Virus record (IMG/VR): IMGVR_UViG_3300028886_000059
Span: 32,001 to 96,000 of that record
Direction: 5' to 3' (one strand)
Source of the DNA: a virus
Taxonomy: Duplodnaviria > Caudoviricetes
DNA: 64,000 nt
Shown: piece after piece, positions 1-64,000 of the stretch
Layout: each line of letters begins with the position of its first letter
How positions within the stretch are numbered: position 1 is the stretch's first letter
Program-made: the position numbers and the translations under genes
The notes under the pieces: generated by a model
The model's input: only the letters and a program-made list of their open reading frames with translations
Told to the model about the DNA's origin: nothing
Database searches by the model: none

Positions 1-3000
1 ATGGGTTTCAGTGGCCAATTTGACATTCTTGACGCTATCCCTGTACTCGTTGGCAAGCCTGCCGATTTCATCCCATGTCTCTTTCTTGAACGGGTTGGAA
101 ATCTTTACGCCGCCAGCTTCGGCAAGTTCATTACGAAGGTCGGCATAAGCCTTCTTAGCCTCTGCGCCCAAAGCCTTGAACTCGGTGGTCTGCATGTACT
201 CCTCCACCTCCTTCATGGTTTCCTTCGCTATATCTTCCAAGATATTGCCGATGCCGCTGAACGTCTGCGTCCAGTCGATGCTTTGTGCAAGGCTCTGCGC
301 ATCCAGCGCGGCCATCTTGGTGTTCTTTTCCTCTTCAAGGCTTTTCCTGCGCCATTCGCTTCTTTCGTTGGCTATCTTCTCGTCGTATTCATGTGCAATG
401 GCATATTTCTGCTGTTCCACTGAACCGTACTCTTTCAGGTAGTCAAGCATGGCATGGGCTTCATCCTCGTAACGCTTCTGCACCAAACGCTTGTATTCGG
501 CATTCTCTTTCAGGCGCAAAGCCTGTAGTTCGTCCATCTGCTCCTTGGCAAGCTGTAGGTTGATATATCCAGCCTTTCCTTCTTCCGTGTCGGAATAGGA
601 CTGCCCGCTGTCTTGGTTCTTGGCCTCCCAAACGCTTTTGTTGAACTCATAGAGTTTCTTCTTCATTTCCTCTTCGCGCCTGTCGATGGCTTCAAGGTTC
701 AACCTGTGCTGTTCATCCTGCTGGGCGCGTGTCCTTTCTTCCGCATTCTCTATGGTGGCAATCTTGGCGGCGTTCACAGCCTTGATGGTGGATTCGGTCT
801 GTGCGGCTGCTTCCTGTTCTGCCTTTTGCTCCAGTTCGTACAGCTTCTGACGAAGGGCGGCATTGGCCTTGGCGTTCTTTTCTGCATCCTGACGAGCCTT
901 TTCCTGTTCCTTGTTACGCTTATCGGCATTAGCATCGTAAGCCTTGATACCGCTGGCTTGAAGTGTTTTCTTCTCGGCATCAATCTCCTTCTGCATGTTA
1001 CCTTCGATAAGTTTTATCCTATCATTGCTTTCCTTGGTAAGCTGGTCGGAAATCTTCTTTGCAGCGGCCTTGCGCTTCGCCATGATTTGATTCACCTGCT
1101 CATCGGTGATGACAGGCAGACCGCCATAGGTGTATGCGCCGACGGACTTCAACTCGTCACGGGTGACATTGCCCTTTTCGCTGATGTCACCTATTCCGTA
1201 TTTGCCATTATCGTTCTTTTGCAGCTTATAGACCGCACCTCCGTTATCGACGGTTTTGTTGTACTGGCGTTCTATCTGTTCCTCATAAGCCTTTTGCAGC
1301 TGGCTTGCATAGGCCGCAGCCTTGGCACGCGACATCATGGCGGCTACTACGGCATCGGTATTCGTCACAAGAAGCCTTTCGGCATCGCTAACGCTGTCAA
1401 CGGCAAAGCCGAGGTTCTTGAACGCATCCTGATTATCCTTGATGAATCTTTCCTTCGCCTTGAGGTCATCGCCAAGTTCATCCCATTTCTTCTGCAACTC
1501 CCTATAGCTGATTAGCTGCTTAGACGCACTTTCCGCAACGGACTTAGCCCATTGCTCATGCTGTTCCTTGATGGCCTTGATATGCGCCTCCTTTTCTTCG
1601 CGGGCTTTCTTTTCTGCATCCGTCTCTGATGTCAGTGCCTTGACGATGGCATAGATGGCAGTGCCGAGGATGGCCAGCAAAGAAATGATTGCGCCTATCG
1701 GGTTGGCTCTCATGGCCGTGTTAAGACCTTCCTGTGCCACGGTGGCCGCTGTAGTCGCAGCAGTCTGAACGCCACGCGCCTTTGCAAGCGCAAACGTCTT
1801 GACCTCCTCGATGGCCAGCATCACATTGCTGGTTTTCTTGACAAGGTTGTATGTCGTTTCCAGTCCGACGAGCACGGCCAGCACCGACTGCACCTTTGCC
1901 TGAATCTGTGCCAGCTTCTCGTTCTCGGAATTGAAGAGCCCCATAACGCCAGTGACAAGACCTGCCGCACCTGCCACACCCTGCAATCCGACCTTCAACG
2001 TGGTAAGGTTCTTATTCGGGTCAGCGAAATACTGCATGGTGGCACTTGCAAGGGTCATTTGACGGCGAAGCTGTCCTGCCTGTTCCGCTAACTGCTGGAA
2101 CTCAGGAGTACCCTGACGGCCTGCCGCAATCATCTGCATCAGTTCATCACGCACATTCATTATCTGCGTGCGCATCCTGACATGGTGGCCGTTGATATTC
2201 GACAGTTCATCGACGTATTTCTTCTGTTCGTCTGTGAGTTCGTTGTATTCCTTCTTTGCGGCTTCCAGTTCCTTGACGGCCTTTCCCCACTTGGCCTCCA
2301 CCTCGTCGATGTCCTTCATGCTGACAGACTTGTCACCTGCCTCTATCTTCTTCCAAAGGTCATCAAGTATGGAGTTGTAGGCTTCAACGTCGCCGACGGC
2401 CTTTGCCATCCGACGTGCCATCTCGTCCGATTCCTTTGACAGTTCCTTTAGGCTGTTCCTGATTTCGTCGGTCTTGATACGCTTGGAGGCTTCATCCATC
2501 TGTTCACCCATCTGCTGAATGGCTGGGATGTTGTTCTGCCTGACGGCATCGGCCATCTTCCGCAGCTGGCTCTGCTGCTCCTCGTATGCGGCACGCTGAC
2601 GCTGGATTTCTGCCGTAAGTTCTGCATTTGCCCTTTGCAGTTCACGAATCTGCGCGATATTGTCATCATTGGTCTTGATGTTGCCAGCAATGGTGCTTCC
2701 GTCACCAAGGGCTTTCGCCATAGCGTCAAGTTTGCCTTTCAGACCTTCAAAGTATTTGTCAAGGTTATCGCACATCAAGACAACCTGCTCATCGAACTTC
2801 TTCAATTCGCCCGTAGGGTTGGAAAGGTCGATTTTCACGCTGACAGACTCAAGCATCCTTTCGTTGTCGCGCACCTTCTTGAAGAACTGGTCAACACTCA
2901 TGCCAGTCTGCTCGATGACCTGCCTTGTCTTCTTCATGCCATCCCTCACGTTCCGCAAGGTCTGTGAAAAGCTGCTGTCATCACCGACAATATCTATATG

Positions 3001-3018
3001 CAAATCGTATTCGCCCAT
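1..3018 (-). CDS. Tape measure protein (N-terminal part, runs off the window edge)
   Basis: ATG at 3018 (MGEYDLHIDIVGDDSSFSQTL...). The frame appears open to position 1, which would explain its absence from the ORF track. Coiled-coil A/E/K/Q-rich with a hydrophobic ANPIGAIISLLAI segment; follows the tail genes. Confidence 0.85.
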   Translation of the reverse strand, partial: MGEYDLHIDIVGDDSSFSQTLRNVRDGMKKTRQVIEQTGMSVDQFFKKVRDNERMLESVSVKIDLSNPTGELKKFDEQVVLMCDNLDKYFEGLKGKLDAMAKALGDGSTIAGNIKTNDDNIAQIRELQRANAELTAEIQRQRAAYEEQQSQLRKMADAVRQNNIPAIQQMGEQMDEASKRIKTDEIRNSLKELSKESDEMARRMAKAVGDVEAYNSILDDLWKKIEAGDKSVSMKDIDEVEAKWGKAVKELEAAKKEYNELTDEQKKYVDELSNINGHHVRMRTQIMNVRDELMQMIAAGRQGTPEFQQLAEQAGQLRRQMTLASATMQYFADPNKNLTTLKVGLQGVAGAAGLVTGVMGLFNSENEKLAQIQAKVQSVLAVLVGLETTYNLVKKTSNVMLAIEEVKTFALAKARGVQTAATTAATVAQEGLNTAMRANPIGAIISLLAILGTAIYAIVKALTSETDAEKKAREEKEAHIKAIKEQHEQWAKSVAESASKQLISYRELQKKWDELGDDLKAKERFIKDNQDAFKNLGFAVDSVSDAERLLVTNTDAVVAAMMSRAKAAAYASQLQKAYEEQIERQYNKTVDNGGAVYKLQKNDNGKYGIGDISEKGNVTRDELKSVGAYTYGGLPVITDEQVNQIMAKRKAAAKKISDQLTKESNDRIKLIEGNMQKEIDAEKKTLQASGIKAYDANADKRNKEQEKARQDAEKNAKANAALRQKLYELEQKAEQEAAAQTESTIKAVNAAKIATIENAEERTRAQQDEQHRLNLEAIDRREEEMKKKLYEFNKSVWEAKNQDSGQSYSDTEEGKAGYINLQLAKEQMDELQALRLKENAEYKRLVQKRYEDEAHAMLDYLKEYGSVEQQKYAIAHEYDEKIANERSEWRRKSLEEEKNTKMAALDAQSLAQSIDWTQTFSGIGNILEDIAKETMKEVEEYMQTTEFKALGAEAKKAYADLRNELAEAGGVKISNPFKKETWDEIGRLANEYRDSVKNVKLATETH

Positions 3019-3050
3019 AAAGCAAAAAAATCAAATAAACAACTTACCTG

Positions 3051-3122
3051 CAAAGATACTTTTATAAAGCCTGTAAATCCACTCAAATGAATCTTTTGCT
3101 TTCACCATATTTTTAAAGTGAA
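3051..3122 (-). promoter_or_regulatory. Putative late promoter (-7 TATCTTTG plus TTTCACCA-N9-AGTGAA box)
   Basis: Bacteroidetes -7 element at 3051-3058 and box at 3100-3122; same spacing at 9342 and 27143. Confidence 0.7.
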
Positions 3123-3163
3123 GAAAAAGCGCGAAAAGCACGGAAAAGAGGCATTTCTACCCT

Positions 3164-3910
3164 CTATTTCACTTGTATGCCCTTGCTTGCAAAGAACGAT
3201 GACACCTGACCGAACGAATCGGGATTGTTAGCGTCGAGCATGTTTCCACCTTCCGCAGTCGGCACATCCTTCATCTCATCATCCGTCATGTATATCGACG
3301 TTATCTTGTCTGCCAGCATCAGGCGCAAAAAAGTGTAGCCGCGCTCAAACAGGATTTCATTGTCGGTATATCCTATCTCCTTCAACTGGCCTATGAATGA
3401 GCCGAAGATGGAAACACCGCCTATTGTGATGTTGTTCTTGCCGTTCCTGTTCTTGATTTCCATTATCTTCGTCAGCCTTTCACGCTCCTTGTCAATGCCA
3501 AGGTGTTTCAGCAGGAGTTCCGTGTTGTCGGAAGAGATAAGGATGTTTATCAGCAAAGCGGCCAGTTCGTCAGTGCTAATCCTATCCAGCATGGCGATAC
3601 GCGCTACCTTCCAGTCGGCATCATACAAGTCCTTATAGGTGTTCGGCGTTGTGTATATGGCAAGAATCTCACAGCATGTTTCACGTTTTTCAGTGACAAG
3701 GCGAAGAGCCTCGACGTATGCGTTTTCTTTCAGCTTCCCCTTATCGACACCAAGCGAATCGAAATGCTTCTTCAACAGGTACTTCTTTGCAAGGGTGACA
3801 GGATAGAAACGTACTAAACTATCACCTACCTTGAACTCCTGCGGCTTTTCCGATATGATGTCAGCAAGTTCGTATTCGATTTTTATATTCTTCTTTTCAT
3901 CTTCTATCAT
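3164..3910 (-). CDS. Putative tail assembly chaperone
   Basis: 248 aa ORF between the major tail protein and the tape measure protein. Confidence 0.6.
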   Translation of the reverse strand: MIEDEKKNIKIEYELADIISEKPQEFKVGDSLVRFYPVTLAKKYLLKKHFDSLGVDKGKLKENAYVEALRLVTEKRETCCEILAIYTTPNTYKDLYDADWKVARIAMLDRISTDELAALLINILISSDNTELLLKHLGIDKERERLTKIMEIKNRNGKNNITIGGVSIFGSFIGQLKEIGYTDNEILFERGYTFLRLMLADKITSIYMTDDEMKDVPTAEGGNMLDANNPDSFGQVSSFFASKGIQVK

Positions 3911-3912
3911 AG

Positions 3913-3967
3913 TGGCGGGGCATGGAGTCGAACCACAACAGGCGAAACACCCTTGACCATCACCGCC
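3913..3967 (-). ncRNA. Miniature tRNA-like element (acceptor stem plus T-arm, 55 nt)
   Basis: GGCGGTG/CCCCGCC-A acceptor and TGTGG-TTCGACT-CCATG T-arm with only 23 nt between them. Confidence 0.5.
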
Positions 3968-4000
3968 AAAAAAAATGCCGCCTTATTGACCCAAGGCGGC
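3968..4000 (-). terminator. Intrinsic terminator after the major tail gene
   Basis: TGCCGCCTT-loop-AAGGCGGCA followed by a T run. Confidence 0.75.
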
Positions 4001-4018
4001 AAGGGCTTGATGTCACCG

Positions 4019-4630
4019 TTAGCCCGATACGACTTCCGTAAGGGCGTAGTAGGTGGTTCCGTTCTGAGGAGCGGTGTCCCAAGAATGGATGTATGAGTTT
4101 CCGTTCTTGATGAACCAGCCTTCCTCCTTCGGGTTCTTGTTGCTGTAACCCTCAGATGAAGATGACACTGCCGTGTACTCCATGTTGTCGGCGGTATGCT
4201 TCTTGATGTCAACATCGTCCAAGTTTCCGTTGGAGTCGGTAGAACCCTTGGTCTTATAGTAGTAGTGAGCCACAAGACCGTCAGTAGTGTTCTGCTTCAA
4301 CGTAATCTTACGCGACACATTCTTCAGTTCCGCATACACAGCACCGATGTTCTTTGGAATGATGGCGATGTCACCAGCATCCTCGACGAAGCCAAGCGTA
4401 ACCTCGTTCTCGTCACCGATACGACGGTCATACTCGATGATGTACTTGTCGGGGTTCTGCTTGCGACCCTCGGCCTTTCCACCTTCGATGTTGGCCTCCT
4501 GTTCAGAACCTTCTTCCACACTGAGGGATGCGGAGTTCTCCACGATGTCAGCATGTCTTACGACGGTGTTGTTGTCAACCGTGTTAGTACCTGTGCATTC
4601 GCCCCAGCCTAAAATCTTCTTAACTGCCAT
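4019..4630 (-). CDS. Major tail (tube) protein
   Basis: 203 aa, N-terminal LGWG motif, located after the tail terminator; C-terminal NPxxxGW..G.Y..YY module. Confidence 0.65.
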   Translation of the reverse strand: MAVKKILGWGECTGTNTVDNNTVVRHADIVENSASLSVEEGSEQEANIEGGKAEGRKQNPDKYIIEYDRRIGDENEVTLGFVEDAGDIAIIPKNIGAVYAELKNVSRKITLKQNTTDGLVAHYYYKTKGSTDSNGNLDDVDIKKHTADNMEYTAVSSSSEGYSNKNPKEEGWFIKNGNSYIHSWDTAPQNGTTYYALTEVVSG

Positions 4631-4632
4631 TT

Positions 4633-5028
4633 CTATTCGTTGTTAAAGTTGTACCTTATTCTATTGTTGATAACATGCTCGTCCTTTCCGTTCACAGGCA
4701 TTATCCTCTGCTTTTCAAGACGGATGATGAACCCGTCGCCATAAACGCATTTCAATGCCGTTTCACAGACTTTCGCAAGCAACTTTGTACGTGGTATATC
4801 TTCTACGGATTCGCCGTCGCTGTCGATGTTCGGAACATAGACGTTCACGTTCACGATACACTTCTGTATCTGCCCGTTGTCGCCGTCAAGAACGGATATG
4901 ATGCAGTCCTCGGACGCAGAGCCGCCCTTGCGGGGGATATAGCGTATTTCGCCCTTGATGTTCAATGCTATCGCAGACTCCTTTACGACTGCGAACACAT
5001 CCTGCCTTATTTCAACATCCGTTTTCAT
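4633..5028 (-). CDS. Tail terminator/completion protein
   Basis: 131 aa, VNVNVYVP motif, neck-gene synteny. Confidence 0.55.
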   Translation of the reverse strand: MKTDVEIRQDVFAVVKESAIALNIKGEIRYIPRKGGSASEDCIISVLDGDNGQIQKCIVNVNVYVPNIDSDGESVEDIPRTKLLAKVCETALKCVYGDGFIIRLEKQRIMPVNGKDEHVINNRIRYNFNNE

Positions 5029-5495
5029 TTCCTTTCAAACACTTTTGCGATTCTTTCTGTTAGCATCCGTTCAATGTTACCCTCGATGTATAGCTGACCG
5101 CCAGCAAGCACGACTTTACTTTCTATGGCCTCCACATACGCCGCATAGTCTTCACCAGCGACAATGACAAGCGCAAATCGGAATGATGCGTATTCTGATG
5201 CAAGTCTTTCGCACAAGGCTCGACCCTTCTCAGAACCTTCCTTTCCGTCAAGTACCGTCCTAAAGTCAGACATCTTTACGATTTCGCCATCCCTGCACAC
5301 CGCGAACCCTACCGACGAACGGAGTGAGCCTGTCTGATTGTTCCAGTTGCTCAAATCCCCGTTTCTGATACCTTCAACAACATATTCGCCTATTTCAGCG
5401 AACACGTCAATGACGGCATTCTCCACTTCGGATTTAATGTTTTCAAGTTGCGCAAGCAGCTTGTCAAAAGAATCCTGCCTGACTACTACACCCAT
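5025..5495 (-). CDS. HK97 gp10-like tail completion protein
   Basis: NQTGSLRSS and YAAYVE motifs. Confidence 0.7.
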   Translation of the reverse strand: MGVVVRQDSFDKLLAQLENIKSEVENAVIDVFAEIGEYVVEGIRNGDLSNWNNQTGSLRSSVGFAVCRDGEIVKMSDFRTVLDGKEGSEKGRALCERLASEYASFRFALVIVAGEDYAAYVEAIESKVVLAGGQLYIEGNIERMLTERIAKVFERK

Positions 5496-5821
5496 ATACG
5501 AGCGTTCAGCTGATAGCGGTGGAATCCCAGCACCCTAAATTCCCTGTCATTCTCGATGGCGTTGCCGTCACCGTCGATGAGCCTTACCTTATCGCCAACC
5601 TTGAGCGTCATGCAGTCATGGTTGAGATAGACGGTATAGGAATAGATGCGTGCCGTTCCGTCCTGAAAGGGTATCTGCCTTGCCGAGCCGTTCGGCTCAA
5701 ATCGGCATGGGATTTCAACGGTGCTTTCCGTATCAGGCTGCGGTACGCCGTTTTCATCCGTGCCGCCTCCAGTTCGGGTGACGACTTGCAACTTATGTGG
5801 TCTGAATGATACTCCGTACAT
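5486..5821 (-). CDS. Head closure / head-tail joining protein
   Basis: 111 aa, DENG...IPCR...LKVGDKV pattern, synteny. Confidence 0.55.
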   Translation of the reverse strand: MYGVSFRPHKLQVVTRTGGGTDENGVPQPDTESTVEIPCRFEPNGSARQIPFQDGTARIYSYTVYLNHDCMTLKVGDKVRLIDGDGNAIENDREFRVLGFHRYQLNARIWV

Positions 5822-5824
5822 GTC

Positions 5825-6166
5825 CTACCACTTTGAGGAAACATCCCTTATCATGCTGACACCGAGAAGAGATACCACTTCGGGGTTCGGGGTAAGCCCG
5901 TACTTCTTGCAGAGGTACATATACAGCTTCCCCAAATCCTCGTAGTTCCACGATAACGACATACCACCCTCGCTGACTGAACGCAGTTTCGGCGCAAGAA
6001 CCTGCTCCTCTATAATCCCGACGATGGCCTTGTTGACGGCCAAGCTGTTTGAAGCGGAATATTCCTGATTCGTGTCAAGGCCGAAATCTACCTGTACGTC
6101 AGCAAACTGCGCCTCCGTCAGACTGATGGAGGGCAGTTTCTGTGATATGTATTCCTTTATCGTCAT
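5825..6166 (-). CDS. Head-tail connector (DUF6706-like)
   Basis: MTIKEYI...SVSEGGMSLSW...LCKKYGL pattern. Confidence 0.6.
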   Translation of the reverse strand: MTIKEYISQKLPSISLTEAQFADVQVDFGLDTNQEYSASNSLAVNKAIVGIIEEQVLAPKLRSVSEGGMSLSWNYEDLGKLYMYLCKKYGLTPNPEVVSLLGVSMIRDVSSKW

Positions 6167-6177
6167 AGCGTCAGAAG

Positions 6178-6666
6178 TTACTCTTCATCACCTTTCAGGG
6201 CATCCAGTTCATCCTGTGCCACCTTGAGGGCTTCCTCGGCCTTGGCCAGTGCTTCGGCGGCTTTTTCAGCCTTTGCATTTGCCTTGGCGATTTGCTTCTC
6301 GTCGGTCAGACCTTCCTTTGCGGCTTCGGCTTCGTCGGCCTTGGCCTTGGCGGTTTCGACCTTTTCAGTGGCTTTCAGAACCTTCTCCTCGGCCTTGGCG
6401 ATGGCTTTCTCCTTTGCTTCGGCTTCCTTTGCGGCGGCTTCTGCCTCCTTTGCCTTGGCCTCTGCTTCCGCTTTCGCGGCGGCTTCGGCTTCGTCGGCCT
6501 TGGGTGCTTCGGCTACCTTCTTGGGTTCCGCATAGGGTTCTGCCAAACCACGGCTGATAACGTCCTTTGCGCGTTCATCTTCAAAATCCACCACGTCGCC
6601 TACGTTGAAGAAGTGCGACATGTTGAACTTATCCTTGAAGCGGGTGATTACCTTAATCTTCTTCAT
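6178..6666 (-). CDS. Capsid-adjacent protein with A/E/K-rich coiled coil
   Basis: F.DK...VGDVV.F..ERA N-terminal domain plus low-complexity tail. Confidence 0.55.
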   Translation of the reverse strand: MKKIKVITRFKDKFNMSHFFNVGDVVDFEDERAKDVISRGLAEPYAEPKKVAEAPKADEAEAAAKAEAEAKAKEAEAAAKEAEAKEKAIAKAEEKVLKATEKVETAKAKADEAEAAKEGLTDEKQIAKANAKAEKAAEALAKAEEALKVAQDELDALKGDEE

Positions 6667-6685
6667 ATTCCAGTCCTCCTACGGT

Positions 6686-7768
6686 TTAACCCATCACGCT
6701 CTTGGGGTCGAGTGTGTAGATTTGGTCAACGTTGTGGACTACGGGAACGGCCATAGCCTGCGAAGAGGTGAACTCACGCAGCGGGTCGTTCTTGGAATAC
6801 TGGCTGCAAAGGATGTAGCCTTCGACGGTAGAGTAGGTGACACCAGCGACGGGATGAGACTGCTCGGCAGTGTTGGTATAGACCAAATCGCCGACGGTAT
6901 CATCACAGGTGAACACCATGCGACCCTCTGCCCAAGGCTTGTGGTTCTTCTTGATGCCATTCACCTCCGTCTTGATGGAACGGTTGATGCGGTGCAGCAC
7001 AACACCCCACTTACGCTGGAATACCTGCGACACTTGGTCGAAGTCGAGGTTGGGGATGTTGTTTCCGACGAAGTTCTGATTGAACGCAAACAGCTGCTTG
7101 AACTGTGTGTTCTTATACAGTGCGCGGAGCGCATAATCGTCGGTGAACACGTCGGTAATGGTGTTTTGGTCTTCCAGTGCCTTGTCGAACACCTGCTCGA
7201 TGTCATCAACGGCCAGTGCATCGGCATGGTCTGCCCATGCCTTAACCTTGGCAACGAACTGGTTAGCGTCAAGGTAGCCGACATTCACGCGAACACCTGT
7301 TCCAGCGTTGCGCGAACTCAGACCGACACCCGTAGAGAGCTCAGACAGGAACATGTCCTCGAGACGCTCGAAGATACCTTCGATACAACGACGCAGATTT
7401 ACGAAAATCTTTCCGATAATCTGCTGAATCGGCATCTGCTTGGCAATCATGTTCTCGATGTCCTTCATCTGCTTTTCAGTCAGATACAGCTTCATGCCCA
7501 GCTTGGGAATCTCACCGTGGGCGACCTCGATGGTGTCGAGGCTCTTCAACGGCAGTTCCGAATCCAGCGCAACAACGTCAGCGGCTACGCGGGTGTACTG
7601 TGCAAGCACAGAAGCCCACATGCCATCGGACGAATACTGCGGGGTGAGCATCGTCTTGTAGAGATACGGCAACGACTGTTGACGCTTCTCATTCAGCTTT
7701 TCCACGATGGAAAGAACCAGCAGCGGAAAATACTTCTCAGTGTATTGGAAATAAAGTGACTGTTGCAT
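6686..7768 (-). CDS. Major capsid protein (phage cap E-like)
   Basis: 360 aa, AADVVALDSELPLK and GEIPKLGMK motifs, synteny. Confidence 0.85.
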   Translation of the reverse strand: MQQSLYFQYTEKYFPLLVLSIVEKLNEKRQQSLPYLYKTMLTPQYSSDGMWASVLAQYTRVAADVVALDSELPLKSLDTIEVAHGEIPKLGMKLYLTEKQMKDIENMIAKQMPIQQIIGKIFVNLRRCIEGIFERLEDMFLSELSTGVGLSSRNAGTGVRVNVGYLDANQFVAKVKAWADHADALAVDDIEQVFDKALEDQNTITDVFTDDYALRALYKNTQFKQLFAFNQNFVGNNIPNLDFDQVSQVFQRKWGVVLHRINRSIKTEVNGIKKNHKPWAEGRMVFTCDDTVGDLVYTNTAEQSHPVAGVTYSTVEGYILCSQYSKNDPLREFTSSQAMAVPVVHNVDQIYTLDPKSVMG

Positions 7769-7771
7769 GGC

Positions 7772-8527
7772 TTACTCCTCCTCTTCTGCTTCGTCTTTGA
7801 TGAATACTATGTGAGGGCAGGCGGTTTGGAAGGCTGACAGGATGCCAGTCATCGCAATCTCCAGTGCCTCACTGTTGACTTCGCCGTTGGTCATAATTGC
7901 AGCCAGCGGCATACTCTTCTTCACGGAACGGTACAACACACCTGCATAGGCGTAGTTGGCTGGCAGACTGTCATACTCGTAAACGGTGTTACCGTTTTCG
8001 TCGGTGGCAATCTCGTTTCCACTGCGGACATAGTAATCCGTTGAAACCTGCGGGGTTTGGTCGTTGGTCTTGGTGTAAACACCAGTAGCCTCCGTGTACC
8101 AGCCCTCGGTCTTTGGATTCTTCTGCTTGTAGTACGTCACACCTGCGGCGGGAGTCGTTACCGTATCACCAACCTGTGTGTAAGTACCATCCGATTCAGT
8201 GTACCAGCCGTTAGAATAGGGATTCTCGCCCGTCGGGTCAGCAATGGCCTCGTACAGACCAGCGGTAGTAACCTTGGTGTACGTGTAGCCACTCTTAGCC
8301 TTTACAGGCATGGGCTTGTACGTTCCTGCGCCGTCTGTGATGATTACATGGCCTGCATGAATCACATTCAGCGGGAAGTTAGCAGCAACATCCAGCGAGC
8401 GACCACCCTTGATACCCGAAAAATACTTTTGGATAACAATGGAATCGTTGCCGAATACTATCTGCTCACGATTTTGGTTTGCTAAATCAATCTTGGTCAT
8501 TTCGTTGTTAATTGTTAAGTTGAACAC
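7772..8527 (-). CDS. Head decoration/head fibre protein with inserted repeats
   Basis: GIKGGRSLDV...IHAGHVII...YKPMPV core; two NPxxxGWY repeats; start may be the later MTKID. Confidence 0.65.
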   Translation of the reverse strand: MFNLTINNEMTKIDLANQNREQIVFGNDSIVIQKYFSGIKGGRSLDVAANFPLNVIHAGHVIITDGAGTYKPMPVKAKSGYTYTKVTTAGLYEAIADPTGENPYSNGWYTESDGTYTQVGDTVTTPAAGVTYYKQKNPKTEGWYTEATGVYTKTNDQTPQVSTDYYVRSGNEIATDENGNTVYEYDSLPANYAYAGVLYRSVKKSMPLAAIMTNGEVNSEALEIAMTGILSAFQTACPHIVFIKDEAEEEE

Positions 8528-8534
8528 TCACGGA

Positions 8535-9314
8535 CTAACGAACCAACTCAGCTGCGATAGCGTCCACATCCTCCTTCTTGGGCTCACCGATGTTTGCCAA
8601 AGGATTCTGCTTCTCGTTAGGCAGATGACTTGTCTTCCAGTTGTTCGCCATAGCGGTCAGATAGTTTGTTGTCTTGTCTGCATCCCAGTCGGCTGGAATA
8701 TTCAACCCCAAATCAATCATTGACTGCGGTACGCCCAATTCTTTTGCCTGTTTGATGATTCCGTCCATACGAACGCGGGCAGCTTCGGCAGCGTCGCGGT
8801 CAGAAAGCTGCTTCTTGAGGTCGGCGATGGTCTGCTCGGATGTCTTGTTGGCATCAAGAATGCCCTGCATCTTCTGCTCCCATTCCTTTTCGCGCTTGGC
8901 GTTTTCAGCCTTTAGGTCGGAAAGAGCCTTTTCCCATTCAGACTTGCCCTCCAGTTCCTTCTTGCGCTTTTCCTCTTCGGCAGCGGCGGCGGCAGCAGCC
9001 TCCTCCTCTTCTTTCTTCTTGCGTGCAGCTTCTTCTGCATCCTTACGTTCCTTCTCCTTCTTCTGATACTCCTCTTCGGCTTTCTTGCGGCCTTTCTCGG
9101 TTGCGGATGTGCGCACAGTGTCTAACTGGCTTTGCATCTTCTCCAAGTAGGATTTCTGTGCAGGAGAATTAACTACGGTTTCCACGTTCTCGGCTGTTAC
9201 CAAGCCCGATTGCTCAAGCATGATGGCATGTTGCTTGAGGACATCATCACCTAACCCAAGCGAAGAATACGCCTGTTTTAGCAGTGCAAAAATTCTGTTC
9301 TGTAATTCGTTCAT
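8535..9314 (-). CDS. Capsid scaffolding protein
   Basis: Charged coiled coil, AKELGVP motif, upstream of decoration and capsid genes. Confidence 0.7.
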   Translation of the reverse strand: MNELQNRIFALLKQAYSSLGLGDDVLKQHAIMLEQSGLVTAENVETVVNSPAQKSYLEKMQSQLDTVRTSATEKGRKKAEEEYQKKEKERKDAEEAARKKKEEEEAAAAAAAEEEKRKKELEGKSEWEKALSDLKAENAKREKEWEQKMQGILDANKTSEQTIADLKKQLSDRDAAEAARVRMDGIIKQAKELGVPQSMIDLGLNIPADWDADKTTNYLTAMANNWKTSHLPNEKQNPLANIGEPKKEDVDAIAAELVR

Positions 9315-9341
9315 ATTGTCATCGAAATTTGATTCACAGGG

Positions 9342-9413
9342 CGAAGTTAGAGGTATTTTGTCAAATTTCAGGGCTTAGTTTATTTTTAGGTTTCACCAAA
9401 CTTTTTTAGTGAA
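9342..9413 (-). promoter_or_regulatory. Putative late promoter of the head operon
   Basis: -7 variant TAACTTCG at 9342-9349; TTTCACCA-N9-AGTGAA at 9391-9413. Confidence 0.65.
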
Positions 9414-9670
9414 AAAATAAACCAAATAACATTCATTTTCGGGCTTTTTCAGGGCTTTTTATACTGGCAGATGATACACTTATCATGTCAAATGGTGAAA
9501 CGCCGTCACAGGCCACGAAAACGGCAAAAATCAGGGTGTCGGCCATGCACATCATTACGGCGGTTTCGTAATAGCTGGCTGGCATACCGATTCAGGTTGG
9601 TTTTCTCGGCTATTCCGCAACCGTGATTTTTCACACCATCTGATGCTCTCCAGCCGCCATGCACATGCAC

Positions 9671-9702
9671 AAAAAAGGGGCGCACCCTTGCAGATGCACC
9701 CC
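9671..9702 (-). terminator. Intrinsic terminator after the amidotransferase gene
   Basis: GGGGTGCA-loop-TGCGCCCC followed by T6. Confidence 0.7.
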
Positions 9703-9728
9703 AACAAACAACTCCATTTAGAACGTGC

Positions 9729-10388
9729 TTAGACAACACGCCTTGCCATTCGGCTGTGACTCAATCTCCTTGCCCTGTACCAGTCATCGAAGCTGGCGAA
9801 CTCATCCCGTTCCGTATCGTCATCGTCCAGCGTTTGCAGAAATGCCGTCTGCATGGGGCTGACTGTTCGGTAGCCGTAACTGTCGATGTGGTTCAGGTTG
9901 GAGTACAGTCTGCCATTGAATCTGATGAACTGGCCAAACGTCCTGACGTTCCCGTTCTCGTCCATCATGGCGAACTTTGAATAGCCGATTATCTTGTCAA
10001 TTACCCTCGTCACATACGATGACTTGAATCCGTACTTCTGTATGGCTGGGTAGATGATATTCTGAAATGCGGTCTCGCTGTCTGTCATATCCCCTTCGGG
10101 TCTGATGCTCAGAATGCCGTTGTGGGCAAACCAAATGTTTCCGCGATTGAAGGGATGGCAGTTGGCCTTGCACTTGCTGCCGTGCGTTGCCAGTCTGAAA
10201 TGTATGATACACGCCTCCTCCTTCGGTACTTTGTGTATGTACTTCAAGAAGGTCTCAAAGTTCATGCCCTTATAGTGATGGCTCTTGCTGACGAATCCGC
10301 ATCCGTGCGGGTTTCTGCGATGGGCGTTTCTTAACTCGGTATCTGTTGGTAACTGCTGGCCTGCGGCCTTTATGATGATAACACACAT
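9729..10388 (-). CDS. Class II (Ntn) glutamine amidotransferase
   Basis: N-terminal MC, NPHGCG, HFRLATHG, NCHPF, AHNG and TDSE motifs. Confidence 0.9.
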   Translation of the reverse strand: MCVIIIKAAGQQLPTDTELRNAHRRNPHGCGFVSKSHHYKGMNFETFLKYIHKVPKEEACIIHFRLATHGSKCKANCHPFNRGNIWFAHNGILSIRPEGDMTDSETAFQNIIYPAIQKYGFKSSYVTRVIDKIIGYSKFAMMDENGNVRTFGQFIRFNGRLYSNLNHIDSYGYRTVSPMQTAFLQTLDDDDTERDEFASFDDWYRARRLSHSRMARRVV

Positions 10389-10482
10389 AATATTCTTATT
10401 TTAATTTGTTGATGATATGATAATGTTTGATTTTTGGCCGTTTGCGGCCTGTGTGCAGGGCTTTCGCCCTGCTTGCCTGTAG

Positions 10483-11397
10483 TTATTGTGCCTGTCTTGC
10501 AAATTCGCGCTGGCGACGCTTGAAATATGCCTTTTCGTCGTTTGTCAAGAAAGGTATCTCGTCGATGCTGGCGATTGGGCGGGTGAGTCTGTTGTCGCGT
10601 GACCAAACCACCAGCTTTGCACAGAATGAAATCCAGTTAGAAATCTTCTCGTAATCCGTGCTGCCCTGATGCTGGCGAAACTCGATTGTACGGTGGCGTG
10701 ACCATGAACAAGCATTCACCTTGAAATATCTGTCATTGCCGAAAGCGTTGCAGACATCCTCCTGTGTGTGGCAGTTTGCCAAACGCTTGCCGATTATTGA
10801 CTCGCAATAGGTGTTATTGTTTGCCCTGCGGCTTCCTGCCATGAAGGTGTCGATAAGGGTCTCAAGCATCTGATAGTTTACGAATACGCTGACGTACTGC
10901 TCGCCTGTCAAGTCCTTTGCACCGATATGAACGTGCAAGCCTGTTGTCCTGTTGACCTTTGCACCAGCGGCATTCAATGTGGCGCAAGCCTTTTTCAGTG
11001 ATGCCAAACCGTTACGGCCTTTAAGCACTGGAGTAACACATTCGATGCAGCCGCTGTCGCTGTAGCCCTGTGCGTTTCTGATGCTGCCGTCTGTCACGAA
11101 CTTGAAAACGCTGTTGCTGTCGTGATGGTTGTAGCCCTGATATTCAAGGGGTAGGCCATTCTCCGCACCGATTCTCTGTATAAGACTGCGGTCAACGTTA
11201 TAGGTCTCCATCTCGACTCCGAAAGTAACGGTGAACTTCTTCGATGTTGCGGGGATGTATGCACCTGCATCATTGCCAAGAATGATTGTGATTTCGTCAC
11301 GGGTGATGCCCAGCTTCAGGAGTTCAATAACCTTTGCACTCTTTGCCATGCGACCGTTCTTAATCTCGCTTACCTGTTCTGAAAGTGACTTTGCCAT
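10483..11397 (-). CDS. Putative amidoligase (Amidoligase_2 / COOH-NH2 ligase family)
   Basis: TFGVEME, DGSI, ECVTPVL, TGLHVHIG and TIEFRQHQG motifs; ATG 11397 chosen because the upstream part is promoter/leader. Confidence 0.88.
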   Translation of the reverse strand: MAKSLSEQVSEIKNGRMAKSAKVIELLKLGITRDEITIILGNDAGAYIPATSKKFTVTFGVEMETYNVDRSLIQRIGAENGLPLEYQGYNHHDSNSVFKFVTDGSIRNAQGYSDSGCIECVTPVLKGRNGLASLKKACATLNAAGAKVNRTTGLHVHIGAKDLTGEQYVSVFVNYQMLETLIDTFMAGSRRANNNTYCESIIGKRLANCHTQEDVCNAFGNDRYFKVNACSWSRHRTIEFRQHQGSTDYEKISNWISFCAKLVVWSRDNRLTRPIASIDEIPFLTNDEKAYFKRRQREFARQAQ

Positions 11398-11530
11398 AAT
11401 TCTTTGTGCCTGTTTGGTCAGTCGGCTCTTCTGTTCTAAATGGGTTGTTATGTTGTTTGATGTTGCAAAGGTAAGCAAATAAATTTAAACTACCAAATTT
11501 TTCAGCGAAAAAATAAAGTTATTTGCTTTA
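11398..11530 (-). promoter_or_regulatory. Early-type promoter, operator pair and conserved leader
   Basis: TTTG-N20-TACCTTTG, two AAGCAAATAA boxes, TTTAGAAC..GCCGAC..AAACAGGCA leader. Confidence 0.75.
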
Positions 11531-11655
11531 TTTAACATTTGAAGCGGTTTTTGAAGCACATACACCTTATTATATATATAAATAGGCTGCAAATAAAGCG
11601 TTTTAAGACGTTCTTTTCATTGCAGCCTATAGAATACCAAAGAAAGCGATTTAAT

Positions 11656-12279
11656 TTATCTGCCGCCTGTTCTGATGCCATAGATAAGCCAAATTTCATC
11701 AATGGCCATCTCCAAGTCTGCAAGAAACTGGCGAAACTCAAAAGGCTTGATAGGTCTTTTTCTGCCTGTCAGAAAATCGACCCTGACGAACATGTTCACC
11801 AAATCGAACTCAGAAAGCGACCCTTCGGAATAGTTCAGGAGCGCACTGGCATACATCGAATAGTGCAGCGTGGCCTCCTTTCTGAACCGTGGAAGTCTGC
11901 CTCCGTCATACAGTGCCTTGCAGAACGTGTCATAGTCTGCAAGTTCAAAGGGATAGATGCCATACGACTGCAATGTTTTTACTATCTCGCGGAAATTCCC
12001 GTGCAGGTCGATGTACTGGTTGCACATGTCATCCTGCGACATCGGCTTTCTTTCAGGATTCGGAAACCCGTTCATCATCATGTTCAGGTTGAAATTCTCC
12101 ACATCCTTAAACGATTCTCCACCAATGGCCATCTGCCTGAAATCTTCCGCAGCCGACCATGAGCAGAAAGCCACCGTAAGCCCGCATCCGAGTATAAGCC
12201 GTGTCTTCCGAAACGCCGAGACTTCATCCGTCGGCATCCGTAGCTTCTGAATAGTTGGTAAACTGAAATGCTTCATCAC
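11656..12279 (-). CDS. Hypothetical phage protein
   Basis: 207 aa ORF in the co-oriented gene run. Confidence 0.55.
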   Translation of the reverse strand: MMKHFSLPTIQKLRMPTDEVSAFRKTRLILGCGLTVAFCSWSAAEDFRQMAIGGESFKDVENFNLNMMMNGFPNPERKPMSQDDMCNQYIDLHGNFREIVKTLQSYGIYPFELADYDTFCKALYDGGRLPRFRKEATLHYSMYASALLNYSEGSLSEFDLVNMFVRVDFLTGRKRPIKPFEFRQFLADLEMAIDEIWLIYGIRTGGR

Positions 12280-12478
12280 TTTCTGCTTTCACACTTATGA
12301 CAGGTCTTGTCATCCAACTTCTGATTCCAGTAGGTACAGAAACGGCCAGTAGGCTGCTTGATGTCAAACCTGCATTTGCCGTGCTTCTTCCGTCGGTCAA
12401 TGTCACGTTTTGAACCTATCGCGCTACTGGGCTTCTTTACCAAATTTCGGCAGATTTCTTTCAGACCTTCTTTTGTGT

Positions 12479-12880
12479 TCATACCTTCAATTCCATTATG
12501 CCGCCAGCAATCTTGTAGTAAGCCTGTTGCAGTTCATGCAGGCAGCTGATGCAGCCGTAACGCTTCCACTCGTTGCTTGGTGTCTTGATAAAAACACTGT
12601 CAATGTCCTGCGACATGGTATAGAACACCTTGGCACGGGTTCCGTACATGATGCAGCCCTGCGTCTCGTCATGCCTGAATCCGAAACGCTCCAGCAGCCG
12701 TACTTCCGTCAGGCTGATGCCCTCCAGCTTGTCAGGCTCAAAGTAGCCCTTCTCATCAAGATAGACGCTGTTCTGCGACAGTTCCATCACACAGCCAATC
12801 CTGCTGCCGCTGACTGGCACGTTTACCTTCGTCCTGACAACATCCCCGATGTGCAGGTCTCTGATAGTCATTCCGTTCAT
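12479..12880 (-). CDS. Hypothetical protein (DL.IGD.V / I.LTE family, paralog of 12877 and 16748)
   Basis: Shared DLHIGDVV...ISLTE...LHELQQ pattern. Confidence 0.6.
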   Translation of the reverse strand: MNGMTIRDLHIGDVVRTKVNVPVSGSRIGCVMELSQNSVYLDEKGYFEPDKLEGISLTEVRLLERFGFRHDETQGCIMYGTRAKVFYTMSQDIDSVFIKTPSNEWKRYGCISCLHELQQAYYKIAGGIMELKV

Positions 12881-13302
12881 TTCTTCACCTTCTTTTGTTT
12901 AGGTACTCTGACTTTCAACTCACCACGGCCATGCTTCCATGCCATCTGTTGAACAACATGCAGAAAAGCCCGCTTGGGATTCAGGTACTCGACAAACTGG
13001 CCGTTACCGTGGTTGATGGTAAGGTGTGCGCCGCCGTCATTCAGCAAATCGACACGCGCCGACACGCCATCGCCCTTGAAGCTGATGACAACGCCATCCA
13101 CCTTTGCACCCACCACCTTCAACGCTTCCGTATCAGTCAGCGCAACAGGCTCGGCCTCGCCCAAATGTACGATGGTCATTGTGTTCTCGTCAAAGGCATC
13201 TGTACGCCCGATAGTTCCGATTTGGTGCAGTTCGCCATTGAAGCGCACCACGTCGCCAGCGTGTAAGTCACGGCCAGCCATTTTCATTTTCTTCTGTTCC
13301 AT
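12877..13302 (-). CDS. Hypothetical protein (same paralog family)
   Basis: DLHAGDVV...EPVALTD...LHVVQQ. Confidence 0.6.
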   Translation of the reverse strand: MEQKKMKMAGRDLHAGDVVRFNGELHQIGTIGRTDAFDENTMTIVHLGEAEPVALTDTEALKVVGAKVDGVVISFKGDGVSARVDLLNDGGAHLTINHGNGQFVEYLNPKRAFLHVVQQMAWKHGRGELKVRVPKQKKVKK

Positions 13303-13435
13303 TTTGATTCCCGTTTTTGTCGTTTCTTCTTTGATTCGTTTCTTCGCCGTTCTGTTTCACACGGCCTGACACCTTGGCAGGAGCATCCGTTTCCGTATGT
13401 TCTGCTTCGGGTATAGTATTTGCATGATGAACACT

Positions 13436-13771
13436 TCATAACCTTCTTTGCGGCTCGTTCTTTATGCAGTCACTAACATATCCGTCGATGTCGATTTCAA
13501 ACATCGTCATTCCGAGAGAGTTGCAGCCGACTTGCGCCGTCTGATAGCCAGTCTTTGCCTTATCGCCGTACTTATGGATTTCTTCTACAAACATCCTGTC
13601 AATACTTGCAGGGTTCGTGATATGCGGGTTCTGACGCTTAAACGTCTCTTTCCGCGATTCCACCGTAGCGGCCAACTGTTTGACAAGGCTAAGATTCTCG
13701 CGCAATTCCTTGATTCCGTTCTGTAGCGTCATCAGGTCATACATGAACGCCTCATTTACCTCCGCTTTCAT
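13436..13771 (-). CDS. Hypothetical phage protein
   Basis: 111 aa ORF overlapping the upstream gene end. Confidence 0.5.
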   Translation of the reverse strand: MKAEVNEAFMYDLMTLQNGIKELRENLSLVKQLAATVESRKETFKRQNPHITNPASIDRMFVEEIHKYGDKAKTGYQTAQVGCNSLGMTMFEIDIDGYVSDCIKNEPQRRL

Positions 13772-14129
13772 ACTTATCCGAATTTTGTTTCAGCCATTTC
13801 ACACATCCGATGATGTTCTCAAAAAGCGTTCCACCGTCGAATGATTCAAGGTGTAAATCATAGTCGATGCAGAAATACGTCACCTCTTCACCGAATATGC
13901 AGCGGTCATAAACAATGCCATCTTCATCTTTCAGTGTCAGCGGCAAAAGGTTCATCAATGCCGCCAGCGACCAGCACGGCACGGCATTATTAGCCCATTC
14001 CGACGTGATTCTGTAGCCTCCGACAGTAGGGATTCGGTACAGGTCAGCCGTATCGGGATTGATACCCAAATCGGCCAGCTGTGCCTCCTGCTTCCGCGTC
14101 GTACAATACTGTTTCTCTTCCATACGCAT
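13752..14129 (-). CDS. Hypothetical Bacteroidales phage protein (PCWSL.AL motif)
   Basis: T..Q...L...GI.P.TAD...PCWSLAALMNLLP pattern. Confidence 0.6.
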   Translation of the reverse strand: MRMEEKQYCTTRKQEAQLADLGINPDTADLYRIPTVGGYRITSEWANNAVPCWSLAALMNLLPLTLKDEDGIVYDRCIFGEEVTYFCIDYDLHLESFDGGTLFENIIGCVKWLKQNSDKYESGGK

Positions 14130-14132
14130 GAT

Positions 14133-14159
14133 GGCGGGGCTGTAAGAACAGCCCTCGCC
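14133..14159 (-). promoter_or_regulatory. GC-rich hairpin just 3' of the DGR-type variable region
   Basis: GGCG-A-GGGCTGT-TCTT-ACAGCCC-CGCC. Confidence 0.6.
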
Positions 14160-14171
14160 GAATGTAGAATG

Positions 14172-14848
14172 TTAAATGTTAAATGCGGCCACAGGGCGAA
14201 CAACGACCTGCTGGGAGACTTGCCGCCGGTGTTGACGAGACCAGTAGTGAAAAGCACGTACCAAGCATAGTAGCTGCTGTACTCAGTAACAGACCAGTAG
14301 TATTCTTCCATATCGAATGGCTCGCCGCCAACAAATTTTAACGCTTCATTCAGCCCTTTGTCGGCATAGTGACACATCAGCACCAGCATAGGCAATGCAG
14401 GGATGCACTCACCACCTGCCAGCGGTATGTCCGTTCCGATTTCCTGAATGTGCTTCGTGCGCTCCACACACTCCCAATCCAGCAGGGCATCACATTCACG
14501 ACGGCGGTACGATGGATGTTCCGACGGGCATTTGTCGGTGTCCTGTACCAGTGCATACTTGCCAAGGTCTTTCAATGCCACACAGAAAGAATGGCCGTCA
14601 TGCACGATTCCGATGTACTTCACGCCCTTTGCATCTGACTTGTCATTGTCGCCAGTGTACGGCTTATAGCCGCCATCCTCATAGACAAGGTACAGACCGT
14701 TAGGCACTGTGTTTCCGCTGGCCACGGCCACGGGTGCAGGCTTACTTACTTCGCGCTTTTCACCAGCCATAATGAAATCCAAGGCTTTCTGCGCATCTTC
14801 TCCAAATTCACGGTATAGTTCCAACCGCATTTGCTGATTCTCTGTCAT
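14172..14848 (-). pseudogene. DGR target-like protein (DUF1566/C-type lectin fold) with a 1-nt frameshift in the variable region
   Basis: YYWSVTEY...AWYV.F..G.V; the canonical VVRPVAAF end lies in another frame, with the shift near 14208. Confidence 0.75.
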
Positions 14849-15429
14849 GTTTTTTATTGTTTTTAAATATGTATTCTTTGGTCGTTTATCAGATTCCGAC
14901 GCTCTTTCTTTCATTGCAAGACACAATGCCAAGGCCACAGGATTAGGCTCAACGCTTTTCGCCTTATTGACATTTTCCAATACATAGATAGCACCAGCAT
15001 GAAAGGCATCTTCAATTTCGATGTCATAATGCTTTTGCATACCTTCATCAAGTTGTTTCCTCGCATCACTGCTGACTTTAACCTTTTCGCAGTATTCTTG
15101 CGCCTTTTCTGTAATCGGTAACTTAATCATTTCTTCATCTGATTTAATTGTTCGTAATACTGTTTGTTGGAGAATTGCGGGGTATTCCACGCTTCGCGCT
15201 TCCGTGCCAGCTGCTTCTCCTTGCGCTGCTGATAGACCCTGTTCATACTACTTATTCTTTTTGCGTTTCTTTTTCTTCTTAGGCGGGGTGTAGTTCGACC
15301 CTTTGCCCCACTTAGTGCCACCACACACAGACGGCACAATCTTACGCAGCTTTTCAGCCCTGTCCTTTATCTTCATGCAGGTCTCATAGACTTGCGGGTG
15401 TTCCACCTTGCAGCATTCGCATCCCATAG

Positions 15430-15711
15430 CTATACCAGTTGTTTGATTGTATCGTATGCAGCGCGTATTTCATCCGCATGTTCCTTTGCGAACCTGTCAA
15501 AAGCACCTTCACCACCGAAAACCTCATCCAGTCGTGGCATGATGTCACCGATAGGATTCAGCCAAGAGTCTTTTTTGCATTCTTCGGGTGAATAGATGGC
15601 TATCAAACCAGCATTGCCGCCGAAATGCAGACACATGGCGAAATAAGCCGCCAACTTGTTTTCCGCTTCGATTGAGTATTTACTACTCATTGCACCATAT
15701 TCAATTACCAT
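15430..15711 (-). CDS. Hypothetical phage protein
   Basis: 93 aa ORF. Confidence 0.5.
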   Translation of the reverse strand: MVIEYGAMSSKYSIEAENKLAAYFAMCLHFGGNAGLIAIYSPEECKKDSWLNPIGDIMPRLDEVFGGEGAFDRFAKEHADEIRAAYDTIKQLV

Positions 15712-15761
15712 AGCCTTATGTCTTTAAGAATAATATTTTCGTTAATGTTCATGTCCTGTAT

Positions 15762-16067
15762 TTAATAACCGTAATAATGTCCTAATTCAACCTCTCTCCG
15801 ACTCAGGCGATAGCGTTTGCCAACATTGAACTTGTAATAACTGCTTGCAGAGCATTCGACAGGTCGCAATTCACCCGTTTCTGCATCTTTCATTACGACA
15901 TAGTACACCGTTTCCACAACCTGTTTCTCGGTGAAGAAATTGTAGTGTGAGCCTACATCCTTAGACTTTTCCACTACTTCATAGACGCGCTGCTCCCTTT
16001 GGCCGTCACAATCCGAATTTGACATGCAGACCAGCGCAATAAATACAATGATAAATAAACGTTTCAT
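15762..16067 (-). CDS. Exported or lipoprotein-like small protein
   Basis: Basic-hydrophobic N-terminus followed by Cys. Confidence 0.5.
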   Translation of the reverse strand: MKRLFIIVFIALVCMSNSDCDGQREQRVYEVVEKSKDVGSHYNFFTEKQVVETVYYVVMKDAETGELRPVECSASSYYKFNVGKRYRLSRREVELGHYYGY

Positions 16068-16073
16068 ATACTA

Positions 16074-16382
16074 TTACTTATTTAGTTCCTTCCATTGCAG
16101 TACGGCTTCATACACCGTCTTTGCAGGTTCTATCCCAGCATCATGCAGGGCATCGTTCACACCTTCCATGATTGCATCAACATCCAAGTAATCATCGTAT
16201 GGGTCAAAGAACTCGGCAACGGCATCCTCACAGCAAAGGTGCATCCGCTGGTCGTCAATTTCGCCGTCAGTGACATAGACGTTATGCTGATACTTCTCGC
16301 CCTTCTTGATGACAGCACCGCAAAACAGGCATCTGTGCTCCTTGCTGGCTACGGGCTGTTCCTGACGTAACACCTCAACCAT
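16074..16382 (-). CDS. Zn-finger hypothetical protein
   Basis: A.KEHRCxxC...IKKGEKY...HxxC motif. Confidence 0.55.
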   Translation of the reverse strand: MVEVLRQEQPVASKEHRCLFCGAVIKKGEKYQHNVYVTDGEIDDQRMHLCCEDAVAEFFDPYDDYLDVDAIMEGVNDALHDAGIEPAKTVYEAVLQWKELNK

Positions 16383-16388
16383 ACTTTT

Positions 16389-16751
16389 TTATTTAGTTCG
16401 CAAAACCTTTACCATCGTGACATAATGCTCATCTTTCCGATGAAGTATATATCCCATCCTCACATACCAGTCGCAAAGCCAGTCGAAGTTACTACAGCTT
16501 TTATCTACGTCAAGCTGCATGAAAGACCTGTTGTTTATAATGGCTATCTTTTCGCATTTCTCCATCAGCATCTTTCCGATATTCTTTCTTCTTTGGCTTT
16601 CATCCACGATAAGCCCCTTGACAAATGCCGTTGAAGGGCAGTCGTTTTCAAGTTGCAATTCCACTGACGCAATCCCGTTACGTTCTATCAGTGTTATAGT
16701 CCTGCCCCACCACCAATCAACCGATATTCTTGTCAAATTGTCATACATCAT
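16389..16751 (-). CDS. GNAT acetyltransferase
   Basis: LIVDESQRRKNIGKMLM motif A and WYVRMGY. Confidence 0.8.
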   Translation of the reverse strand: MMYDNLTRISVDWWWGRTITLIERNGIASVELQLENDCPSTAFVKGLIVDESQRRKNIGKMLMEKCEKIAIINNRSFMQLDVDKSCSNFDWLCDWYVRMGYILHRKDEHYVTMVKVLRTK

Positions 16752-17179
16752 AATTCTTCGTTTATGATTCTTTCCTCGATTTCCCTTGATAACGCTGGCA
16801 TGTCAGGATTCAATTCTTTACCCGTCAAGTCGCGGTAGATGTGCTGCAACTGATGAAGAAACTCGACCTTCCACGGTATTGCCCTGCAAGCGGGTGAGCC
16901 GAATCCAACCACGCCAACGGTCTTTTGCATGGGATGGTAAGAAATGACATCGTTCTCGTTCAGCTGGAGAATGCCGTTTTTGTCGAAGCCGCACAGTTCC
17001 AGCACCCTTTCAGAAAGTGGTACAGGCATCAACTCTTCGTGATTCACCTCTTCAATATTGTTGTCACGGTCAGCACACTTGCAATATGTCTGCACGGTGA
17101 TGATTTTCAGCACACCCAGCCCATGCAGGTGGCAGAACCAGTCATCAACCCTTATATCATGTAGATTCAGCAGTTCCAT
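16748..17179 (-). CDS. Hypothetical protein (paralog of 12479 and 12877)
   Basis: PVPLSERVLELCGF...LHQLQH. Confidence 0.6.
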   Translation of the reverse strand: MELLNLHDIRVDDWFCHLHGLGVLKIITVQTYCKCADRDNNIEEVNHEELMPVPLSERVLELCGFDKNGILQLNENDVISYHPMQKTVGVVGFGSPACRAIPWKVEFLHQLQHIYRDLTGKELNPDMPALSREIEERIINEEL

Positions 17180-17183
17180 AGCG

Positions 17184-18146
17184 TTACGAATTTGCGATTA
17201 TACCATTTGTGAATCGGTCATAGTACACATCGACATCCATGCCGAAATAGAACTTGATACCATGAATGTTACTCATAGTCTCCAGCAGGTCATCCAGTTC
17301 GCCCAAAGACTTCTTTCCGAAATTCCGCTGCTTCAACAGGTCAATCTTATGGCACTTCACCAAATCGCCGAAGGTCTCCAAGTCTGCGGCCTTTAGGCAG
17401 TTCAGCGACCTTACCGTAAGATTCATGTCAACAAGCCTTGTGTTCAGAAGCCCCAATATCTCCTTATCCTGTTCCGACAATTCGCCCATAGCCTTTTCTT
17501 CTGCGGTCTTGTGCTTATCCTGCTCGACCTTGATATTCAGTTTCTCACGCAATTCTGCCAGTTCTGCATCCTGTTTCTTCAACAGGCTGCGCATCATCTT
17601 GTTTTCGGCTTCTGTCTCGTTACACCTGTTCAGCACGTCACCATAGGGCTCAAGGCTTCCCAGCTTCCGCATACCCTTCTCGATAATTTGCCTTGTGCGC
17701 TCACGGGTAATGCCGTACTCGTCACCGATGGCTTCAAATTCCGAACCGTCCAAGTATTCTTTCAGAACACTTCGCTCACGCTCAGACATTATCTCGTTAT
17801 CTACGCAATCTATCATCGTATGAATCATGCGAATCAGTCTTGACGGCCTTTCCATGCCGTTGACCATAGCGACATCCAGCATCCATTGGTCGCTGGCCTG
17901 CCTCAGCTTGTGAACCATTTCGTAATTCTTCTGCTGCAATTCCTTGATGGCCTTTTCAGATTCGGCCAAGTCTTGCAGAGAGTCGAACAGTTTCGTAATG
18001 GTGTCTCTGTCAACCATCAGCCACTTGCCGACCTGCTTTGCACGGAGTACGCCCTTGCTGCACCAGTTCGTTATGGTCTGCGGGTCAACGCGGAGCATTT
18101 CCGCTGCCTCCTGCCTTGAAATCATTCTGCTTTCACTGCTTTTCAT
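17184..18146 (-). CDS. Transcription regulator: HTH_17 + sigma70 region 4 + RNAP alpha-CTD
   Basis: [20 protein letters not shown]; [23 protein letters not shown]; [12 protein letters not shown]...RNFGKKSL. Confidence 0.85.
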
Positions 18147-18566
18147 ACCTTTATATTCATGTTTCGTTTTATCGTCTTTACTGCGGTCTCACGCTTTCCG
18201 TTCACCCACGTCTCTAACTTGGTGTCGTAGAAAACCCCAAATTCGAGGTTGTCATGTCGGCGCATATATATATCGCTGCCGCAACCGTCGAAGTCTGCCA
18301 TGAACACCACGGCGAACCCTTCACCGTGAATGCCCCACAACCCTTTATAGATGCCGTCGGGTACTGGCACACGCTCTACATGTGTGTGCCGATAGTTCAA
18401 CGCTTTCAGGATGGCGTTCAGCCCGTCATTCGTCTGCATGTCATCTTCATGCTTGTGCTCGATGATGACCTTTGCGATGACCGTAAAACGCCCGTTCCAA
18501 AGCATCTTCTCGACGATTACCTCGTCTTTGGTGCTGTAGCTGATGCCGAATACCTTTGCCATAGTC

Positions 18567-19217
18567 TTATTCGTTGTCGCCCCACAATTTTCTTGCAAGG
18601 TCGAGATTCTTCTGTGCCTCGTTGACCGCTTTCTTCGCGTATGTCAGCGAATAGGCATGTTCACGCGGGTATTTGCCGCTCTTCAAGCCCTGATGATACT
18701 CGATGGCATCTTCCAGCTTCTTAGCGTAGTAGTCGATGCTTTCAGGCATTGACAGGTTGATGTCATCGGTATGCTGCGCCCATCCTTCGGCCTTGTCACG
18801 GTAGGCTTCGGCCTTATCCATTTCAGCGGCCATCTTTCCAGTATTGCGCCAAGCGTCCTCAATGGCCTTGCGGTGTCTGCGCTCACTGTGATGGCCGACC
18901 TTGATAGGCTCACCCAGCGAAAGAAAGTCTGCATCCTTATTCGACTTGTCAAAATACTCGTCTGCCCGCTTGTCAGCGTTTGCCGCTGCCTGTTCATAGC
19001 GTTCAGCCTTGCGCCTTGCCCGCTCCTGCATGTTGTAGCCGTCGGCACGGGTGATGGAGTAGTAATAGAACCCGTCACGCACAAAGATAAGGTTGTGAAC
19101 GATGCTTTCATTCTCCTTTCCGTACTTCGTCGTTACTGCGATAACCTCGCCCTTTTCGTGCTTTGCATCGCACTTTGCCAAAAATACGTTTGGTGCAAAC
19201 TTGTGATATGTATTCAT
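18567..19217 (-). CDS. DUF3560 domain protein
   Basis: LGEPIKVGHHSERRHRK motif. Confidence 0.85.
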   Translation of the reverse strand: MNTYHKFAPNVFLAKCDAKHEKGEVIAVTTKYGKENESIVHNLIFVRDGFYYYSITRADGYNMQERARRKAERYEQAAANADKRADEYFDKSNKDADFLSLGEPIKVGHHSERRHRKAIEDAWRNTGKMAAEMDKAEAYRDKAEGWAQHTDDINLSMPESIDYYAKKLEDAIEYHQGLKSGKYPREHAYSLTYAKKAVNEAQKNLDLARKLWGDNE

Positions 19218-19450
19218 ATTCTTTCTTGCCAGTGTTTAATCTGTCGGCGGCAGTTCTAAACGGTTTTATTGTTGTCTGATTCGTATGCGTATTCAAGTTC
19301 AGCAGCCATTTTGCCGCTTGTAACGTCATCGGCATTGTATGCCCAAGCAAGATGCTCTGCCAAGTCATTCAGGCGGGAGAAATCACGCATGGCATAGGCC
19401 ACGACCTTGAAATCCATCTTTGCCAGTTCTTTCAAAACTTTCTGTTTCAT

Positions 19451-19577
19451 TTCTTCTGTGCCAGTTTGAACAGTTGGCTCGTCTGCTTCTAAATGGTTTT
19501 GTTTCTATTTGTTGGTGCAAAGTTAAGCATTTAATTTTATATTACCAAATTTTTTGCAAGAAAAATAAAGCAAATAA
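19451..19577 (-). promoter_or_regulatory. Early-type promoter, operator and leader driving the accessory island
   Basis: TTTG-N20-TAACTTTG, TAAAGCAAATAA box, leader motif. Confidence 0.7.
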
Positions 19578-19697
19578 CTTTATTTAACTCTTTAAACGCA
19601 TTTCTACCTATTTAATAAAAAGGTGCAAGAATAGAAATCAATACTGGCATTATGATTCTACCTTGCACCCCCACATTATGAACAACAAGAAACCATA

Positions 19698-20120
19698 TCA
19701 TTTAAAGTCTGAGGAAAGTTCGGTGTCATACACCAGCCTACCCGCATAGTCACCATCCTCTTCTTCTCCGCTAAGATGTGCTTTCAGCCATTCACAGCAG
19801 CAGCCAGCCCAGCCGATAAGGTAGCAGAACGATTCGGAAGATTCACTGCAAACAGGTTGGTCGATGTATTCAAAGACATCTATACCCAAATGGCCGCACT
19901 CATGTACGATGTTGATAATCCTGATGGCCTTCACGTCGCGGAAGCGGAACAGCACGACGTTATCCTGCCCGTTTTTCGTGACACGGCAGGCCGTCATAGC
20001 AGGGCAGTTCGCCTCCAGCGGTTCACAGTCAAGTTCAAAGAAGCCACGAATGGCATCCGTACCGACACAGGCCATGAGTCGGAACGGATAGAAGTGCTGT
20101 TCAAATTCGTAAATCTTCAT
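19698..20120 (-). CDS. HExxH-motif hypothetical protein
   Basis: IVHECGH...ESFCYLIGW; follows the portal gene. Confidence 0.6.
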   Translation of the reverse strand: MKIYEFEQHFYPFRLMACVGTDAIRGFFELDCEPLEANCPAMTACRVTKNGQDNVVLFRFRDVKAIRIINIVHECGHLGIDVFEYIDQPVCSESSESFCYLIGWAGCCCEWLKAHLSGEEEDGDYAGRLVYDTELSSDFK

Positions 20121-21562
20121 TGTTCAGTCGGTTCATTAGGTTCTGCTGGCTTCGCAAGTTCTGCCTTCCTCTGTGCGTCTGCCACTATCTTCTCAATCTC
20201 CTGCTGCGGTGCATCGGTGATGGCCAGCATCGTAACGGCGGTTTCCAACGATACGAGGCCACGCTGGTACAATGCACCGATGGCAGTCCACTGCGTTTGC
20301 TTATCCTCTGCAAACGGCTCTGCATATTCGCCCTTAATCCTTAATGCGTCGATTTCCGTCGCCATTTCGGGATGCAGCAGCTTCAGCAGCGCAAGTTTCA
20401 GGTTCTTGTCACGGTCAAGCAGCACGTCGTATGTTTCTTTCAGGTTGTCGCGCTTCATGTAGCCAAGCGTCAACGCCCTGCGCAAAGCCTCGCCGCTGAG
20501 TGTTCCAAGCCCCTTCATCTTCTCAAACGAGAAATCAGGCGTGAAGGAGTCATTCAGGATGGAATCATGCAGGTTGTCATGCTCATCCCTGCGCGATGCG
20601 CTGTCTGACGGCGGGTTGACATAGCCGAAACGTGATTTTTCGCCAGTAAGCTGAATCATCCTTCCGACGGTCTCTCCATTCTTGAGGTATTGCAAAACGT
20701 CTGCTGTTGCCTCTGCCAGCGGGTCGGCAAAATAGTTGTTGTTGTCGGCATGTTTGGAATCGTTCATTTCCTCACGGGTGATTCTGCGCTCCGTGCCATC
20801 CCATGACTTATCCTGATTGAAGTAAATCACTGGAATCTTGCCGAGGATGTTGTCATACACAGTGACCTGCCATCCCACGGCAGAACGCTGGCACTGGAAA
20901 TAGTAGTCGGAAGTCCAAATGTCATAGTGCTGCACATGGTTTCCATTTTCCTTCAAGGTATATCCCAGCGCAAAGGCCACCATGTTCTCATACTGGTCAA
21001 TCAGCGGATGCAGCCTGTAGCCCTTTGAATACGCGGCCACGAAATTATGGTATTTCAGCACACCGTTCTCTTGGTACAGCTGATAGACAAGTGCCGATTC
21101 CAGTTCCGAGCCTGCCAGTCGCTTGCACTGCCTCCACTTGGCATGAAAGCGCGTGTCATCCAGCATGTCCTTATACAGCTGGAATGCCCTGTCAGTACCC
21201 TCCTTCTTCTGCCACTTCGGGGGTTTGGCCAGCAGGAAGAAGAGTTCCACCTCATTGATGTACCTCTGACGGGTTCGCGGCAGCTTCTCCGTCTGATAAG
21301 GCTCTTGCCCTTCCCTCCACTTGTTCGGGCGGTTCATTACATCGTGCGTCTGCCAGTTGTATTCACGAATGGCATTCGTCACAGCTAATTCGTGGTCTTG
21401 CATCAGGCTGATAGCATGAGCCACATCGTTCTCAAGAATGTAGGCGTACAGTTCGCGCAATACGCCTGCACTGTTAAGTGTGACACCCCTAAACTGCGTC
21501 AACACCTGTAACTGATAATCGTCCAATATTGGCATAGTTCTTTCCGTTTTATTTGATTGCAA
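20117..21562 (-). CDS. Portal protein (SPP1 gp6-like)
   Basis: 481 aa, GKIPVIYF and LSGEALRR motifs, follows the terminase. Confidence 0.9.
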   Translation of the reverse strand: MQSNKTERTMPILDDYQLQVLTQFRGVTLNSAGVLRELYAYILENDVAHAISLMQDHELAVTNAIREYNWQTHDVMNRPNKWREGQEPYQTEKLPRTRQRYINEVELFFLLAKPPKWQKKEGTDRAFQLYKDMLDDTRFHAKWRQCKRLAGSELESALVYQLYQENGVLKYHNFVAAYSKGYRLHPLIDQYENMVAFALGYTLKENGNHVQHYDIWTSDYYFQCQRSAVGWQVTVYDNILGKIPVIYFNQDKSWDGTERRITREEMNDSKHADNNNYFADPLAEATADVLQYLKNGETVGRMIQLTGEKSRFGYVNPPSDSASRRDEHDNLHDSILNDSFTPDFSFEKMKGLGTLSGEALRRALTLGYMKRDNLKETYDVLLDRDKNLKLALLKLLHPEMATEIDALRIKGEYAEPFAEDKQTQWTAIGALYQRGLVSLETAVTMLAITDAPQQEIEKIVADAQRKAELAKPAEPNEPTEQ

Positions 21563-22904
21563 TCTTACTATTCTTCTTTGTCACCTTTAGATTCTTCACT
21601 ATCTTACCCAGCAGCTTGCCGAGCGTGTAGTAGCGGGCAGCGTCGATGGCGTGATTCCACTTGTCAACGGGAACGTTGATATAGTTTCCATCCTTATCCT
21701 TATCCCAAACGTAGTTGCGCAATTCCTCTTGCAGGTCGATGGAATCTTCCGTAACGAAGATGTCATCATAACTCTGCATCTTGTCAATGCCAGCCACTAT
21801 TGAGCCATTCGGCTTCTGAACTGGATATATCATTATTCCACCAAGGGCGATTTCGTCGATGAGTCGCGGGTCTGCGCTATCGGCGAACACCATCAATCCA
21901 CTATACGGCTTCAAGAACTCGATGATGTCCTTTGACAGCATTCCAGTCCTGTAGCACAGCAGTTTTATATAAAGCCTGTTATCCCATATTCCGCACATCA
22001 CAATGGCCGTTGGGTCATGTGTGTAACCGAAGTCTATTCCGAGCGCAACATGCTTGCACTGCGTCGGGAACTCCTTCACGATACCCCATTTCTTGAACAC
22101 AGCACCTTCCGCAACATCAGCCCATTGGCCGATGACGATGTGCGCATACCTTTCAGGGTCATTGCGCTTCATGGTTTCCACGTTCTCAAGGAACTGCGGG
22201 GATAGGTTCTCTATGTTGTCAAGGTATGTCGTATGGATATGAAGCACGTCGGGATGCGTCGAAATCTGCACTGGCACACCGTCGAAGTATTCAATCCTGT
22301 GCGTGTCCTTTATGTATTTCTGATAGATGAAGTGTCCGCTGTCCGTCGGGTTCATCACGATGATGATGAGGTTCTGAATGCCCAAGGTACGGATGGAAAG
22401 CATGATTTTCTCGAAGTCATCAAACGAAGTCCACTCTTCCGCTTCATCACAGACAAACACCGTCAGGCCGTGGATTGATTTCAGCTTTGCCGTCTGATTG
22501 CCCGATGAGGTCTTGATGCCTCGGAACATGATATGTGAGCCAGTCTGCTTGTTGATGACATCCTTCTTTGTGGCACGGAAATACTTCTGCGTACCCTCCA
22601 TCTCTATCTTCTCCAAAAATTCGGGGATGACAGAAATATCGGCTGATACCATCGTATAGCGGGCGCAAAGAATCTGATGTGCAAGCAATTTCGCATCATC
22701 GCGGGGGCTCGGCACGGCTTCAAAGGTCAGGCGTTCCAAGAAGGTTTCGACATTGAAAGACTTACCGCTTCCACGGCCTCCAGTGACAAGCACAATCATC
22801 TTTCTGCCGTTGTTCAGATAGAGAGGATGGTAAACAGGCTGCACCTTGATACCCTTGCGCACCTGCCCTCGTAAAACCTTCCGTCTATCTGCTACCCTTG
22901 TCAT
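21549..22904 (-). CDS. terL: Terminase large subunit (PBSX family)
   Basis: Walker A GGRGSGKS, Walker B VCDEAEE, GIDFGY, NHAIDAARY. Confidence 0.95.
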   Translation of the reverse strand: MTRVADRRKVLRGQVRKGIKVQPVYHPLYLNNGRKMIVLVTGGRGSGKSFNVETFLERLTFEAVPSPRDDAKLLAHQILCARYTMVSADISVIPEFLEKIEMEGTQKYFRATKKDVINKQTGSHIMFRGIKTSSGNQTAKLKSIHGLTVFVCDEAEEWTSFDDFEKIMLSIRTLGIQNLIIIVMNPTDSGHFIYQKYIKDTHRIEYFDGVPVQISTHPDVLHIHTTYLDNIENLSPQFLENVETMKRNDPERYAHIVIGQWADVAEGAVFKKWGIVKEFPTQCKHVALGIDFGYTHDPTAIVMCGIWDNRLYIKLLCYRTGMLSKDIIEFLKPYSGLMVFADSADPRLIDEIALGGIMIYPVQKPNGSIVAGIDKMQSYDDIFVTEDSIDLQEELRNYVWDKDKDGNYINVPVDKWNHAIDAARYYTLGKLLGKIVKNLKVTKKNSKIAIK

Positions 22905-23632
22905 TCTTCGCTTTCAGTCGTTATGTCATTTTCTACATTCTTCCAGTCATCCGTCATTTCCGCATCTATCCAGTGAGATACAGGTATGCCCTGCTTGACG
23001 TTCTGCGGCAATTCTTCATCATCCTCGATTCCGCGCTGGATTTTCCTCCAGTTCGGGTCATGGTGAAACAGAAACGTCGATAGTGCCTGAATGTTCGGTG
23101 CAAGTTCCGATTCCGTCTCTTGAACTACGGCCTTATCCGTCAGTACAACGATGCCAGTACCACCACAATCGGGGCATTTAGGGTCGTTTCCGTTACAGAT
23201 ACAACGCGCCTGCACATACCTTGTTGTAACCGACTTAATCTTCCTTCCACCGATGGCCGCACGGTAGTATGCAGCCCTTGCAACACCGATGGCCTTTTCC
23301 CGCGCACGGGCTAAGACGTGTGCGATGTGAGCGGAGCGCACGGCGTTTTCTGATGCTGTCCACCTGTTGTAGTTTCCGTTTTTCATGTGGCTGAACACCT
23401 CGCGTGAAATGTCGAGTTGTGCCGCAATCTCGGTGTCGGTCATCCCCTGTCCTGCAAGCTGGTCAATCTTCTTGAAAAAGATACCTTCGGGGTCATCGTA
23501 GTCGTATTTGGCTTTGGAGTCGGGAACCTTGACGAGCGGCGCAGATGTCTTGCGTCGCTTTGTAGCGGCCTTTTTCACCGTTTTCTTTTTCGGCTTGGCT
23601 GCTGCTTCGGTCTTTTTCTTCCTTTCTGCCAT
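22901..23632 (-). CDS. terS: Terminase small subunit (with Zn-ribbon insertion)
   Basis: G.TDTEIAAQL HTH, LAPNIQAL..L...PNWR, directly upstream of terL. Confidence 0.75.
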   Translation of the reverse strand: MAERKKKTEAAAKPKKKTVKKAATKRRKTSAPLVKVPDSKAKYDYDDPEGIFFKKIDQLAGQGMTDTEIAAQLDISREVFSHMKNGNYNRWTASENAVRSAHIAHVLARAREKAIGVARAAYYRAAIGGRKIKSVTTRYVQARCICNGNDPKCPDCGGTGIVVLTDKAVVQETESELAPNIQALSTFLFHHDPNWRKIQRGIEDDEELPQNVKQGIPVSHWIDAEMTDDWKNVENDITTESEE

Positions 23633-23638
23633 GATGCT

Positions 23639-24481
23639 TTACTCCAGTATGTCAATTTTATCCATGAGTTCGCGCCCGTCCACGAATTTGCTATTGGGGT
23701 CGAATCCCAGCTGAATGAGTGCGCCCTGTGTCTCTTGGGGGTTGGGGAACGATACGATGAAATACGACAACATGCCGCCGTCGTTGTTGGTGTCGGACTT
23801 CTTGTTTATGCGGTCTTTGATTTTCTGCACTTCGTTGTGACGCGCAATCTGATTCTCGGCACTGTCGGCCATGAAATCTACGCTGCGGTCAAGTTTCGTG
23901 TTCTCCTCGCTTCCGTGGGTGTTCGCATCAACCTGTGCAAGATGCTCGCTATCCTGTGTCAGATTACCCTTTCGCCAGTCGTTAGCGGGGTCTGTCTCTT
24001 CGGGTATGTCGGTGATGTTCCGAAATTCCTCATCGTCAATGGGTGTTATACCCAGCATGTCGAGGTCGAAGTCGTTGAAGCCTGCGGCCTTGTGGTCTAT
24101 CTTTGCCAGCACGTCACGTAACAGGTCATCGTCGAAGTCGCCCTGTACGGCCTTGTTGTTCAAGAACATGTTCTGTTCCATCTCCTCCTTTTCTGACAGA
24201 TGAACCACCTCCACGCGGATTTCATAGTCGTTTTCATGCGTTTCAGAATTGTATTTGTTCACCTCGTCGATGATTGACACCTTCTGATGACCGCCAACAA
24301 GATTTCCGCTTTCCTCATTCCACACGATACCGCCCATAAGCCCCAGCCGCTTCAAGTTGGCCTTTAGCTGCTTTCGGGCTTCTTCCGAAATCTTGCGGGG
24401 ATTGTATGATGCAAAGTTTATCTGACTTCTCAGGATTACCCTGCATTCAGCTTGTGCGATTTTACTTTTCTTCACTGCCAT
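23639..24481 (-). CDS. ParB/Srx-like N-terminal domain protein
   Basis: YNPRKI...IVWN...NLVGGHQK motif. Confidence 0.85.
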   Translation of the reverse strand: MAVKKSKIAQAECRVILRSQINFASYNPRKISEEARKQLKANLKRLGLMGGIVWNEESGNLVGGHQKVSIIDEVNKYNSETHENDYEIRVEVVHLSEKEEMEQNMFLNNKAVQGDFDDDLLRDVLAKIDHKAAGFNDFDLDMLGITPIDDEEFRNITDIPEETDPANDWRKGNLTQDSEHLAQVDANTHGSEENTKLDRSVDFMADSAENQIARHNEVQKIKDRINKKSDTNNDGGMLSYFIVSFPNPQETQGALIQLGFDPNSKFVDGRELMDKIDILE

Positions 24482-24484
24482 AAC

Positions 24485-25261
24485 TTACTCCTCCTCCAGT
24501 TCTATGTCATCCGACTGCAAGTTTTCGGGCATTTCCGTCTTGGTGGTTATGCCGTGCTCGTAGTCGAAAATCAGTTTTTCGCAATATGGGAACTCCTGCA
24601 AGCACCTTTGATAGTCACGCGGGTAGTTCTTTCTAAGAAACAGCAGATGGTCGAGGTCTATAGCCAAACCCTGCGACACATTGCCCTTCACGTATTCCAG
24701 CGGCCTAATCAGAGACTTCGCCTTGATGTACTGCAACACCTCGCCGTTAGTCCACACGGCCAGCGGGTAAACCATGCCCTTCTTGGTCATGTATGTACCG
24801 TTCTGCTTCTTGAACATCAGCAGACGCATACGCTTCATGTAGCCATCCACGCCCTTCATGCCGCTAAAGGCATAGGGTACGCCAGTTTCCTGCCTTACCT
24901 GTTCCTCGATTTCGCCGATGGAGCGCATACGCAGGTGGTTCGGGTCTTTCTTCGGCAGCAGATAGCGGGGGTCGGGGTCGCAGAAGAATCCTCCTGCCTT
25001 GAATGCGTCATGCTGAAAATGCAGGATTTTCCGTACTTCGACATTCTTGTAATGCTTCTCAGCCCAATCAATGTAAGGCTGCACATGGTCGCAGTTGTTC
25101 ACAAGGTACATGTAATAGCAGATGACCTTCGGGAATGTCGTTGCCAGCATCTCCAGCAGGGCGATGCCGTCTTTGCCACCAGCCGAATAGAATAGTACGG
25201 CAGTGTCGGTCTTTTCGCGGATGCCCTTGATGATGGCCATTGTCTCTGAATACTTGCTCAT
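24485..25261 (-). CDS. PAPS-reductase-like PP-loop protein
   Basis: VLFYSAGGKDG PP-loop, GMK..DG..KR, YPLAVWT. Confidence 0.85.
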   Translation of the reverse strand: MSKYSETMAIIKGIREKTDTAVLFYSAGGKDGIALLEMLATTFPKVICYYMYLVNNCDHVQPYIDWAEKHYKNVEVRKILHFQHDAFKAGGFFCDPDPRYLLPKKDPNHLRMRSIGEIEEQVRQETGVPYAFSGMKGVDGYMKRMRLLMFKKQNGTYMTKKGMVYPLAVWTNGEVLQYIKAKSLIRPLEYVKGNVSQGLAIDLDHLLFLRKNYPRDYQRCLQEFPYCEKLIFDYEHGITTKTEMPENLQSDDIELEEE

Positions 25262-25282
25262 AGTTCCGTTTATGTAATTTTT

Positions 25283-25951
25283 TTAGTTTGAGCCGCCCAA
25301 AGCTGTACGCAAGGCAGCTGCTATCGTATTTCCGCTACCTCGGCGCAATACCCTTTCGCGGTCACTCATCATCCTATCCCAATCATCGTATGTCTTAACC
25401 CTGTCAAGGTTGATTTCCCTGCTTGGGCTATAGCTTCGCATCATTGCCGACAATCCTTTTGGAAGGGTCATGGCAACGACGGGGAGGCGTGTGCGGCCAT
25501 CCCAATCAGACGGTGCTAAATCGTCATCCCATTCTACTTTTCCGATGGCTTTAGCACCATATTTCGCATACATATTCTGTAATCCACCACCATAGCAATC
25601 CAGCTTTCGGCCACCCCTTGCAGAAGCGAATGCCATGATGTTGGGCATCCTTCCGCGTGTCCTGCTGAATACGGCCTCCACATTGCCGTCGCTTGTTATG
25701 GCGAGTCCTGTCTTGTGGTCTTTAGAAAGGTAATAAGCCGTGCCACTGTTACGGTTATTCCTGAACTGTTTCTTTGTATGGGTGTCAACCATCCAGCCGT
25801 GCCTGTTTTTCTTCTTGGCATAGTTGATGGCATTCTTGAAAGCCTTTGGCGTTGCACGTTCAAATTCTACATGAGAATGACGAATACCCTTTCTTGTCAG
25901 GGCATTCTCGACGCGCTTGTTTGCTTTTTCAATATCGCTTATGTACCTGAC
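25283..25951 (-). CDS. GNAT-like protein of the polyvalent-protein type, proposed GTC start
   Basis: Frame open 53 codons upstream of ATG 25792, back to GTC at 25951 directly after an in-frame TGA; GGRKLDCY...MYAKYG...W...AP.DW motif. Confidence 0.65.
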   Translation of the reverse strand, partial: VRYISDIEKANKRVENALTRKGIRHSHVEFERATPKAFKNAINYAKKKNRHGWMVDTHTKKQFRNNRNSGTAYYLSKDHKTGLAITSDGNVEAVFSRTRGRMPNIMAFASARGGRKLDCYGGGLQNMYAKYGAKAIGKVEWDDDLAPSDWDGRTRLPVVAMTLPKGLSAMMRSYSPSREINLDRVKTYDDWDRMMSDRERVLRRGSGNTIAAALRTALGGSN

Positions 25952-25964
25952 TCAGCCGTTCCGT

Positions 25965-26162
25965 TTACATTGTCAAAATATCAGCCATCAATTCAGGGCT
26001 GCTATAATCCATGTCACTATCCAGCGAATCATCGCTGGGGCTGTCTGCCAGTTTTCTTGCCTCATCCTCTGTCAGGTAAGGCTTTCCATTCTCCTTGATT
26101 TTGCAGAGCTCCTCAAAAAGACGCTGGCGATATTCAGCAATCTGTTCTTTCGTATGCTTCAT
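25965..26162 (-). CDS. Small acidic hypothetical protein
   Basis: 65 aa with its own promoter at 26182-26213. Confidence 0.55.
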   Translation of the reverse strand: MKHTKEQIAEYRQRLFEELCKIKENGKPYLTEDEARKLADSPSDDSLDSDMDYSSPELMADILTM

Positions 26163-26181
26163 TGTTGTTCAATTAATAGTG

Positions 26182-26213
26182 CAAAGATAAAGCAAATAAA
26201 TTGATTTACCAAA
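26182..26213 (-). promoter_or_regulatory. Early-type promoter with TAAAGCAAATAA box
   Basis: TTTG-N20-TATCTTTG. Confidence 0.7.
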
Positions 26214-26329
26214 TATTTTTCGTTATTTTTTGTTGCATATTACTTTATTTAACTCTTCCGCTAAATCAGAATGGCCACCACCATCATTTTGCTGACGGCG
26301 ATGGCCATGAGGTCGGCTCAAGGCAACCT

Positions 26330-26584
26330 TTAGCCCTCAGAGCCTGCGGCAGCACGAAGGGCGGCGGAGCGCAAGGCTGCACCACGAACACCACGCGCCC
26401 GCATAGCGGCTACGTTCTGACGTGCTTGTCGGGCGAATGCCACACGAAGGTCTTGACGACGCTGTTCACGGTTTCCCCAACCTGCACGGCCAGCCGCATA
26501 ACGGCCACCATTTGCCAGTCGGCGACTACCTGCACCGTTCACGTTTGACGTGATACCAGTGATTCGATTGATTCTGTTTCTGAC
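26330..26584 (-). CDS. Small Arg/Ala/Gly-rich basic protein, proposed GTC start
   Basis: Frame opens at GTC 26584 directly after an in-frame TGA: VRNRINRITGITSNVNGAGSRR...AALRAAAGSEG (84 aa). Confidence 0.65.
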   Translation of the reverse strand, partial: VRNRINRITGITSNVNGAGSRRLANGGRYAAGRAGWGNREQRRQDLRVAFARQARQNVAAMRARGVRGAALRSAALRAAAGSEG

Positions 26585-26617
26585 TCAGCATTCAAATTAA
26601 AGGGTTCGACATTATTG

Positions 26618-27028
26618 TTAGTTGTCTGAATGGGCATCCTGTTCCTCGTCGAAGATTTCACAGTTCTCTTTCTGCATGACTTCGCCGAGTTCATACTGCA
26701 TTTGCGTAACATAGTAGGTCTCGCCGTTATCCACGAAGGTAAGCGGCTCGCCAGTCTTTTCGTCATCCATCTGAACGACCTTAATCCCAACGACCTGCAC
26801 CAGCAGACGGGGGGCATTCTTCTGACGGCCATTGATAAGCTGCAAGGCATCGTAGCCCACAACCTCGACATCGCTTGTGCCGTCGCCGTTGTCCTTTTCC
26901 ACCAAATACTGCTTGGCGTTACGCGGGTAAACAAAGCGGTGCTCGACCTTTTGCTCACCCTTCAAGATTTTCTTGAAACTGTCGCGCTTGATTTGTAGCG
27001 TCAGTACATCTAATCCTTCTAAATTCAT
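26618..27028 (-). CDS. ASCH (PUA-like) domain protein
   Basis: LTLQIK...F..IL.G.QK.EHR motif. Confidence 0.8.
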   Translation of the reverse strand: MNLEGLDVLTLQIKRDSFKKILKGEQKVEHRFVYPRNAKQYLVEKDNGDGTSDVEVVGYDALQLINGRQKNAPRLLVQVVGIKVVQMDDEKTGEPLTFVDNGETYYVTQMQYELGEVMQKENCEIFDEEQDAHSDN

Positions 27029-27061
27029 TTCAATTCCGATTTAATTGTTACTATAATTTTG

Positions 27062-27134
27062 TTGCGGGAGCAGGGCTCGAACCTGCGACCTCCAGTAAGT
27101 CAAACTGTTAAGCTACCAACTGCTCCATCCCGCG
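27062..27134 (-). tRNA. Initiator-type (fMet-like body) tRNA with anticodon GAC
   Basis: CGCGGGA-TG-GAGC-AGTTGGTA-GCTT-A-ACAGT-TTGACTT-ACTGG-AGGTC-GCAGG-TTCGAGC-CCTGC-TCCCGCA-A; C1xA72 mismatch, A11-U24, A73. Confidence 0.85.
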
Positions 27135-27142
27135 ATTTTCGG

Positions 27143-27214
27143 CAAAGTTACACATATTACTATTGTCATGTGAATCTATACCTACATTATGTTTCACCAA
27201 TTTATATTAGTGAA
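27143..27214 (-). promoter_or_regulatory. Putative late promoter directly upstream of the GAC tRNA
   Basis: -7 TAACTTTG at 27143-27150; TTTCACCA-N9-AGTGAA at 27192-27214. Confidence 0.7.
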
Positions 27215-27293
27215 AGAATCGCGGTGTTTTGCAGCTATTTCACTTCCATCTATTCAATCATTTTGCTTTATATTTCACCCAGCGGGCGCATTT

Positions 27294-27406
27294 ATATTCG
27301 CCTTTCTTTATCCTGTCGGCATCAGGTCTAAACGGTTTTGTCTTTGCAAAGGTACAAAATAATATTGAAACTACCAAACTTTTTTGCAGAAAAATAAAGC
27401 AAATAA
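27294..27406 (-). promoter_or_regulatory. Early-type promoter and leader followed by only a 7-codon ORF
   Basis: TTTG-N20-TACCTTTG, TAAAGCAAATAA box, degenerate leader motif. Confidence 0.6.
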
Positions 27407-27413
27407 ATTTATT

Positions 27414-28346
27414 TTACCATTCCGCAAAGATGTTATGACTGGCATTCACGACTTGCACGGAGTACTGAACACGGCCATCCACCTTGTTTCTGATGCTGTC
27501 TTTCCAGTATATCCTCGACTTCGGGGCTTTCGCTGCCACAATCTCCTGCACGTCATTGACGAACTTCACTATGCCGTCAAGCGTGATTGGCTTCTTGTTG
27601 TGCTTCTTGCCGCTTTCCAGCCCTATCTTATAGACATCGCAGAATCCCAATGTGGCCTTTATCATCTCCAGCGAATCATCCAAGTCTATCACAGGCTCGA
27701 TGCTGGCAAAGGTATGAACGCCGTATTCTTTGACCTTCGCCATCGCTTCCACACGCTGCATGTTCGTTGACGCATTCGGCTCAAGGTCATCCCTGCCTGT
27801 CAGCGTGAAACCGACGCACAGGTTCTTACCGCCATTGACCAGCAGACGATGCCCACCGATTCCGTACACCCACTCCGAGCGTTTCGTCAGCATGGTAACT
27901 GGCACTGGAGGCAAATCGTTTCTTCTGCTTCCATCCTCGTTACACCCCAATGCGATATAGGCACACCGCATGAATGTATAGAAGGTATCGACTGGCTGCT
28001 GTAGGCACGGGTCGCTGCTGAACGTAAAGAAGATGCCACGGCCATCTGCCATGATTCTTCCCCTGTACTTATCCAGTTCCTTCTCAAATACCTGCACGGC
28101 CTTGTTACATCCTACGATGAATGCGAGTTTTCTTGAAGCGTCGCAGTCATTCTTGAACTTGACATCCTTTGCCGTCAGCTGAAACTCCTTTTTCAGTTGC
28201 GGGATTTTCTGACCCATTCCGTGACCTAACACGCCTTTCTTGCAGTAGCAATACTCACAGTCGTTTGAACACCCGACAAAGATATTTGCCGCCCAAGGAG
28301 CGTATTCGCGGGCTTTTCCCGCTGGCTGATACACAATTTTTCCCAT
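27414..28346 (-). CDS. Radical SAM protein
   Basis: CSNDCEYCYC (CxxxCxxC), SSDP, LTK, ASIEPVI. Confidence 0.85.
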   Translation of the reverse strand: MGKIVYQPAGKAREYAPWAANIFVGCSNDCEYCYCKKGVLGHGMGQKIPQLKKEFQLTAKDVKFKNDCDASRKLAFIVGCNKAVQVFEKELDKYRGRIMADGRGIFFTFSSDPCLQQPVDTFYTFMRCAYIALGCNEDGSRRNDLPPVPVTMLTKRSEWVYGIGGHRLLVNGGKNLCVGFTLTGRDDLEPNASTNMQRVEAMAKVKEYGVHTFASIEPVIDLDDSLEMIKATLGFCDVYKIGLESGKKHNKKPITLDGIVKFVNDVQEIVAAKAPKSRIYWKDSIRNKVDGRVQYSVQVVNASHNIFAEW

Positions 28347-28347
28347 A

Positions 28348-28587
28348 TTACCAAAACTTAGATAAATCCTTCTTGAATACTACATACTTCCCATCAGTCC
28401 GCGCCCTGCACTTGCCAATCTGCGCACGCACAGAATCGACATCGCAATGCTTCTGCTTCCTGACTACCCTTCCATGAAAGTAACATCCACGGCAGAACGA
28501 TTCAGCCTCCTGAACTTTCAGATGAACACCGTCGCAGGTGAACACGTCATTAATCGGTCTTTCCATATCACTTCGTTTTTTCGTCAT
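28348..28587 (-). CDS. Cys-rich small protein (paralog of 46125)
   Basis: MER.I..V...LKV.E...C.GC.F...C...R.D...VVF. Confidence 0.55.
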   Translation of the reverse strand: MTKKRSDMERPINDVFTCDGVHLKVQEAESFCRGCYFHGRVVRKQKHCDVDSVRAQIGKCRARTDGKYVVFKKDLSKFW

Positions 28588-29511
28588 AGGGCTTGCCGCA
28601 GAACGGGCAGAACTTCACCTTGTCATCCAAACCGATATAGCGATGGTGCTTTGAATAGTTCCCGCTTTTAGTCATTGGCTTGAACCATCCAGTAACATAT
28701 ATCCGACCATCAGGCGATACGTTTTCCACGCCTCCCAAACCGTACTTCTTACAAAGTTCAGCCTTAATCTTCACTACACAGTCACACATAGTCTATTATT
28801 TCTTAAATGGATTCTGAAACACTAACTTTGTCTTTTTTATAAAATCCCTTCCAGCAGTTCCCTTCGGTGCTGTTTCTTCATACCAAACGACTCTCCGCAA
28901 TAGAAGAGACTTTGAATTGATATGCAACCAGCACCGATGTTCCTTTGATGGGCTACAACATTCAAAGTCACAACAACATTCATCACGCCAAGGGTTATGT
29001 ATGGCGATGCCAAACACTTGCAAGAAAGACTGAATACGCGCAGAAAAAGCAATGTTTTTCCGAAAAGCAGTCTTCCAGTAATATTTTCTGTAATACCAAA
29101 ATTTTTTCATACAACTATTTCTTACGTCTGTTGGCATAGATTTTCATGGCCGTCTTTTTGTTCCGTGCCATGATTCTCTCGCCGTGGATTATAAACTCAT
29201 GCTCCTGCATGTTCACACCATACATCTGATGATTCCGTGCCTTTTCCTCTTCGGTAAGTTCACGGCCTCCAGTGCCTCTATATCTTCTACGTGTGCCAGT
29301 ATCATAGATAGACCTATCGCCAGCACCCGCAACAGCTGCCATCATCAGCGTAGCGGCCATCAATTTGCTAATCTTACTCATTTCGGTTCCTCCTCTGCCT
29401 TTTCAGGTCGCCATTCGTTGAAGAATCCGCATTCACGGGCGGCATTGTCATGGTTGCCAAATCCCGTCTTATGCAAATCCAGTTCCTTGAACTCGGCCAT
29501 CTTTCTTACAT

Positions 29512-30141
29512 TCATAACCATTCGATTTTATTGTTTGTGATATAGTAGTGTGACTTGCAGGGAAATTCAAAGTTCCCTACAGACGGGCGCATCGTTACCG
29601 TTCCATCATCGTTCTTTGTCAGACTCCAGCCGCCAGCCTTGAACGGCATGACTACCAACTCGCCACATCCACAGGCGCACAGGTGGGATGTCGTTTCAAA
29701 CTTTTCGCTGATATACAGTTTCCCGTATTCCAGCTGATGCGGCAAATGCTCGACAAAGACAGGCTCGATTCTTTCAAGTGGCTTTCCAAGCGTTTTCTCA
29801 TTGTGAAGTTCAATCCTGATGGCCTCCTGTAATGGCGGCAGAATCTTCGCGGCAAATCGCTTGCACGATGCCTCGACTTTTCGGCCTGTTGCTGTGTATG
29901 ATATTCCGCTATACATCTTGTCACCGAAATAGTCAACACCGATATTAAGGATGAACTCGCGAAAATCATCCCTGCCTGTGCTGCCCCAGCAGAAATTGAA
30001 ATTGCCCCAATCTGTGACAGCGAAGAAATAGCCGTCGCCAGTCAGAATTACACGGCCAAGAAAGCCGCCAAACTCATTGTGAAGAATATACATCCACACA
30101 ACAACACCGTTTCCGTGATTATTTGTTATTACATTTTTCAT
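29512..30141 (-). CDS. Hypothetical protein with C-terminal DUF6527-like domain
   Basis: HLCACGCG...V.M.PSVGN...CKSHYYI. Confidence 0.6.
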   Translation of the reverse strand: MKNVITNNHGNGVVVWMYILHNEFGGFLGRVILTGDGYFFAVTDWGNFNFCWGSTGRDDFREFILNIGVDYFGDKMYSGISYTATGRKVEASCKRFAAKILPPLQEAIRIELHNEKTLGKPLERIEPVFVEHLPHQLEYGKLYISEKFETTSHLCACGCGELVVMPFKAGGWSLTKNDDGTVTMRPSVGNFEFPCKSHYYITNNKIEWL

Positions 30142-30142
30142 T

Positions 30143-30412
30143 TTAATCCAATTTGTGATATACATGAAACCACCTGTTATCCAGTGTGCGCACCGTACCG
30201 ATAAACTCCAGCTTGCCGCGCAACATCTGACGTTCCTCGTACATGATGACCTGAACATCCTCAAAGTCATCATTACCCAAGTCTATCTCCGCAAACAGGC
30301 AGATAGTCGGCAAAAGGTTTTCCACCGTCAGAATCCTGTACCCCTTCGGCATCGTCACCTTCTGCACGACGTTACTCTGCGCCTGTAGCGGATATTTCAT
30401 TATCGTTTTCAT
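30143..30412 (-). CDS. Small conserved phage protein
   Basis: MKTI.KYPL...MP.G..IL...FIGTV....WFHVY. Confidence 0.55.
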   Translation of the reverse strand: MKTIMKYPLQAQSNVVQKVTMPKGYRILTVENLLPTICLFAEIDLGNDDFEDVQVIMYEERQMLRGKLEFIGTVRTLDNRWFHVYHKLD

Positions 30413-31053
30413 TCCGCTTTGTATTTCGGTGCTGGTATGCCCTTTGCACGGTTCAGCACATACTCATATACCTTGTTGCAGAAATCATCGCCAAGAAAGG
30501 CATTTGACTTTGCGGCTTCATCCAGCCCGCACTCAAAGAACTGCGTTTTTGTGATTGAAGAAACATGGTAACGCTTCTGAATGGCACTCATTCCGTTCAG
30601 GTTGCCGTTCTTTCGATACAGCATGACAACATCATTCAGATACCATTTGAAGTTTTCCTGCTTGCGTTCCTTGTTGGTCATCGTATGTGTGCCGCCTGTC
30701 TGCTGTTTCAGCGTGTCAACAGCAAACTCCAATGCTGCGATAAGGGTGTCAAGTTCACAATCACCGCCGAATGTCAGTTCAACGAGGCTTGCATCGTCAA
30801 TTTCCACATCCTTATAGCTGGCATCATCCACGGAGTAGCCCTTCACCCTGCATCTCATATCGGTGCTGGCTTCATCCTTAATCTTTAGATAAGTACGGCC
30901 ACCATGCCCGCTGTCGCCACCACAATAGCCAGTTGTTCCAACTTCTACCGTGATAATGTTTGCACTGACAATCTCCTGCGACAAAGTTTCAATCTTCGCT
31001 CCGTCGATTTCGATTTGACCCTTTACGGGTTCACTACTTCCATATTCAACCAT
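30409..31053 (-). CDS. Hypothetical phage protein
   Basis: GTTGYCGGDSGHGGRTY motif. Confidence 0.55.
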   Translation of the reverse strand: MVEYGSSEPVKGQIEIDGAKIETLSQEIVSANIITVEVGTTGYCGGDSGHGGRTYLKIKDEASTDMRCRVKGYSVDDASYKDVEIDDASLVELTFGGDCELDTLIAALEFAVDTLKQQTGGTHTMTNKERKQENFKWYLNDVVMLYRKNGNLNGMSAIQKRYHVSSITKTQFFECGLDEAAKSNAFLGDDFCNKVYEYVLNRAKGIPAPKYKAE

Positions 31054-31055
31054 AA

Positions 31056-31478
31056 TTATTCTGTTTTTGTTTTACTTTGATGACCTTCACAGCTATCTGT
31101 CTTTTCAATGCCGATGAATTGGCGCAATGTGCATTTCTTCCCAGCACGATGCAGACAACTTTCACACGACGGCTCAAACAGGATTTCCATTTCCCTGCCA
31201 CCATCCTGCATACCTTTCACAAAATAGTATTCGACATGTGCGCCGTTGCTTTTCAGCCAGTTCGCCAGCATATAGATACCGTCGCACTTTCGCAGTTCCT
31301 CAAGGTCAACCATCAAGTAATCGTCAAACTCCTTGCAGTTGGTCTTGTCAAACTTCCACGGATTCACAGGCTCATATCCCTGCTTGGCCAAATACTTTTC
31401 AGCACGTTCAAAAAGCATCTGCGAATACATGGGCGGCAAACCTGCAATCTTACCTGAAATATAGATTCTCTTCATCAC
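31056..31478 (-). CDS. DUF4406 / nucleoside 2-deoxyribosyltransferase-like protein
   Basis: IYISGKI.G...PVNP...CDGIYML.NW..S.GA..E. Confidence 0.85.
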   Translation of the reverse strand: MMKRIYISGKIAGLPPMYSQMLFERAEKYLAKQGYEPVNPWKFDKTNCKEFDDYLMVDLEELRKCDGIYMLANWLKSNGAHVEYYFVKGMQDGGREMEILFEPSCESCLHRAGKKCTLRQFIGIEKTDSCEGHQSKTKTE

Positions 31479-32688
31479 TTGACCCTCCTATAAATCATTC
31501 CGTCGCAGCTGCCCTTGGTGTAGTCAGTACCCACGCCATAGTAGGGATGCTTGCAGTCGTTTTTCTTTCTAAAGCAACAACCCTCACAGCAATGCTTACT
31601 ATTGCTTTCCGTCTGCTGGTAGGTCTTGCCGTCATGCGTAAACCTGATGTACTTCTTTCGCCACGGTGCTTTGCCGTTGATTTCGTCGGCTGCTTCATGC
31701 ACGGCCTTATTCAGCTTTGCCAGCACACCGTATTTCAATAATCTGTTGGCATAGCTGGTGACTTTGATTGTACCGTCATCATTCGTGATGACCTCGCACT
31801 TATAGATATTCCGTTTCATGCTTCAATCTTTGGTATCTGCATCCAGTGAGTAACCATTTCACAGCCATCAACGATAAACTTACCGTCAACGACATTCACC
31901 ACACGCGCCTCGTTCTTAGGCATAATCCTTGCCAGCACAACCTTTTCTTCAGGGCGAACCTTCGCAGCAAGATTCCACTCGCTTTCACCTGCACCCTTCC
32001 AGCCGTGCCATTCCATGTTTTTCTTGCTGGTCTCTGCAAGGCTTTCAAGATGGCGCGTAACAGAATCGGCAATGATATGGTCGGGCATGTTGCACTCGTT
32101 ATCCCATCCGAATTGATTCAGCAGGGATGCCAGTTTTTCTTTGAACTCCTTCGTTTCCATACTATTCAGCAGATTCAGCATTTTCTTCTTTGGTTTCTAC
32201 TGGCTTCGGCAGCAGGGCGAGATACTCCTCCTCGCTGATGCGCTGGTAAACGAAGATGACAACGCTTCCACGGGGTTCAAATCCCGCATTGATGGCCGTA
32301 TGATAGGTATTCTTCTGAATCTCCTCATAGGTCGGCACTTCGTCATAGAACTGTGTGCTGTTACAGACACCGTTCCCAACCGCCACATTCGATGTGACCA
32401 TGTAATAAGTCTTTTTCATTTTACCCATAATTCTTTTGTCGTTTTTGTTACAAATTCTATATGATATTTCTTATCCTTCAACGATGGCCGCTTCTGTTCC
32501 ACATATTCATAGAACGCCGTCATCGGTATGTCAAAGACTGGCCTTTCACCTTCATAGCCTGTCAGGTATTCAAACCCAAGAGCCATTGTCAGGGTGCAAA
32601 TCCAACGCCCGCCTAACATTACATCGAATTTGACTGAATAGAAGGGGGTATTTTTTGCCTTTTTCAAACATTGCATACTTTGGCAGAT

Positions 32689-33030
32689 TTAGAGGTGAGT
32701 GTATAAACCAGTCATTTCGGTGAAAGTGGCCTGCACCATGTCGCAATAAACGCCCTTTGTCTCAGCGACTATTTTCTCAGTCGTTTCATAGGTCTTGCGG
32801 CTTGTGGTCTTACGAATCAGCTGCATAACATACGAATCCATTGCAGAATCATAAATCATCTTGAAGAAATTGGCAGATGTCTTGTTTCTACCTATATTCA
32901 TAGAAAGAATGACGTTGCCACCCTTGCAGTCATAAACGGCCATCTTAACGCCTACCATGTAGCGAAAACTGCTACCACCTAACTGCTTCATCATTTCGTT
33001 GGCTATTGCCTTAACTTGCTGCTTATCCAT
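32689..33030 (-). CDS. Hypothetical mobile-element protein, first gene of an early-type unit
   Basis: QLGG..F..M.G...GVYCD.....F...TGLYT.L. Confidence 0.6.
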   Translation of the reverse strand: MDKQQVKAIANEMMKQLGGSSFRYMVGVKMAVYDCKGGNVILSMNIGRNKTSANFFKMIYDSAMDSYVMQLIRKTTSRKTYETTEKIVAETKGVYCDMVQATFTEMTGLYTHL

Positions 33031-33219
33031 GTTGTCTGTGCCTGTTTGTCATCAGTCGGCTCTTCTGTTCTAAATGGTTTTGTTCTTATTTCTGTTGCAA
33101 AGATAGTGATTATTTTCAGAACTACCAAATTTTTTCGTGAGTATTTTCAACCTAAATGCTTGTTTTAAGATTATTTAATAAATTAAATTGCTTTATTTAT
33201 ATAATAATGTGTATCTTTG
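33031..33219. promoter_or_regulatory. Divergent promoters with leader and operator motifs
   Basis: Minus-strand TTTG-N20-TATCTTTG (33098-33129), plus-strand TATCTTTG (33212), GATAGTGATTATTTTCAGAAC box. Confidence 0.7.
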
Positions 33220-33248
33220 CACTCGAATTACAAAACGGAAATAGAATT

Positions 33249-33554
33249 ATGCTACGACTGAAAGAAATTTTGAAGGAGAAAGGTATGACTGGAGTACAAC
33301 TTGCTGCACTCATCAAGAATGAAAAAGGCGAGCCAGTAACACCTCAGTACATCAACGGTATCGCCCGTGGACGTGGCAGCATATCCTTTAAGAAACTCAA
33401 GGAGATTGCAGATGCCCTTGGCGTGACGATGGCCGAATTGTTTGATGACTACAGGGAGCGCGATGCAAGCGTCGTGTTCTGCCCTAACTGCAATGAACGC
33501 CTGCGCCTTGTCAAAGACGATGACGATTCCATCAAGGCAGTATCAGAGAAATAG
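33249..33554 (+). CDS. XRE-family HTH regulator with C-terminal Zn ribbon
   Basis: LRLKEILKEKGMT...L.EIADALGV..ELF...CPNC. Confidence 0.85.
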   Translation: MLRLKEILKEKGMTGVQLAALIKNEKGEPVTPQYINGIARGRGSISFKKLKEIADALGVTMAELFDDYRERDASVVFCPNCNERLRLVKDDDDSIKAVSEK

Positions 33555-33577
33555 GGAGTAATACTTCCGCACACTCC

Positions 33578-34201
33578 CTATTTTACCCTTTGTCCTAATG
33601 CTATCTTGAACACATCCTTATCAGGAGCACCCCATTCAGGATTACCCCTGCCAGCAGATATATTGAACACTTCAAACAGCATCCTGCGTGACCAGTCATC
33701 ACGTTTCGGATAGCCCAGCGAAAACTCGACATGCGTATATGGTATCATAAAGGCCATAGGCGCAAATTCCATACCTCGCGGCAAATACATGTAATTGACC
33801 AGCCGCTTATTCCAAAATGCGTTGATTTCCCTGTATTCCTCCAACTTGATTCCAGCCTCTATCATCCTGTACCATTCTGCTTTCAATGACAGATGCAGGA
33901 CGCGCTCCTCTTTCAGGTGCTCAAAAACGCACAGCAGGCCACGATAATAGTTGTGTACCTGTTCGGAGACCTCATCCAGCAGGATTTCTTCTATTGTCTT
34001 ATCCGTACAGGTTGTGCTATCGCTATTCAGCCATTCGTGTTGCTCGATTTCCTCTTCCGTTTTCCAAACAGATTCATCAAGCGGTGTCAGCAGCCAGTCA
34101 TCATGCTTTGGCAGCATTCTTGTGTTGATGCCTACATATTCCCCTTGGTCAACATAATCCAGCAGAACCATGTCTCTGACCGTTTTATACTTCATTTCCA
34201 T
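33578..34201 (-). CDS. ASCH-domain protein
   Basis: LHLSLK.EWY.MI..G.K.EEYRE...FW..RL. Confidence 0.75.
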   Translation of the reverse strand: MEMKYKTVRDMVLLDYVDQGEYVGINTRMLPKHDDWLLTPLDESVWKTEEEIEQHEWLNSDSTTCTDKTIEEILLDEVSEQVHNYYRGLLCVFEHLKEERVLHLSLKAEWYRMIEAGIKLEEYREINAFWNKRLVNYMYLPRGMEFAPMAFMIPYTHVEFSLGYPKRDDWSRRMLFEVFNISAGRGNPEWGAPDKDVFKIALGQRVK

Positions 34202-34461
34202 AGACAGGCATTATAAATAAATGTTCGGGATTCAGGATAACAGGCAGCGCATAGGCATTCTGTTTCATCACTTCAATGCGCTTTTCCGCTTCCTTCGCTA
34301 CGGCTTCTTTATATAACAGTTCACCAACCCGCAAATCAGCAGACTTATAGGCGATGACCCTTTTCATACCTTCATTGTAGTCGAATCTGTCACAGCCGCG
34401 TTTCTTCGCTTTACGAATCCAGCGGACTAACTTTCCGATAGCCCGCCGCTCTTTCTTCGTT

Positions 34462-35319
34462 CTACCCTTCATGTTTCATTATTTCATGTAACAGATAATC
34501 GTCGTGCTTCCAGCCGTCAATCTTGCCGAAAGCATCAATGTGCATAATGATGTAGTCGCCATCGTTCTCACAGCCACAGCACAGGATTTCGGGTACATAT
34601 CCGCAATACTCCTTGACACAATGACCGTCATTATCAAGCACCGATATTCCGCATTCATCGCACACCTTATAATGGATGTCGGCAGTAATGCCCAACTCCC
34701 AATTCTTGACCTCTCCAGTCTTGATGTCGATTACGGGCTTCCAAATATAGCCGTCTTTGCCGTCAGGTATGGCACATGGCATTTTCGGATGTTCGTTGTC
34801 ATCCCTTACACCATTCAGCTTTCCATCTTCCCAATATCTTACTCCAGCAGACAGAACCAGTTGAGCCAAATTTGAATATGACTTCTTGCACTTCTGCTCC
34901 TTCCACCACTGAGGCTCCAGCATTTCAGGATTGTCATACTTATTGCCGACAACTTCAAACTCCTTGCCAAAGTCACGCCACCAGTCATCAGCAGGAACAC
35001 CCCAAGGGTACAGCCATTCACGTTTCAAATCCTGAATGTTTGCCGTACAGAAAGCGGCACGGTTATCCTTGAATGCTACCAGCTTCGGATATTCCAGCCC
35101 GATAGCGATAATGTCACCGTCAAAGATTCGCTTGCCGTTCTTATCCTTCAATCCGATGTACTGGCCTATGGTATCTTCGGCCACATCAGACTCCAGCCCG
35201 CTACTTTCCTTGATGGTCACTTTCTCGCACCGTGGGCGGTTGTAGTGAATCAAGTCACCTTCTACCCACTGGCCATCATGTTCGGCCTTTGCCCTAAACA
35301 GTATTTCCATAATCTTCAA
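34462..35319 (-). CDS. YopX-family protein fused to a second domain
   Basis: EILFRAK...TIGQYIGLKDKNGKRIFDGDI...VVGNKYDNPE. Confidence 0.8.
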   Translation of the reverse strand: MKIMEILFRAKAEHDGQWVEGDLIHYNRPRCEKVTIKESSGLESDVAEDTIGQYIGLKDKNGKRIFDGDIIAIGLEYPKLVAFKDNRAAFCTANIQDLKREWLYPWGVPADDWWRDFGKEFEVVGNKYDNPEMLEPQWWKEQKCKKSYSNLAQLVLSAGVRYWEDGKLNGVRDDNEHPKMPCAIPDGKDGYIWKPVIDIKTGEVKNWELGITADIHYKVCDECGISVLDNDGHCVKEYCGYVPEILCCGCENDGDYIIMHIDAFGKIDGWKHDDYLLHEIMKHEG

Positions 35320-35661
35320 TGTTTTACCATACCTACATAAGTTTTTGTACGGCCATCAGTTTCATCTAAATGATAAACTTTGATGGTTGTTCCCAAAGGA
35401 GCACGGCGCACTATCTTTTTGGCCAAATCGAGTGCTGCATCGTCATCCTTGCAATGTTTGTTAGCGCAATCGTCAATGCCCTTACCTTTGATGTATAAGA
35501 GATAACTTTCCATATCAATCATCCTTATTATTATTACCTGTATAATAGTTTATCGTCGGCCTTATTGCCTGTGCGATAATCACCAGCCCCAGCCAGCAAA
35601 GCAATGCAGTAATGGGGTGTGATTCAACAGCCACAAAGAACTCATTCATCTTTTCCAATTA

Positions 35662-36366
35662 TTATTTTTGATTTTCATTTACTATTTCATAAATCGGCTG
35701 AACCCTGCAATCACCAAAGATGCTTAACTCCATATCGCAACATGTTCCATATCTGCGTTTGTATTCTTCATCCAGCTTTGATGATTCATCCCACACGCGG
35801 ATTTTCTTGTTACGTCCTTTTCCAACATACTGCGCCACATAGACATGGCCTTTCACAGACATGCAGCCGTTGTCATATAATGCCCGAATGCGAAACTCAC
35901 CATCCAGTAAACCATTCTTGGGCGGCTGCGGTTTCTTCACTTCCAGCAGTTCGGGATTGTCGTAGCGATTACCTACGACTAACAGCCTGTCACGCCATGC
36001 CGTTAGTCCGATGTACGATGAACTGCCGACTTGTTTCCCACGCATCCCACAATCATGCCAAACGACTACATAGAGAAAACCGTGCTCGCCATTGCGAACA
36101 ATGTCACCCTCGTATATTGATGTTCCATTGGAGTCTTTCAGTCCTGTGTTCTGCCCGATTGTATCAGGGTCGCAGATAGCGACTTCCTCGTAGCCAAAGA
36201 CAAGAGCCACGTTCTCAAGTTTATCCACTTCTTCATCAAATGTAAGGTTACGATTGGTGATGATAACAAGTACTTTCTTGCCGTTATAACTGGCATTGTG
36301 CAAATCTCCATATTTCCACATGCCATCGTCATTGCACCTACCTCTGAAATTTATTGTTCTTTCCAT
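35662..36366 (-). CDS. YopX-family protein with C-terminal extension
   Basis: INFRG...TIGQNTGLKDSNG..IYEGDI...VGN.YDNPELL. Confidence 0.8.
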   Translation of the reverse strand: MERTINFRGRCNDDGMWKYGDLHNASYNGKKVLVIITNRNLTFDEEVDKLENVALVFGYEEVAICDPDTIGQNTGLKDSNGTSIYEGDIVRNGEHGFLYVVVWHDCGMRGKQVGSSSYIGLTAWRDRLLVVGNRYDNPELLEVKKPQPPKNGLLDGEFRIRALYDNGCMSVKGHVYVAQYVGKGRNKKIRVWDESSKLDEEYKRRYGTCCDMELSIFGDCRVQPIYEIVNENQK

Positions 36367-36763
36367 TGCAAAATTCGGGATTATCATAGATATTGCCGAT
36401 TACCCAGCCTTTCAAAAACTCATAATCCAAGAAGTCGGTAATGCCATTCTTGACATTCCGAACAATCCAGCCATAGGCAGCGAAGCAATCCGTGACTGCT
36501 GGCCTGCCATGCCTTACATTGTGCTCTTTGTAGCCATATTCTACAACAACGACGTTTCCAAGAGGAGATTGGATGACATCGCCCTCATAGATTGGCGTGT
36601 CATTCTTGTCATGCAGACCAGTAAACTGCCCGACAGTCTTTTCATCGACTGTGCAATGCAAGCCGTCATCGTTAATCCAAACGAGGCCGTTGTCATGCAG
36701 CAAATCGCCGTGTCGCCACATTCCATCGTCTGTGCATTTGCCTCTGAACTTGATAATACGCAT
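36338..36763 (-). CDS. YopX-family protein
   Basis: IKFRGK...TVGQFTGL.DKN...IYEGD...VIGNIYDNPE. Confidence 0.85.
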   Translation of the reverse strand: MRIIKFRGKCTDDGMWRHGDLLHDNGLVWINDDGLHCTVDEKTVGQFTGLHDKNDTPIYEGDVIQSPLGNVVVVEYGYKEHNVRHGRPAVTDCFAAYGWIVRNVKNGITDFLDYEFLKGWVIGNIYDNPEFCNGKNNKFQR

Positions 36764-37771
36764 AGCTATTTCTTTCTGTTTTTCACGCAGCCCTTGATAG
36801 AACCTTCCAGTATAGTTCTGTATTTCTTGCACTGTGCCGCAACCGTAGAAACGGCCATAGTGGTACTGCGAAGAATCAGCTTGTCAAAGTCCTGCGCGTC
36901 TTTCTGCGTCGCATCGTAGATACACTGGCCTAACATTCCAGCAAGCGACTCAGAATCAATGCTGCCGACGTTTATAAACCCGTTATCATCACCACACATG
37001 ATAAGGATGTTTTTGTTCTCACTTTTGGCCGCATCAGCAGCAGCCCTAATTGCCTGTTCTAACTTTTCCATATTTCAATAATTTTCGTTTTGTCCTACAT
37101 ACACACACCCGTCAACAGTTATTTGAGGGAATCGGCTTTCCGTATTAACCCTAATGTCAATCAGGTTGTTCTTTTCTATTTCATGCAGAATCTCCCTTAC
37201 GCATGACTTTTTGGCTCTTTCTACCAATTCATTGATGCCACCAAATGCAGGGATTAAGTCCGCACGACCATTCCGACGCATCATTTCTTCACGTATATGT
37301 GCGTCGAATACTTCGCTTTCACCGATAAGCACATGGCTTTCAATACGAACAGAATTACGCGGCATCATAACGGTGTTCCGTCTTGAATTGGCTTCTTGAT
37401 AATACATACAGCAAAAACGGTTGCAGTAGTCGATAGGCTTCAACCTGTCAGCATATTGCTCCAGCTTACCGCCGAGCCACCGTTTCCAAATCGGCTTTAC
37501 ATCATGTCCGTCTGCTATGCAAGCCAGCAGATACAGGATGCCAAATGATATATAAATAATCGCAATCGTCATAATCAACAGTTTTTACAATCAACACAAA
37601 TTCTATTTCCACAACAGGGGCAGGTTATATAATACTGCCATTCATACATGTGGCTCTGCTGGCGTTCACATTCCGATTCTGTGTACTCCAGTTCCGCACC
37701 GCATTTATAGCATTTCGTCTGATTCACGGCCACAGGCTGCATCCTGTAATGCTTTGGCGGTTTCACTACCC

Positions 37772-38212
37772 TTACCATAATTCCTGCTGCTGTTGACCGA
37801 GCCACACATCGAACTTAATCATGGCATCTTCCATGTCGTACTGATTGCCGACAATTCGGGTCTTAGTGAAATCAAATCCCCTGCGAAGTGCCGTCTTGAT
37901 GGTGACACGCTTTCCACGTTCTATCATACCCGATTCGTTCAGAGGTGCAATATACCAACCGCCCCACAGTTGAATGTAGTTTATCAGGTATGGCGTTTTC
38001 TGACCTTCTACAGCCAAAATGTCACGGTCAAAGATGAAATAATCCTCTTTGTCACGAAATCCCGTGTACTGGTCTATTGTGCCACGTTCCACCTGTACGG
38101 CCTTCGTGTTGTCAACGCAAATCTCCATCGGCGCACGGTGCATCAGCAAGTCACCGTACACAAACTTTCTTGAAATAATCGCCCTTCCGCGAAAAAGAAT
38201 AGTCCTATCCAT
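37772..38212 (-). CDS. YopX-family protein
   Basis: ILFRGR...TIDQYTG..DK....IFD.DI...IVGNQYD. Confidence 0.75.
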   Translation of the reverse strand: MDRTILFRGRAIISRKFVYGDLLMHRAPMEICVDNTKAVQVERGTIDQYTGFRDKEDYFIFDRDILAVEGQKTPYLINYIQLWGGWYIAPLNESGMIERGKRVTIKTALRRGFDFTKTRIVGNQYDMEDAMIKFDVWLGQQQQELW

Positions 38213-39672
38213 ATTACTTTTTGTTTATGATAAATCTTTGCCATGCACCGATATTCTCCATCAGCATATTGCCACCAACAATATTGAAGGTGTAATATGT
38301 TGTTCCGCTTTGGCCGTTGTAGGAGAAATTGTACCTGCCATTTTCGGCTGTCGTAACCACACATCTGCACAGGTACGCTTTATTCGATGTAGAAATAACG
38401 ATATAAAGCTGGCCATTCTTCGGCAATTCGCTTTCCAGCAGTTCATCATCAAATATGATAAACCCGTTCTTGTACTGAAACGTCATGCCAGCACGAAAGG
38501 CATCTGCAACCACGGCGGCAAACTCCTTCTCATGGTTATAGTCGTTTTCCGCTTTCTTGCAGACTGCATCCAGTTCATTCACATATTTTTCTGTATATCC
38601 CATATTATTTGCCTTTTTTCTTGCATTTTATAATCAGGTTGCCAGTCTCTTCGTCATTACATGTCTGCAAGTTGTTCTCGCAGTTCCGACAGAAGTAACC
38701 GCCCATCAGAGGCTTGTCACCTTCAACATTCAGCACAGGGCATTCAACCCTTGCATTCGGTTTGATGACATACTGCTCATATTTGGGCTTTTCTACAGGT
38801 TCTTTGCCGACAGACACTATTTCGCACTCCGTCGGCTCTTTGTCTATCCACTGCACATCGGGATGCTGCTTGTTATCAAGCGTCACCGACTGGCAGTTAT
38901 GCTTTGTTTTCCAGCTTCCATTGTGCTTGAACGGTTTCTCGTCAGTCACCAACAGAATCAGGTCATTGTTTTGTTCACGAACTAAATACATAGTCTTTTC
39001 TATTTCAATTCGTACTTTTCTTGAATATCTTCAGGAGTACAATCGTATTTGTTCCCTTTCTGTTCCGTTTCGGCCTTTGCTGGCTTCTCCAGCGTCACGG
39101 CCACCCTTGCATATTGTCTGTTCATGTTTCTTTCCAGTTCTTTCCATTTCTTGCAACTCTTGAAAGAATTAGCAAGAATTATCTTAATCTTCGACCTTGC
39201 ACCCGCAGGCTATCATCCGCTGGTGCTCTGCCTTTACATTGTTGATGAATGCGTCCAATAACTCCTTGTTTTCTTTCGCCGTATAGAAGGTGTAAATATC
39301 AAGAGAGACAACAACGAAATCCATGCTTCCATCGTCCTGCTCAACCTTCTTTGTCTGCGAGATAAAATGTGCACTAATGGCAATGCAGCCATCATCGTGA
39401 TACTTGCGCACCCTGACTTCCAAATTCACTGTTTCCGCATACTTTCCCTGAATCGACTGCAATTTGCGGAGAAACTGCATCATCTTAGGTTTCTGTGCCA
39501 TAGTCTGTATATATTTTGTTGAACATCCGATTAACTAACGCCCGTACCTTTACGCCCTTGAGACGTGTAATCTTACGGCTACGGTGGCCACGCGGCTTTG
39601 CAGCGGCCTTTACATCGTCAAACTCCCACGAATGGCGAATCTGCATGATTTTTCTGCCTGTTATCTTCATAA

Positions 39673-39945
39673 TCACTTGAATTGTTCTGTACCACATACC
39701 AGCACATCACCGACAATCGCATTGGCCTTCCGTGCCATGTATGCAATCAGTGAAGCCTGTTTGTTATACGGCAAATTTCTAATCAGCCCCTCTTCGTTGA
39801 CAATCATAATTTGGGTACTGCTTAGATGAATCACCTCGACATAACCTCCGACGATTTTCTGTGCCTCTTCAAGGCTGAAATCCGTGCCGTTCTTTGGCGT
39901 TATGCCATGATACTCGCCGTTTGCATGTATTACTGTTGCTGTCAT
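39673..39945 (-). CDS. DUF3846 protein
   Basis: FSLEEAQKIVGGYVE...IVNEEG....LP.N. Confidence 0.8.
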   Translation of the reverse strand: MTATVIHANGEYHGITPKNGTDFSLEEAQKIVGGYVEVIHLSSTQIMIVNEEGLIRNLPYNKQASLIAYMARKANAIVGDVLVCGTEQFK

Positions 39946-40035
39946 AATCGAAATGCCTGTTTACTGTCGGCTCGTCAGTTCTAAATGGTTGTGATAAGGC
40001 CGCAGGGCTAATCCAGCGGCCTTGTATGCTGTTTA

Positions 40036-40248
40036 TTATAATTCTTCGGGCTTGTGCATTCTGTCGTACTCCTCATCCCAAATGGCATCCAGTTCATCCT
40101 CTTCTGCATAGACATCGGTATTGTCGTACTTCAAAATCAGTCGCTTTGCGAAATTGATATGTGTCTTTGCCATTGCGCTGTCTGCGTTCATTATTGTCTG
40201 AGCGTCTGAAAGGTGGCTCATGATGGCGATTTGAATGTTGACTTGCAT
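40036..40248 (-). CDS. Hypothetical phage protein
   Basis: SHLSDAQ...INFAK motif; ATG follows the leader motif. Confidence 0.55.
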   Translation of the reverse strand: MQVNIQIAIMSHLSDAQTIMNADSAMAKTHINFAKRLILKYDNTDVYAEEDELDAIWDEEYDRMHKPEEL

Positions 40249-40383
40249 AATCTTCTGTGCCTGTTTGTCATCAGTCGGCTCTTCTGTTCTAAATGTTGTT
40301 GTTTCTTTTTGTTGGTACAAAGGTAAGCAAATAAATTGAAACTACCAAATTTTTCAGCGAAAAAATAAGGTTATTTGCTTTAT
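40249..40383 (-). promoter_or_regulatory. Early-type promoter, operator pair and leader (near copy of 11398-11530)
   Basis: Near-identical repeat of the amidoligase upstream region. Confidence 0.75.
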
Positions 40384-40468
40384 TTAACAATTTAGCCAGC
40401 AAAAACAAAGAAAAAGGGGTGCAATATCGTTTTTTGCATCCCTATTATATATATGTATGGCTGAATTA

Positions 40469-40930
40469 TCAAATGTCGCTGAAATCCAGTGTGCAGTTAA
40501 GAGCCTGTGCAACACTGAGGAGAAAATCGCAGTCAGACTTGTATTTGCCGCGTTCCGCGCCGCATATTGCTGACCGCTTCGCGCCTATCATGTCTGCAAG
40601 CTGCTGCTCCGTAAGATGACGCTGCTTTCGCTTGTTGGCTATCTTTCGGCCAAGACGGATGCGCTTAATCATCCTGTCTTTCAAGAGCAAATCCTCATCA
40701 CCCTTTCGGGCTTCTGCCACAAAAGCAATCTCTGCCAGCACAGAGCCATCACCATCATAAACACGGTATGCTGGAACCTTCACCGTATTAAAGAAACTGA
40801 CCTTCGGCGGCTGTGGGAAATCCTTACAGTTCTCTGCATAGAACGGCTCTATCTGACCGTTACCCTCCGTGGCGAGCATCTGTGCAAGCCTGCGGGCATC
40901 ATCTTCGTAATATTCTGAATATCTTTCCAT
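40469..40930 (-). CDS. Protein with C-terminal XRE HTH
   Basis: LG.KI...RK...LT..QLA..IG..RS.I...E.GK. Confidence 0.75.
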   Translation of the reverse strand: MERYSEYYEDDARRLAQMLATEGNGQIEPFYAENCKDFPQPPKVSFFNTVKVPAYRVYDGDGSVLAEIAFVAEARKGDEDLLLKDRMIKRIRLGRKIANKRKQRHLTEQQLADMIGAKRSAICGAERGKYKSDCDFLLSVAQALNCTLDFSDI

Positions 40931-41012
40931 GTGCGGTTGAATTTTTGTGCAAATATAAAGTTATTTGCTTACATTTCCAAATTATATGCTGTTTTTTATA
41001 TCAAAATAACAT

Positions 41013-41450
41013 TTACGGCTTAATCATTCCTTTCTCCTCCAGTTTTTTGATAATCTTATCATAGACCGCATCGACATCCGCATGAAATTCTGAATAGATG
41101 TAATAATACATCTTCACGTTCCTGCAATTATGTGATATGAGCGTTTTCTTGCAGCCAGTGACTTTTGCGATTTTGTCACGTATGCCGCCACGCTTCATCT
41201 TCCGTCCGCAGAATGTTTCGGGTGAATACAGATACAGGATGATGAAAATGAACTTAGACCGCTGAATCGTGTTATTCAGCTGCTTGATGTTCGGATGAAG
41301 TTCACGCATCGCAGACAAGAACATGTCATAGATGTTTCCTATCAGCGACACATCTGACAAAGTAGGGCGCAGCAGATTTCTCTCTTCTTCAAGCATCTGT
41401 TGCTTCCTTTTCTGCAAAGATTCGATTTGGATAAAAAAATTTTTCAGCAT
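41013..41450 (-). CDS. Conserved Bacteroidales phage protein (possible DNA binding)
   Basis: FIFIILYLYSP....G..M..G.R..IA motif. Confidence 0.55.
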   Translation of the reverse strand: MLKNFFIQIESLQKRKQQMLEEERNLLRPTLSDVSLIGNIYDMFLSAMRELHPNIKQLNNTIQRSKFIFIILYLYSPETFCGRKMKRGGIRDKIAKVTGCKKTLISHNCRNVKMYYYIYSEFHADVDAVYDKIIKKLEEKGMIKP

Positions 41451-41726
41451 AAATTTGGATATTTACTACAAAACTTGTAACTTTGCAACGTCGAGTAATT
41501 CGGGGGATGGAATACGCAAGTATCTGCCCCCTTTTTTATTCTTCGCTGTTGTTCAGTTCATCACTATCTCCCTCCCTGTAAGACAGGTTTATTTTCACCT
41601 TCTTACCTAACTCCTTCTTATACTGACGGCACAACTCAGAACGTTTCTGTTCCAAGTTGTCCGTCAGAATATCGCAGAAGCGGGTTTTCAGGACACCGCC
41701 GCTGCCATCAGTAACCATAATTCTCG

Positions 41727-42482
41727 TTATCTTGAACATATTCCAAGTTTTTTCTTTTCAAGTTCAATCAATGTAAGGATGCAATAGTTGGCCGCATCCA
41801 TCAGCGAGTCATTGATGCTTTCCTGCTTGACCTGCCCTTGCGTCTCGGAAAGAACCTTGATTCGGTTTATCTTCTCCTTGAGGTGCATAAGGGCATAGGT
41901 CATTCCGTATTCCGCAAACAATTCAGCAAACGAATTGCCGTAGTCGTGATTCTTGGCCTTGAATGTGTCGGCCATCCATTCGGTGATACGCTTGAATCGG
42001 TCTGCATCGGTCATGTTCAGTTCAAAGTCGCGGATGTTCTTTTCTACCAGCTTTGCAATCTGACTACTTTGAAAATAAGGGATAACCTTGTTATCACTTT
42101 TCAGTTGAGGATATTTCTCCATAAACTCCAGTGCTGCATCCTTGCTGTTAAACAGAAGAACGGAAAGGTCATGCGCACTGCCCATGTGCATTGCTCCATT
42201 CTCGTCAATACGCTGGAATACATAATCGTGCATGTTCTTTCTGTAGCCTATCACCCATGCGTCAGGTCGAAGGTCGCCGATTCTGATGATTTCCTCATCC
42301 TTTGCGTAGTGCCGTGCATCATCGCGGCTTATGAACTTGAAGGCCAGTTCGATGTCATTTGTATAGCTGCCCTGAGACTGCATGAATGCCGTCTTGCAGC
42401 GTTGTGTTTCCCCATCAAACTGGCAGTCAACAACAACAAATAAATTGTCTAACAGGTATTCTTTCTTTTCCATAACTGTCAT
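41727..42482 (-). CDS. Protein with C-terminal DUF1599 (nucleotide-modification-associated) domain
   Basis: KNHDYGNSF...EK..R...ESI.DSL.D.ANY. Confidence 0.75.
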   Translation of the reverse strand: MTVMEKKEYLLDNLFVVVDCQFDGETQRCKTAFMQSQGSYTNDIELAFKFISRDDARHYAKDEEIIRIGDLRPDAWVIGYRKNMHDYVFQRIDENGAMHMGSAHDLSVLLFNSKDAALEFMEKYPQLKSDNKVIPYFQSSQIAKLVEKNIRDFELNMTDADRFKRITEWMADTFKAKNHDYGNSFAELFAEYGMTYALMHLKEKINRIKVLSETQGQVKQESINDSLMDAANYCILTLIELEKKKLGICSR

Positions 42483-43111
42483 TTCGTACCTGTACTGCCA
42501 AAGCCGCCGTCACCGCGCTCACTTTCATCCAGCTTATCCACCAACAGAAGTTCTGTTTCAGGAACAGGCAGAATGGCCATCTGCGCAATCTTATATCCAT
42601 TTGCCAGCGTCACCATCGAATTGTCAACAGCACCGCTTTCATCCTTTCTGTAAGGCTTCGGAACACGGTTATCAACGATGCAGCCGACGATGCCACGGTA
42701 GCCTGCATCCACGATACCAGTCTTGACCTCGGCATTGATTCGCCTTTGATTGATGTTTTCCAGCCCCTTCGACATATTGCCGCTTCTTGAGCGGATGTAT
42801 GCACAATAGCCTTTCGGCAGCTGAATCCTGAATCCCAGCGGTATCTGCTGACGGCCATGCCGCAAGACTATTTCCTTCGGAAGATACAGGTCATAGCAGG
42901 CATCATCTTCATGCGATTTGACTGGCATTACACCGCCATCTTCCAACACTATCTTTATGCCTACTGGCATATCATGGCTTCTTCGCCATTCATCAAGCCG
43001 CCATATAGAAGGGATTACAAACAATGCCACAAGCACAGACATGGCAACTACAATGATAAACACTCCAATACTACTTAGTTCCATTTTCGATAATTGATGT
43101 TTTTGTTTCAC
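42479..43111 (-). CDS. dut: dUTPase (trimeric) with predicted N-terminal TM segment
   Basis: ACYDL, RSG, GIVDAGYRG, KIAQ, ERGDGGFGSTG. Confidence 0.92.
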   Translation of the reverse strand: MKQKHQLSKMELSSIGVFIIVVAMSVLVALFVIPSIWRLDEWRRSHDMPVGIKIVLEDGGVMPVKSHEDDACYDLYLPKEIVLRHGRQQIPLGFRIQLPKGYCAYIRSRSGNMSKGLENINQRRINAEVKTGIVDAGYRGIVGCIVDNRVPKPYRKDESGAVDNSMVTLANGYKIAQMAILPVPETELLLVDKLDESERGDGGFGSTGTK

Positions 43112-43421
43112 TAAATCTTTCCTTCAATTTCACGCAGAAGGATTTCGCGTCGTAATACACGGATTCGACATACCAAAGCGACTGCCTGAATCCGTTTCTT
43201 AACTGGATGGTATCAAACGGATAGCACACCCATTCGTTATTGTTATTGAAACACTCCCAGCATTCCTGCCTGTCATGCACCAAACACATATCAGACGGAA
43301 TCGTTGTCTTTGCGCTGTAGCATAGACGCTTTATCCAGTGTGCATTGAACGGGATGCGTACAATCCCACCAGCCTTGATGGAATCATACTCACCCTTTGT
43401 CATTTGATAATAGAGCCTCAT
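43071..43421 (-). CDS. Divergent ASCH-like protein
   Basis: YDSIKAG...WIKRL...PFDTI...NG pattern. Confidence 0.4.
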   Translation of the reverse strand: MRLYYQMTKGEYDSIKAGGIVRIPFNAHWIKRLCYSAKTTIPSDMCLVHDRQECWECFNNNNEWVCYPFDTIQLRNGFRQSLWYVESVYYDAKSFCVKLKERFSETKTSIIENGTK

Positions 43422-43699
43422 TGTTCCGAAATCTTTTGTCTCACAACCTTGTCTATTGCCCTATTCATACACACAGTAAACATCCTGTCGGCAATCATAA
43501 GAATTGCAGCATAGGATGACATGAAAGCCGCCAATCCGTACTTCCAGCCATAGAACAACGTCACAGCCACACCGATAACGCCAGCAAGCATCAGCAATAT
43601 GGCTGCAAGCATGAATTTTCTGTGATAGGCGTAGATATAGATTCCCAGCTTATCCTCATCTGTGATTTTGCACTTCAATTCGTACATCAGTTTCATAGA

Positions 43700-44185
43700 C
43701 TATTGCTCGTATTCGGGCTTATCGTCCTTTTCCTTCTTCTGATACTCAAACACATCCATAATGTTCGTTTCCGAGACAGATGCGATAACATAGTCTATCA
43801 TCGTGCCGCCCATGACTTCATCAATGGCCTTAACAGCACTGTTGAAGCTGCCAGCCTGCACAAGATAGCAGCAGTTCGTCCGTTTCTCCTTTTCCGTCTT
43901 TTCATCAATCGTGATGAATTGCAGCTTGGCCTTATACCAGCGGTCTGCCATTTCGTCATCGTTGAAGAAAATCTCCTTGAACGGACATTTCTTCATGTCA
44001 TCAACCGTGAACTCACCGCTGATATACGCGGACATTTCCTCAATCATGCGGCCTTCGCCCTCAGTGAACGAAAGCGCATCGACAACGTAGTTTTCAGACA
44101 CTTTCTTCTGCAAACCATCTTCCATTGTCTTTTCATACCGAATCTTTACATTAAACCATTCGGCGGTTCTACTTCTGTAAGCCAT
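43700..44185 (-). CDS. DUF4494 protein
   Basis: WF..KIRYEK..EDG.QKKV.E.YVVDALSFTE. Confidence 0.85.
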   Translation of the reverse strand: MAYRSRTAEWFNVKIRYEKTMEDGLQKKVSENYVVDALSFTEGEGRMIEEMSAYISGEFTVDDMKKCPFKEIFFNDDEMADRWYKAKLQFITIDEKTEKEKRTNCCYLVQAGSFNSAVKAIDEVMGGTMIDYVIASVSETNIMDVFEYQKKEKDDKPEYEQ

Positions 44186-44190
44186 AATCT

Positions 44191-44724
44191 TTAATCTTCT
44201 TGTTTGTTAGACTTCATGTATTTAATTCTCTCGTTTACATAGTATTCCAAATCCACGTCTTCCGACTTCGCCCAGCTGATAACAAATCCTGTCATCATAA
44301 TCACGCGCTTTTTGATAGGAACTACAGACATTACCAGCTTCGCAAATGAAAAACAGTTGTTGTTGAACGTGAACTCCGTGAAATTGCGCCTAAATTCAGG
44401 CTCCAGTGCCTCAAAGTTCATTTCCTTTGCAGCGGCCAAATCCAAGATACCCAGCATCAGGTCTGCAAACCTTTCTTCTGTTGAGCATCGGATATAGAGC
44501 CTGTAGTTCTTTACGGAATTTGGCTTCTTGAACAGGCTGCGCTCATTATTGAAATGCTCGTAACTGCCACGGTCTGCAATCCGCTTCAACTTCACCGCGA
44601 TTCGCAGGGCTGTAAGATAATCCAGCAGCCTGACCAATCCCTCGCCGATGTCGGCCTTATTCCATTTGTCGGCATTCAGCTTATGTATTTCCTTTGATAA
44701 TTCTTCCAGTTGTTGCTTAGTCAT
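44191..44724 (-). CDS. Degenerate MazG-like protein
   Basis: EE.FAD....LDL...DLEYYV...IKY pattern. Confidence 0.4.
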   Translation of the reverse strand: MTKQQLEELSKEIHKLNADKWNKADIGEGLVRLLDYLTALRIAVKLKRIADRGSYEHFNNERSLFKKPNSVKNYRLYIRCSTEERFADLMLGILDLAAAKEMNFEALEPEFRRNFTEFTFNNNCFSFAKLVMSVVPIKKRVIMMTGFVISWAKSEDVDLEYYVNERIKYMKSNKQED

Positions 44725-45566
44725 TGGTTCATATAGTTTTCGACGTAGGCATCACGCAGATGCTTGATGACCTCTCCGACATCATCAGCCCTTACATTCC
44801 ACCTCCCATCATTGTTTGATACCTGAAACAGCGGCATACCACAAACCACTATCTCGTTTATTAACTCGCCTTTTTCACCAGTCCTACAGGTAGGATAGAT
44901 GTTTTGGTTGGCCTCTTCCGTAGCACGTTTCCGTTTGTCTGCCAACCTTTTCTCCTTGAAATAGTTGCCTATTGACTTCAATTTAGCCTCCATGATTATT
45001 TGTTTAACTTTTCAAAATTCTTGCCCCAGCTGTCTGACTTCCGCTTGCTGATGATAGACTTGGCCTTGTTTTTCATCATCTGATACATGTTATCGACCCT
45101 AACGCCCCATTCGTTATCTTCAAGGTACTGTGAGTTTTCACCCCAATACTTCATCTTGGCCTGAATAACTTCCGAAAGTTCCTTTAGGTCATCGTGCATT
45201 TCATAGTTCAGTGTCTTGTCTGTACGATGAAGCACGTCGTTAATGTCTAACAGGCAGGACTCCACGATGTCAATAGCCATGAACAGCGTCACGTTCAGGA
45301 TGCTGATTTCTTCCTTATCTTCTTTCGGAATATCCAAATCCTTGAAATCAATCTCCTCACATTCGGCATTGACTTCATCGAGGTAAGCCTGCACGACAGT
45401 ACCGAAAAGGACTTCAATCATCTTTCCGATAGACAAGGCAGCATTATACTCCTTCTTCTGCTGGAGAAGATACTGTTGCGTCCGTAACCCCTTGACTTGC
45501 GGCTCTTCTTCAAACTTCTTGCGAATCATGGCCATCATGTCCGCTGGTATGTCCTTTGCTTCCATA

Positions 45567-46121
45567 TCAGAATTTCAATGTTTGCTGTTCACCGACAATC
45601 TGTTTCTTTCGCATATCCCAATACCTGCACGATGCCAGCCTTGCGACCGTCAGCCTTTCTTCAAGGAACAGCTTACGCGCACCACTGCGATTACTTAGCT
45701 TTTTCGGCTCGTAGCTGAGATAGCCACGTTCATCATACCAAATAACAGCAGGGTAGAACTGCGTCACGCGGTTTTCAAATTCGCTTTCGTGGTTGTAGAG
45801 CAAGCCTATCTTTTTCCATTCAGCCTGAAACAACTCCAACGCCTTTTCACGTATCGACTTTGGCAGGCAGTAATAGAATCTATACACCTTTTCGTCATTG
45901 TGAAAGATGTCTTTCTTGAAGTCTGCCCGCAAATCCTCGATTGAACGCTTGATTTCTATTTCCGTCAGATAGCCGCTTTTGTTGACGATGGCGAGGTCTG
46001 CCTCATGATTCAGCAAGCCCCATGACAGGTTAGGGATGATGATGTCATTCCGTACACTGGCCATGCCCGAACCGAATATCAGCGCGTTTTCTATGTCACG
46101 CACACTTAGATTCGTGTCCAT
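45567..46121 (-). CDS. PD-(D/E)XK nuclease-like protein (MmcB-like)
   Basis: HEADL......YLTEIEIK.S..DL.ADF.K. Confidence 0.7.
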   Translation of the reverse strand: MDTNLSVRDIENALIFGSGMASVRNDIIIPNLSWGLLNHEADLAIVNKSGYLTEIEIKRSIEDLRADFKKDIFHNDEKVYRFYYCLPKSIREKALELFQAEWKKIGLLYNHESEFENRVTQFYPAVIWYDERGYLSYEPKKLSNRSGARKLFLEERLTVARLASCRYWDMRKKQIVGEQQTLKF

Positions 46122-46336
46122 ATCCTACTGCTTGACGAATATCACATTCTTTCTGTCCTTTCGCTTGTCAGCCTTGCATTCACCGTGATAGTTCCACACG
46201 TTCATGCGGTTGCAGTGCTGATGACGATAGAAACAGCCATCACAACTCTTAATTTCTGACTCCTTGACCTGCAAAGAAACCGACCTGTTTCTGTCTGTGC
46301 GGTCATTGTAAACTTCACCAATTTGCCTTTCCATAA

Positions 46337-46873
46337 TTATATAGTTTTGAATTTATAACCATGCACAGTGCCGTTTCTTGAAAGCGCACCCGATATTTGA
46401 TTCTTCGGGATGCCGAGGTCAACGGCTGCGGCCTTGATAGACGGGTATTCCTTCCCTGTTGTGACACAAAGGACTGGCTTTCTTACTACCACCTTGCCGA
46501 ACCTGCAATTAGGGTCATGCACCAGCCTGTAAGCCGTCTGCCTGTACTGCTCTTTTCGCTTTTGCCGACTTTCCTCCGACCATTCCGACATGGGCTTGAA
46601 TGTTGACGTGCCTTTCTTCATCGGCTGTGTGTACTTCGTGCGCTTATATGCCAGTTCATGCGTCCTGCCCTCAAGCCATAACTTATGATACTCGTCGTTA
46701 TACATCCATTTCAGGCCATAGTACAGATGACCAGTCTTGCAGGCATCGCTAATCTTGCCTGCTGTCAGGTTGTATTTCCGTGCCGCATCGACTATCCTTT
46801 CAAAATAGCCGCACATCGAACCGTCAGCATCAACGGCCACGATGTCCTTTGTTCGTTTGTCTTTCTTTTCCAT
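46337..46873 (-). CDS. NUMOD1-type DNA-binding repeat protein
   Basis: KPV.C.TTG.EY.SIK.AA..LG motif in two copies; ATG 46873 lies 2 nt after the tRNA-like RNA. Confidence 0.65.
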   Translation of the reverse strand: MEKKDKRTKDIVAVDADGSMCGYFERIVDAARKYNLTAGKISDACKTGHLYYGLKWMYNDEYHKLWLEGRTHELAYKRTKYTQPMKKGTSTFKPMSEWSEESRQKRKEQYRQTAYRLVHDPNCRFGKVVVRKPVLCVTTGKEYPSIKAAAVDLGIPKNQISGALSRNGTVHGYKFKTI

Positions 46874-46875
46874 AG

Positions 46876-47016
46876 TCGAGGGAGCAGGGCTCGAACCTGC
46901 GACACACACAATCCATGTGTAACTTCATGTATGCGAGGCTGCTATTCTTGCGCTCGTATTTACAGCCATCCTCCCGTTCCATATACGGGTGTGCTAACCA
47001 ACTACACCATCCCTCT
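46876..47016 (-). ncRNA. tRNA-like RNA with a 72-nt variable region (anticodon position ATG)
   Basis: Complete acceptor, D, anticodon and T arms; insert spans 46901-46972. Confidence 0.7.
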
Positions 47017-47513
47017 GTTTTCAAAAATGGCGGCGGGTTGCGCTACCAACCTCTGCGCCCTGCATGACGGTAGAATCACACACCTTCAAGTTCATAGGTG
47101 TTTCTTTCCAAACGTATTGCAATGCAGGTTTTACCGCTATAGGACATACCTAACCACCGAATAACTTAATTTTTTATCAATCGTATGAACATGTAACCAT
47201 TTCCCACCCTTCAACCCTTGCACTCCCATTTAGCTGGCGGTCTGTGTCTGTAACCCGCCATCGTATTTGAATCGGGAGGTGTCATTGTAATGTATTCCGT
47301 AACGAATAGCATCAGCGTCGTTTCAGAATTGATTGGCAGCATTGTGAAACACGCCGTTTCAGCAGCATCGAAATGCAATGACTTTGCTACTACCGCCGTT
47401 TTCTTTCCGTCACCGTATAACGGTCTTGCTTCGGCGGTGAACATCAGACTGGCGAGAAATGCAGTCACCAAAAAGAGATTCATTTTCATGAGCAAACGTA
47501 GTTTTTTTAGTTA

Positions 47514-48332
47514 TTAAATTGCCGAACTGAAAAGATTCGGCTGAATATTCTCTTCTATAAACTTGCAGGCTTCCCGATAGAAATTCTTGTCTATTTCAAA
47601 GCCGTAAGCCTTACGCCCAAGATTCGCGGCTGCAAGCAACGTCGAGCCACTGCCAGCCACGGGGTCAATCACAACATCGTCGGGGTCTGTGAACAGTTCT
47701 ATCAGACGCTCCAGCAGCGCAATGGGCTTTTGTGTAGGATGGATTTTCTTCACGCGGGTTTCACGGGGAAATTCCATACAGTTGAAAACCATATTGCCAT
47801 TGTTGTTGAACTTCGGCAACCTGTCACGGTACAGGACTAATCCCCATTCCGTATTTCCGACAATCTTCATGTTTGCCTTGAGCACCTGTGCCGAATAGTT
47901 CTTTCTGAACACCAACGGTATGTATTTTGCAAGGCCATAACGCTTTCCAAGGTCAATGAAATATTGAAGCTGGTCAAACGCACAGAACAGAACCATGCAC
48001 GGCGACTGGCTTTTCATCTTACTGCCGACCTTCGGGGCGTTTTCAAGTTCCTCTTCACTGACACCGTTTTTCGGCTCTTTACGCAGCATGTGTGAGCAAA
48101 AGTGCATAAACTCAGCTGGCCTGAAATTATTGTCAGTGTTGAAGAACTGCTTGCCTGCAAGTTCCGATTCGCCGTTTTGGTTGTCACCGTCATTATACCA
48201 TGCAGGATTGCTGGCATAGGCGTTATTACCCAAATTATAAGGTACGTCGGCTATTATCAGCTGTGCCTTTTGCAGTTGATAACTGCGAAAATTTTGAAAG
48301 CTATCATTAAATAATTCTATATTCTTTGCCAT
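47514..48332 (-). CDS. DNA N6-A/N4-C methyltransferase (beta class)
   Basis: ADVPY, HPTQKP, DPVAGSGST. Confidence 0.9.
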   Translation of the reverse strand: MAKNIELFNDSFQNFRSYQLQKAQLIIADVPYNLGNNAYASNPAWYNDGDNQNGESELAGKQFFNTDNNFRPAEFMHFCSHMLRKEPKNGVSEEELENAPKVGSKMKSQSPCMVLFCAFDQLQYFIDLGKRYGLAKYIPLVFRKNYSAQVLKANMKIVGNTEWGLVLYRDRLPKFNNNGNMVFNCMEFPRETRVKKIHPTQKPIALLERLIELFTDPDDVVIDPVAGSGSTLLAAANLGRKAYGFEIDKNFYREACKFIEENIQPNLFSSAI

Positions 48333-48349
48333 TCCATTATTTTCTTGTT

Positions 48350-49033
48350 TTACATATCAAACATATCAAGCTGTTTTGCCACCCTGCCATCTTTCAGTAC
48401 CACCTCGCCATGACAGATTTCATTGAATCGTTTCTCCTGTTCGCCATAATACTCATCATCTATTTCCGTGGCGTAGAAGTCAAATCCAAGCCTGTAGGCT
48501 GCAATGCGACTGCTGCCACTACCCAAGAACGGGTCAAAGATGACATCACCCTTTTGTGCGTAGTTTTTCAGAATCCACGCATATAAGGCTATCGGCTTCT
48601 GCGTAGGATGTATGCGCGTTTCCTCGTTGTTCTGCTTCGTGGCCGCATACCTGAATATCTTTGCCGTCCTGTCCGTGAACGTAGTCAATGCCAGTTCACA
48701 CATGGCAAAAGACAATCCTTCGGGCTGTGCCTTATCCCACACAATCCACGCCTTTGAATCAACGGGTATTTCCGAAATGAAATGGTTTGCACCGAACACT
48801 ATCAGATTCTTGGATATTCGCAGCATTTCGTCGAAATACTCCTTTACTGGCGGTGTCCTATCCCATTCCTTGTATGCACGTCCTTTCTCCTTGCAGATTC
48901 TTCCGCTGGAGTTGATGTCTATGCCATAAGGCGGGTCGGCAATGGTAAGGCTGAAATGTTTGTCGGGCAAAGTTTTCATGTAAGACAGGCAATCCATCTT
49001 GAAAACTTTACTTATAGGTTCATTTTCTACCAT
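48350..49033 (-). CDS. DNA N6-A/N4-C methyltransferase (beta class)
   Basis: DPPY, HPTQKP, DPFLGSGS. Confidence 0.92.
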   Translation of the reverse strand: MVENEPISKVFKMDCLSYMKTLPDKHFSLTIADPPYGIDINSSGRICKEKGRAYKEWDRTPPVKEYFDEMLRISKNLIVFGANHFISEIPVDSKAWIVWDKAQPEGLSFAMCELALTTFTDRTAKIFRYAATKQNNEETRIHPTQKPIALYAWILKNYAQKGDVIFDPFLGSGSSRIAAYRLGFDFYATEIDDEYYGEQEKRFNEICHGEVVLKDGRVAKQLDMFDM

Positions 49034-49362
49034 TTTATTCTAAGTGTTCCAATATTGTTGTGTTTATACTTATACTCCACGTCAGGATGCTCATCCTTAT
49101 ATCGTCGCTGACATGCCCTGCAATACGGCTGTCTGCCATCCTTTGCCTTTCGGGATAGATTGAACAGGTTGAACGGCAAAACCTTTCCGCAATATGGGCA
49201 TCGCTTCTTTTTCTGCGTGAAGTCCATATCTTCAAACGGCAAAACTTGTTCTATGACTTTCTGCCGTTTTAGCGGCATCTGTATGATTTGCTTGCGTTCC
49301 GTTCTGCGTCTGAATAAGTCGAGCGTCAGCTGTCTGTGTTTGTAGATTCGCCGTCGTTTCAT
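49027..49362 (-). CDS. Zn-finger protein
   Basis: CPYCG..LP...F......KDG.Q.YC..C. Confidence 0.55.
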   Translation of the reverse strand: MKRRRIYKHRQLTLDLFRRRTERKQIIQMPLKRQKVIEQVLPFEDMDFTQKKKRCPYCGKVLPFNLFNLSRKAKDGRQPYCRACQRRYKDEHPDVEYKYKHNNIGTLRIKW

Positions 49363-49610
49363 TTTTCTTACATCTGTTTTTACGATACCATTCTCGGTGA
49401 TATGCCCTGCGTCTTTCCACATCATGCTGAAACTTAACCTTCGGTGGCTTTGATAGCATTTCAACACTACGTCTTTCCTTCGCCTTGGCCAGTATGTTAT
49501 CACGGTTAGCGATGTAATATTCATGCCATTTGGCCAACCGCTCGTCACGGTTTCGCATATACCGCTCATGGTCGAGCCGTTTTCTTCTTTCCTTCGATGT
49601 CTCTGTCATC

Positions 49611-50786
49611 CTATATCCTCCTGTCCTTTGTAACCTTCCATACTTCCGCAAGCGGTGAGAGGTCGATTCTGTTTACCATCAGCTTGACCTCTTCGGGTGC
49701 TTTCTCGTAATAGAAGAAATCCCCTCGCTGCTTGTGCAGCCTTAACATTCGCTTGCAAGTGGCTGTGAAGTTCAAAACAGGCTTCCCAGCAACGATGCGG
49801 GTCAAAAGCAATGCTGCCGCCTGTCTTGATGCCGTCAACGTCCTGTCCTTTCCGAATTTCAAGGTATGTGCGCAATAGTATGCCATGTGTGGCAACAACC
49901 GCTGTGTTAAGTACTCGCAAATCGGCTTGATGTCCTTTGTCTGATGGTAGTCGTAAAGCAAAACGGATTCTTCCGCTGCATTGACAATAATCTCGTCGAT
50001 GCAAGCCGCTTCATCCTTGTGCTGTTCCATTCTCCACCAGTCAGCCTTGTTGTCAGTCGGCCTAATCTTGCCTTGCTTGACGGCTTTCAGCCAGTTCACG
50101 CAGTCATCCCTGTCCTTTGAGCGGTATCTGTAACGCTGGCCGCTGATGGTGATTTCTGCCCTCCAGCAATCCTTAAAAACTCGCTTTCCGTTTTTCAACC
50201 CTTTCGATGCGTTGTCGTAGTAGATAGTACCTGTGCTTTTTCGTCCGAACTTGTTCTCAGAATCATACATATTGATGTTTTTCTCGTCTGCATAATCCTG
50301 TAACGAATCCAAATGTTCGGGATGCTTATCTGCTTTTTTCGTTTTGGGCTTGGTATATGACTTATTCCTGACTGGCTTTTGTTCAGCTGGAGGTTCTGTT
50401 TTGACAGGTTTTGACTCCAACGATGCAGCTTTTGACGGCTTGTTTGACTTTTTTTGACGGGTTTTTGATTCAACTTTTGACTTTTTCGGTTTTTTGTCGG
50501 TCAAAACTTCCTTATCGGGATGCAATAGGTCGCCATGATACAGGTCTGTTGATTCTGCCCACCTGAACATGTGTTCCATACATGAACGGGCTTTCACCTT
50601 TCTGTCATGTGGCTGCTCTGAACACGCGCACCATAAAGACAATGTGAAATCGCTGACCTCTTCAATATCCGTGTTTGCGTACTTCCTTAATATCACTGAC
50701 TGCATACTTTGCAGGCTTGACGACGCAAAGCGTTTCCATTCGGGCAGATTGCCCCACATTTGATACAGCTGTTTTATTGTCACCAT
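49611..50786 (-). CDS. Large basic hypothetical protein, possible AP2-like DNA-binding domain
   Basis: G.IY...WRAEI.I.G.RYR segment. Confidence 0.5.
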   Translation of the reverse strand: MVTIKQLYQMWGNLPEWKRFASSSLQSMQSVILRKYANTDIEEVSDFTLSLWCACSEQPHDRKVKARSCMEHMFRWAESTDLYHGDLLHPDKEVLTDKKPKKSKVESKTRQKKSNKPSKAASLESKPVKTEPPAEQKPVRNKSYTKPKTKKADKHPEHLDSLQDYADEKNINMYDSENKFGRKSTGTIYYDNASKGLKNGKRVFKDCWRAEITISGQRYRYRSKDRDDCVNWLKAVKQGKIRPTDNKADWWRMEQHKDEAACIDEIIVNAAEESVLLYDYHQTKDIKPICEYLTQRLLPHMAYYCAHTLKFGKDRTLTASRQAAALLLTRIVAGKPVLNFTATCKRMLRLHKQRGDFFYYEKAPEEVKLMVNRIDLSPLAEVWKVTKDRRI

Positions 50787-51709
50787 AATGTCAGTTGTTG
50801 TGGCTGCTTTTTCTTTTCTTCCGCAACATTCGTTTGTTCGCCGATGGGTTGAACTGCCGCAGCGTCTTTGCGGTCAACCTTGCCATGCTCCTGTTTCGGT
50901 TCTGCTTCCTTTTCGTTCTGCATCCGTCTGATAGCCCACATTCGGGTACTGACGAATCGCATCGGATTAGTGTATTTCCGTATGCTTGGGATGTTTGTCG
51001 GAAATGGCCACATGGCCTCGTTGATGATATATCCCAGCCTAACCTCGTCGGGTTCGCAAAGCGTATCATGGCAGACAGCCTCGCCGAAACAGTTGTGCAT
51101 CATCATGTTTATTGCCGACATCTTGACGCAGTTGTAATCCAAATCTTCCGCAACAAGATACGGTCTTCTCTCTGCAATCTTCGCTGCATCCCATTTCGCT
51201 TCATCACGCATGGCATCCAGCATCAGTTTGTTTCCAGCAAGCAGAAGTCGGCTTGAGCCAGCCGCAGGGTCACTAATCGTAATCCTTCTACCGAATGTCG
51301 TTTGCGTAGTTGCCCACGTCCTGCCGTAGTCATCCCAATTCCCGCTTCTGATGCAGGTCTGTGCGGTAGCTATGCAGACACTTGGCGGTGTGAAAAACTG
51401 ACCTTTGCCGCCACCGTTGGAGTGCAAAGACATATACAAGTCACCGAAAGCATCATACCAGCCCAGCTTTTCCGTCTGCTCCTTCATTATCAGGAAGTAC
51501 GCCCTTGCCATTTCACCGAAAGCCATAGACTCATCTTTCCCGAATTTCCATCCGTCGGGTTTGTTACCATCGGGGTCGAACATCCATAGCAGGTAATCAA
51601 GAAAGCCCTTAAACACTGTGTCGTAGTCGTAGCCCTTTCTGTGACATAAAGCCGTCATCAGTCTTTCAAGTGGTCTGATAGCGGCCTCGCCCATGTAATC
51701 CTTGCTCAT
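50780..51709 (-). CDS. N-6 DNA methylase-like protein (HsdM-related)
   Basis: GQFFTP and DPAAGSSRLL; no clear NPPY/F motif. Confidence 0.75.
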   Translation of the reverse strand: MSKDYMGEAAIRPLERLMTALCHRKGYDYDTVFKGFLDYLLWMFDPDGNKPDGWKFGKDESMAFGEMARAYFLIMKEQTEKLGWYDAFGDLYMSLHSNGGGKGQFFTPPSVCIATAQTCIRSGNWDDYGRTWATTQTTFGRRITISDPAAGSSRLLLAGNKLMLDAMRDEAKWDAAKIAERRPYLVAEDLDYNCVKMSAINMMMHNCFGEAVCHDTLCEPDEVRLGYIINEAMWPFPTNIPSIRKYTNPMRFVSTRMWAIRRMQNEKEAEPKQEHGKVDRKDAAAVQPIGEQTNVAEEKKKQPQQLTLW

Positions 51710-51988
51710 ACCCCGTGCTTCTTATCGTATTCTTTCATCATGTCACAATCGGCCATACACAGACCATAGTCAATATCGCAGTGCCAGTCGTATATGATAT
51801 GCGGGCAAGTAGCGATGAATGCTTCCCTTTCCTGCATTTCCGTCGAGCCGTCGAAGTAATACCTGCAAACATTCGTATCATCGTTTCTGACAATGCCCCT
51901 TTCGTCGCAAAAGCCCTTACCCATCATGCTCTCCTTGCAGAATTGGGTACTCAGAGGCTTTTTCTTGAAGATGCAGTTTCCACAAGTC

Positions 51989-52831
51989 TTAACCTTTGCC
52001 ATACTTCTTGATGTAGTCCTGCGGCAACATCCCGTATCTTTTCTTGAATGCCTCAATCATATTGGCATGACCTTCTTTGTCAAGGCCATAGACGTTATCA
52101 ACAGTTCCACGCGCTGATTTCAGGACTTCCTCAACATTATCATCCTTCGGCTTCGCCTTGAAGAATGTCGGCTGCGGCTGTTCACCAGTCGATGACGGCA
52201 ACACCTTGGATGTAATTCTTTTCGTCGGGTCTATGCCGTTCTTTTCGCAGTATTCCTTATAGGTGATGGCCGTTAGTTTGTCCTGCTCTTCCTTGAGTGC
52301 TTCCATCTTACGCTCATACTTGTATTTTGCGACGTTTCTTTCAACCATGAACTCACGCAGGGATTTTGTGATTGCCAGCGGGTCAACTGTACCGTAGAAA
52401 TCCGCATACTTACCCAGCTTGAAGTTATAGAAGAAAAGCATCAGTTCCGTTACACGCAGATACGGATATTGCGTCACGATGATTTGCGCCAGCTGCCTCA
52501 GTTGGTTCTCGTTCAGCTTATCCTTTGCACCGACAAACTCTGACAGGTCGAAAAGCTGTGCCACAAGCCACTGTTGCGCCGTGTTGCTAAGATATGCCGC
52601 ATTCAGGTGTGCCAGTGTAGGCACATTGCCGAAATAGCAGAAGAAATCATTCTTGACGGCATCAAACTGTGCATCAGGATTGAATGTTTTCAAAAACTGC
52701 TTATCAGTACCGAACATGCGCTTAATCGTCGCTTTCAGTTCCTTCCGCTCTAAGTTTGCTAATAAGGTTGGCCGCGTCATTAAGGCGTTGCTCTGTTGTT
52801 GTGCCACTTCCATTGTAGGTTTGTTTGCCAT
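51989..52831 (-). CDS. Replication-associated protein (DUF6633-like)
   Basis: ELMLFF..FK.GKY..FYG.VDP motif. Confidence 0.7.
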   Translation of the reverse strand: MANKPTMEVAQQQSNALMTRPTLLANLERKELKATIKRMFGTDKQFLKTFNPDAQFDAVKNDFFCYFGNVPTLAHLNAAYLSNTAQQWLVAQLFDLSEFVGAKDKLNENQLRQLAQIIVTQYPYLRVTELMLFFYNFKLGKYADFYGTVDPLAITKSLREFMVERNVAKYKYERKMEALKEEQDKLTAITYKEYCEKNGIDPTKRITSKVLPSSTGEQPQPTFFKAKPKDDNVEEVLKSARGTVDNVYGLDKEGHANMIEAFKKRYGMLPQDYIKKYGKG

Positions 52832-53408
52832 GATTGAATACCCTTTCATTACCTGCCCATGTCGCAAGCCTTTGACCTATTTCAAACGCGCCTTTGTCGC
52901 GCTCCTTTTCAAAGAGCATCTTCTTACCGCCATCATTCATCTGAGTCCAGTATGAATAGAACTTGTTTAGCATTTCCCTGCCATACTTTTCCAAATACGG
53001 TTTCAGCTTCTCCGCAAACTCTGCCTTTCGTTCATCTAAGGTCTTTTTTGCAGAAGGTACAGGCGTTTTCGGCTGTTCGCCCTTGTCATCGTCTTTATTC
53101 CTTGCTTGTTTTTTGGGCTTTTTTGATGTGATGTATCTTTCAATGTCACAGACGGTTATCTGCAAAACGTTCCTTGTTGTTCCCCGTCTCGTCACCTTGT
53201 TAGTATCGGTTAAGCAGATTTCAGCCTGCTTAAATTTTGCGAGGCAGTTCCGAATGGTCTGCACAGACAATCCAGTATCATTCTCGATTTCGGCATAGGA
53301 CTTTTGCAGCACACCGTCATTCGATTCCAACAGCAGATACAGAAAGAAGTGCTCCATGTTGGCATTACCATTCAGGACGGCCAAAATTTCATCATCCAGC
53401 TGTATCAT
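52722..53408 (-). CDS. Replication initiator-like protein
   Basis: N-terminal winged HTH and C-terminal KFY.YWT.....KM.FE....F...RLATW. Confidence 0.75.
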   Translation of the reverse strand: MIQLDDEILAVLNGNANMEHFFLYLLLESNDGVLQKSYAEIENDTGLSVQTIRNCLAKFKQAEICLTDTNKVTRRGTTRNVLQITVCDIERYITSKKPKKQARNKDDDKGEQPKTPVPSAKKTLDERKAEFAEKLKPYLEKYGREMLNKFYSYWTQMNDGGKKMLFEKERDKGAFEIGQRLATWAGNERVFNHGKQTYNGSGTTTEQRLNDAANLISKLRAEGTESDD

Positions 53409-53410
53409 AC

Positions 53411-54589
53411 TTAATAGAATTTATTGGTTAGTTGTCTGCCGTTTGATTCGACAATCCATTTGCCTCGGCCTGTGTCACGCAACCACAAGTCCTCGACCTT
53501 TCCGAATTGCTGGTAAGTCTTGCACAGGTCAACAATCCAGCCCTTCTTTTCGATATATGGGCGAATTGCACGGCCTACAATCTGATACCACATAGCCAGT
53601 GAACGTGTCGGCCTTGCCATTACGATAGTGTCTAATTCAGGATAGTCAAAGCCAGTGGTCAAAACGGCTGCATTCGCCACGACCTTGATAGTTCCAGCCT
53701 TGAACTCTGCCAATATCCTGTCACGCTCTTTCGTCTTGGTATCTCCAGTTACCAATGCCGCTGTCACACCTTCGGCCATCAGCCTATTCACAAGATAGTC
53801 GGCCTCATAGATGAACCGCGTGAACACCAGTATTCCGTGACGTGGCACTTTGCTGTTATACACCAGCCTGTGCGTTATCTGATATAGCCACTCCTTGATG
53901 TCAACACGCTCATATTCCTCTTGCACCGATTTGTCGGTATAGTCTGCACCTGTGCTGTTGACTACCAGCTTCGACGAATCCCATCCCTTCGGCGGGCAGT
54001 CGAAATAGTCAAGCTGTGCAAGAAATCCCTTCCGTAGCAAATCCTGTATCTGAACATAGTATATCACCCTGTCAAACACTCGCGGATTTGACCGCGTGAT
54101 GAATTTCAGCATTGAGCCGTAATCCTGATATGATACCAGCCTGTAAGGTGTGGCAGTCAGTCCAAGAATCTTTGTGTCGCCCAAAGCCTGAAAGAAATCC
54201 TTATACATTCCTTCCTTCGGATTCACGCGATGGCACTCGTCAACGATGATATACTTGAACCTCTTGAACATTTCAGGATGGCTTTTCACGCTGCCAATCA
54301 TGGCAAACGTTACACGCGAAATCTCTTTCTTCCTGAATGATGCCGAATAGATGCTACAGTCAGTCATGCCATACGAGCAATACTTCTTATAGTTCTGTTC
54401 CAATATCTCTTTGGTCGGCTGAAACACAAGCATGTTATCATCCAGCCTGTTTGCGATGTCTGCAATGATAAGCGATTTCCCGCATCCTGTAGGCGCAACT
54501 ATCAGGCCATTGTATTTCTGACCGTCATTGAAGAAATTCACGGCTGCATCCGATGCTTCCTGTTGATAATCCCTTAATTTGTACGTCAT
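53411..54589 (-). CDS. SF2 DExH helicase
   Basis: LRDYQ, PTGCGKS, DECH, TAT, LTTGFD, QIVGR. Confidence 0.93.
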   Translation of the reverse strand: MTYKLRDYQQEASDAAVNFFNDGQKYNGLIVAPTGCGKSLIIADIANRLDDNMLVFQPTKEILEQNYKKYCSYGMTDCSIYSASFRKKEISRVTFAMIGSVKSHPEMFKRFKYIIVDECHRVNPKEGMYKDFFQALGDTKILGLTATPYRLVSYQDYGSMLKFITRSNPRVFDRVIYYVQIQDLLRKGFLAQLDYFDCPPKGWDSSKLVVNSTGADYTDKSVQEEYERVDIKEWLYQITHRLVYNSKVPRHGILVFTRFIYEADYLVNRLMAEGVTAALVTGDTKTKERDRILAEFKAGTIKVVANAAVLTTGFDYPELDTIVMARPTRSLAMWYQIVGRAIRPYIEKKGWIVDLCKTYQQFGKVEDLWLRDTGRGKWIVESNGRQLTNKFY

Positions 54590-54827
54590 CTTTCAAACCA
54601 GTATTTTTTCGGCCTGTCCTCAATCTGAGGCTCGCCGTTTCGTTTCTCTGACTTTCCACATGCCCGCGTACTGGCACACATATTGCCTTCTCCAGCACTG
54701 CATTCACTTATCTGCGGGTCATTGCCGTACCTGACAATATGCCCGAACTTGCAGTTATAGCAGGTGTCGGCTCGTTCCACTTTTACGGTTGTGGCGGTTG
54801 TTGTTGATGTCCTACCTCTTCCCATTC

Positions 54828-55370
54828 TTAAAACCTTTCAGATTCAAATGCCTTTACCAAGCATTCATAGTATTTGATAAGTTCCTGCAATTCGGGTGCT
54901 GACCATTTCTTTGTCATGTTCGCCCTTCGTCCAAGGGCTTCAACCTTGTCTTTGCCTAACTCCCGAACCTTGTAATATCGCTTTTCTACATCAGCGATAT
55001 TCAGCCCACGGGCGAGGTATTCCTTATATCCTAACTTGTTGATTAGGTTATCCCGATAATTCAAAAGATTGCCCTGTTCAAAACGGTTGCAGTGGCGGCA
55101 CTGGCCATTGCAGTTTTCTTCATCCCATCGTGTATTCATGTTCCGTCGGCTGTGAAAGTGGCCACAATCCATCTGACTGTACGGCTTCGTCTCACCGCAG
55201 GATATACACACAAACTGATAATATCCGAAGTTCCTGCTATCCCTTAGTCTGATGTACTTGCTGAATACCACATCCAGCTTGTCTCTTAACGACTTGATGC
55301 TGGGTGTATGCTTACGGGGCTTTTTCTGCTGAATTTCGGTCTTTTTCTTTGGCTTACTGTTGTATAGCAT
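54828..55370 (-). CDS. ninG: NinG/Rap recombination nuclease
   Basis: FS.YIRLRD...CISCG...DCGHF...N...QC..CN. Confidence 0.88.
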   Translation of the reverse strand: MLYNSKPKKKTEIQQKKPRKHTPSIKSLRDKLDVVFSKYIRLRDSRNFGYYQFVCISCGETKPYSQMDCGHFHSRRNMNTRWDEENCNGQCRHCNRFEQGNLLNYRDNLINKLGYKEYLARGLNIADVEKRYYKVRELGKDKVEALGRRANMTKKWSAPELQELIKYYECLVKAFESERF

Positions 55371-55385
55371 GTTATAAGTTGTTAT

Positions 55386-55490
55386 TGGTGGGATGGCAGG
55401 GAGTCGAACCCTCTTTCAGTGTATTAACGTTTTCTTCTTATGGCACACAAAAAAAAGCTGCTTTGCCGCCCGTGCGACGTTTTCCACCCC
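55386..55490 (-). ncRNA. tRNA-like RNA (acceptor, T-arm and encoded ACCA; no recognisable D or anticodon arm)
   Basis: GGGGTGG/CCATCCC-ACCA and AGGG-TTCGACT-CCCT. Confidence 0.55.
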
Positions 55491-55552
55491 GTTTGAAAAA
55501 CCGCCACGCGCCCACGAATGACGCGAGGCAGTCCTGAATAAAATGAAAGAAG

Positions 55553-56005
55553 TTAATACATAAATTCTTTGTTCGCTTCAATCTGCTGCTGGGCATAGAT
55601 AAGAAACTCATGATTCGATGCGTCAGGCAGCGGTATTCCAATCTGTGCCGACCAGTTCATAAACCTTTCGATAGACAGGCGCATTTCGTCAACTGACAAA
55701 TCGGCTGAACTGCGAAGGTACTCGACGGTCTGACCTTTCCGATTCACGCGGGTAGATGTGAAAATATCCTTGTTGCACCTTTCCTTATAGAACCGAATCT
55801 TTGCTTCGTCAAGCCCACAACCGTATTCACAGGCGAAGAATGCCAAAAGCACATGCAGGTATGCGTTCTGCGACAAAGTGCGCTGGGGTTTCTTCTCGAC
55901 CAGTTCCACGGTGACGGTCTCTTTGTTCTTTACCCGTTCTATCAGCTTCTGAACCTTTTCAATAAACTTGCTAAACTGCAAGTCATCATTAAGCCTGTAT
56001 ATCAT
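55553..56005 (-). CDS. NinB/Orf-like recombination protein
   Basis: RTLSQNAYLH...SSADL...EM...IE. Confidence 0.7.
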   Translation of the reverse strand: MIYRLNDDLQFSKFIEKVQKLIERVKNKETVTVELVEKKPQRTLSQNAYLHVLLAFFACEYGCGLDEAKIRFYKERCNKDIFTSTRVNRKGQTVEYLRSSADLSVDEMRLSIERFMNWSAQIGIPLPDASNHEFLIYAQQQIEANKEFMY

Positions 56006-56022
56006 AGTTTACCTGTTTTGTC

Positions 56023-56592
56023 TTAGAAGGGTAAATCGTTGTTACCTCCTCCAGTCGCTCCGTCAGCAGGTGGCGGGAAAGGAACATTCCCCTCCTGTGG
56101 CTGTGCCGTGTTCTGCGGCTGCTGTACTGCACCCTGCGGCTGTTGGCCTTGGCCTTGGAAACCTGCCGTCGCTCCAGTCTGAGGGATGTTACCAGCACCG
56201 ATTGCAGGTCGCCCGCTGTCGTTGCCGTCACCCTTACCAGTCAGGCAGATGTCAGATGCCACGATGTCAGTCACGTACATCTTTACATCGGAATGTGTCT
56301 TGTGGTCATAGGTGCGATATTGCAGTTCACCAGTTATAAACAGCATGTCACCCTTCTTGACATACTTCTCGACGATTTCTGCCAGCTTGCGCCATGCAAC
56401 GATGTGATGCCATTGAGTGACTTTGGGAACTTCCGTACCATCCTGCCGTTTGTAGCCGCCTTTCGTAGTGGCCAGCGAGAATTGCGCCACCTTGACATTC
56501 GGCTCATTCGGGTTGTCGGTCGGTATTGTGGCAATTTCGGGGTCTTTTCCGACATTGCCCATCAACGTTACTTGATTGAATGATTTTGCCAT
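56023..56592 (-). CDS. ssb: Single-stranded DNA-binding protein
   Basis: NQV.L.GNVGKDPE...FSLAT...WH...KG....GEL; C-terminal DLPF. Confidence 0.95.
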   Translation of the reverse strand: MAKSFNQVTLMGNVGKDPEIATIPTDNPNEPNVKVAQFSLATTKGGYKRQDGTEVPKVTQWHHIVAWRKLAEIVEKYVKKGDMLFITGELQYRTYDHKTHSDVKMYVTDIVASDICLTGKGDGNDSGRPAIGAGNIPQTGATAGFQGQGQQPQGAVQQPQNTAQPQEGNVPFPPPADGATGGGNNDLPF

Positions 56593-56704
56593 TGTATTTT
56601 GGTTTTTGAAAGTTCAAAGGATAGTGGCAGCGGTTTTCCCAAATCACTGCCACCGAGGTCTCATAATTGCTATTTACGATTTATTCTAAACAAGTTGCTA
56701 AAGT

Positions 56705-57601
56705 CTATCTTACCTTCAATGTCAGACTTTCCTTTACGTTGGTTTCCTTGAGATACTTGTTATACAAGTCCTCATTGTCTGCCATCAGCTGTTTGGAGTC
56801 GAAACGCTTCTGCGTAGATGCGGCCTTGAGTGTAATCAGCACCTTTCCAGTGTCGATTGACTTCTTGCCGTCAGCGGCCATGCGCTGCATCAAGTCGGCC
56901 TTGATTTTCTCCAGTTCCTCGTCGATTTCGGCCTTGCGCTGTGACAGGGCGATGATTGACTCCTCCTCGATAGAAACGTAGTCGGGGATTTCGCTTGCCC
57001 ATGTGAAAGGCATGTCGTTGATGTCTGCATGAAGCAACTCCTTGACAAGTTCCACTGGCTTGCGCTCAACCGCTATCAGGCGGGCGATGTCACCGCGAAG
57101 CCACAGGCCATACAAGCCCTTGACGGGGATATTGGGATTCATCAGTTCAAAGAAATAGGCATAGATTGACAGCTGCCACGATACCGATTCCTTGTCAAAC
57201 TTTGATGTGGTCTTTGCATCGACCAAGAAAACGGCTGGCGTTCCGTCGGTCATCACGATGTCAACAGATGAAGCGTAATTCTCGCCATCGGTGACAAGGT
57301 ACTCGTTTTCCACCGTTTTCAGCCCGTGCTCTTCTTTCAGCTTCAGATAGTTCTTAACCTCCTGCACGTCGGGATTGACACCCAGCGAATCAGCCAGTTC
57401 TATCTGTTCGTGAATGAACGAGCCTCTTTCGGCTGCACGTTCCATCATTTCCTTCGACACAAACTTGTATTTGTCGGGGAAAAGTCGGCGTTCCAGTACA
57501 CCAGTAACGCCCTGTAGCTGCTTGCCGTTCAGCCAGTACTCATGCTCTTCCTGCTTGAACTCAACAGCACACTTTGCTAATTTGATTTTCTTTGTTGCCA
57601 T
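56705..57601 (-). CDS. PD-(D/E)XK exonuclease
   Basis: H.Y...GVT...RG..IH...D...DAKT...QL..YA. Confidence 0.8.
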   Translation of the reverse strand: MATKKIKLAKCAVEFKQEEHEYWLNGKQLQGVTGVLERRLFPDKYKFVSKEMMERAAERGSFIHEQIELADSLGVNPDVQEVKNYLKLKEEHGLKTVENEYLVTDGENYASSVDIVMTDGTPAVFLVDAKTTSKFDKESVSWQLSIYAYFFELMNPNIPVKGLYGLWLRGDIARLIAVERKPVELVKELLHADINDMPFTWASEIPDYVSIEEESIIALSQRKAEIDEELEKIKADLMQRMAADGKKSIDTGKVLITLKAASTQKRFDSKQLMADNEDLYNKYLKETNVKESLTLKVR

Positions 57602-57611
57602 AATGATTTAA

Positions 57612-58418
57612 TTATTTTTTCTTGACTGTCTTTTTCTTTGCTGATAATGCCGCCGAAATGACTGCAAATCCACCTTTGCTCACCTGACCGTTATAACTGT
57701 TATAGATGTCGGTAAGATGCTTGATAGTCGTGGCCTTCTCGATTTCCGAAAGTGCCTTTTGCACAAGTGCCGTCTCTTCATTCTGAGGAGCCTGTGCGGT
57801 CGGTGCGGGGATGCCTACTTGCGGTGTTCCTGTAGGTGCTGGCAAACTGCTTTCCGATGACGGAGCAGGCTGCTCTTGGTTCTGAATGGTTTTGGGCGTA
57901 TGTGCGTTTGGATAGCTGTATCTTAACCGTCCGAAAGCATCCACGATGAACAGTTTATTAATCTTGCGGCTGTCATTGTAGCCGATGTCGCTTACAAAGA
58001 ACCAGTTGTTCCGAACCTTGCCGTCTTTGCCGAAATCGTCTTGGCAAAGGTTGATGAACAGGTCTTTTGGTGCTGAATAGAGTTCTCGGCCAATGCCGAT
58101 GTTCACGCAGGCACGTTTGAAAGCGTCACTGGCCTCGCCTTTCTCCTTGGCCGTGAACGTTTCCTTTCCGACATCCTGCTTCGATACCCACTGCTTAGTG
58201 GTCTCGTCATAGATTTCTACCGTACAGAACAGTTCAGTGTCAATCAACTGATGGCTTCGCTTCCATCCGAAAATCCCGAATGTCTCATCGAGCACGGCTT
58301 GGTCGCAGCGGGCATCCTTATACAATGCCAGCTGACACCAGCTGTTGTTTTTCGCTGTCTGTAGCACCCTGCACTGGATTTCCTCCGCCAGCAGGGTTCT
58401 GATTTCTACATTTCGCAT
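57612..58418 (-). CDS. Sak/Rad52-like single-strand annealing protein
   Basis: LYKDAR...LDE..G...W...EKG.ASDAFKRA....GIGRELY. Confidence 0.88.
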   Translation of the reverse strand: MRNVEIRTLLAEEIQCRVLQTAKNNSWCQLALYKDARCDQAVLDETFGIFGWKRSHQLIDTELFCTVEIYDETTKQWVSKQDVGKETFTAKEKGEASDAFKRACVNIGIGRELYSAPKDLFINLCQDDFGKDGKVRNNWFFVSDIGYNDSRKINKLFIVDAFGRLRYSYPNAHTPKTIQNQEQPAPSSESSLPAPTGTPQVGIPAPTAQAPQNEETALVQKALSEIEKATTIKHLTDIYNSYNGQVSKGGFAVISAALSAKKKTVKKK

Positions 58419-58554
58419 AACTTCTTCATTTTTTATAATTAAAAAAGGGGATTATCTTTTCCAGTAGTACCAATGCTCCCCTGCCCGAATTGACAGGGGA
58501 GCGCATCGCTTGGCTTTTAGCTTATCACCAAGACGGGCATCTCAGGTTCCTACA

Positions 58555-58866
58555 TCAGATATGGAGATTTTCATTCATTACGTTTTTAAGCCTGACAGAC
58601 ATCAGCAGCTTCTTCGTGTCGGCGAAAGAAAACAGGCATGACGTGTTCTTTCCGTTATCCTGCCTCTGTTTCAGCAGACCGTCGGCAATCCAGCGGTCAA
58701 TGATACAGGGCTTGAATCCCATACGGCTGACATACCGCTTTATCTCAGACCTTTTCACATAGTCCTGTTCGGGCTCGATGCTTCTCCTGTATTCCTGTAC
58801 GCCAGCATCTACGGCAGACGCACACAACTCCATCAGCGTTTGGAGTTTGATAGTAACTGTTTCCAT
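58555..58866 (-). CDS. Excisionase-like winged-helix protein
   Basis: 103 aa, RWI..GLL motif, early operon position. Confidence 0.45.
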   Translation of the reverse strand: METVTIKLQTLMELCASAVDAGVQEYRRSIEPEQDYVKRSEIKRYVSRMGFKPCIIDRWIADGLLKQRQDNGKNTSCLFSFADTKKLLMSVRLKNVMNENLHI

Positions 58867-58870
58867 TGCC

Positions 58871-59086
58871 TTAGTCGTTGTTGATTATACACATCAGCCC
58901 AAGCGGGGCATTCTTCGTGATAGAATATCGCTTGTGGCCTATCTTTCCATTGATTTCAGATGCTTTCGCCCTGAATGACTTCACGTTGACTTTCGACAGG
59001 TCGAACTCCCGAATGTCACCAGCCTGAACACCACGAATGGTTTTCTCAAGAAAGCCGTTGCGATAGGTTTTTCTTCTTTTCTTCAT
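58871..59086 (-). CDS. Small basic DNA-binding-like protein
   Basis: 71 aa basic ORF after tRNA-Gln. Confidence 0.45.
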   Translation of the reverse strand: MKKRRKTYRNGFLEKTIRGVQAGDIREFDLSKVNVKSFRAKASEINGKIGHKRYSITKNAPLGLMCIINND

Positions 59087-59102
59087 CTTCTTTTCCTTTT
59101 AG

Positions 59103-59173
59103 TTGGAGAAACGGGAGTCGAACCCATACAAACAGACCCAAATTCTGTTGTGCTACCATTACACCATTCTCCA
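59103..59173 (-). tRNA. tRNA-Gln (TTG)
   Basis: TGGAGAA/TTCTCCA acceptor, ACAGA-ATTTGGG-TCTGT anticodon arm, TTCGACT T-loop. Confidence 0.85.
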
Positions 59174-59393
59174 GTATGACGGCCTTTTGAGCCGCCCACC
59201 TTGAACACCGCCATGTCGTCACCGTCAACAGCCGCAGGATTTAAGCGGCCATCCACCCACATGTTACCCTTTCCGATTTTTTGGGGATTGCGCAGATACT
59301 CTCACATGCTTTAGGCTCGCTTTCGGTATAGGTCGCGCCCCTTAACGCTTCCAAATGTACTCGCTTGTGGTGCGTGTTCTGATACAAGACTTG

Positions 59394-59465
59394 TAGCCAC
59401 AGGCAGAATCGAACTGCCCTTCCAAGGTTGAAAACCTTGTGTCCTAACCGATAGACGATGCGGCC
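59394..59465 (-). tRNA. tRNA-Glu (TTC)
   Basis: GGCCGCA/TGTGGCT acceptor, CAAGG-TTTTCAA-CCTTG anticodon arm, TTCGATT T-loop. Confidence 0.9.
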
Positions 59466-59779
59466 AGCAGCCCGTATTTGAAGGTGCGGGCAACCTTATA
59501 TTTTATATATAATGTGATACGTTCATCCGAAAATAGGATGTTCCAGCCATTATACTTACGTTCTTTTCAAATAACAGATGCCATTGCTGGCATCCCATCA
59601 GTCGAAGCGGCTTATTTTGTTCACCGCTCCCGATGACCTGATTTCAACGCCAAAAGATGCTTCAATGCAGCCATTGCCGCGACACCTCTCCGTTTACTTT
59701 CAGGATTAGCCTTTATTGTTCCACTATGTCAAAGAACTCCGTTTGCCTGTTCGCCGTTGCTGGCGAGACTGGCTACGCA

Positions 59780-60124
59780 TCAGAACCGATTCCTAAAGAA
59801 CCAGCCATTTGCCAGTGACGGGGATTTTTCAAAATCACATCGGGGGTCTTCGGCCTCCTCGTAATCAACCTCCCACCAGTCGGGCAACTGCGATGCTATC
59901 TTCTCCTCCAGCAATGGCGACTGATGCTCGTTAAGAGTTCCGTCAGCGTCATAGTGGTAGATAATGACTTCTTTTTCTGTCGGTGACATCGAGACTTCAA
60001 TCTCCGTGTGACCAAATTCACGCAGGGTAATACGTGCGGTTTTTTCACCAGCGGCCTTGTTGTCTGCCACCGAAACCTTCACGGCCTCCTTCACCTTATT
60101 TATAATAATGCTTAAATTCTTCAT
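59780..60124 (-). CDS. Hypothetical early protein
   Basis: ATG 60124 downstream of the promoter at 60197. Confidence 0.5.
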   Translation of the reverse strand: MKNLSIIINKVKEAVKVSVADNKAAGEKTARITLREFGHTEIEVSMSPTEKEVIIYHYDADGTLNEHQSPLLEEKIASQLPDWWEVDYEEAEDPRCDFEKSPSLANGWFFRNRF

Positions 60125-60543
60125 TTTTTCAGCTTCTTTTTTGCCAGTCTGCAAAATATTCACTATATTTGCAGATGTATTAACGATTTCTGTTTGCAAA
60201 GATAGTGCTTATTTTCAGAACTACCAAGAAAAAGTCTGATTATTTGCAGAATGTTTGTATTTCTTAACGAGGTGAAACGGTTTTTAAGAAATTAAATAAC
60301 TTTATTTGCCAACGTTTTGAGAAAGTTGCAAAGTTTAATATCTTAAAATGCACAGTATTTCGTTGATGGCGGTCTTTGATATTCTGACCCTGCTCAGACG
60401 GCCTTTCTGATTTAAGGTGATGATTTGCCGCTTTTCGGCGTTTTTTCACGTTCTATACGGTTTTCTGTCTGCTCACGCGCATACTGGAGAGCGCGGGTGC
60501 GCTATAATTGAGTGCTTTCTTTATGGGTGCGGTTTTGAATACA

Positions 60544-61338
60544 TCAGGCATACTGTCTCTCCCTTCGGATTAAGTCACAGGAATATTTGTAGATGTTGGT
60601 ACGCTGGCACAGGATTTTGCCGCCCTTGCGGAAGAAATAGCCTCCAAAGCCGATTTCTTTCATGTATAGCGGTGCAAGAGAGCAGAAGTTCGCTGGATTG
60701 ATGCCAGTCTCTTCAAGCTGTTCATCCTTTCGGAGTACGCCGTTTGCCAAAAGTGCGCCCATCAGCTTACGCTCGGAATACCGCTTCGTGTTCGTCAGTT
60801 GCATGATGCGGCCATTGCTCAGGCCACGTCGGAATGATTGGGATGGGAGCATACTTGATGTTCTACGGTACATCCGTTTCAGACGGCCATACGGGATGCG
60901 TCGGCCATCTTCATCAAAGCCCGTAGTCAGTGCTTTATAAGTATTCCCGCAATCGTTCTGTTTCTTGACGTGGTTCAGGACAATGGAAGCACGGATGCCT
61001 CTGATTACATCGGAGATACGCATAGGGCATTCGCCATTCGTGGGAACGTCGAAGCTGAATCGGCATGTATAGTCACCAGCGGCCTTTACAGGACATGCGA
61101 CAATGGATTTGCCATCACGCCTTATATAGCCGCCGTCAAGGGCATTCTTCAACACGCGGGCGGTCTTAGCACTGCCCATGTGGAAGATGCGCATAAGGTT
61201 TCTGTTTGTGGGGTTGTTGACGCGAGATGAACGAAAGGCCATCTTCACCATCACGGCAAAGGCCAAGCCCTCCAGCCGTTCTTTGGAACGTACTGCGAAG
61301 GATGCCTCGCTGATTGATATGTAGATAGACCTCTTCAT
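60544..61338 (-). CDS. Hypothetical basic protein (possible HTH)
   Basis: First gene divergent from the repressor; ATG 61338 after the promoter at 61448. Confidence 0.55.
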   Translation of the reverse strand: MKRSIYISISEASFAVRSKERLEGLAFAVMVKMAFRSSRVNNPTNRNLMRIFHMGSAKTARVLKNALDGGYIRRDGKSIVACPVKAAGDYTCRFSFDVPTNGECPMRISDVIRGIRASIVLNHVKKQNDCGNTYKALTTGFDEDGRRIPYGRLKRMYRRTSSMLPSQSFRRGLSNGRIMQLTNTKRYSERKLMGALLANGVLRKDEQLEETGINPANFCSLAPLYMKEIGFGGYFFRKGGKILCQRTNIYKYSCDLIRRERQYA

Positions 61339-61447
61339 ATAAAAGGGAATCCCCGAATCGTGCTTGCACCACGAAACGGGGATTGGAAATATGTTAGTAA
61401 CATAAATCGTTGCGCCAGTCATCAATGTGCAAGATTGATTTCGGGTG

Positions 61448-61516
61448 CAAAGATAGTGATTATTTTCAGAACCGCAAAACATTCTGATTATTTTCACCTA
61501 AATTAACTCTTGCACT
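61448..61516. promoter_or_regulatory. Lysis/lysogeny switch region
   Basis: Minus-strand TTTG-N19-TATCTTTG overlapped by the GATAGTGATTATTTTCAGAAC box; divergent CI-like gene. Confidence 0.65.
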
Positions 61517-62461
61517 ATGGATATAGATGACAGGATTGAAGAATTTGTGAATCACCTCCACATCGGCAAGCGTGATTTTGAAATTGCAGTTGGCATTGCC
61601 AGCGGAACTCTAAGCAAAAAGACCAAAAACGGGGTCAGAAGCGACACACTAAGACGAATCAAGGAGAAATACCCGCAGCTTAACCTGAACTGGATAGTGG
61701 CGGGCGAAGGAATGATGCTGAACGGACATATCGAAGTGCCGCCAGTAGTCACAGACGGTATCAAGGAGCGTTTGTTCGCATTCTTGGAACACGAAGGCAT
61801 CGGCCAAACCGAATTTGAGAAGAAATGCGGGATGGGGCAGGGCTTCGCCAGCAGGATTACGGATAACGTCAGGGAGGATTCACTCAAGAAGATTTCGCGG
61901 GCGTTTCCGCATCTGCGCATGTACTGGCTTCGCACGGGCGACGGTGACATGCTGCTGACAGAGGAGGAGATTGCACGGAACAGCCAGCCAGCAGCCGAGA
62001 CGGCCACGCCTGAAAACGTCGTGTACGTGCCTTTGGTAAGCCAGTATGCCTATGGCGGCTATGTCGCTGGGTACTCCAGCATGGAATATCTCAGCCGCCT
62101 TGCCGTCAGGCCATTTGTCGTTGACAACGAATCCAAGCACAGCAACTACATGGCCTTTGAAGTTCGGAATGACAGCATGGATGACGGGCTGCGCCACGCA
62201 TACGCGCAGGGCGACATCATCCTGTGCAGGGAGGTTGACAGGGCGTATTACATGGAAAGGCTGCTTGACTATGACCGCAGCGACTTCGTGATAGTCCACA
62301 ATGACGGAATACTCGTCAAGCGGATAATCGCGCATGACGTGATGAACCATAAAATCACAGTCCACTCGTTCAATCCCATTTTTGATGATTTGGTCATCGA
62401 CCTTGCAGATGTCAGGCAGATATTCTCCGTGATTCTGAAACAGCAGCAATGCAGACGATAG
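61517..62461 (+). CDS. CI-like repressor (two HTH domains plus S24 peptidase)
   Basis: Duplicated HTH (LN..W...G.G.M), AFEV..DSM (Ser) and LVKRI (Lys). Confidence 0.9.
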   Translation: MDIDDRIEEFVNHLHIGKRDFEIAVGIASGTLSKKTKNGVRSDTLRRIKEKYPQLNLNWIVAGEGMMLNGHIEVPPVVTDGIKERLFAFLEHEGIGQTEFEKKCGMGQGFASRITDNVREDSLKKISRAFPHLRMYWLRTGDGDMLLTEEEIARNSQPAAETATPENVVYVPLVSQYAYGGYVAGYSSMEYLSRLAVRPFVVDNESKHSNYMAFEVRNDSMDDGLRHAYAQGDIILCREVDRAYYMERLLDYDRSDFVIVHNDGILVKRIIAHDVMNHKITVHSFNPIFDDLVIDLADVRQIFSVILKQQQCRR

Positions 62462-62782
62462 ACCTGTTCATCCTCGTGGAATGGATGGCCGAGCAGGTGA
62501 ACAGTGACAGGCTGGCCGTTCCGAAGTCCTTTCTTGCACAAGGGGCTTGGTCTGCCATCGCTGGAGGTCACACCTTTGATTTCTCGTTCACAGACACCGT
62601 AATGACGGCCACAGCCGACGGCAAGGAAACGGAGCGGTACTTATACCGTCTCGACGGCCAAACGCTGACAGCGGCAACAGGGATGGGCGAAGTGACAATG
62701 CAGGTCTATATGGCCGACATCGACACCCCTAACCTTATCATCGACGGCATCATTTTCCACCAAAATTCGCCCGAATGTCACT

Positions 62783-63084
62783 AATTCACCGCAAACGATG
62801 AAAACAGCAGCATGTAAAACATCGGTAAACACAGGCGATTCCAGCGGTTTTGCCATTCAGATTGTGGTTCTGAATGTCCTCGGTTCGAGTCCGAGCGGGC
62901 ACCCAAACGTTGGAAAGGTCTCAAAAATTGCTAAATACCAGTGTTTATCGGCTTTACGCGATATACCGCCATAGCTGAATCACTGATGAAGAAATGCAAT
63001 TTTTGAGGCTTTTTTGTTTGCAAATTCACCGCAAATTCACCGCAAATCAGCCTCAATTCGGAAAATTCACCGCAAATTCACCGC
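62783..63084 (+). repeat. Integrase arm-type direct repeats AATTCACCGC (5 copies)
   Basis: Copies at 62783, 63023, 63034, 63064 and 63075 flanking the tRNA-His fragment. Confidence 0.8.
62857..62905 (+). other. attP core: 3' half of tRNA-His (GTG)
   Basis: TCAGA-TTGTGGT-TCTGA anticodon arm, T-arm, 3' acceptor strand with C73; no 5' half. Confidence 0.85.
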
Positions 63085-63101
63085 AAAAAATTTATCGAAT
63101 T

Positions 63102-64000
63102 ATGGCAACATTAAAAGTAGAACTTGGCAATCAAGCGAAAGACGGTAGCCGCAAACTTTACATCATCCTTTCACACGCCTGCACCCGCAGACGCATCCCG
63201 ACAACTATATCTGTCGAAGGAAAGGAAGTGTCTGCCAAAACTGGCAGAATCATATCGTCACAGAAGCAGCACCTCATTGATGACTTGGTGGCAGAATACA
63301 AAAACAGGATTTATCAGCTTGACTTGGAACTGACTGGCGCACGGGTGGATGCCGATTACATATACCAGCGCATCACGTCATCGAAGCCGAAGAATGATGA
63401 ATACGATTTCTTCCAGTTCACGGAAGAATGGCTCAAAGGTAAGGGCAAAGAGAAAAAGAACTATGCCACGATGCTGAACTCTGTGGAAAAGTACCTTGGG
63501 CGGCGCAAGCTGTCATTCAAGGATATTGACTACATGTTTCTAAAGGGATATTCTGACTACATGAGCCAGTATCAACGGGCGCAGTCGCACTATCTTGGAC
63601 TAATTAGACACATCCACAACCTTGCACGGAAAACATACAACACAGACGGACAAACGGTAATACCTTCAACTGCCATCGAGAACTTCGATTTTCCACGTCA
63701 GCAGTTGAAGGGCGGCAGGGCTATGGATATTGACATCCTTCTGCGTGTGTTCCGCTACCAGCCTATAGGCCGACGCGATACGCTTGCCCGTGACTGTGCC
63801 ATCCTTTCCTTCTGTTTCATGGGCATGAACTCCGTGGATATGTTCAATGCCACATCGTTCAAGCGGGGTGTGCTGGCCTACAACCGAACCAAGACCGAAG
63901 GGCGGCGTTCCGACAATGCCTATATCGAGGTCAAGATGTATGACCGTATCAAAGATTTGATGCACAAATATTCTGATGATACCCGCGTTTTCAGCTTTCA
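63102..64000 (+). CDS. int: Tyrosine integrase (partial, runs off the window)
   Basis: Arm-binding N-terminus, SAM-like domain (LSF.DID..FL..Y), ARD..ILSF...GMN..D...Y.R.KT. Confidence 0.9.
   Translation, partial: MATLKVELGNQAKDGSRKLYIILSHACTRRRIPTTISVEGKEVSAKTGRIISSQKQHLIDDLVAEYKNRIYQLDLELTGARVDADYIYQRITSSKPKNDEYDFFQFTEEWLKGKGKEKKNYATMLNSVEKYLGRRKLSFKDIDYMFLKGYSDYMSQYQRAQSHYLGLIRHIHNLARKTYNTDGQTVIPSTAIENFDFPRQQLKGGRAMDIDILLRVFRYQPIGRRDTLARDCAILSFCFMGMNSVDMFNATSFKRGVLAYNRTKTEGRRSDNAYIEVKMYDRIKDLMHKYSDDTRVFSF

Follow-up and report, generated by a model that had tools for sequence, protein, structure and literature searches.

A frameshifted variable repeat in a second, distant target of a Bacteroidota phage DGR

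According to Benler et al. 2021 (PMC8008677), the DGR of Quimbyvirus diversifies one structural protein and one distal, presumably non-structural protein; the latter has a C-type-lectin fold and is encoded in an island of accessory or defence-related character. In the Bacuni phages, the small DUF1566 target was put forward as a putative fimbrial-tip adhesin (Hedzet et al. 2021, PMC8143477). According to Wu et al. 2018 (PMC5758913), the template repeat (TR) and the variable repeat (VR) differ in length in about 7% of DGRs; 11 of 25 cases with TR/VR indels were frameshifting, and 74% of the indels adjoin AAC, which was attributed to slippage of the reverse transcriptase (RT). The literature already contains remote targets in phages, small DUF1566 targets and VR indels that shift the frame.

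We analysed a stretch of 64,000 nucleotides, the window, that spans bases 32001-96000 of a viral contig of 116,414 nt (CheckV 98%). A first-pass annotation had seen in it a DGR target with RT and template outside the window, frameshifted in its variable repeat, and our results support this reading. We propose, with a probability of about 0.7 for the joint reading including the retrohoming mechanism, that the region is the variable repeat (VR2) of a second, non-adjacent target of the single DGR in a ~116-kb Bacteroidota phage. Within Bacteroidota, the host group of this phage is probably Prevotella. The features around VR2 are, in window coordinates:

15130 to 14172, minus strand: DGR target gene, ~319 codons when intact, with VR2 at its 3' end
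14210..15130, minus strand: in-frame body of the target gene (ORF call), the final codon before the break being AGC
14183..14300, minus strand: VR2, 118 nt against the 116-nt template (alignment to TR)
14208..14209, minus strand: the frameshift, two bases (AG) too many where the template has its last AAC codon
14183..14204, minus strand: 22-nt block identical in TR, VR1 and VR2, with an IMH-like start; 3' boundary of mutagenesis
14172..14207, minus strand: displaced normal gene end, VVVRPVAAFNI and TAA stop, now out of frame
13955..14207, minus strand: out-of-frame read-through tail of 84 codons, product of the frameshift, overlapping the next gene
14133..14159, minus strand: GC-rich inverted repeat (hairpin/cruciform); inner stem 7 bp, outer stem 4 bp, loop 4 nt
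13752..14129, minus strand: downstream gene of 125 aa, with its ATG at 14129, conserved beside the target in relatives

The in-frame body encodes an N-terminal helical part followed by a DUF1566/C-type-lectin domain, whose fold occupies the last ~180 residues of the gene product. It is 94% identical to an intact orthologue of 319 aa (P0002). On the minus strand, the ORF runs from the ATG at 15130 to 13955, with a GTG at 15190. The gene start had earlier been placed at 14848, a position that we correct: gene callers and orthologues begin at 15130 (ATG, MIKLP...). The ~95-115 N-terminal codons added in this way (14848-15130, minus strand) are found in the target of the window phage and of its closest relatives, where they are predicted as helical with lower confidence; most family members, of 220-230 aa, do without them. 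The usual start of the family is MTENQ..., and it is preceded by an A-rich stretch, so that internal initiation at 14848 is possible. Judged by eye, the N-terminus of the target is acidic and helical, and is not a signal peptide. As for the 125-aa gene downstream, it is overlapped by the read-through tail made by the frameshift, and no match to it was found in Pfam or PHROG.

The scaffold YWSVTE..AW.V.F..G.V is present on the minus strand, as first described, and of the 24 codons that separate GAG from the break, 21 have C or T in the third position. The break itself reads AGC-AG-GTC, in which AG stands for bases 14208-14209; AGCAGGTC is the sequence at 14205-14212, spanning these two extra bases. 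The target ORF reads ...EEYYWSVTEYSSYYAWYVLFTTGLVNTGGKSPS and continues into an unrelated tail of 84 residues, a tail that none of the orthologues has. The normal ending, VVVRPVAAFNI-stop (14207-14172), indeed lies in a different frame from the upstream gene, and the orthologues in L006 and L011 keep the frame across this site. The frameshift therefore stands as originally called, but not as a deletion: measured against the template, the lesion is a net insertion of two bases, which turns into a one-base deletion only on the assumption of an extra codon. A frameshift encoded in the template was considered and rejected, as the TR has 116 nt, equal to the intact VRs. In the AF2 model of the intact orthologue, the VVRPVAAF segment forms the last two strands of the lectin domain. 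With these strands replaced by out-of-frame sequence that runs over the next gene, the frameshifted protein is most likely a null allele.

The template and the RT gene, both absent from the window as the first-pass annotation had remarked, turned up when the rest of the genome was searched for them: they lie in the same contig, ~47 kb (short arc) or 69 kb away. A search of the contig with the VR region returned three further VR copies, all on the minus strand. TR, RT and an Avd-like gene are located at genome 114.15-116.19 kb; the order of the core on the minus strand is the first target of 2250 aa ending in VR1, the Avd-like protein, TR and RT. In coordinates of the whole contig (genome), these are:

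genome 88-6840, minus strand: first target gene, 2250 aa, ending in VR1 and reached from the DGR core across the contig junction
genome 115652-116185 (L005:2219-2752), minus strand: Avd-like ORF of 177 aa, between VR1 and TR
genome 115440-115555, minus strand: TR, 116 nt with 38 adenines, mostly in AAC/AAT codons

The RT ORF, of 502 codons, is directly downstream of the TR. Its best PDB match is the DGR RT of BPP-1 (8ub7_A, E 5.7e-22), and its motifs read IGNLTTQLFAN and FVDD where those of the BPP-1 enzyme (bRT) read IGSLTSQLFAN and YMDD. It matches PHROG 1423 (E 4e-54); its Pfam RVT_1 score is below the cut-off (21.7 vs 29.6 bits). The TR is placed in frame inside a 5' extension of the RT ORF (genome 114151-115659; L005:718-2226, minus strand), and no ATG occurs between the TR and the first RT motif aligning with bRT residue 15. 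From its sequence, the RT would start either upstream of the TR, carrying a TR-encoded peptide, or at a non-ATG codon such as GTG within the 3' end of the TR.

The Avd-like protein is recognised by its predicted fold only, since Pfam, NCBIfam, PHROGs and PDB sequence searches (phmmer, profile) returned nothing useful. Its AF2 model (pLDDT 78) is a four-helix bundle, for which the top Foldseek matches are 2gsc (TMt 0.88-0.90), the Avd chain 8ub7_B (0.77), 2rld and the Avd structure 4dwl (0.82), all with a probability of 1.0 but with E values of only 5e-3 to 0.09. The protein possesses a basic N-terminal extension and an inserted loop, and its family counts at least 56 relatives in gut metagenomes.

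The two ends of the contig (genome 1-221 and 116191-116414) are one locus, with an overlap of 221/224 nt. They are identical over the first 127 nt; beyond, they differ only inside VR1, of which each end carries its own adenine-mutagenised variant; one of the two has a +3 insertion. The matching ends imply that the genome is circular or terminally redundant, whereas the IMG/VR entry is linear and without end repeats. The assembly broke on the heterogeneous VR1.

The comparison of each VR with the TR gave:

VR2: 19 substitutions at A and one T-to-C; +2 nt at the last AAC codon (14208-14209)
VR1a: 14 substitutions, all at A; no indel
VR1b: 20 substitutions, all at A; +3 nt in the (AAC)4 run

With 38 A in 116 positions, the probability that at least 19 of 20 changes in VR2 fall on adenines by chance is 8.5e-9. 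The single non-adenine change, T to C, adjoins the indel. The analysis shows that VR2 is a member of this DGR, that it has a template from which it differs in the A-specific pattern, that it is frameshifted against both that template and the orthologues, and that its cis elements are intact.

These cis elements lie 3' of VR2. TR and VR sequences diverge directly after the 22-nt block that they share. The GC hairpin noticed earlier after VR2 is borne out by its DNA fold of -12.8 kcal/mol (z = -5.6; none of 200 shuffles folded as well). VR1 is also followed by a matching hairpin (z -3.1), whose outer stem differs from that of VR2 by compensatory changes; no hairpin was found after the TR. Such a layout of IMH and inverted repeat is the one known for DGRs (PMC5758913). 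The flank of VR2, made of the stop, the hairpin and the next start, equals that of the intact orthologue L011 except for 2 bases before the hairpin (CT vs TC), and an exact-pattern scan of metagenome contigs returned no match to the hairpin flank. The hairpin was also considered as an intrinsic terminator and rejected in this role, as it has no T-run and the ATG of the next gene (14129) comes directly after it.

A complete relative (G001, IMGVR_UViG_3300012007_000001, 119 kb, with direct terminal repeats) has the same layout as the window phage. Its TR, VR1 and VR2 are each 116 nt long and in frame, and its VR2 gene ends in ...VVRPVAAFNI-stop. The templates of the window phage and of this relative differ at non-adenines (CGC vs CGT; AAT-ACT vs AAC-AAT), and in each genome both VRs carry the non-adenine version of their own template. 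TR sequence has therefore reached VR2 since the two phages diverged. Judged by its sequence, VR2 is in all likelihood a live target.

A protein search returned 84 cluster representatives, mostly of 220-230 aa, some of which go by the name of DUF1566 protein and come from MAGs of Prevotella or Bacteroidaceae. Of these clusters, the two nearest to the window protein comprise 25 members each, and 30 of the members were listed. Those listed at >90% identity are in frame and end in VVRPVAAF(NI or IYDI), the exceptions being two partial sequences and the window product itself. The near-identical orthologues (about 50) vary almost only at adenine-templated codons, with a mean column entropy of 1.35 in variable codons vs 0.27 elsewhere. 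Orthologues are also polymorphic in length at the (AAC)n run, of 4-6 residues, and the intact L011, 94% identical to the window target, has an in-frame +3 insertion in the AAC run of its VR2. The frameshifted product of the window (P0091, 391 aa) is found on 4 contigs from JGI/IMG, ENA and Logan assemblies. Among GenBank phages, blastn gave no match to the locus.

A second, independent VR frameshift, with a net change of -1, occurs in a related lineage. The VRs of P0045 and P0114 have 128 nt (L012:1380-1507 and L013:1851-1978) vs 129 nt in the intact P0113 (L014:2086-2214), and the frameshift allele of P0045 is identical in at least 4 samples.

In the AF2 model of the intact orthologue P0002, residues 145-319 have a pLDDT above 93. 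Aligned with VIA-align, the model gave Z 16.2 with 4eps, a fimbrial tip protein of B. ovatus, Z 10.7 with the C-terminal domain of Legionella Lcl (8q4e) and Z 5.3 with Mtd (1yu0); many C-type lectins, including the DGR targets Mtd and TvpA, are found at Z about 5. The frameshifted product reaches 16.3 bits vs the cut-off of 34.9 for DUF1566/Lcl_C (PF07603), and a precomputed PF07603 match exists in several intact relatives. The first-pass annotation had suggested a non-adhesin target; candidate functions for the small DUF1566 family are adhesin, virion decoration and intracellular binder. The genomic setting of the target is the following:

window 9729-19217, minus strand: accessory island of ~10 kb, flanked on one side by portal and terminase and on the other by the gene of the major capsid protein, all on one strand

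The genes of the island include amidoligase_2, GATase_4 (class-II GATase-like), a GNAT acetyltransferase and DUF3560, and one island protein combines HTH_17, sigma70_r4 and the RNAP alpha-CTD. The locus had been called an early-type accessory island; an accessory island it is, but with such genes on both sides and on the same strand, it is not clearly 'early'. In the lineage of L014, homologues of the target are found among MutS_I, Rv2179c-like exonuclease, YopX and methylase genes.

We now propose how the frameshift arose. By analogy with BPP-1, a complex of RT and Avd would copy the template RNA into cDNA, placing random bases opposite adenines. The cDNA would then replace the VR of any gene that has the matching 3' homology block and GC hairpin, in this phage both VR1 and VR2. 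The last retrohoming event at VR2, or a slip during it, may have added two bases at the final AAC codon; with them, the protein would lose the last strands of its lectin fold (VVVRPVAAFNI) and continue with 84 unrelated residues. A later round of retrohoming should restore the open frame.

An insertion of +2 at an AAC codon, taken together with the in-frame +3 insertions in the AAC runs of VR1b and of the L011 VR2, makes an indel introduced by the RT the simplest reading. The break is within the tract rewritten by retrohoming, just upstream of the 22-nt block, and the cis elements are intact, so that overwriting is to be expected on the mechanism of BPP-1, as summarised in PMC5758913, and the frameshift is presumably reversible by retrohoming. 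The first-pass annotation had taken the indel as a possible by-product of retrohoming, open to repair in a later round; this fits the AAC position, the in-frame indels in the AAC runs of VR1 and of relatives' VR2, and the intact cis elements. Repair would not be fast, given that the P0045 allele is unchanged across several samples. One may go further and see in such DGR-made frameshifts a reversible OFF switch (phase variation) for a dispensable non-structural target, one that recurs as the remote target amid replication or anti-defence genes in several Bacteroidota phage lineages; retrohoming would silence and later re-open it, with OFF alleles persisting across samples when the protein is a liability. 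We consider this extension distinctly improbable.

The extra bases might instead be an artefact of assembly or sequencing in a hypervariable region, the true VR2 of the population being in frame. It is true that the same assembly failed to close the circle at the heterogeneous VR1 and ends with different VR1 variants, that the other listed relatives at >90% identity are in frame, and that the frameshifted allele was not met again when contigs of JGI metagenomes and of IMG/VR were scanned for exact matches. However, the identical 391-aa product is present on 4 contigs of different lengths from three assembly sources, even if these 4 contigs may come from one read set. The contig, broken at VR1, is unbroken through VR2, which suggests one dominant allele there; chimeric joins of in-frame variants at shared k-mers would preserve the register, and a comparable frameshift recurs in at least 4 samples of the related lineage. 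We hold an artefact to be unlikely on this evidence. It is very unlikely, in turn, that VR2 is a decaying target, in which an ordinary replication slip broke an unneeded gene without repair. The T-to-C change beside the indel is not expected from adenine mutagenesis, the frameshift allele of P0045 stays the same in several samples and the gene, placed in an accessory island, is probably dispensable; yet a decaying repeat fits poorly with only one non-adenine difference in 116 positions and with the presence of template-specific non-A bases in VR2. Moreover, the 3' block, the hairpin and the flanks equal those of the intact relative except for 2 bases before the hairpin, and the indel coincides with an AAC codon, the kind of site at which indels of DGRs concentrate (PMC5758913).

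Programmed ribosomal frameshifting, by which the frame would be restored and the whole protein made, is hardly credible. The template is in frame and exactly as long as the relative's intact VRs; the site, C-AGC-AGG-TCG, has neither an X-XXY-YYZ slippery heptamer nor CGG, and only a shift of -1 or +2 would serve there; the feature exists in this allele and in none of its about 50 near-identical relatives. A CGG-type +1 skip was rejected as well, for there is no CGG at the site and its direction is wrong.

We retain as the most likely reading a remote target that received a frameshift from its own DGR. The locus is a clean natural example of a phage DGR serving a target tens of kilobases from its template, and this distant service is proven by the template-specific non-adenine bases copied into both VRs. 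The mutagenic process also yields indels at AAC codons and may knock out its target; a naturally null allele suggests that the protein is dispensable for propagation. For annotation, the lesson is that heterogeneous VRs break assemblies and hide terminal overlaps.

Compared with known systems, the core resembles that of Bordetella phage BPP-1 (mtd-VR, avd, TR, brt) in its order of target with VR, Avd, TR and RT. The two also share A-specific differences between TR and VR, a C-type-lectin fold with the VR at its 3' end, a GC-containing block that is the same in VR and TR and ends both before they diverge, and a GC hairpin whose loop has 4 nt and which follows the VR but not the TR. In contrast to BPP-1, the window phage has a second target 47-69 kb away, and its lectin domain is of the DUF1566/Lcl_C type and not Mtd-like (Z 10.7 vs 5.3). 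Its Avd is longer (177 aa) and undetected by sequence profiles, and its TR forms part of the 5' extension of the RT ORF, in frame with it.

Like the cases of Wu et al. 2018, VR2 carries a frameshifting indel at an AAC codon of the template, while the other target of the same DGR shows canonical changes and an in-frame indel only. Those authors read such indels as possible extra diversity; here loss of function is likelier, as the conserved last strands are removed.

Quimbyvirus is, like the window phage, a Bacteroidota gut phage, but it belongs to a different phage family, and there it is the RT that is frameshifted and not the VR. The DGR of the Bacuni phages F1/F2/F4 of Bacteroides uniformis (PMC8143477) likewise has two DUF1566 targets, of which the first adjoins the RT. 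The second, Bacuni_F1_00026 (224 aa), is distant from it and homologous to the window protein (32% identity, E 2e-26), and these two homologues both match the fimbrial tip protein 4EPS of B. ovatus; the gene of Bacuni_F1_00026 has DNA polymerase A and a cytosine methylase as neighbours, in a region of replication and methylase genes. The Bacuni genomes measure 40 kb vs 116 kb here, no frameshifted VR was reported for these phages, and their authors took the targets to be adhesins. Altogether, the small DUF1566 family is repeatedly the distal DGR target, outside the tail modules, in gut Bacteroidota phages.

Follow-up and report, generated by a model that had tools for sequence, protein, structure and literature searches.

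To our knowledge, the cellular and viral translation systems of bacteria rely on a single initiator tRNA, which reads AUG-like codons and brings in methionine or formylmethionine. Among the phages that interfere with the reading of their own messages, the crAss-like and Lak phages recode stop codons by means of phage suppressor tRNAs. The locus described here is akin to theirs in that a phage tRNA would alter the reading of particular, often late, phage genes, in hosts that are also Bacteroidales; it differs from theirs in that they reassign a stop codon while the chain is being elongated, whereas here the start codon would be altered and elongation left untouched. Another likeness is with T-box leaders, in which the specifier codon of an mRNA is read by the anticodon of a tRNA: here too a fixed mRNA site would be bound by the anticodon and perhaps by the nucleotides beside it. 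Unlike these, our site has no T-box structure and is the first codon of an open reading frame, and the hosts are Bacteroidales, not Firmicutes.

A search of the literature for a natural precedent returned engineered equivalents only. The amber initiator, with anticodon CUA, is one of the initiator anticodon mutants constructed in Escherichia coli, and another, the i-tRNA(GAC) of Chattapadhyay, Pelka and Schulman in 1990, reportedly initiates at GUC. A third, i-tRNA(AAC), initiates at GUU only, with valine and formylvaline (bioRxiv 10.64898/2025.12.21.695813). Both GAC and AAC, valine anticodons placed there on an initiator body, are found in nature in the phage tRNAs that we describe. The engineered mutants start only at the complementary codon, with valine or formylvaline, and are orthogonal to the AUG channel of the host, all of which we propose for the phage tRNA as well. 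In contrast to them, the latter is natural, phage-borne and conserved along with its target genes, its U37 and U38 are matched by a fixed mRNA context, and it has fewer G-C pairs in its anticodon stem. From the comparison of sequences, we consider it probable that a phage-encoded derivative of the initiator tRNA, carrying GAC, starts two genes, hereafter ORF1 and ORF2, at GUC.

The tRNA and its family

The tRNA gene lies at 27062–27134, on the minus strand of the window, by which we mean the whole stretch of 64,000 nucleotides of gut-phage DNA that was analysed, part of a record of 116,414 bp. ARAGORN calls it tRNA-Val(gac) at 27061–27134(−), and 27062–27134 scores 49.2 bits against the Rfam tRNA family, for a gathering score of 29; the gene does not encode CCA. 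A first-pass annotation of this DNA had seen in it the determinants of initiation and formylation together with a GAC anticodon, and all of them were found again on reading the letters. As in bacterial tRNAfMet, the acceptor stem (CGCGGGA/UCCCGCA) has the C1×A72 mismatch, G2-C71 and C3-G70, accompanied by A11-U24 and A73, and the D and T arms are nearly identical to those of tRNAfMet and of the CAU copies found in phages, such as L014, L010 and L008. The anticodon loop, U32 U33 G34 A35 C36 U37 U38, is what sets it apart: GAC, or AAC in sister phages, replaces CAU, while U37 U38 replaces A37 A38. With such an anticodon the amino acid should be valine, not methionine. The U37 is very unusual.

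The anticodon stem is made of A27×G43, C28-G42, A29-U41, G30-C40 and U31-A39, and the caveat entered earlier stands: of the three G-C pairs of initiator tRNAs (29-41, 30-40 and 31-39), G30-C40 alone is present, 29-41 being A-U and 31-39 U-A. Some phage CAU initiators likewise hold one or two of the three, L014 being one that is without the full set. The window tRNA, which departs from tRNAfMet both in these pairs and in having GAC where CAU specifies methionine, is descended from the tRNAfMet family, yet it is no canonical member of it. It does not look like an elongator tRNA-Val either, where 1:72 is paired, 11-24 is pyrimidine-purine and position 37 is a purine: we find a mismatch, A-U and U37 at these places. 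The elements recognized by ValRS, A35, C36 and A73, are all there with the valine anticodon, and G45 is present; G20, which in E. coli counts as a minor element for ValRS, is missing, its place being taken by U20, or by A20 in the AAC clade.

The family was aligned as 15 distinct relatives. Position 1:72 is unpaired in all 15, with letters that vary (C.A, C.U, C.C, G.A, U.C); A11-U24 and G2-C71 are also present in 15/15, and C3-G70 in 14/15, the last tRNA having U.G. There is no variation at A35, C36, U37, U38 and A73, while in the stems 94% of the cells are paired and nine pairs have changed on both sides. Outside the GAC/AAC clade, every initiator-shaped phage tRNA compared has CAU in the anticodon position. 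Eight nucleotides 5′ of tRNA position 1, at 27143–27150(−), the box TAACTTTG conforms to the Bacteroidota-type −7 promoter element (TAnnTTTG) and is presumably a promoter; it is identical in L003 and L005, and similar boxes, TAATTTAG and TAACTTTA, precede the tRNAs of the AAC clade. For a second tRNA-like gene, a regulon of CAU starts was sought and none was found.

Two frames that open on GTC

The genes now described are on the same strand as the tRNA. Directly after it comes an ASCH-like gene with an ATG start (26618–27028(−), phrog_625), which occupies this place in 5/5 relatives checked (L024, L025, L093, L118 and L119, of both the GAC and AAC types); its Pfam ASCH score is 22.3 bits in the L118 homologue, for a cut-off of 21.2, and 18.1 in that of L024, the window copy falling below threshold. 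ORF1 (26330–26584(−)) has 84 codons and specifies a small basic protein rich in arginine and alanine. After a 65-residue ATG gene placed behind its own promoter-like box (25965–26162(−)) comes ORF2 (25283–25951(−)), 222 codons long and with a predicted GNAT-like fold. The downstream context consists of a PAPS-reductase-like (PP-loop) gene (24485–25261(−)), a ParB-like gene (23639–24481(−)) and the small and large terminase subunits (21549–23632(−)). Megablast of 24000–29000 against GenBank phages gave no match.

Both ORF1 and ORF2 open on GTC, at 26584–26582 and 25951–25949 respectively, straight after an in-frame TGA and within the identical 10-mer GCTGAGTCAG (26580–26589(−) and 25947–25956(−)), exactly as had first been read. 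This motif, supported by the sequence and by the relatives, is present in two copies in the whole 116,414 bp, both strands included, where about 0.2 would be expected, and the two copies are at ORF openings; it is retained at both genes in relatives whose ORF2 proteins are 50–84% identical. Its core, GAGUCAG, is complementary to all seven nucleotides of the anticodon loop of the tRNA. A canonical start is first met at codon 15 in ORF1 (GTG 26542) and at codon 54 in ORF2 (ATG 25792), and gene callers do shorten the genes to these points, P0016 being 70 residues long from GTG 26542 and P0001 169 residues long from ATG 25792. Raw counts of the motif are not enriched genome-wide, enrichment being limited to placement at ORF openings, where we find 4/16, 4/14, 6/41 and 3/22 of the occurrences of the cognate 6-mer, a share that is about 1% when all 6-mers are taken; for the non-cognate 6-mer the numbers are 0/27, 1/25, 3/53 and 1/19. 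A third GAGTCA at an ORF opening, at 9760 in the window, was set aside as it sits within another gene, which leaves ORF1 and ORF2 as the only credible GUC-start genes in the genome of the window.

In ORF2, the 53 codons that precede the first ATG had been suspected to be real protein, and in alignments they match the N-terminal parts of homologues whose ATG is at the same place. The lengths of the two forms overlap (218–231 residues for the GTY forms, 228–232 for the ATG forms), and the indels between relatives are of +3 and −12 nt. The predicted structure has a pLDDT of 84, reaching 92–97 in residues 11–40; there is no Pfam match, and the top Foldseek matches in the PDB are all GNATs, with a probability of 0.95–1.0 for nearly all, but with E values of about 1e-3 and TM scores of 0.35–0.44. 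Homologues started by ATG (L076, L079) have no tRNA inside 6 kb. The homologue of L081 is AUG-less, with AAGTCGA at its opening, and no tRNA was seen in the 15.8 kb examined of its 18-kb contig; in that of G004 there is an in-frame ATG four codons past GTC. Frameshifting or readthrough from the upstream 65-residue ORF may be rejected, because that ORF ends at 25965 (its TAA being 14 nt before the start motif) in another frame, and TGA codons at 25975 and 25954 close the frame of GTC. Initiation at a conserved ATA or ATT fares no better: ATA 25942 is AGA in L005, and L007 has nothing that corresponds either to it or to ATT 25933.

The case of ORF1 has to be weighed separately. ORF2 could start at GUC while ORF1 was translated mainly, or also, from GTG 26542 by the host initiator, its upstream 42 nt forming a leader with a tRNA-binding motif or giving rise to a minor long isoform. 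Codon 15 is a canonical start in all relatives, GTG where the anticodon is GAC and ATG where it is AAC, and this retention makes a short form via the host initiator possible; furthermore, the 45 nt after GTC are almost identical in the window and in L007, although the neighbouring genes have diverged, which suggests a constraint at the RNA level. Against this, the 14 residues at stake are conserved as protein across the clades (VRNRINR... versus VKRRIDN...), with changes that are synonymous or conservative, the relative P0017 reads the segment from an ATG four codons upstream, a tryptophan replacing the stop, and one has to go 65–92 codons into the paralogues of G004 and L119 before meeting a canonical start. 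We regard a main or additional GTG start of ORF1 as unlikely, and GUC as the probable start of both genes. A start at ATG 26591 followed by a shift into the frame of ORF1 was also considered and rejected, as the AAC-clade sites have no ATG just upstream and, in the frame of ORF2, no canonical start precedes the GTC, the earliest one coming 53 codons after it.

Anticodon and opening codon among relatives

It had been suggested that the anticodon should change together with the first codon of the AUG-less frames, and this is what is found in the relatives that have a readable anticodon and recorded sites. The loop YUGACUU is accompanied by GAGTCA starts in G000 (the record of the window), G005/L003, L005/L127, L130 and G004, and the loop UUAACUU by GAGTTA starts in G001, G003, L119, L118 and L132, to which sites in L134 and L135 may be added; these GAGTTA starts are at genes orthologous to those of the GAC clade. 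The anticodon–codon match holds at 25/25 tabulated sites, with no exception, and the covariation is seen at three gene families. The GAC/AAC switch may stand for one or two evolutionary events only. Homologous loci thus retain GTC or GTT at the opening of their AUG-less frames, instead of the want of a conserved GTC that had been named as a reason to abandon the idea. Many of the sites were located by a search for GAGTYA, so that the conservation of their flanks in part reflects how they were collected. No tabulated site has A in place of the G at −2, though simple pairing with U38 would allow it. Pairing that would reach beyond the loop, from −3 to position 39, is inconsistent across sites and was discarded.

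The families speak in the same sense. The major head protein of the AAC clade opens TGA-GTT-AAA-CAG-TCA, its residue 1 (GTT) aligns with the ATG of the orthologues of the window (6686–7768(−)) and of G004, which are 58–61% identical, and its first canonical start is 20 codons inside the conserved frame. In G004, a 129-kb phage, six small basic genes arranged in tandem and a nearby seventh all open on GAGTCAR; in two of them no canonical start comes before codon 86 of 109 and codon 92 of 113, respectively, and AGGAGG lies 7–8 nt 5′ of GTC in three. ORF2, the AAC-clade head protein and the small genes of G004 and L119 all combine a first codon that is the complement of the altered anticodon with the lack of a usable AUG, GUG or UUG. 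Two cultured isolates of the Muribaculaceae, Lepagella muris NM04_E33 and Paramuribaculum intestinale DSM 100749, also have contigs with related tRNAs and GUU-start genes.

Might the tRNA act as an RNA in trans, its loop pairing with GAGUYAR in a kissing or T-box-like regulation, while the tRNAfMet of the host starts translation at near-cognate codons? The complementarity between loop and motif, over seven nucleotides, exceeds the need of a codon, and the decoding of a triplet would not require invariant −2, −1 and +4 flanks. We nevertheless find this very unlikely: GTY is in the frame of the ORF at every site and aligns with the ATG of the head-protein orthologues and with the N-termini of those ORF2 homologues that begin with ATG, the other near-cognate codons (ATA 25942, ATT 25933) are not conserved, neither a T-box nor any other Rfam family was found in 24000–29000 (E ≤ 1), the tRNA alone being detected, and the strict 1:72 mismatch and A11-U24 would be left without a role. 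That we should be dealing with an ordinary elongator-type tRNA-Val, for codon supply or for escape from anticodon nucleases (altered anticodon loops reportedly let phage tRNAs evade those of the host), the motif being a DNA or regulatory site that has nothing to do with it and the frames without AUG quirks of annotation, agrees with the ARAGORN label but is most improbable in the face of an unformed 1:72 in 15/15 tRNAs, an invariant A11-U24 and a pyrimidine at 37, all atypical of elongators, of the covariation of anticodon and start codon at three gene families, and of a cognate-only enrichment at ORF openings for which it can hardly account.

A putative private start codon

The comparative evidence thus favours a natural GUC-initiation system of phage origin, which we may picture as follows. 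The tRNA would be transcribed from its own promoter and receive its CCA from the host, whose ValRS would charge it with valine through A35, C36 and A73. It would then be formylated and delivered by IF2 to the P site of the 30S subunit rather than by EF-Tu to the A site, as suggested by the retention of the initiator acceptor end (1:72 mismatch, G2-C71, C3-G70) and of A11-U24; a phage-encoded formyltransferase or peptide deformylase was looked for, and none was found. Pairing in the P site with GUC at 26584 (ORF1) and 25951 (ORF2) would yield proteins that begin with valine or formylvaline. The fixed GAGUCAR context would pair with the whole loop, U37 with A(−1), U33 with A(+4) and position 32 with R(+5), and this extended pairing may compensate for the G-C pairs absent from the anticodon stem. 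A small set of phage genes would in this way be placed beyond the reach of the host initiator and made dependent on the phage tRNA. The GUC starts would presumably serve a regulatory purpose.

With GAC going with GUC here, and AAC with GUU in sister phages, it would seem that a private start codon is in use among these phages. Tentatively, for this goes further than the reading that we favour, phages of Bacteroidales may possess a natural orthogonal initiation channel in which a valine-charged initiator reads the seven nucleotides GAGUYAR with its entire loop, signal and loop co-evolving, and which gates a defined set of genes, late or of the virion, namely those for the small basic proteins and for a GNAT-like protein, joined in one clade by that for the major head protein. 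If the elements of Lepagella muris NM04_E33 and Paramuribaculum intestinale DSM 100749 are inducible prophages, all this could be tested at the bench. For synthetic biology, the system would provide orthogonal initiators that evolution has made compatible with the host, along with the mRNA context that they prefer. If true, this would be the first natural private start codon, with a virus-encoded initiator, GUC or GUU as the signal and valine as the first residue. It would explain why some phage genes (P0001, P0016, the head protein of the AAC clade) seem truncated or devoid of a start, and it would give phages a new means to time or to insulate the expression of their genes.

A tRNA of initiator type with the anticodon GAC

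The tRNA at 27062-27134 (minus strand), which the first-pass annotation had proposed to be of initiator type, is called by both ARAGORN and Rfam (49.2 bits). Its acceptor stem, CGCGGGA/UCCCGCA, carries the C1xA72 mismatch, accompanied by A11-U24 and A73, and its D and T arms are of the kind found in initiator tRNAs of phages and hosts. Similarly shaped phage tRNAs elsewhere in IMG/VR have CAU at the anticodon position in every case, whereas the loop here is UUGACUU, with anticodon GAC and pyrimidines at 37 and 38. A caveat of the annotation is confirmed in the sequence: of the three G-C pairs of initiator tRNAs, only G30-C40 is retained. We aligned 15 distinct relatives from viral and metagenome contigs and counted cloverleaf pairs (further copies were detected in a later scan of genome contigs). 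In this family 94% of cloverleaf cells are paired, nine stem pairs vary on both sides, and on four of five cloverleaf measures none of 500 shuffles matched the observed values. Position 1:72 is unpaired in all 15 despite variation in its letters (C.A, C.U, C.C, G.A, U.C), and A11-U24, A35, C36, U37, U38 and A73 are invariant. Judged from its sequence, this is a working tRNA, selected to retain initiator features, and no decayed copy.

The source record is a 116,414-bp IMG/VR virus, estimated 98% complete, of which bases 32001-96000 form the window. Most genes in the window lie on the minus strand, and Bacteroidota-type promoter-like boxes (TAnnTTTG) are present. The tRNA, with a promoter-like box of its own, heads a gene cluster, and an ASCH-like gene directly follows it in 5/5 relatives checked, including both GAC types and types with anticodon AAC. 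Immediately downstream of the region with the GTC-opening genes come a PAPS-reductase-like gene, a ParB-like gene and both terminase subunits, small and large.

A second tRNA-like gene (46876-47016, minus strand; Rfam tRNA, 40.1 bits) has a 68-nt insertion where the variable loop belongs, an A1.G72 mismatch, A73 and the loop AUAUGGA, hence anticodon AUG with A34. It has a T arm in common with the GAC tRNA (24 nt identical), is detected by ARAGORN only with the intron option, and gave zero blastn matches in G001, G003 and G004, three related phages. The sole further tRNAs of the 116-kb genome are an ordinary-looking tRNA-Gln(UUG) and tRNA-Glu(UUC), at 59102-59173 and 59393-59465 (minus strand). 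Elsewhere, two initiator-like tRNAs with U37 U38 (L121:8028-8100 and L116 / L023:3894-3966) carry other anticodons: CCU in one (A1xC72, loop CUCCUUU) and CAU in one (C1xA72, loop GUCAUUU).

Genes that open on GTC

The 10-mer noted at both AUG-less genes, GCTGAGTCAG, proves to occur twice in the whole genome, both times on the coding strand, and each time a long frame opens with GTC directly behind an in-frame TGA. The first 53 codons of ORF2 (25283-25951, minus strand), counted from this GTC, lack ATG, GTG and TTG. That they are real protein, as had been suspected, is supported by homologues found in protein searches, which align across them, by the indels among relatives (+3 and -12 nt), and by an AlphaFold model (pLDDT 84) with a confident helix and strand there. 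Several homologues have an ATG start at essentially the same position, ATG-started forms being 228-232 aa long versus 218-231 aa for GTY forms; no tRNA lies within 6 kb of the ATG-started homologues L076 and L079. Origin of ORF2 by frameshift or readthrough is excluded by stops in the sequence.

The ORF2 fold is tentatively GNAT-like, its top PDB matches all being GNATs with weak scores. In many other phages (L034-L066) the ORF2 domain forms the C-terminal part of very large proteins, preceded by 280-1330 codons, a placement compatible with a protein that is carried in the virion or ejected. One homologue without canonical start (L081:5884-6001 / L131) has an in-frame GTC within AAGTCGA, to which a loop UUGACUU could pair as well; the 15.8 kb of this 18-kb contig that were read yielded no tRNA. 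The large terminase of this contig contains an intein.

ORF1 (26330-26584, minus strand) is an Arg/Ala-rich frame of 84 codons opening on GTC, and its residues 1-14 are conserved as protein in the AAC-type sister clade. A homologue in a Logan contig (P0017) has its called start at an ATG that precedes the GTC position by four codons, with Trp replacing the in-frame TGA (MDCW-VRNRINR...); this appears to be a lineage with a canonical start, where the motif is read through. The alternative GTG start of which the annotation had warned is likewise conserved among relatives, as GTG or ATG at codon 15, so that a shorter form of ORF1 is possible. The first 45 nt of ORF1 (26540-26584) differ by a single base from L007:508-552, while the neighbouring ORF2 proteins of the two phages are about 50% identical, which suggests RNA-level constraint on the start region besides coding.

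Covariation across phages, and the hosts

The covariation of anticodon with first codon that the annotation had proposed to look for is present in homologous loci. Relatives at 84% and 50% ORF2 identity retain GAGTCAG at both genes, and those of their tRNAs that can be read retain GAC, accompanied by C27-G43 as a compensatory pair. In the sister clade (ORF2 41% identical, phages of about 97-105 kb) the same tRNA has the loop UUAACUU, anticodon AAC, and GAGTTAA or GAGTTAG stands at the openings of the homologues of ORF1 and ORF2. The major head protein of this clade (phrog_29; L100:1446-2531 in G001) likewise begins at TGA-GTT-AAA. In alignments its residue 1 coincides with the ATG start of the head proteins of the window phage (6686-7768, ATG at 7768) and of G004, and the first canonical start is reached 20 codons into the conserved frame. 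In L119, an AAC phage, the small-protein family of G004 has AGCAGAGTTAGA at its opening; in L118 a divergent AAC tRNA is located near GCTGAGTTAGAAG; and in Lepagella muris two further small basic genes, within a prophage-like region (L132), open GAGTTAG and GAGTTAA. GAC goes with GTC and AAC with GTT at 25/25 tabulated start sites, many of them located by searching GAGTYA, which makes the conservation of their flanks partly a matter of construction. An orthology-free control scored each 6-mer by the share of its occurrences at ORF openings without a nearby canonical start: for the cognate 6-mer the window's genome gave 14% and three other genomes 15-29%, compared with about 1% for all 6-mers and a background level for the non-cognate one.

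G004, a 129-kb phage of a third lineage with a GAC tRNA, carries six small basic Arg-rich genes (66-123 codons) arrayed in tandem and one nearby (L104, G004:40001-60000; G004 49413-46703 and 42689-42360, minus strand), each opening GAGTCAR. In two the first canonical start comes at codon 86/109 and codon 92/113, in three AGGAGG stands 7-8 nt upstream of GTC, and all end in similar tails (...SNG or ...SG). The tails of window ORF1 (...AAGSEG) and ORF2 (...LGGSN) resemble these, so a signal at the C-terminus may be common to GUY-start genes, perhaps one that directs their products to the capsid.

Since genome contigs with related tRNAs belong to Muribaculaceae, one "Porphyromonadaceae" MAG and one Bacteroides MAG, the hosts are, by this assignment, Bacteroidales. 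AAC-type tRNAs with GUU-start genes occur in contigs of cultured Lepagella muris NM04_E33 (L132) and Paramuribaculum intestinale DSM 100749 (L134); the former element is probably a prophage, as its contig is 302 kb.

Proposed initiation at GUC and GUU

The most economical reading of these sequences is a phage-borne initiator tRNA that would be charged with valine and would then use GUC as its start codon, the sister clade using GUU instead. Among rival explanations, what survives is the possible second start of ORF1. An antisense or T-box-like regulator with no initiation role is improbable, leaving unexplained the in-frame placement of GTY and its alignment with ATG codons. Still less credible is an ordinary elongator tRNA-Val beside an unrelated regulatory or DNA site, which accounts neither for the strict 1:72 mismatch nor for the covariation.

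Initiation by the valylated phage tRNA could involve more than the codon, as all seven bases of the anticodon loop can pair with GAGUCAG: through G.U38 and A-U37 5' of the codon, GUC with GAC at the codon itself, and on its 3' side A-U33 followed by G with position 32 (U or C). The idea that such extended pairing takes place on the ribosome is speculative, prompted by the invariance of U37/U38 and of A at -1 and +4. Neither a formyltransferase nor a deformylase was found in the phage, so host enzymes would serve. Initiation at GUC by an engineered E. coli initiator with anticodon GAC is feasible. With AAC and GUU, an engineered E. coli initiator gave Val and fVal starts and was fully orthogonal (bioRxiv 10.64898/2025.12.21.695813).

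Only engineered systems were found in literature searches, and we would rate a GUC/GUU-reading initiator system as new for natural systems. Its purpose, we infer, would be to hold off expression of the GUY-start genes until the phage tRNA has been produced.

What the first reader, a model, noticed from the sequence alone, without database searches (positions are those of the whole stretch)
27096..27103. The whole anticodon loop is complementary to the start-site motif (8-bp extended pairing)
tRNA positions 32-39 read UUGACUUA, with a very unusual pyrimidine at 37. They can pair antiparallel with mRNA UGAGUCAG at both GUC sites (26580-26587 and 25947-25954), giving six Watson-Crick and two G-U pairs. 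This would explain both the odd U37/U38 and the conserved flanks of the GTC. Inference: the tRNA may act as a guide that picks only its own start sites among all GUC codons. That would suit Bacteroidetes, which make little use of Shine-Dalgarno pairing, and could offset the missing G-C pairs.
Basis: partly seen in the sequence, partly recalled or inferred. Interest (0 to 1): 0.88.

Follow-up and report, generated by a model that had tools for sequence, protein, structure and literature searches.

The report
Five-letter start word for phage tRNA

Summary
The tRNA at 27061-27134 (-) has loop plus nt 39 UUGACUUA. TGAGTCAG occurs twice in the 116-kb phage genome, each time opening a gene that lacks a usable canonical start.

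Comparison with relatives shows these are real start sites read by this initiator-type tRNA. Relatives with anticodon AAC or GGU have GTT or ACC at the homologous codons, where other relatives have ATG.

Among 36 distinct sites found by homology alone, -2 is G in 34 and -1 is A in 33 (G in 3, never a pyrimidine). ATG starts in the same genomes prefer T at -1 (49%) and have GA in 4.5%. This fits the published -1:37 quadruplet pairing, here with U37. It is compatible with a fifth pair, G(-2) with U/C38.

The rest of the 8-bp model is not supported:
- nt 39 covaries with nt 31 as a stem pair, and -3 does not track it.
- +4 A and +5 purine are common but are also typical of ordinary starts.
- Pairing at nt 32-33 conflicts with the U-turn.

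Pairing itself is inferred, not shown. Other agents in this scan reached the same view on GUU-using relatives on other DNA. I found no report of a natural system of this kind.

The parts
27061..27134 (-). Initiator-type tRNA with anticodon GAC: C1xA72 mismatch, G2:C71, C3:G70, A11:U24, A73, no encoded CCA, only one of the three initiator G:C pairs in the anticodon stem
   Evidence: The cloverleaf is supported by 9 compensated pairs across 11 relatives. 1:72 is unpaired in 11/11 with four different mismatches. A11:U24 is present in 11/11.
27097..27103 (-). Anticodon loop U32 U33 G34 A35 C36 U37 U38.
   Evidence: U33 and U37 are invariant in the clade. nt 38 is U or C. nt 32 is U, or C in L003.
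26580..26587 (-). Start word of ORF B: U G A [G U C] A G. GTC is at 26584-26582, directly after an in-frame TGA.
   Evidence: Homologous sites read TGA GTT in AAC-tRNA phages and TGA ACC in a GGU-tRNA phage.
26330..26584 (-). ORF B, an 84-aa Arg/Ala-rich protein (P0002) starting at GUC. The first canonical codon is GTG at codon 15.
   Evidence: tblastn homologs align from residue 1 in G002, G004, G005 and G007.
25947..25954 (-). Start word of ORF A: U G A [G U C] A G. GTC is at 25951-25949, directly after an in-frame TGA.
25283..25951 (-). ORF A, 222 aa (P0001, phrog_2563, function unknown). The first ATG/GTG/TTG is at codon 54, but homology begins at about codon 11.
26597..26604 (-). CCCTTTAA box 10 nt upstream of the ORF B start word. 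It recurs upstream of about a third of private starts in relatives.
   Evidence: A similar box occurs at 8% of ATG starts and in 2-4% of random windows.
26618..27028 (-). 136-aa gene (phrog_625) between the tRNA and ORF B, with a normal ATG start. It shows that the tRNA and its two client genes lie in one co-oriented block.
   Evidence: The same gene follows the tRNA in L005.
25965..26162 (-). 65-aa gene between ORF B and ORF A, with a normal ATG start. Its TAA stop lies 10 nt before the TGAGTCAG of ORF A, in another frame.

Best explanation
The phage encodes a private initiator tRNA. It has an fMet-type body and the anticodon GAC, and is most likely charged with valine and formylated, like the engineered G34C36 mutant of E. 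coli tRNAfMet. It starts translation of two downstream genes at GUC.

The start signal is longer than the triplet. The A at -1 pairs with the unusual U37. The G at -2 probably pairs with U38 (G-U here, G-C in relatives with C38). The five stacked bases 34-38 on the 3' side of the loop would thus read a five-letter word, GAGUC. This longer word, together with an upstream GGAGG or CCCTTTAA-type element at many sites in relatives, would let the tRNA pick a handful of sites among thousands of GUC triplets. It may also compensate for the missing G:C pairs of the anticodon stem.

Shown: anticodon and start codon change together; flank conservation is specific to these starts; the tRNA is under selection as an initiator-type cloverleaf. 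Inferred: physical pairing at -1 and -2, the amino acid, and formylation. Positions -3, +4 and +5 are not read by nt 39, 33 and 32.
For: (1) The sites are start sites.
- ORF A and ORF B have no canonical start upstream of where homology begins.
- In the major head protein family (phrog_29), GTT in AAC-tRNA phages sits exactly where ATG sits in G000, G001 and G006. The same holds for a 182-aa family.
- Many sites in relatives sit 6-9 nt behind GGAGG.

(2) The codon follows the anticodon. GAC goes with GTC, AAC with GTT, and GGU with ACC (one ACT), across shared gene families in 8 genomes.

(3) Flanks, from 36 distinct sites found by homology without any flank filter.
- -2 is G in 34/36.
- -1 is A in 33/36 and G in 3/36, never C or T.
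- At 156 ATG starts of the same genomes, -1 is T in 49% and GA occurs in 4.5%.
- GA precedes only 2-8% of all cognate triplets genome-wide.
- Orthologs that use ATG have GA in 0/5; those that use GTT have GA in 6/6.

(4) Other lineages.
- CAG-anticodon initiator tRNAs with U37 have A at -1 of all 4 distinct CUG starts.
- Loci with tRNA(CAU) loop UUCAUUC have A at -1 of 49% of ATG starts, and GA is the commonest dinucleotide.
- L105 (U37) has TGA AGT, while L067 (G37) has TGC GTA behind a near-identical GGAGG leader.

(5) Precedent.
- A37U tRNAfMet favours A, and by wobble G, at -1 in E. coli (PMC10018350).
- G34C36 tRNAfMet is charged by ValRS, formylated, and initiates at GUC (PMC2268962).

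(6) Geometry, from established tRNA structure. Bases 34-38 form the 3' stack of the loop. Five is therefore the most that can pair without breaking the U-turn or the stem.
Against: - No experiment: pairing is inferred from conservation and complementarity.
- nt 37 and 38 do not vary within this clade (U37 always, 38 U or C), so strict covariation at -1/-2 rests on comparison between start classes and unrelated lineages.
- If -2 simply paired with U38, A should be as good as G, yet A is never seen.
- In the CAG-type system with A38, -2 is A or C, not U. The -2:38 pair is therefore not general.
- Two ACC sites have CG at -2/-1.
- Many of the 36 sites are paralogs of one small-protein family and are not independent. 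There are only 11 combinations of family and anticodon class.
- -3 is never G, and -4/-5 are often C/G, which loop pairing does not explain.
- On the ribosome the mRNA bends between the E and P codons. A fifth pair has no structural precedent that I know of.
Confidence: 0.6

Rival explanations
1. Only the triplet is read by the tRNA. The GA before the start codon and the A after it are kept for other reasons, such as contacts with the ribosome or initiation factors, an unstructured purine-rich context, a frequent in-frame TGA that closes the frame, or inheritance of the leader when small genes duplicated.
For: - G, never A, at -2 opposite U38; -3 is never G; -5/-4 are often GC. None of these is explained by loop pairing.
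- About half of the 36 sites belong to one paralogous family.
- +4 A is also the commonest base at ATG starts.
- In the CAG-type system -2 does not complement A38.
Against: - -1 is a purine in 36/36 sites opposite U37, while ATG starts in the same genomes prefer T.
- GA appears anew whenever an ortholog switches from ATG to GTT.
- The same -1 A goes with U37 in unrelated lineages.
- -1:37 pairing has been shown experimentally for tRNAfMet (PMC10018350).
Confidence: 0.27
2. One reading: all of positions 32-39 pair with mRNA -3 to +5 as an 8-bp guide duplex.
For: - Both window sites fit at all 8 positions.
- L003 has C32 opposite G at +5.
- +4 is A in 33/36 sites and +5 is a purine in 33/36.
Against: - nt 39 covaries with nt 31 as a stem pair (U-A, U-G, C-G).
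- -3 is A opposite G39 in about a third of sites and shows no tracking.
- Natural starts exist with C or G at +4.
- The CUG starts of the CAG-type system have G or A at +4.
- U33 makes the U-turn, and +4/+5 must be free for the first elongator tRNA (established tRNA and ribosome structure).
Confidence: 0.04
3. TGAGTCA is a palindromic DNA site for a regulatory protein, unrelated to translation.
For: TGAGTCA is a near-palindrome, and both copies lie between genes.
Against: - Relatives have TGAGTTA, CGAGTTA, AGAGTTA and TGAACCA at the homologous places. These are not palindromes.
- The sites are always on the coding strand and in frame.
- The central triplet matches the tRNA anticodon.
Confidence: 0.01
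4. The GUC sites are not starts. ORF A and ORF B begin at downstream canonical codons (ATG codon 54, GTG codon 15), and the tRNA is an odd elongator or a decaying copy.
For: Gene callers chose shorter forms: P0003 is 169 aa, and P0004 starts at V28.
Against: - Homology, and the PHROG profile, extend well upstream of the canonical codons.
- GTT replaces ATG at the first codon of the head protein in relatives.
- phrog_38535 aligns from residue 2 of a GTT-opened protein.
- The 1:72 mismatch is kept through four different base combinations, and the stems show compensatory changes.
Confidence: 0.03

Closest known systems
Quadruplet pairing between tRNAfMet position 37 and mRNA position -1 (Hollerer and Jeschek 2023, PMC10018350; Esposito et al. 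2003 as cited there)
   Same: The base 3' of the anticodon reads the base 5' of the start codon. In E. coli an A37U initiator favours A, and by wobble G, at -1. That is exactly the pattern seen here: U37, with -1 A in 33/36 and G in 3/36.
   Different: Here it is natural and phage-encoded. It is combined with a non-AUG anticodon and is nearly obligatory rather than a modest modulation. It probably extends by one more base (-2 G opposite U/C38). The host's own channel (A37, -1 U) is visible at the ATG starts of the same phages.
Engineered anticodon mutants of E. coli initiator tRNA, especially G34C36 (anticodon GAC), which is charged by ValRS, formylated and initiates at GUC (PMC2268962 and the work it cites)
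   Same: The same anticodon, the same start codon and the same acceptor-stem determinants (C1xA72, G2:C71, C3:G70, A11:U24).
   Different: The engineered tRNAs keep A37 A38 and the three G:C pairs of the anticodon stem. The phage tRNA has U37 U38 and only one of those pairs. It serves a small, defined set of natural genes.
Ordinary phage-borne tRNAfMet(CAU) genes and bacterial initiator tRNA
   Same: The body is nearly identical. The acceptor stem CGCGGGA/TCCCGCA is shared with phage CAU initiators found.
   Different: The anticodon is not CAU. Position 37 is a pyrimidine. The anticodon stem lacks the conserved G29-G31:C39-C41 pairs.
Shine-Dalgarno pairing as the usual bacterial way of marking start sites
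   Same: It is RNA-RNA complementarity outside the start codon that selects the site. Some private starts in relatives also carry GGAGG.
   Different: The proposed extra pairing is with the tRNA loop and lies directly next to the codon, not with 16S rRNA. The two window sites have no GGAGG.

Membership tests
Bacterial initiator tRNA (tRNAfMet type) | Unpaired 1:72 position (C1xA72 in E. coli) | tested here: met
   C1xA72 in the window. 1:72 is unpaired in 11/11 relatives as C-A, C-U, C-C or G-A.
Bacterial initiator tRNA (tRNAfMet type) | A11:U24 in the D stem, and G2:C71 and C3:G70 (formylase determinants) | tested here: met
   A11:U24 in 11/11, G2:C71 in 11/11, and C3:G70 in 10/11 with one U-G.
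Bacterial initiator tRNA (tRNAfMet type) | Three consecutive G:C pairs (29:41, 30:40, 31:39) in the anticodon stem | tested here: not met
   The window has A29-U41, G30-C40 and U31-A39, plus an A27xG43 mismatch.
Bacterial initiator tRNA (tRNAfMet type) | Anticodon CAU and charging with methionine | tested here: not met
   The anticodon is GAC. The amino acid cannot be tested here; valine is expected from the engineered G34C36 precedent (PMC2268962).
Bacterial initiator tRNA (tRNAfMet type) | Formylation, IF2-dependent binding to the P site, exclusion from EF-Tu | not testable with these tools
   This needs biochemistry.
Private start-codon system (initiator tRNA with matching non-AUG starts) | The start codon of client genes complements the anticodon and changes with it in relatives | tested here: met
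   GAC/GTC, AAC/GTT and GGU/ACC in shared gene families. ATG sits at the same codon in other relatives.
Quadruplet (-1:37) start-codon reading | The base at -1 complements nt 37 | tested here: met
   U37 with -1 A in 33/36 and G in 3/36, and no pyrimidine.
Quadruplet (-1:37) start-codon reading | The -1 preference switches when nt 37 differs | tested here: met
   ATG starts of the same genomes, read by host A37 tRNAfMet according to general knowledge, have T at -1 in 49%. Unrelated U37 initiators have A at -1. A G37 relative has C (a single site). These are comparisons between classes, not within one lineage.
Quadruplet (-1:37) start-codon reading | Compensatory mutation restores initiation | not testable with these tools
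   This needs reporters with tRNA variants.
   G in 34/36 sites opposite U38 or C38 is compatible with pairing. However, A is never used opposite U38, and the A38 system does not have U at -2.
   -3 is T 15, C 9, A 12 irrespective of nt 39. nt 39 covaries with nt 31 in the stem.
   +4 is A in 33/36 and +5 is a purine in 33/36, but +4 A is already 50% at ATG starts. Exceptions are CAG and GAA second codons. The CUG system has G at +4 in half of its sites. The model also conflicts with the U-turn.

The most novel reading that the evidence does not exclude
Phages of Bacteroidota and other hosts run an orthogonal initiation channel. Its tRNA reads a five-letter start word, two bases upstream plus a private non-AUG codon, with the five stacked loop bases 34-38. 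The virus, not the host, then decides which of its genes are started, and perhaps when. The longer codon-anticodon helix replaces the stabilising G:C pairs that ordinary initiator tRNAs need.
Probability: 0.4. Interest if true: 0.9.

Novelty: new variant of a known kind. Interest (0 to 1): 0.8.

Why it matters
Start-codon choice in bacteria is thought to rest on one universal initiator tRNA reading AUG/GUG/UUG. Reading of a fourth base was only recently shown, as a subtle effect, with engineered tRNAs. Here a natural virus appears to use a re-targeted initiator tRNA whose loop is adapted (U37 U38) to read extra upstream bases. That would give a near-private start signal.

If confirmed, it would matter in four ways:
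- It shows that the length of the start 'codon' can evolve.
- It explains why gene callers truncate or miss genes in these phages, including major capsid genes in relatives.
- It makes testable how initiator tRNAs without the three G:C pairs can still work.
- It offers ready-made orthogonal initiation parts for synthetic biology.

Tried and rejected
- Megablast of the region against GenBank phages found no match.
- Genome-wide counts of YGAGTYA are not enriched over the reversed control. The motif is used at few sites, so this test says nothing.
- Counting ORF-opening sites per codon in six frames, with GA flanks, was swamped by non-coding frames and did not single out the cognate codon.
- All-against-all ORF homology worked for the distant genomes G000 and G001. 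Among the closely related AAC genomes it was noisy because of alternative-frame hits.
- A third GAGTCA-opened ORF at window 9760 (-) was rejected. It lies inside the end of a gene and runs across a terminator-like hairpin.
- A '+' strand CGAGTCA at window 41808 was not pursued.
- The distant tRNAs in L067 (UAC, G37 A38) and L072 (CAC, A37 C38) gave no secure set of start sites. Only one SD-positioned GTA candidate was found.
- Sequencing runs: the stretch is present in bovine and sheep gut or rumen metagenomes and in metatranscriptome contigs. Contigs cannot show transcription, RNA ends or tRNA processing. The list of strain differences was cut, so the absence of listed changes in the motif and the loop is not evidence.
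- Literature searches found no natural initiator tRNA with a non-AUG anticodon in phages.
- I did not fold or model any protein or complex, because none would bear on the question.

Full report
**The object**

The window is bases 32001-96000 of a 116,414-bp virus record rated 98% complete. Its head protein is closest to those of phages of Bacteroidota (Cellulophaga, Riemerella) and of uncultured gut phages. The stretch itself occurs in bovine and sheep gut or rumen metagenomes.

At 27061-27134 on the minus strand lies a tRNA, called tRNA-Val(GAC) by ARAGORN and scoring 49 bits against Rfam tRNA. Its body is that of a bacterial initiator tRNA:
- C1xA72 mismatch, G2:C71, C3:G70, A11:U24 and A73.
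- The acceptor stem is identical to that of phage tRNAfMet(CAU) genes.

Its loop is UUGACUU, with a pyrimidine at position 37. Only one of the three initiator G:C pairs of the anticodon stem is present.

Across 11 relatives the cloverleaf is well supported:
- 9 pairs show compensatory changes.
- 94% of cells are paired, and 0 of 500 shuffles reach the observed values.
- 1:72 is unpaired in all 11, through four different base combinations.
This points to selection for an initiator-type acceptor end, not decay.

**The observation**

Positions 32-39 read UUGACUUA at 27103-27096. TGAGTCAG occurs only twice in the whole genome, both on the minus strand, at 25947-25954 and 26580-26587. In both cases TGA is an in-frame stop and GTC is the first codon of the frame.
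- ORF A (222 aa) has its first ATG/GTG/TTG at codon 54. Its homologs and PHROG 2563 align from about codon 11 to codon 33.
- ORF B (84 aa) has homologs aligning from residue 1.

On the window alone it is weak evidence. A loop of four U's pairs with any purine, and the two sites share a 10-mer, so they count as one event.

**Are these start sites read by this tRNA?**

Related phages settle this. Searching IMG/VR with the ORF A family and with a tRNA pattern gave relatives of three kinds:
- the same loop with anticodon GAC (L003, L004/G001);
- loop UUAACUU with anticodon AAC (G002-G005 and others);
- loop UUGGUUC with anticodon GGU (G006, G007).

Homologs of ORF A and ORF B, and of further families, open with GTC in GAC phages, GTT in AAC phages, and ACC (once ACT) in GGU phages.

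The major head protein (phrog_29) starts with ATG in G000, G001 and G006. At exactly the homologous codon it has GTT in G002, G003 and G005. A 182-aa family behaves the same way. phrog_38535 aligns from residue 2 of a GTT-opened protein. Many sites in relatives sit 6-9 nt behind GGAGG.

The engineered counterpart is known. E. coli tRNAfMet with anticodon GAC is charged by ValRS, formylated, and initiates at GUC (PMC2268962). I found no report of a natural case.

**The flanks**

I collected start sites by homology only, with no flank filter. This gave 36 distinct sites in eight genomes and two further loci.

| Position | Private starts (n=36) | ATG starts, same genomes (n=156) |
|---|---|---|
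| -3 | T 15, C 9, A 12, G 0 | A 41%, G 35% |
| -2 | G 34, C 2 | G 17% |
| -1 | A 33, G 3, no pyrimidine | T 49%, A 25% |
| -2/-1 together | GA in 33 | GA 4.5% |
| +4 | A 33 | A 50% |
| +5 | purine 33 | A 41%, G 15% |

GA precedes only 2-8% of all cognate triplets genome-wide. In the two families where orthologs differ in start type, ATG versions have GA in 0 of 5 and GTT versions in 6 of 6. GA is therefore a specific, repeatedly acquired part of this start signal.

**Does the loop read the flanks?**

*Position -1.* A purine opposite U37 in 36 of 36 sites is what pairing predicts. So is the T preference at ATG starts, which the host initiator with A37 reads. This matches the experimental result that an A37U initiator favours A, and by wobble G, at -1 in E. 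coli (PMC10018350).

Unrelated lineages agree:
- CAG-anticodon initiators with U37 have A at -1 of all four distinct CUG starts.
- Loci with tRNA(CAU) loop UUCAUUC have A at -1 of 49% of ATG starts, with GA as the commonest dinucleotide.
- L105 (U37) has TGA AGT, while L067 (G37) has TGC GTA behind a near-identical leader (single sites).

*Position -2.* G fits both U38 (wobble) and C38 (Watson-Crick, in the GGU type). Bases 34-38 form the stacked 3' side of an anticodon loop, so a five-base helix is geometrically the natural limit. Against this:
- A is never used opposite U38.
- The A38 system does not use U at -2.
- Two ACC sites have CG at -2/-1.
I rate this pair as plausible, not established.

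*Position -3.* It does not track nt 39, with A opposite G39 in about a third of sites. nt 39 covaries with nt 31 as a stem pair (U-A, U-G, C-G). This part of the model fails.

*Positions +4 and +5.* The enrichment is real but weak once the paralogous small-protein family is set aside (14 of 17 sites have A at +4). It resembles the general A-rich second codon. It has natural exceptions (CAG, GAA). It would require U33 and U32, beyond the U-turn, to pair with bases that the first elongator tRNA must read.

**Other signals**

Loop pairing does not explain several features:
- G is avoided at -3.
- GC is frequent at -5/-4.
- Two upstream elements are enriched at private starts. GGAGG occurs at about 13 of 36 sites against 3% of ATG starts. 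A CCCTTTAA-like box 10-13 nt upstream occurs at about 13 of 36 sites against 8% of ATG starts and 2-4% of random windows.

ORF B in the window has the box (26597-26604). ORF A has neither element. Site choice is thus not left to the tRNA alone.

**Rivals**

- The palindrome/DNA-site idea is excluded. Relatives change the central triplet to GTT or ACC while keeping strand, frame and flanks.
- The idea that the genes start downstream is contradicted by homology, and by ATG/GTT equivalence at the first codon.
- The serious rival is that the flanks serve something other than tRNA pairing. It cannot be dismissed for -2, +4 and +5, but it fits -1 poorly.

**Verdict**

There is no eight-base guide duplex.

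Other agents of this scan reached the same conclusion on GUU-using relatives on other DNA (e1-5767360, e1-5842819). My tests were made before reading those notes and agree with them. This window adds:
- the GUC branch;
- the third anticodon class (GGU/ACC) in the same gene families;
- the stem covariation of nt 39;
- the internal contrast with ATG starts.

Noticed in passing
window 46876-47016 (-): Rfam finds a fourth tRNA (40 bits) that ARAGORN misses. It carries a 68-nt insertion at the variable-loop position and an A1xG72 mismatch. Its T arm is identical to that of the GAC tRNA. Its loop is AUAUGGA (anticodon AUG, A34). It may be a second initiator-like paralog, an intron-bearing tRNA or a decayed copy.
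   Followed up: partly
window 26597-26604 (-), and relatives (G002-G005, L006): A CCCTTTAA-like box lies 10-13 nt upstream of about a third of the private starts. Another third sit behind GGAGG. At ATG starts of the same phages the figures are 8% and 3%. The partner of the box is unknown.
   Followed up: partly
IMG/VR loci L098-L151: Many other phage initiator-type tRNAs have a pyrimidine at 37. They include CAU with loop UUCAUUC (20 loci), CAG with loop CUCAGUA (7 loci, with SD-positioned AAA/ACA CUG starts on a 483-aa, a 553-aa and a 995-aa gene), ACU (L105), CCU (L141) and GGU (L107, L146).
   Followed up: partly
ATG starts of G000-G003 (window genome and relatives): T at -1 in 49% of 156 ATG starts, as expected if the host initiator's A37 reads -1. 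The two start classes in one genome thus have opposite -1 preferences.
   Followed up: yes
window 25283-25320 and 26330-26370 (-): ORF A and ORF B, otherwise unrelated, end alike (..AAALRTALGGSN and ..SAALRAAAGSEG) and both begin V-R. First readers of this genome also noted this. It may be a shared C-terminal signal.
   Followed up: no
G001 19149 (-) and G003 65004 (+), in relatives downstream of the 182-aa tail-like gene: Conserved ORFs whose homology starts 20-35 codons before any canonical start and which have no cognate private codon. The position suggests the frameshifted extension of a tail assembly chaperone rather than a private start.
   Followed up: no
L157 (MT835576.1) 15647-15721 (-): In an uncultured human-gut phage with a related head protein, ARAGORN reports a tRNA with a four-base anticodon (tggt) inside a cluster of five tRNAs.
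   Followed up: no
L003 2819-2892 (99% relative of the window phage): The only loop difference from the window tRNA is U32 to C32. Both its start words are unchanged (TGAGTCAG).
   Followed up: partly
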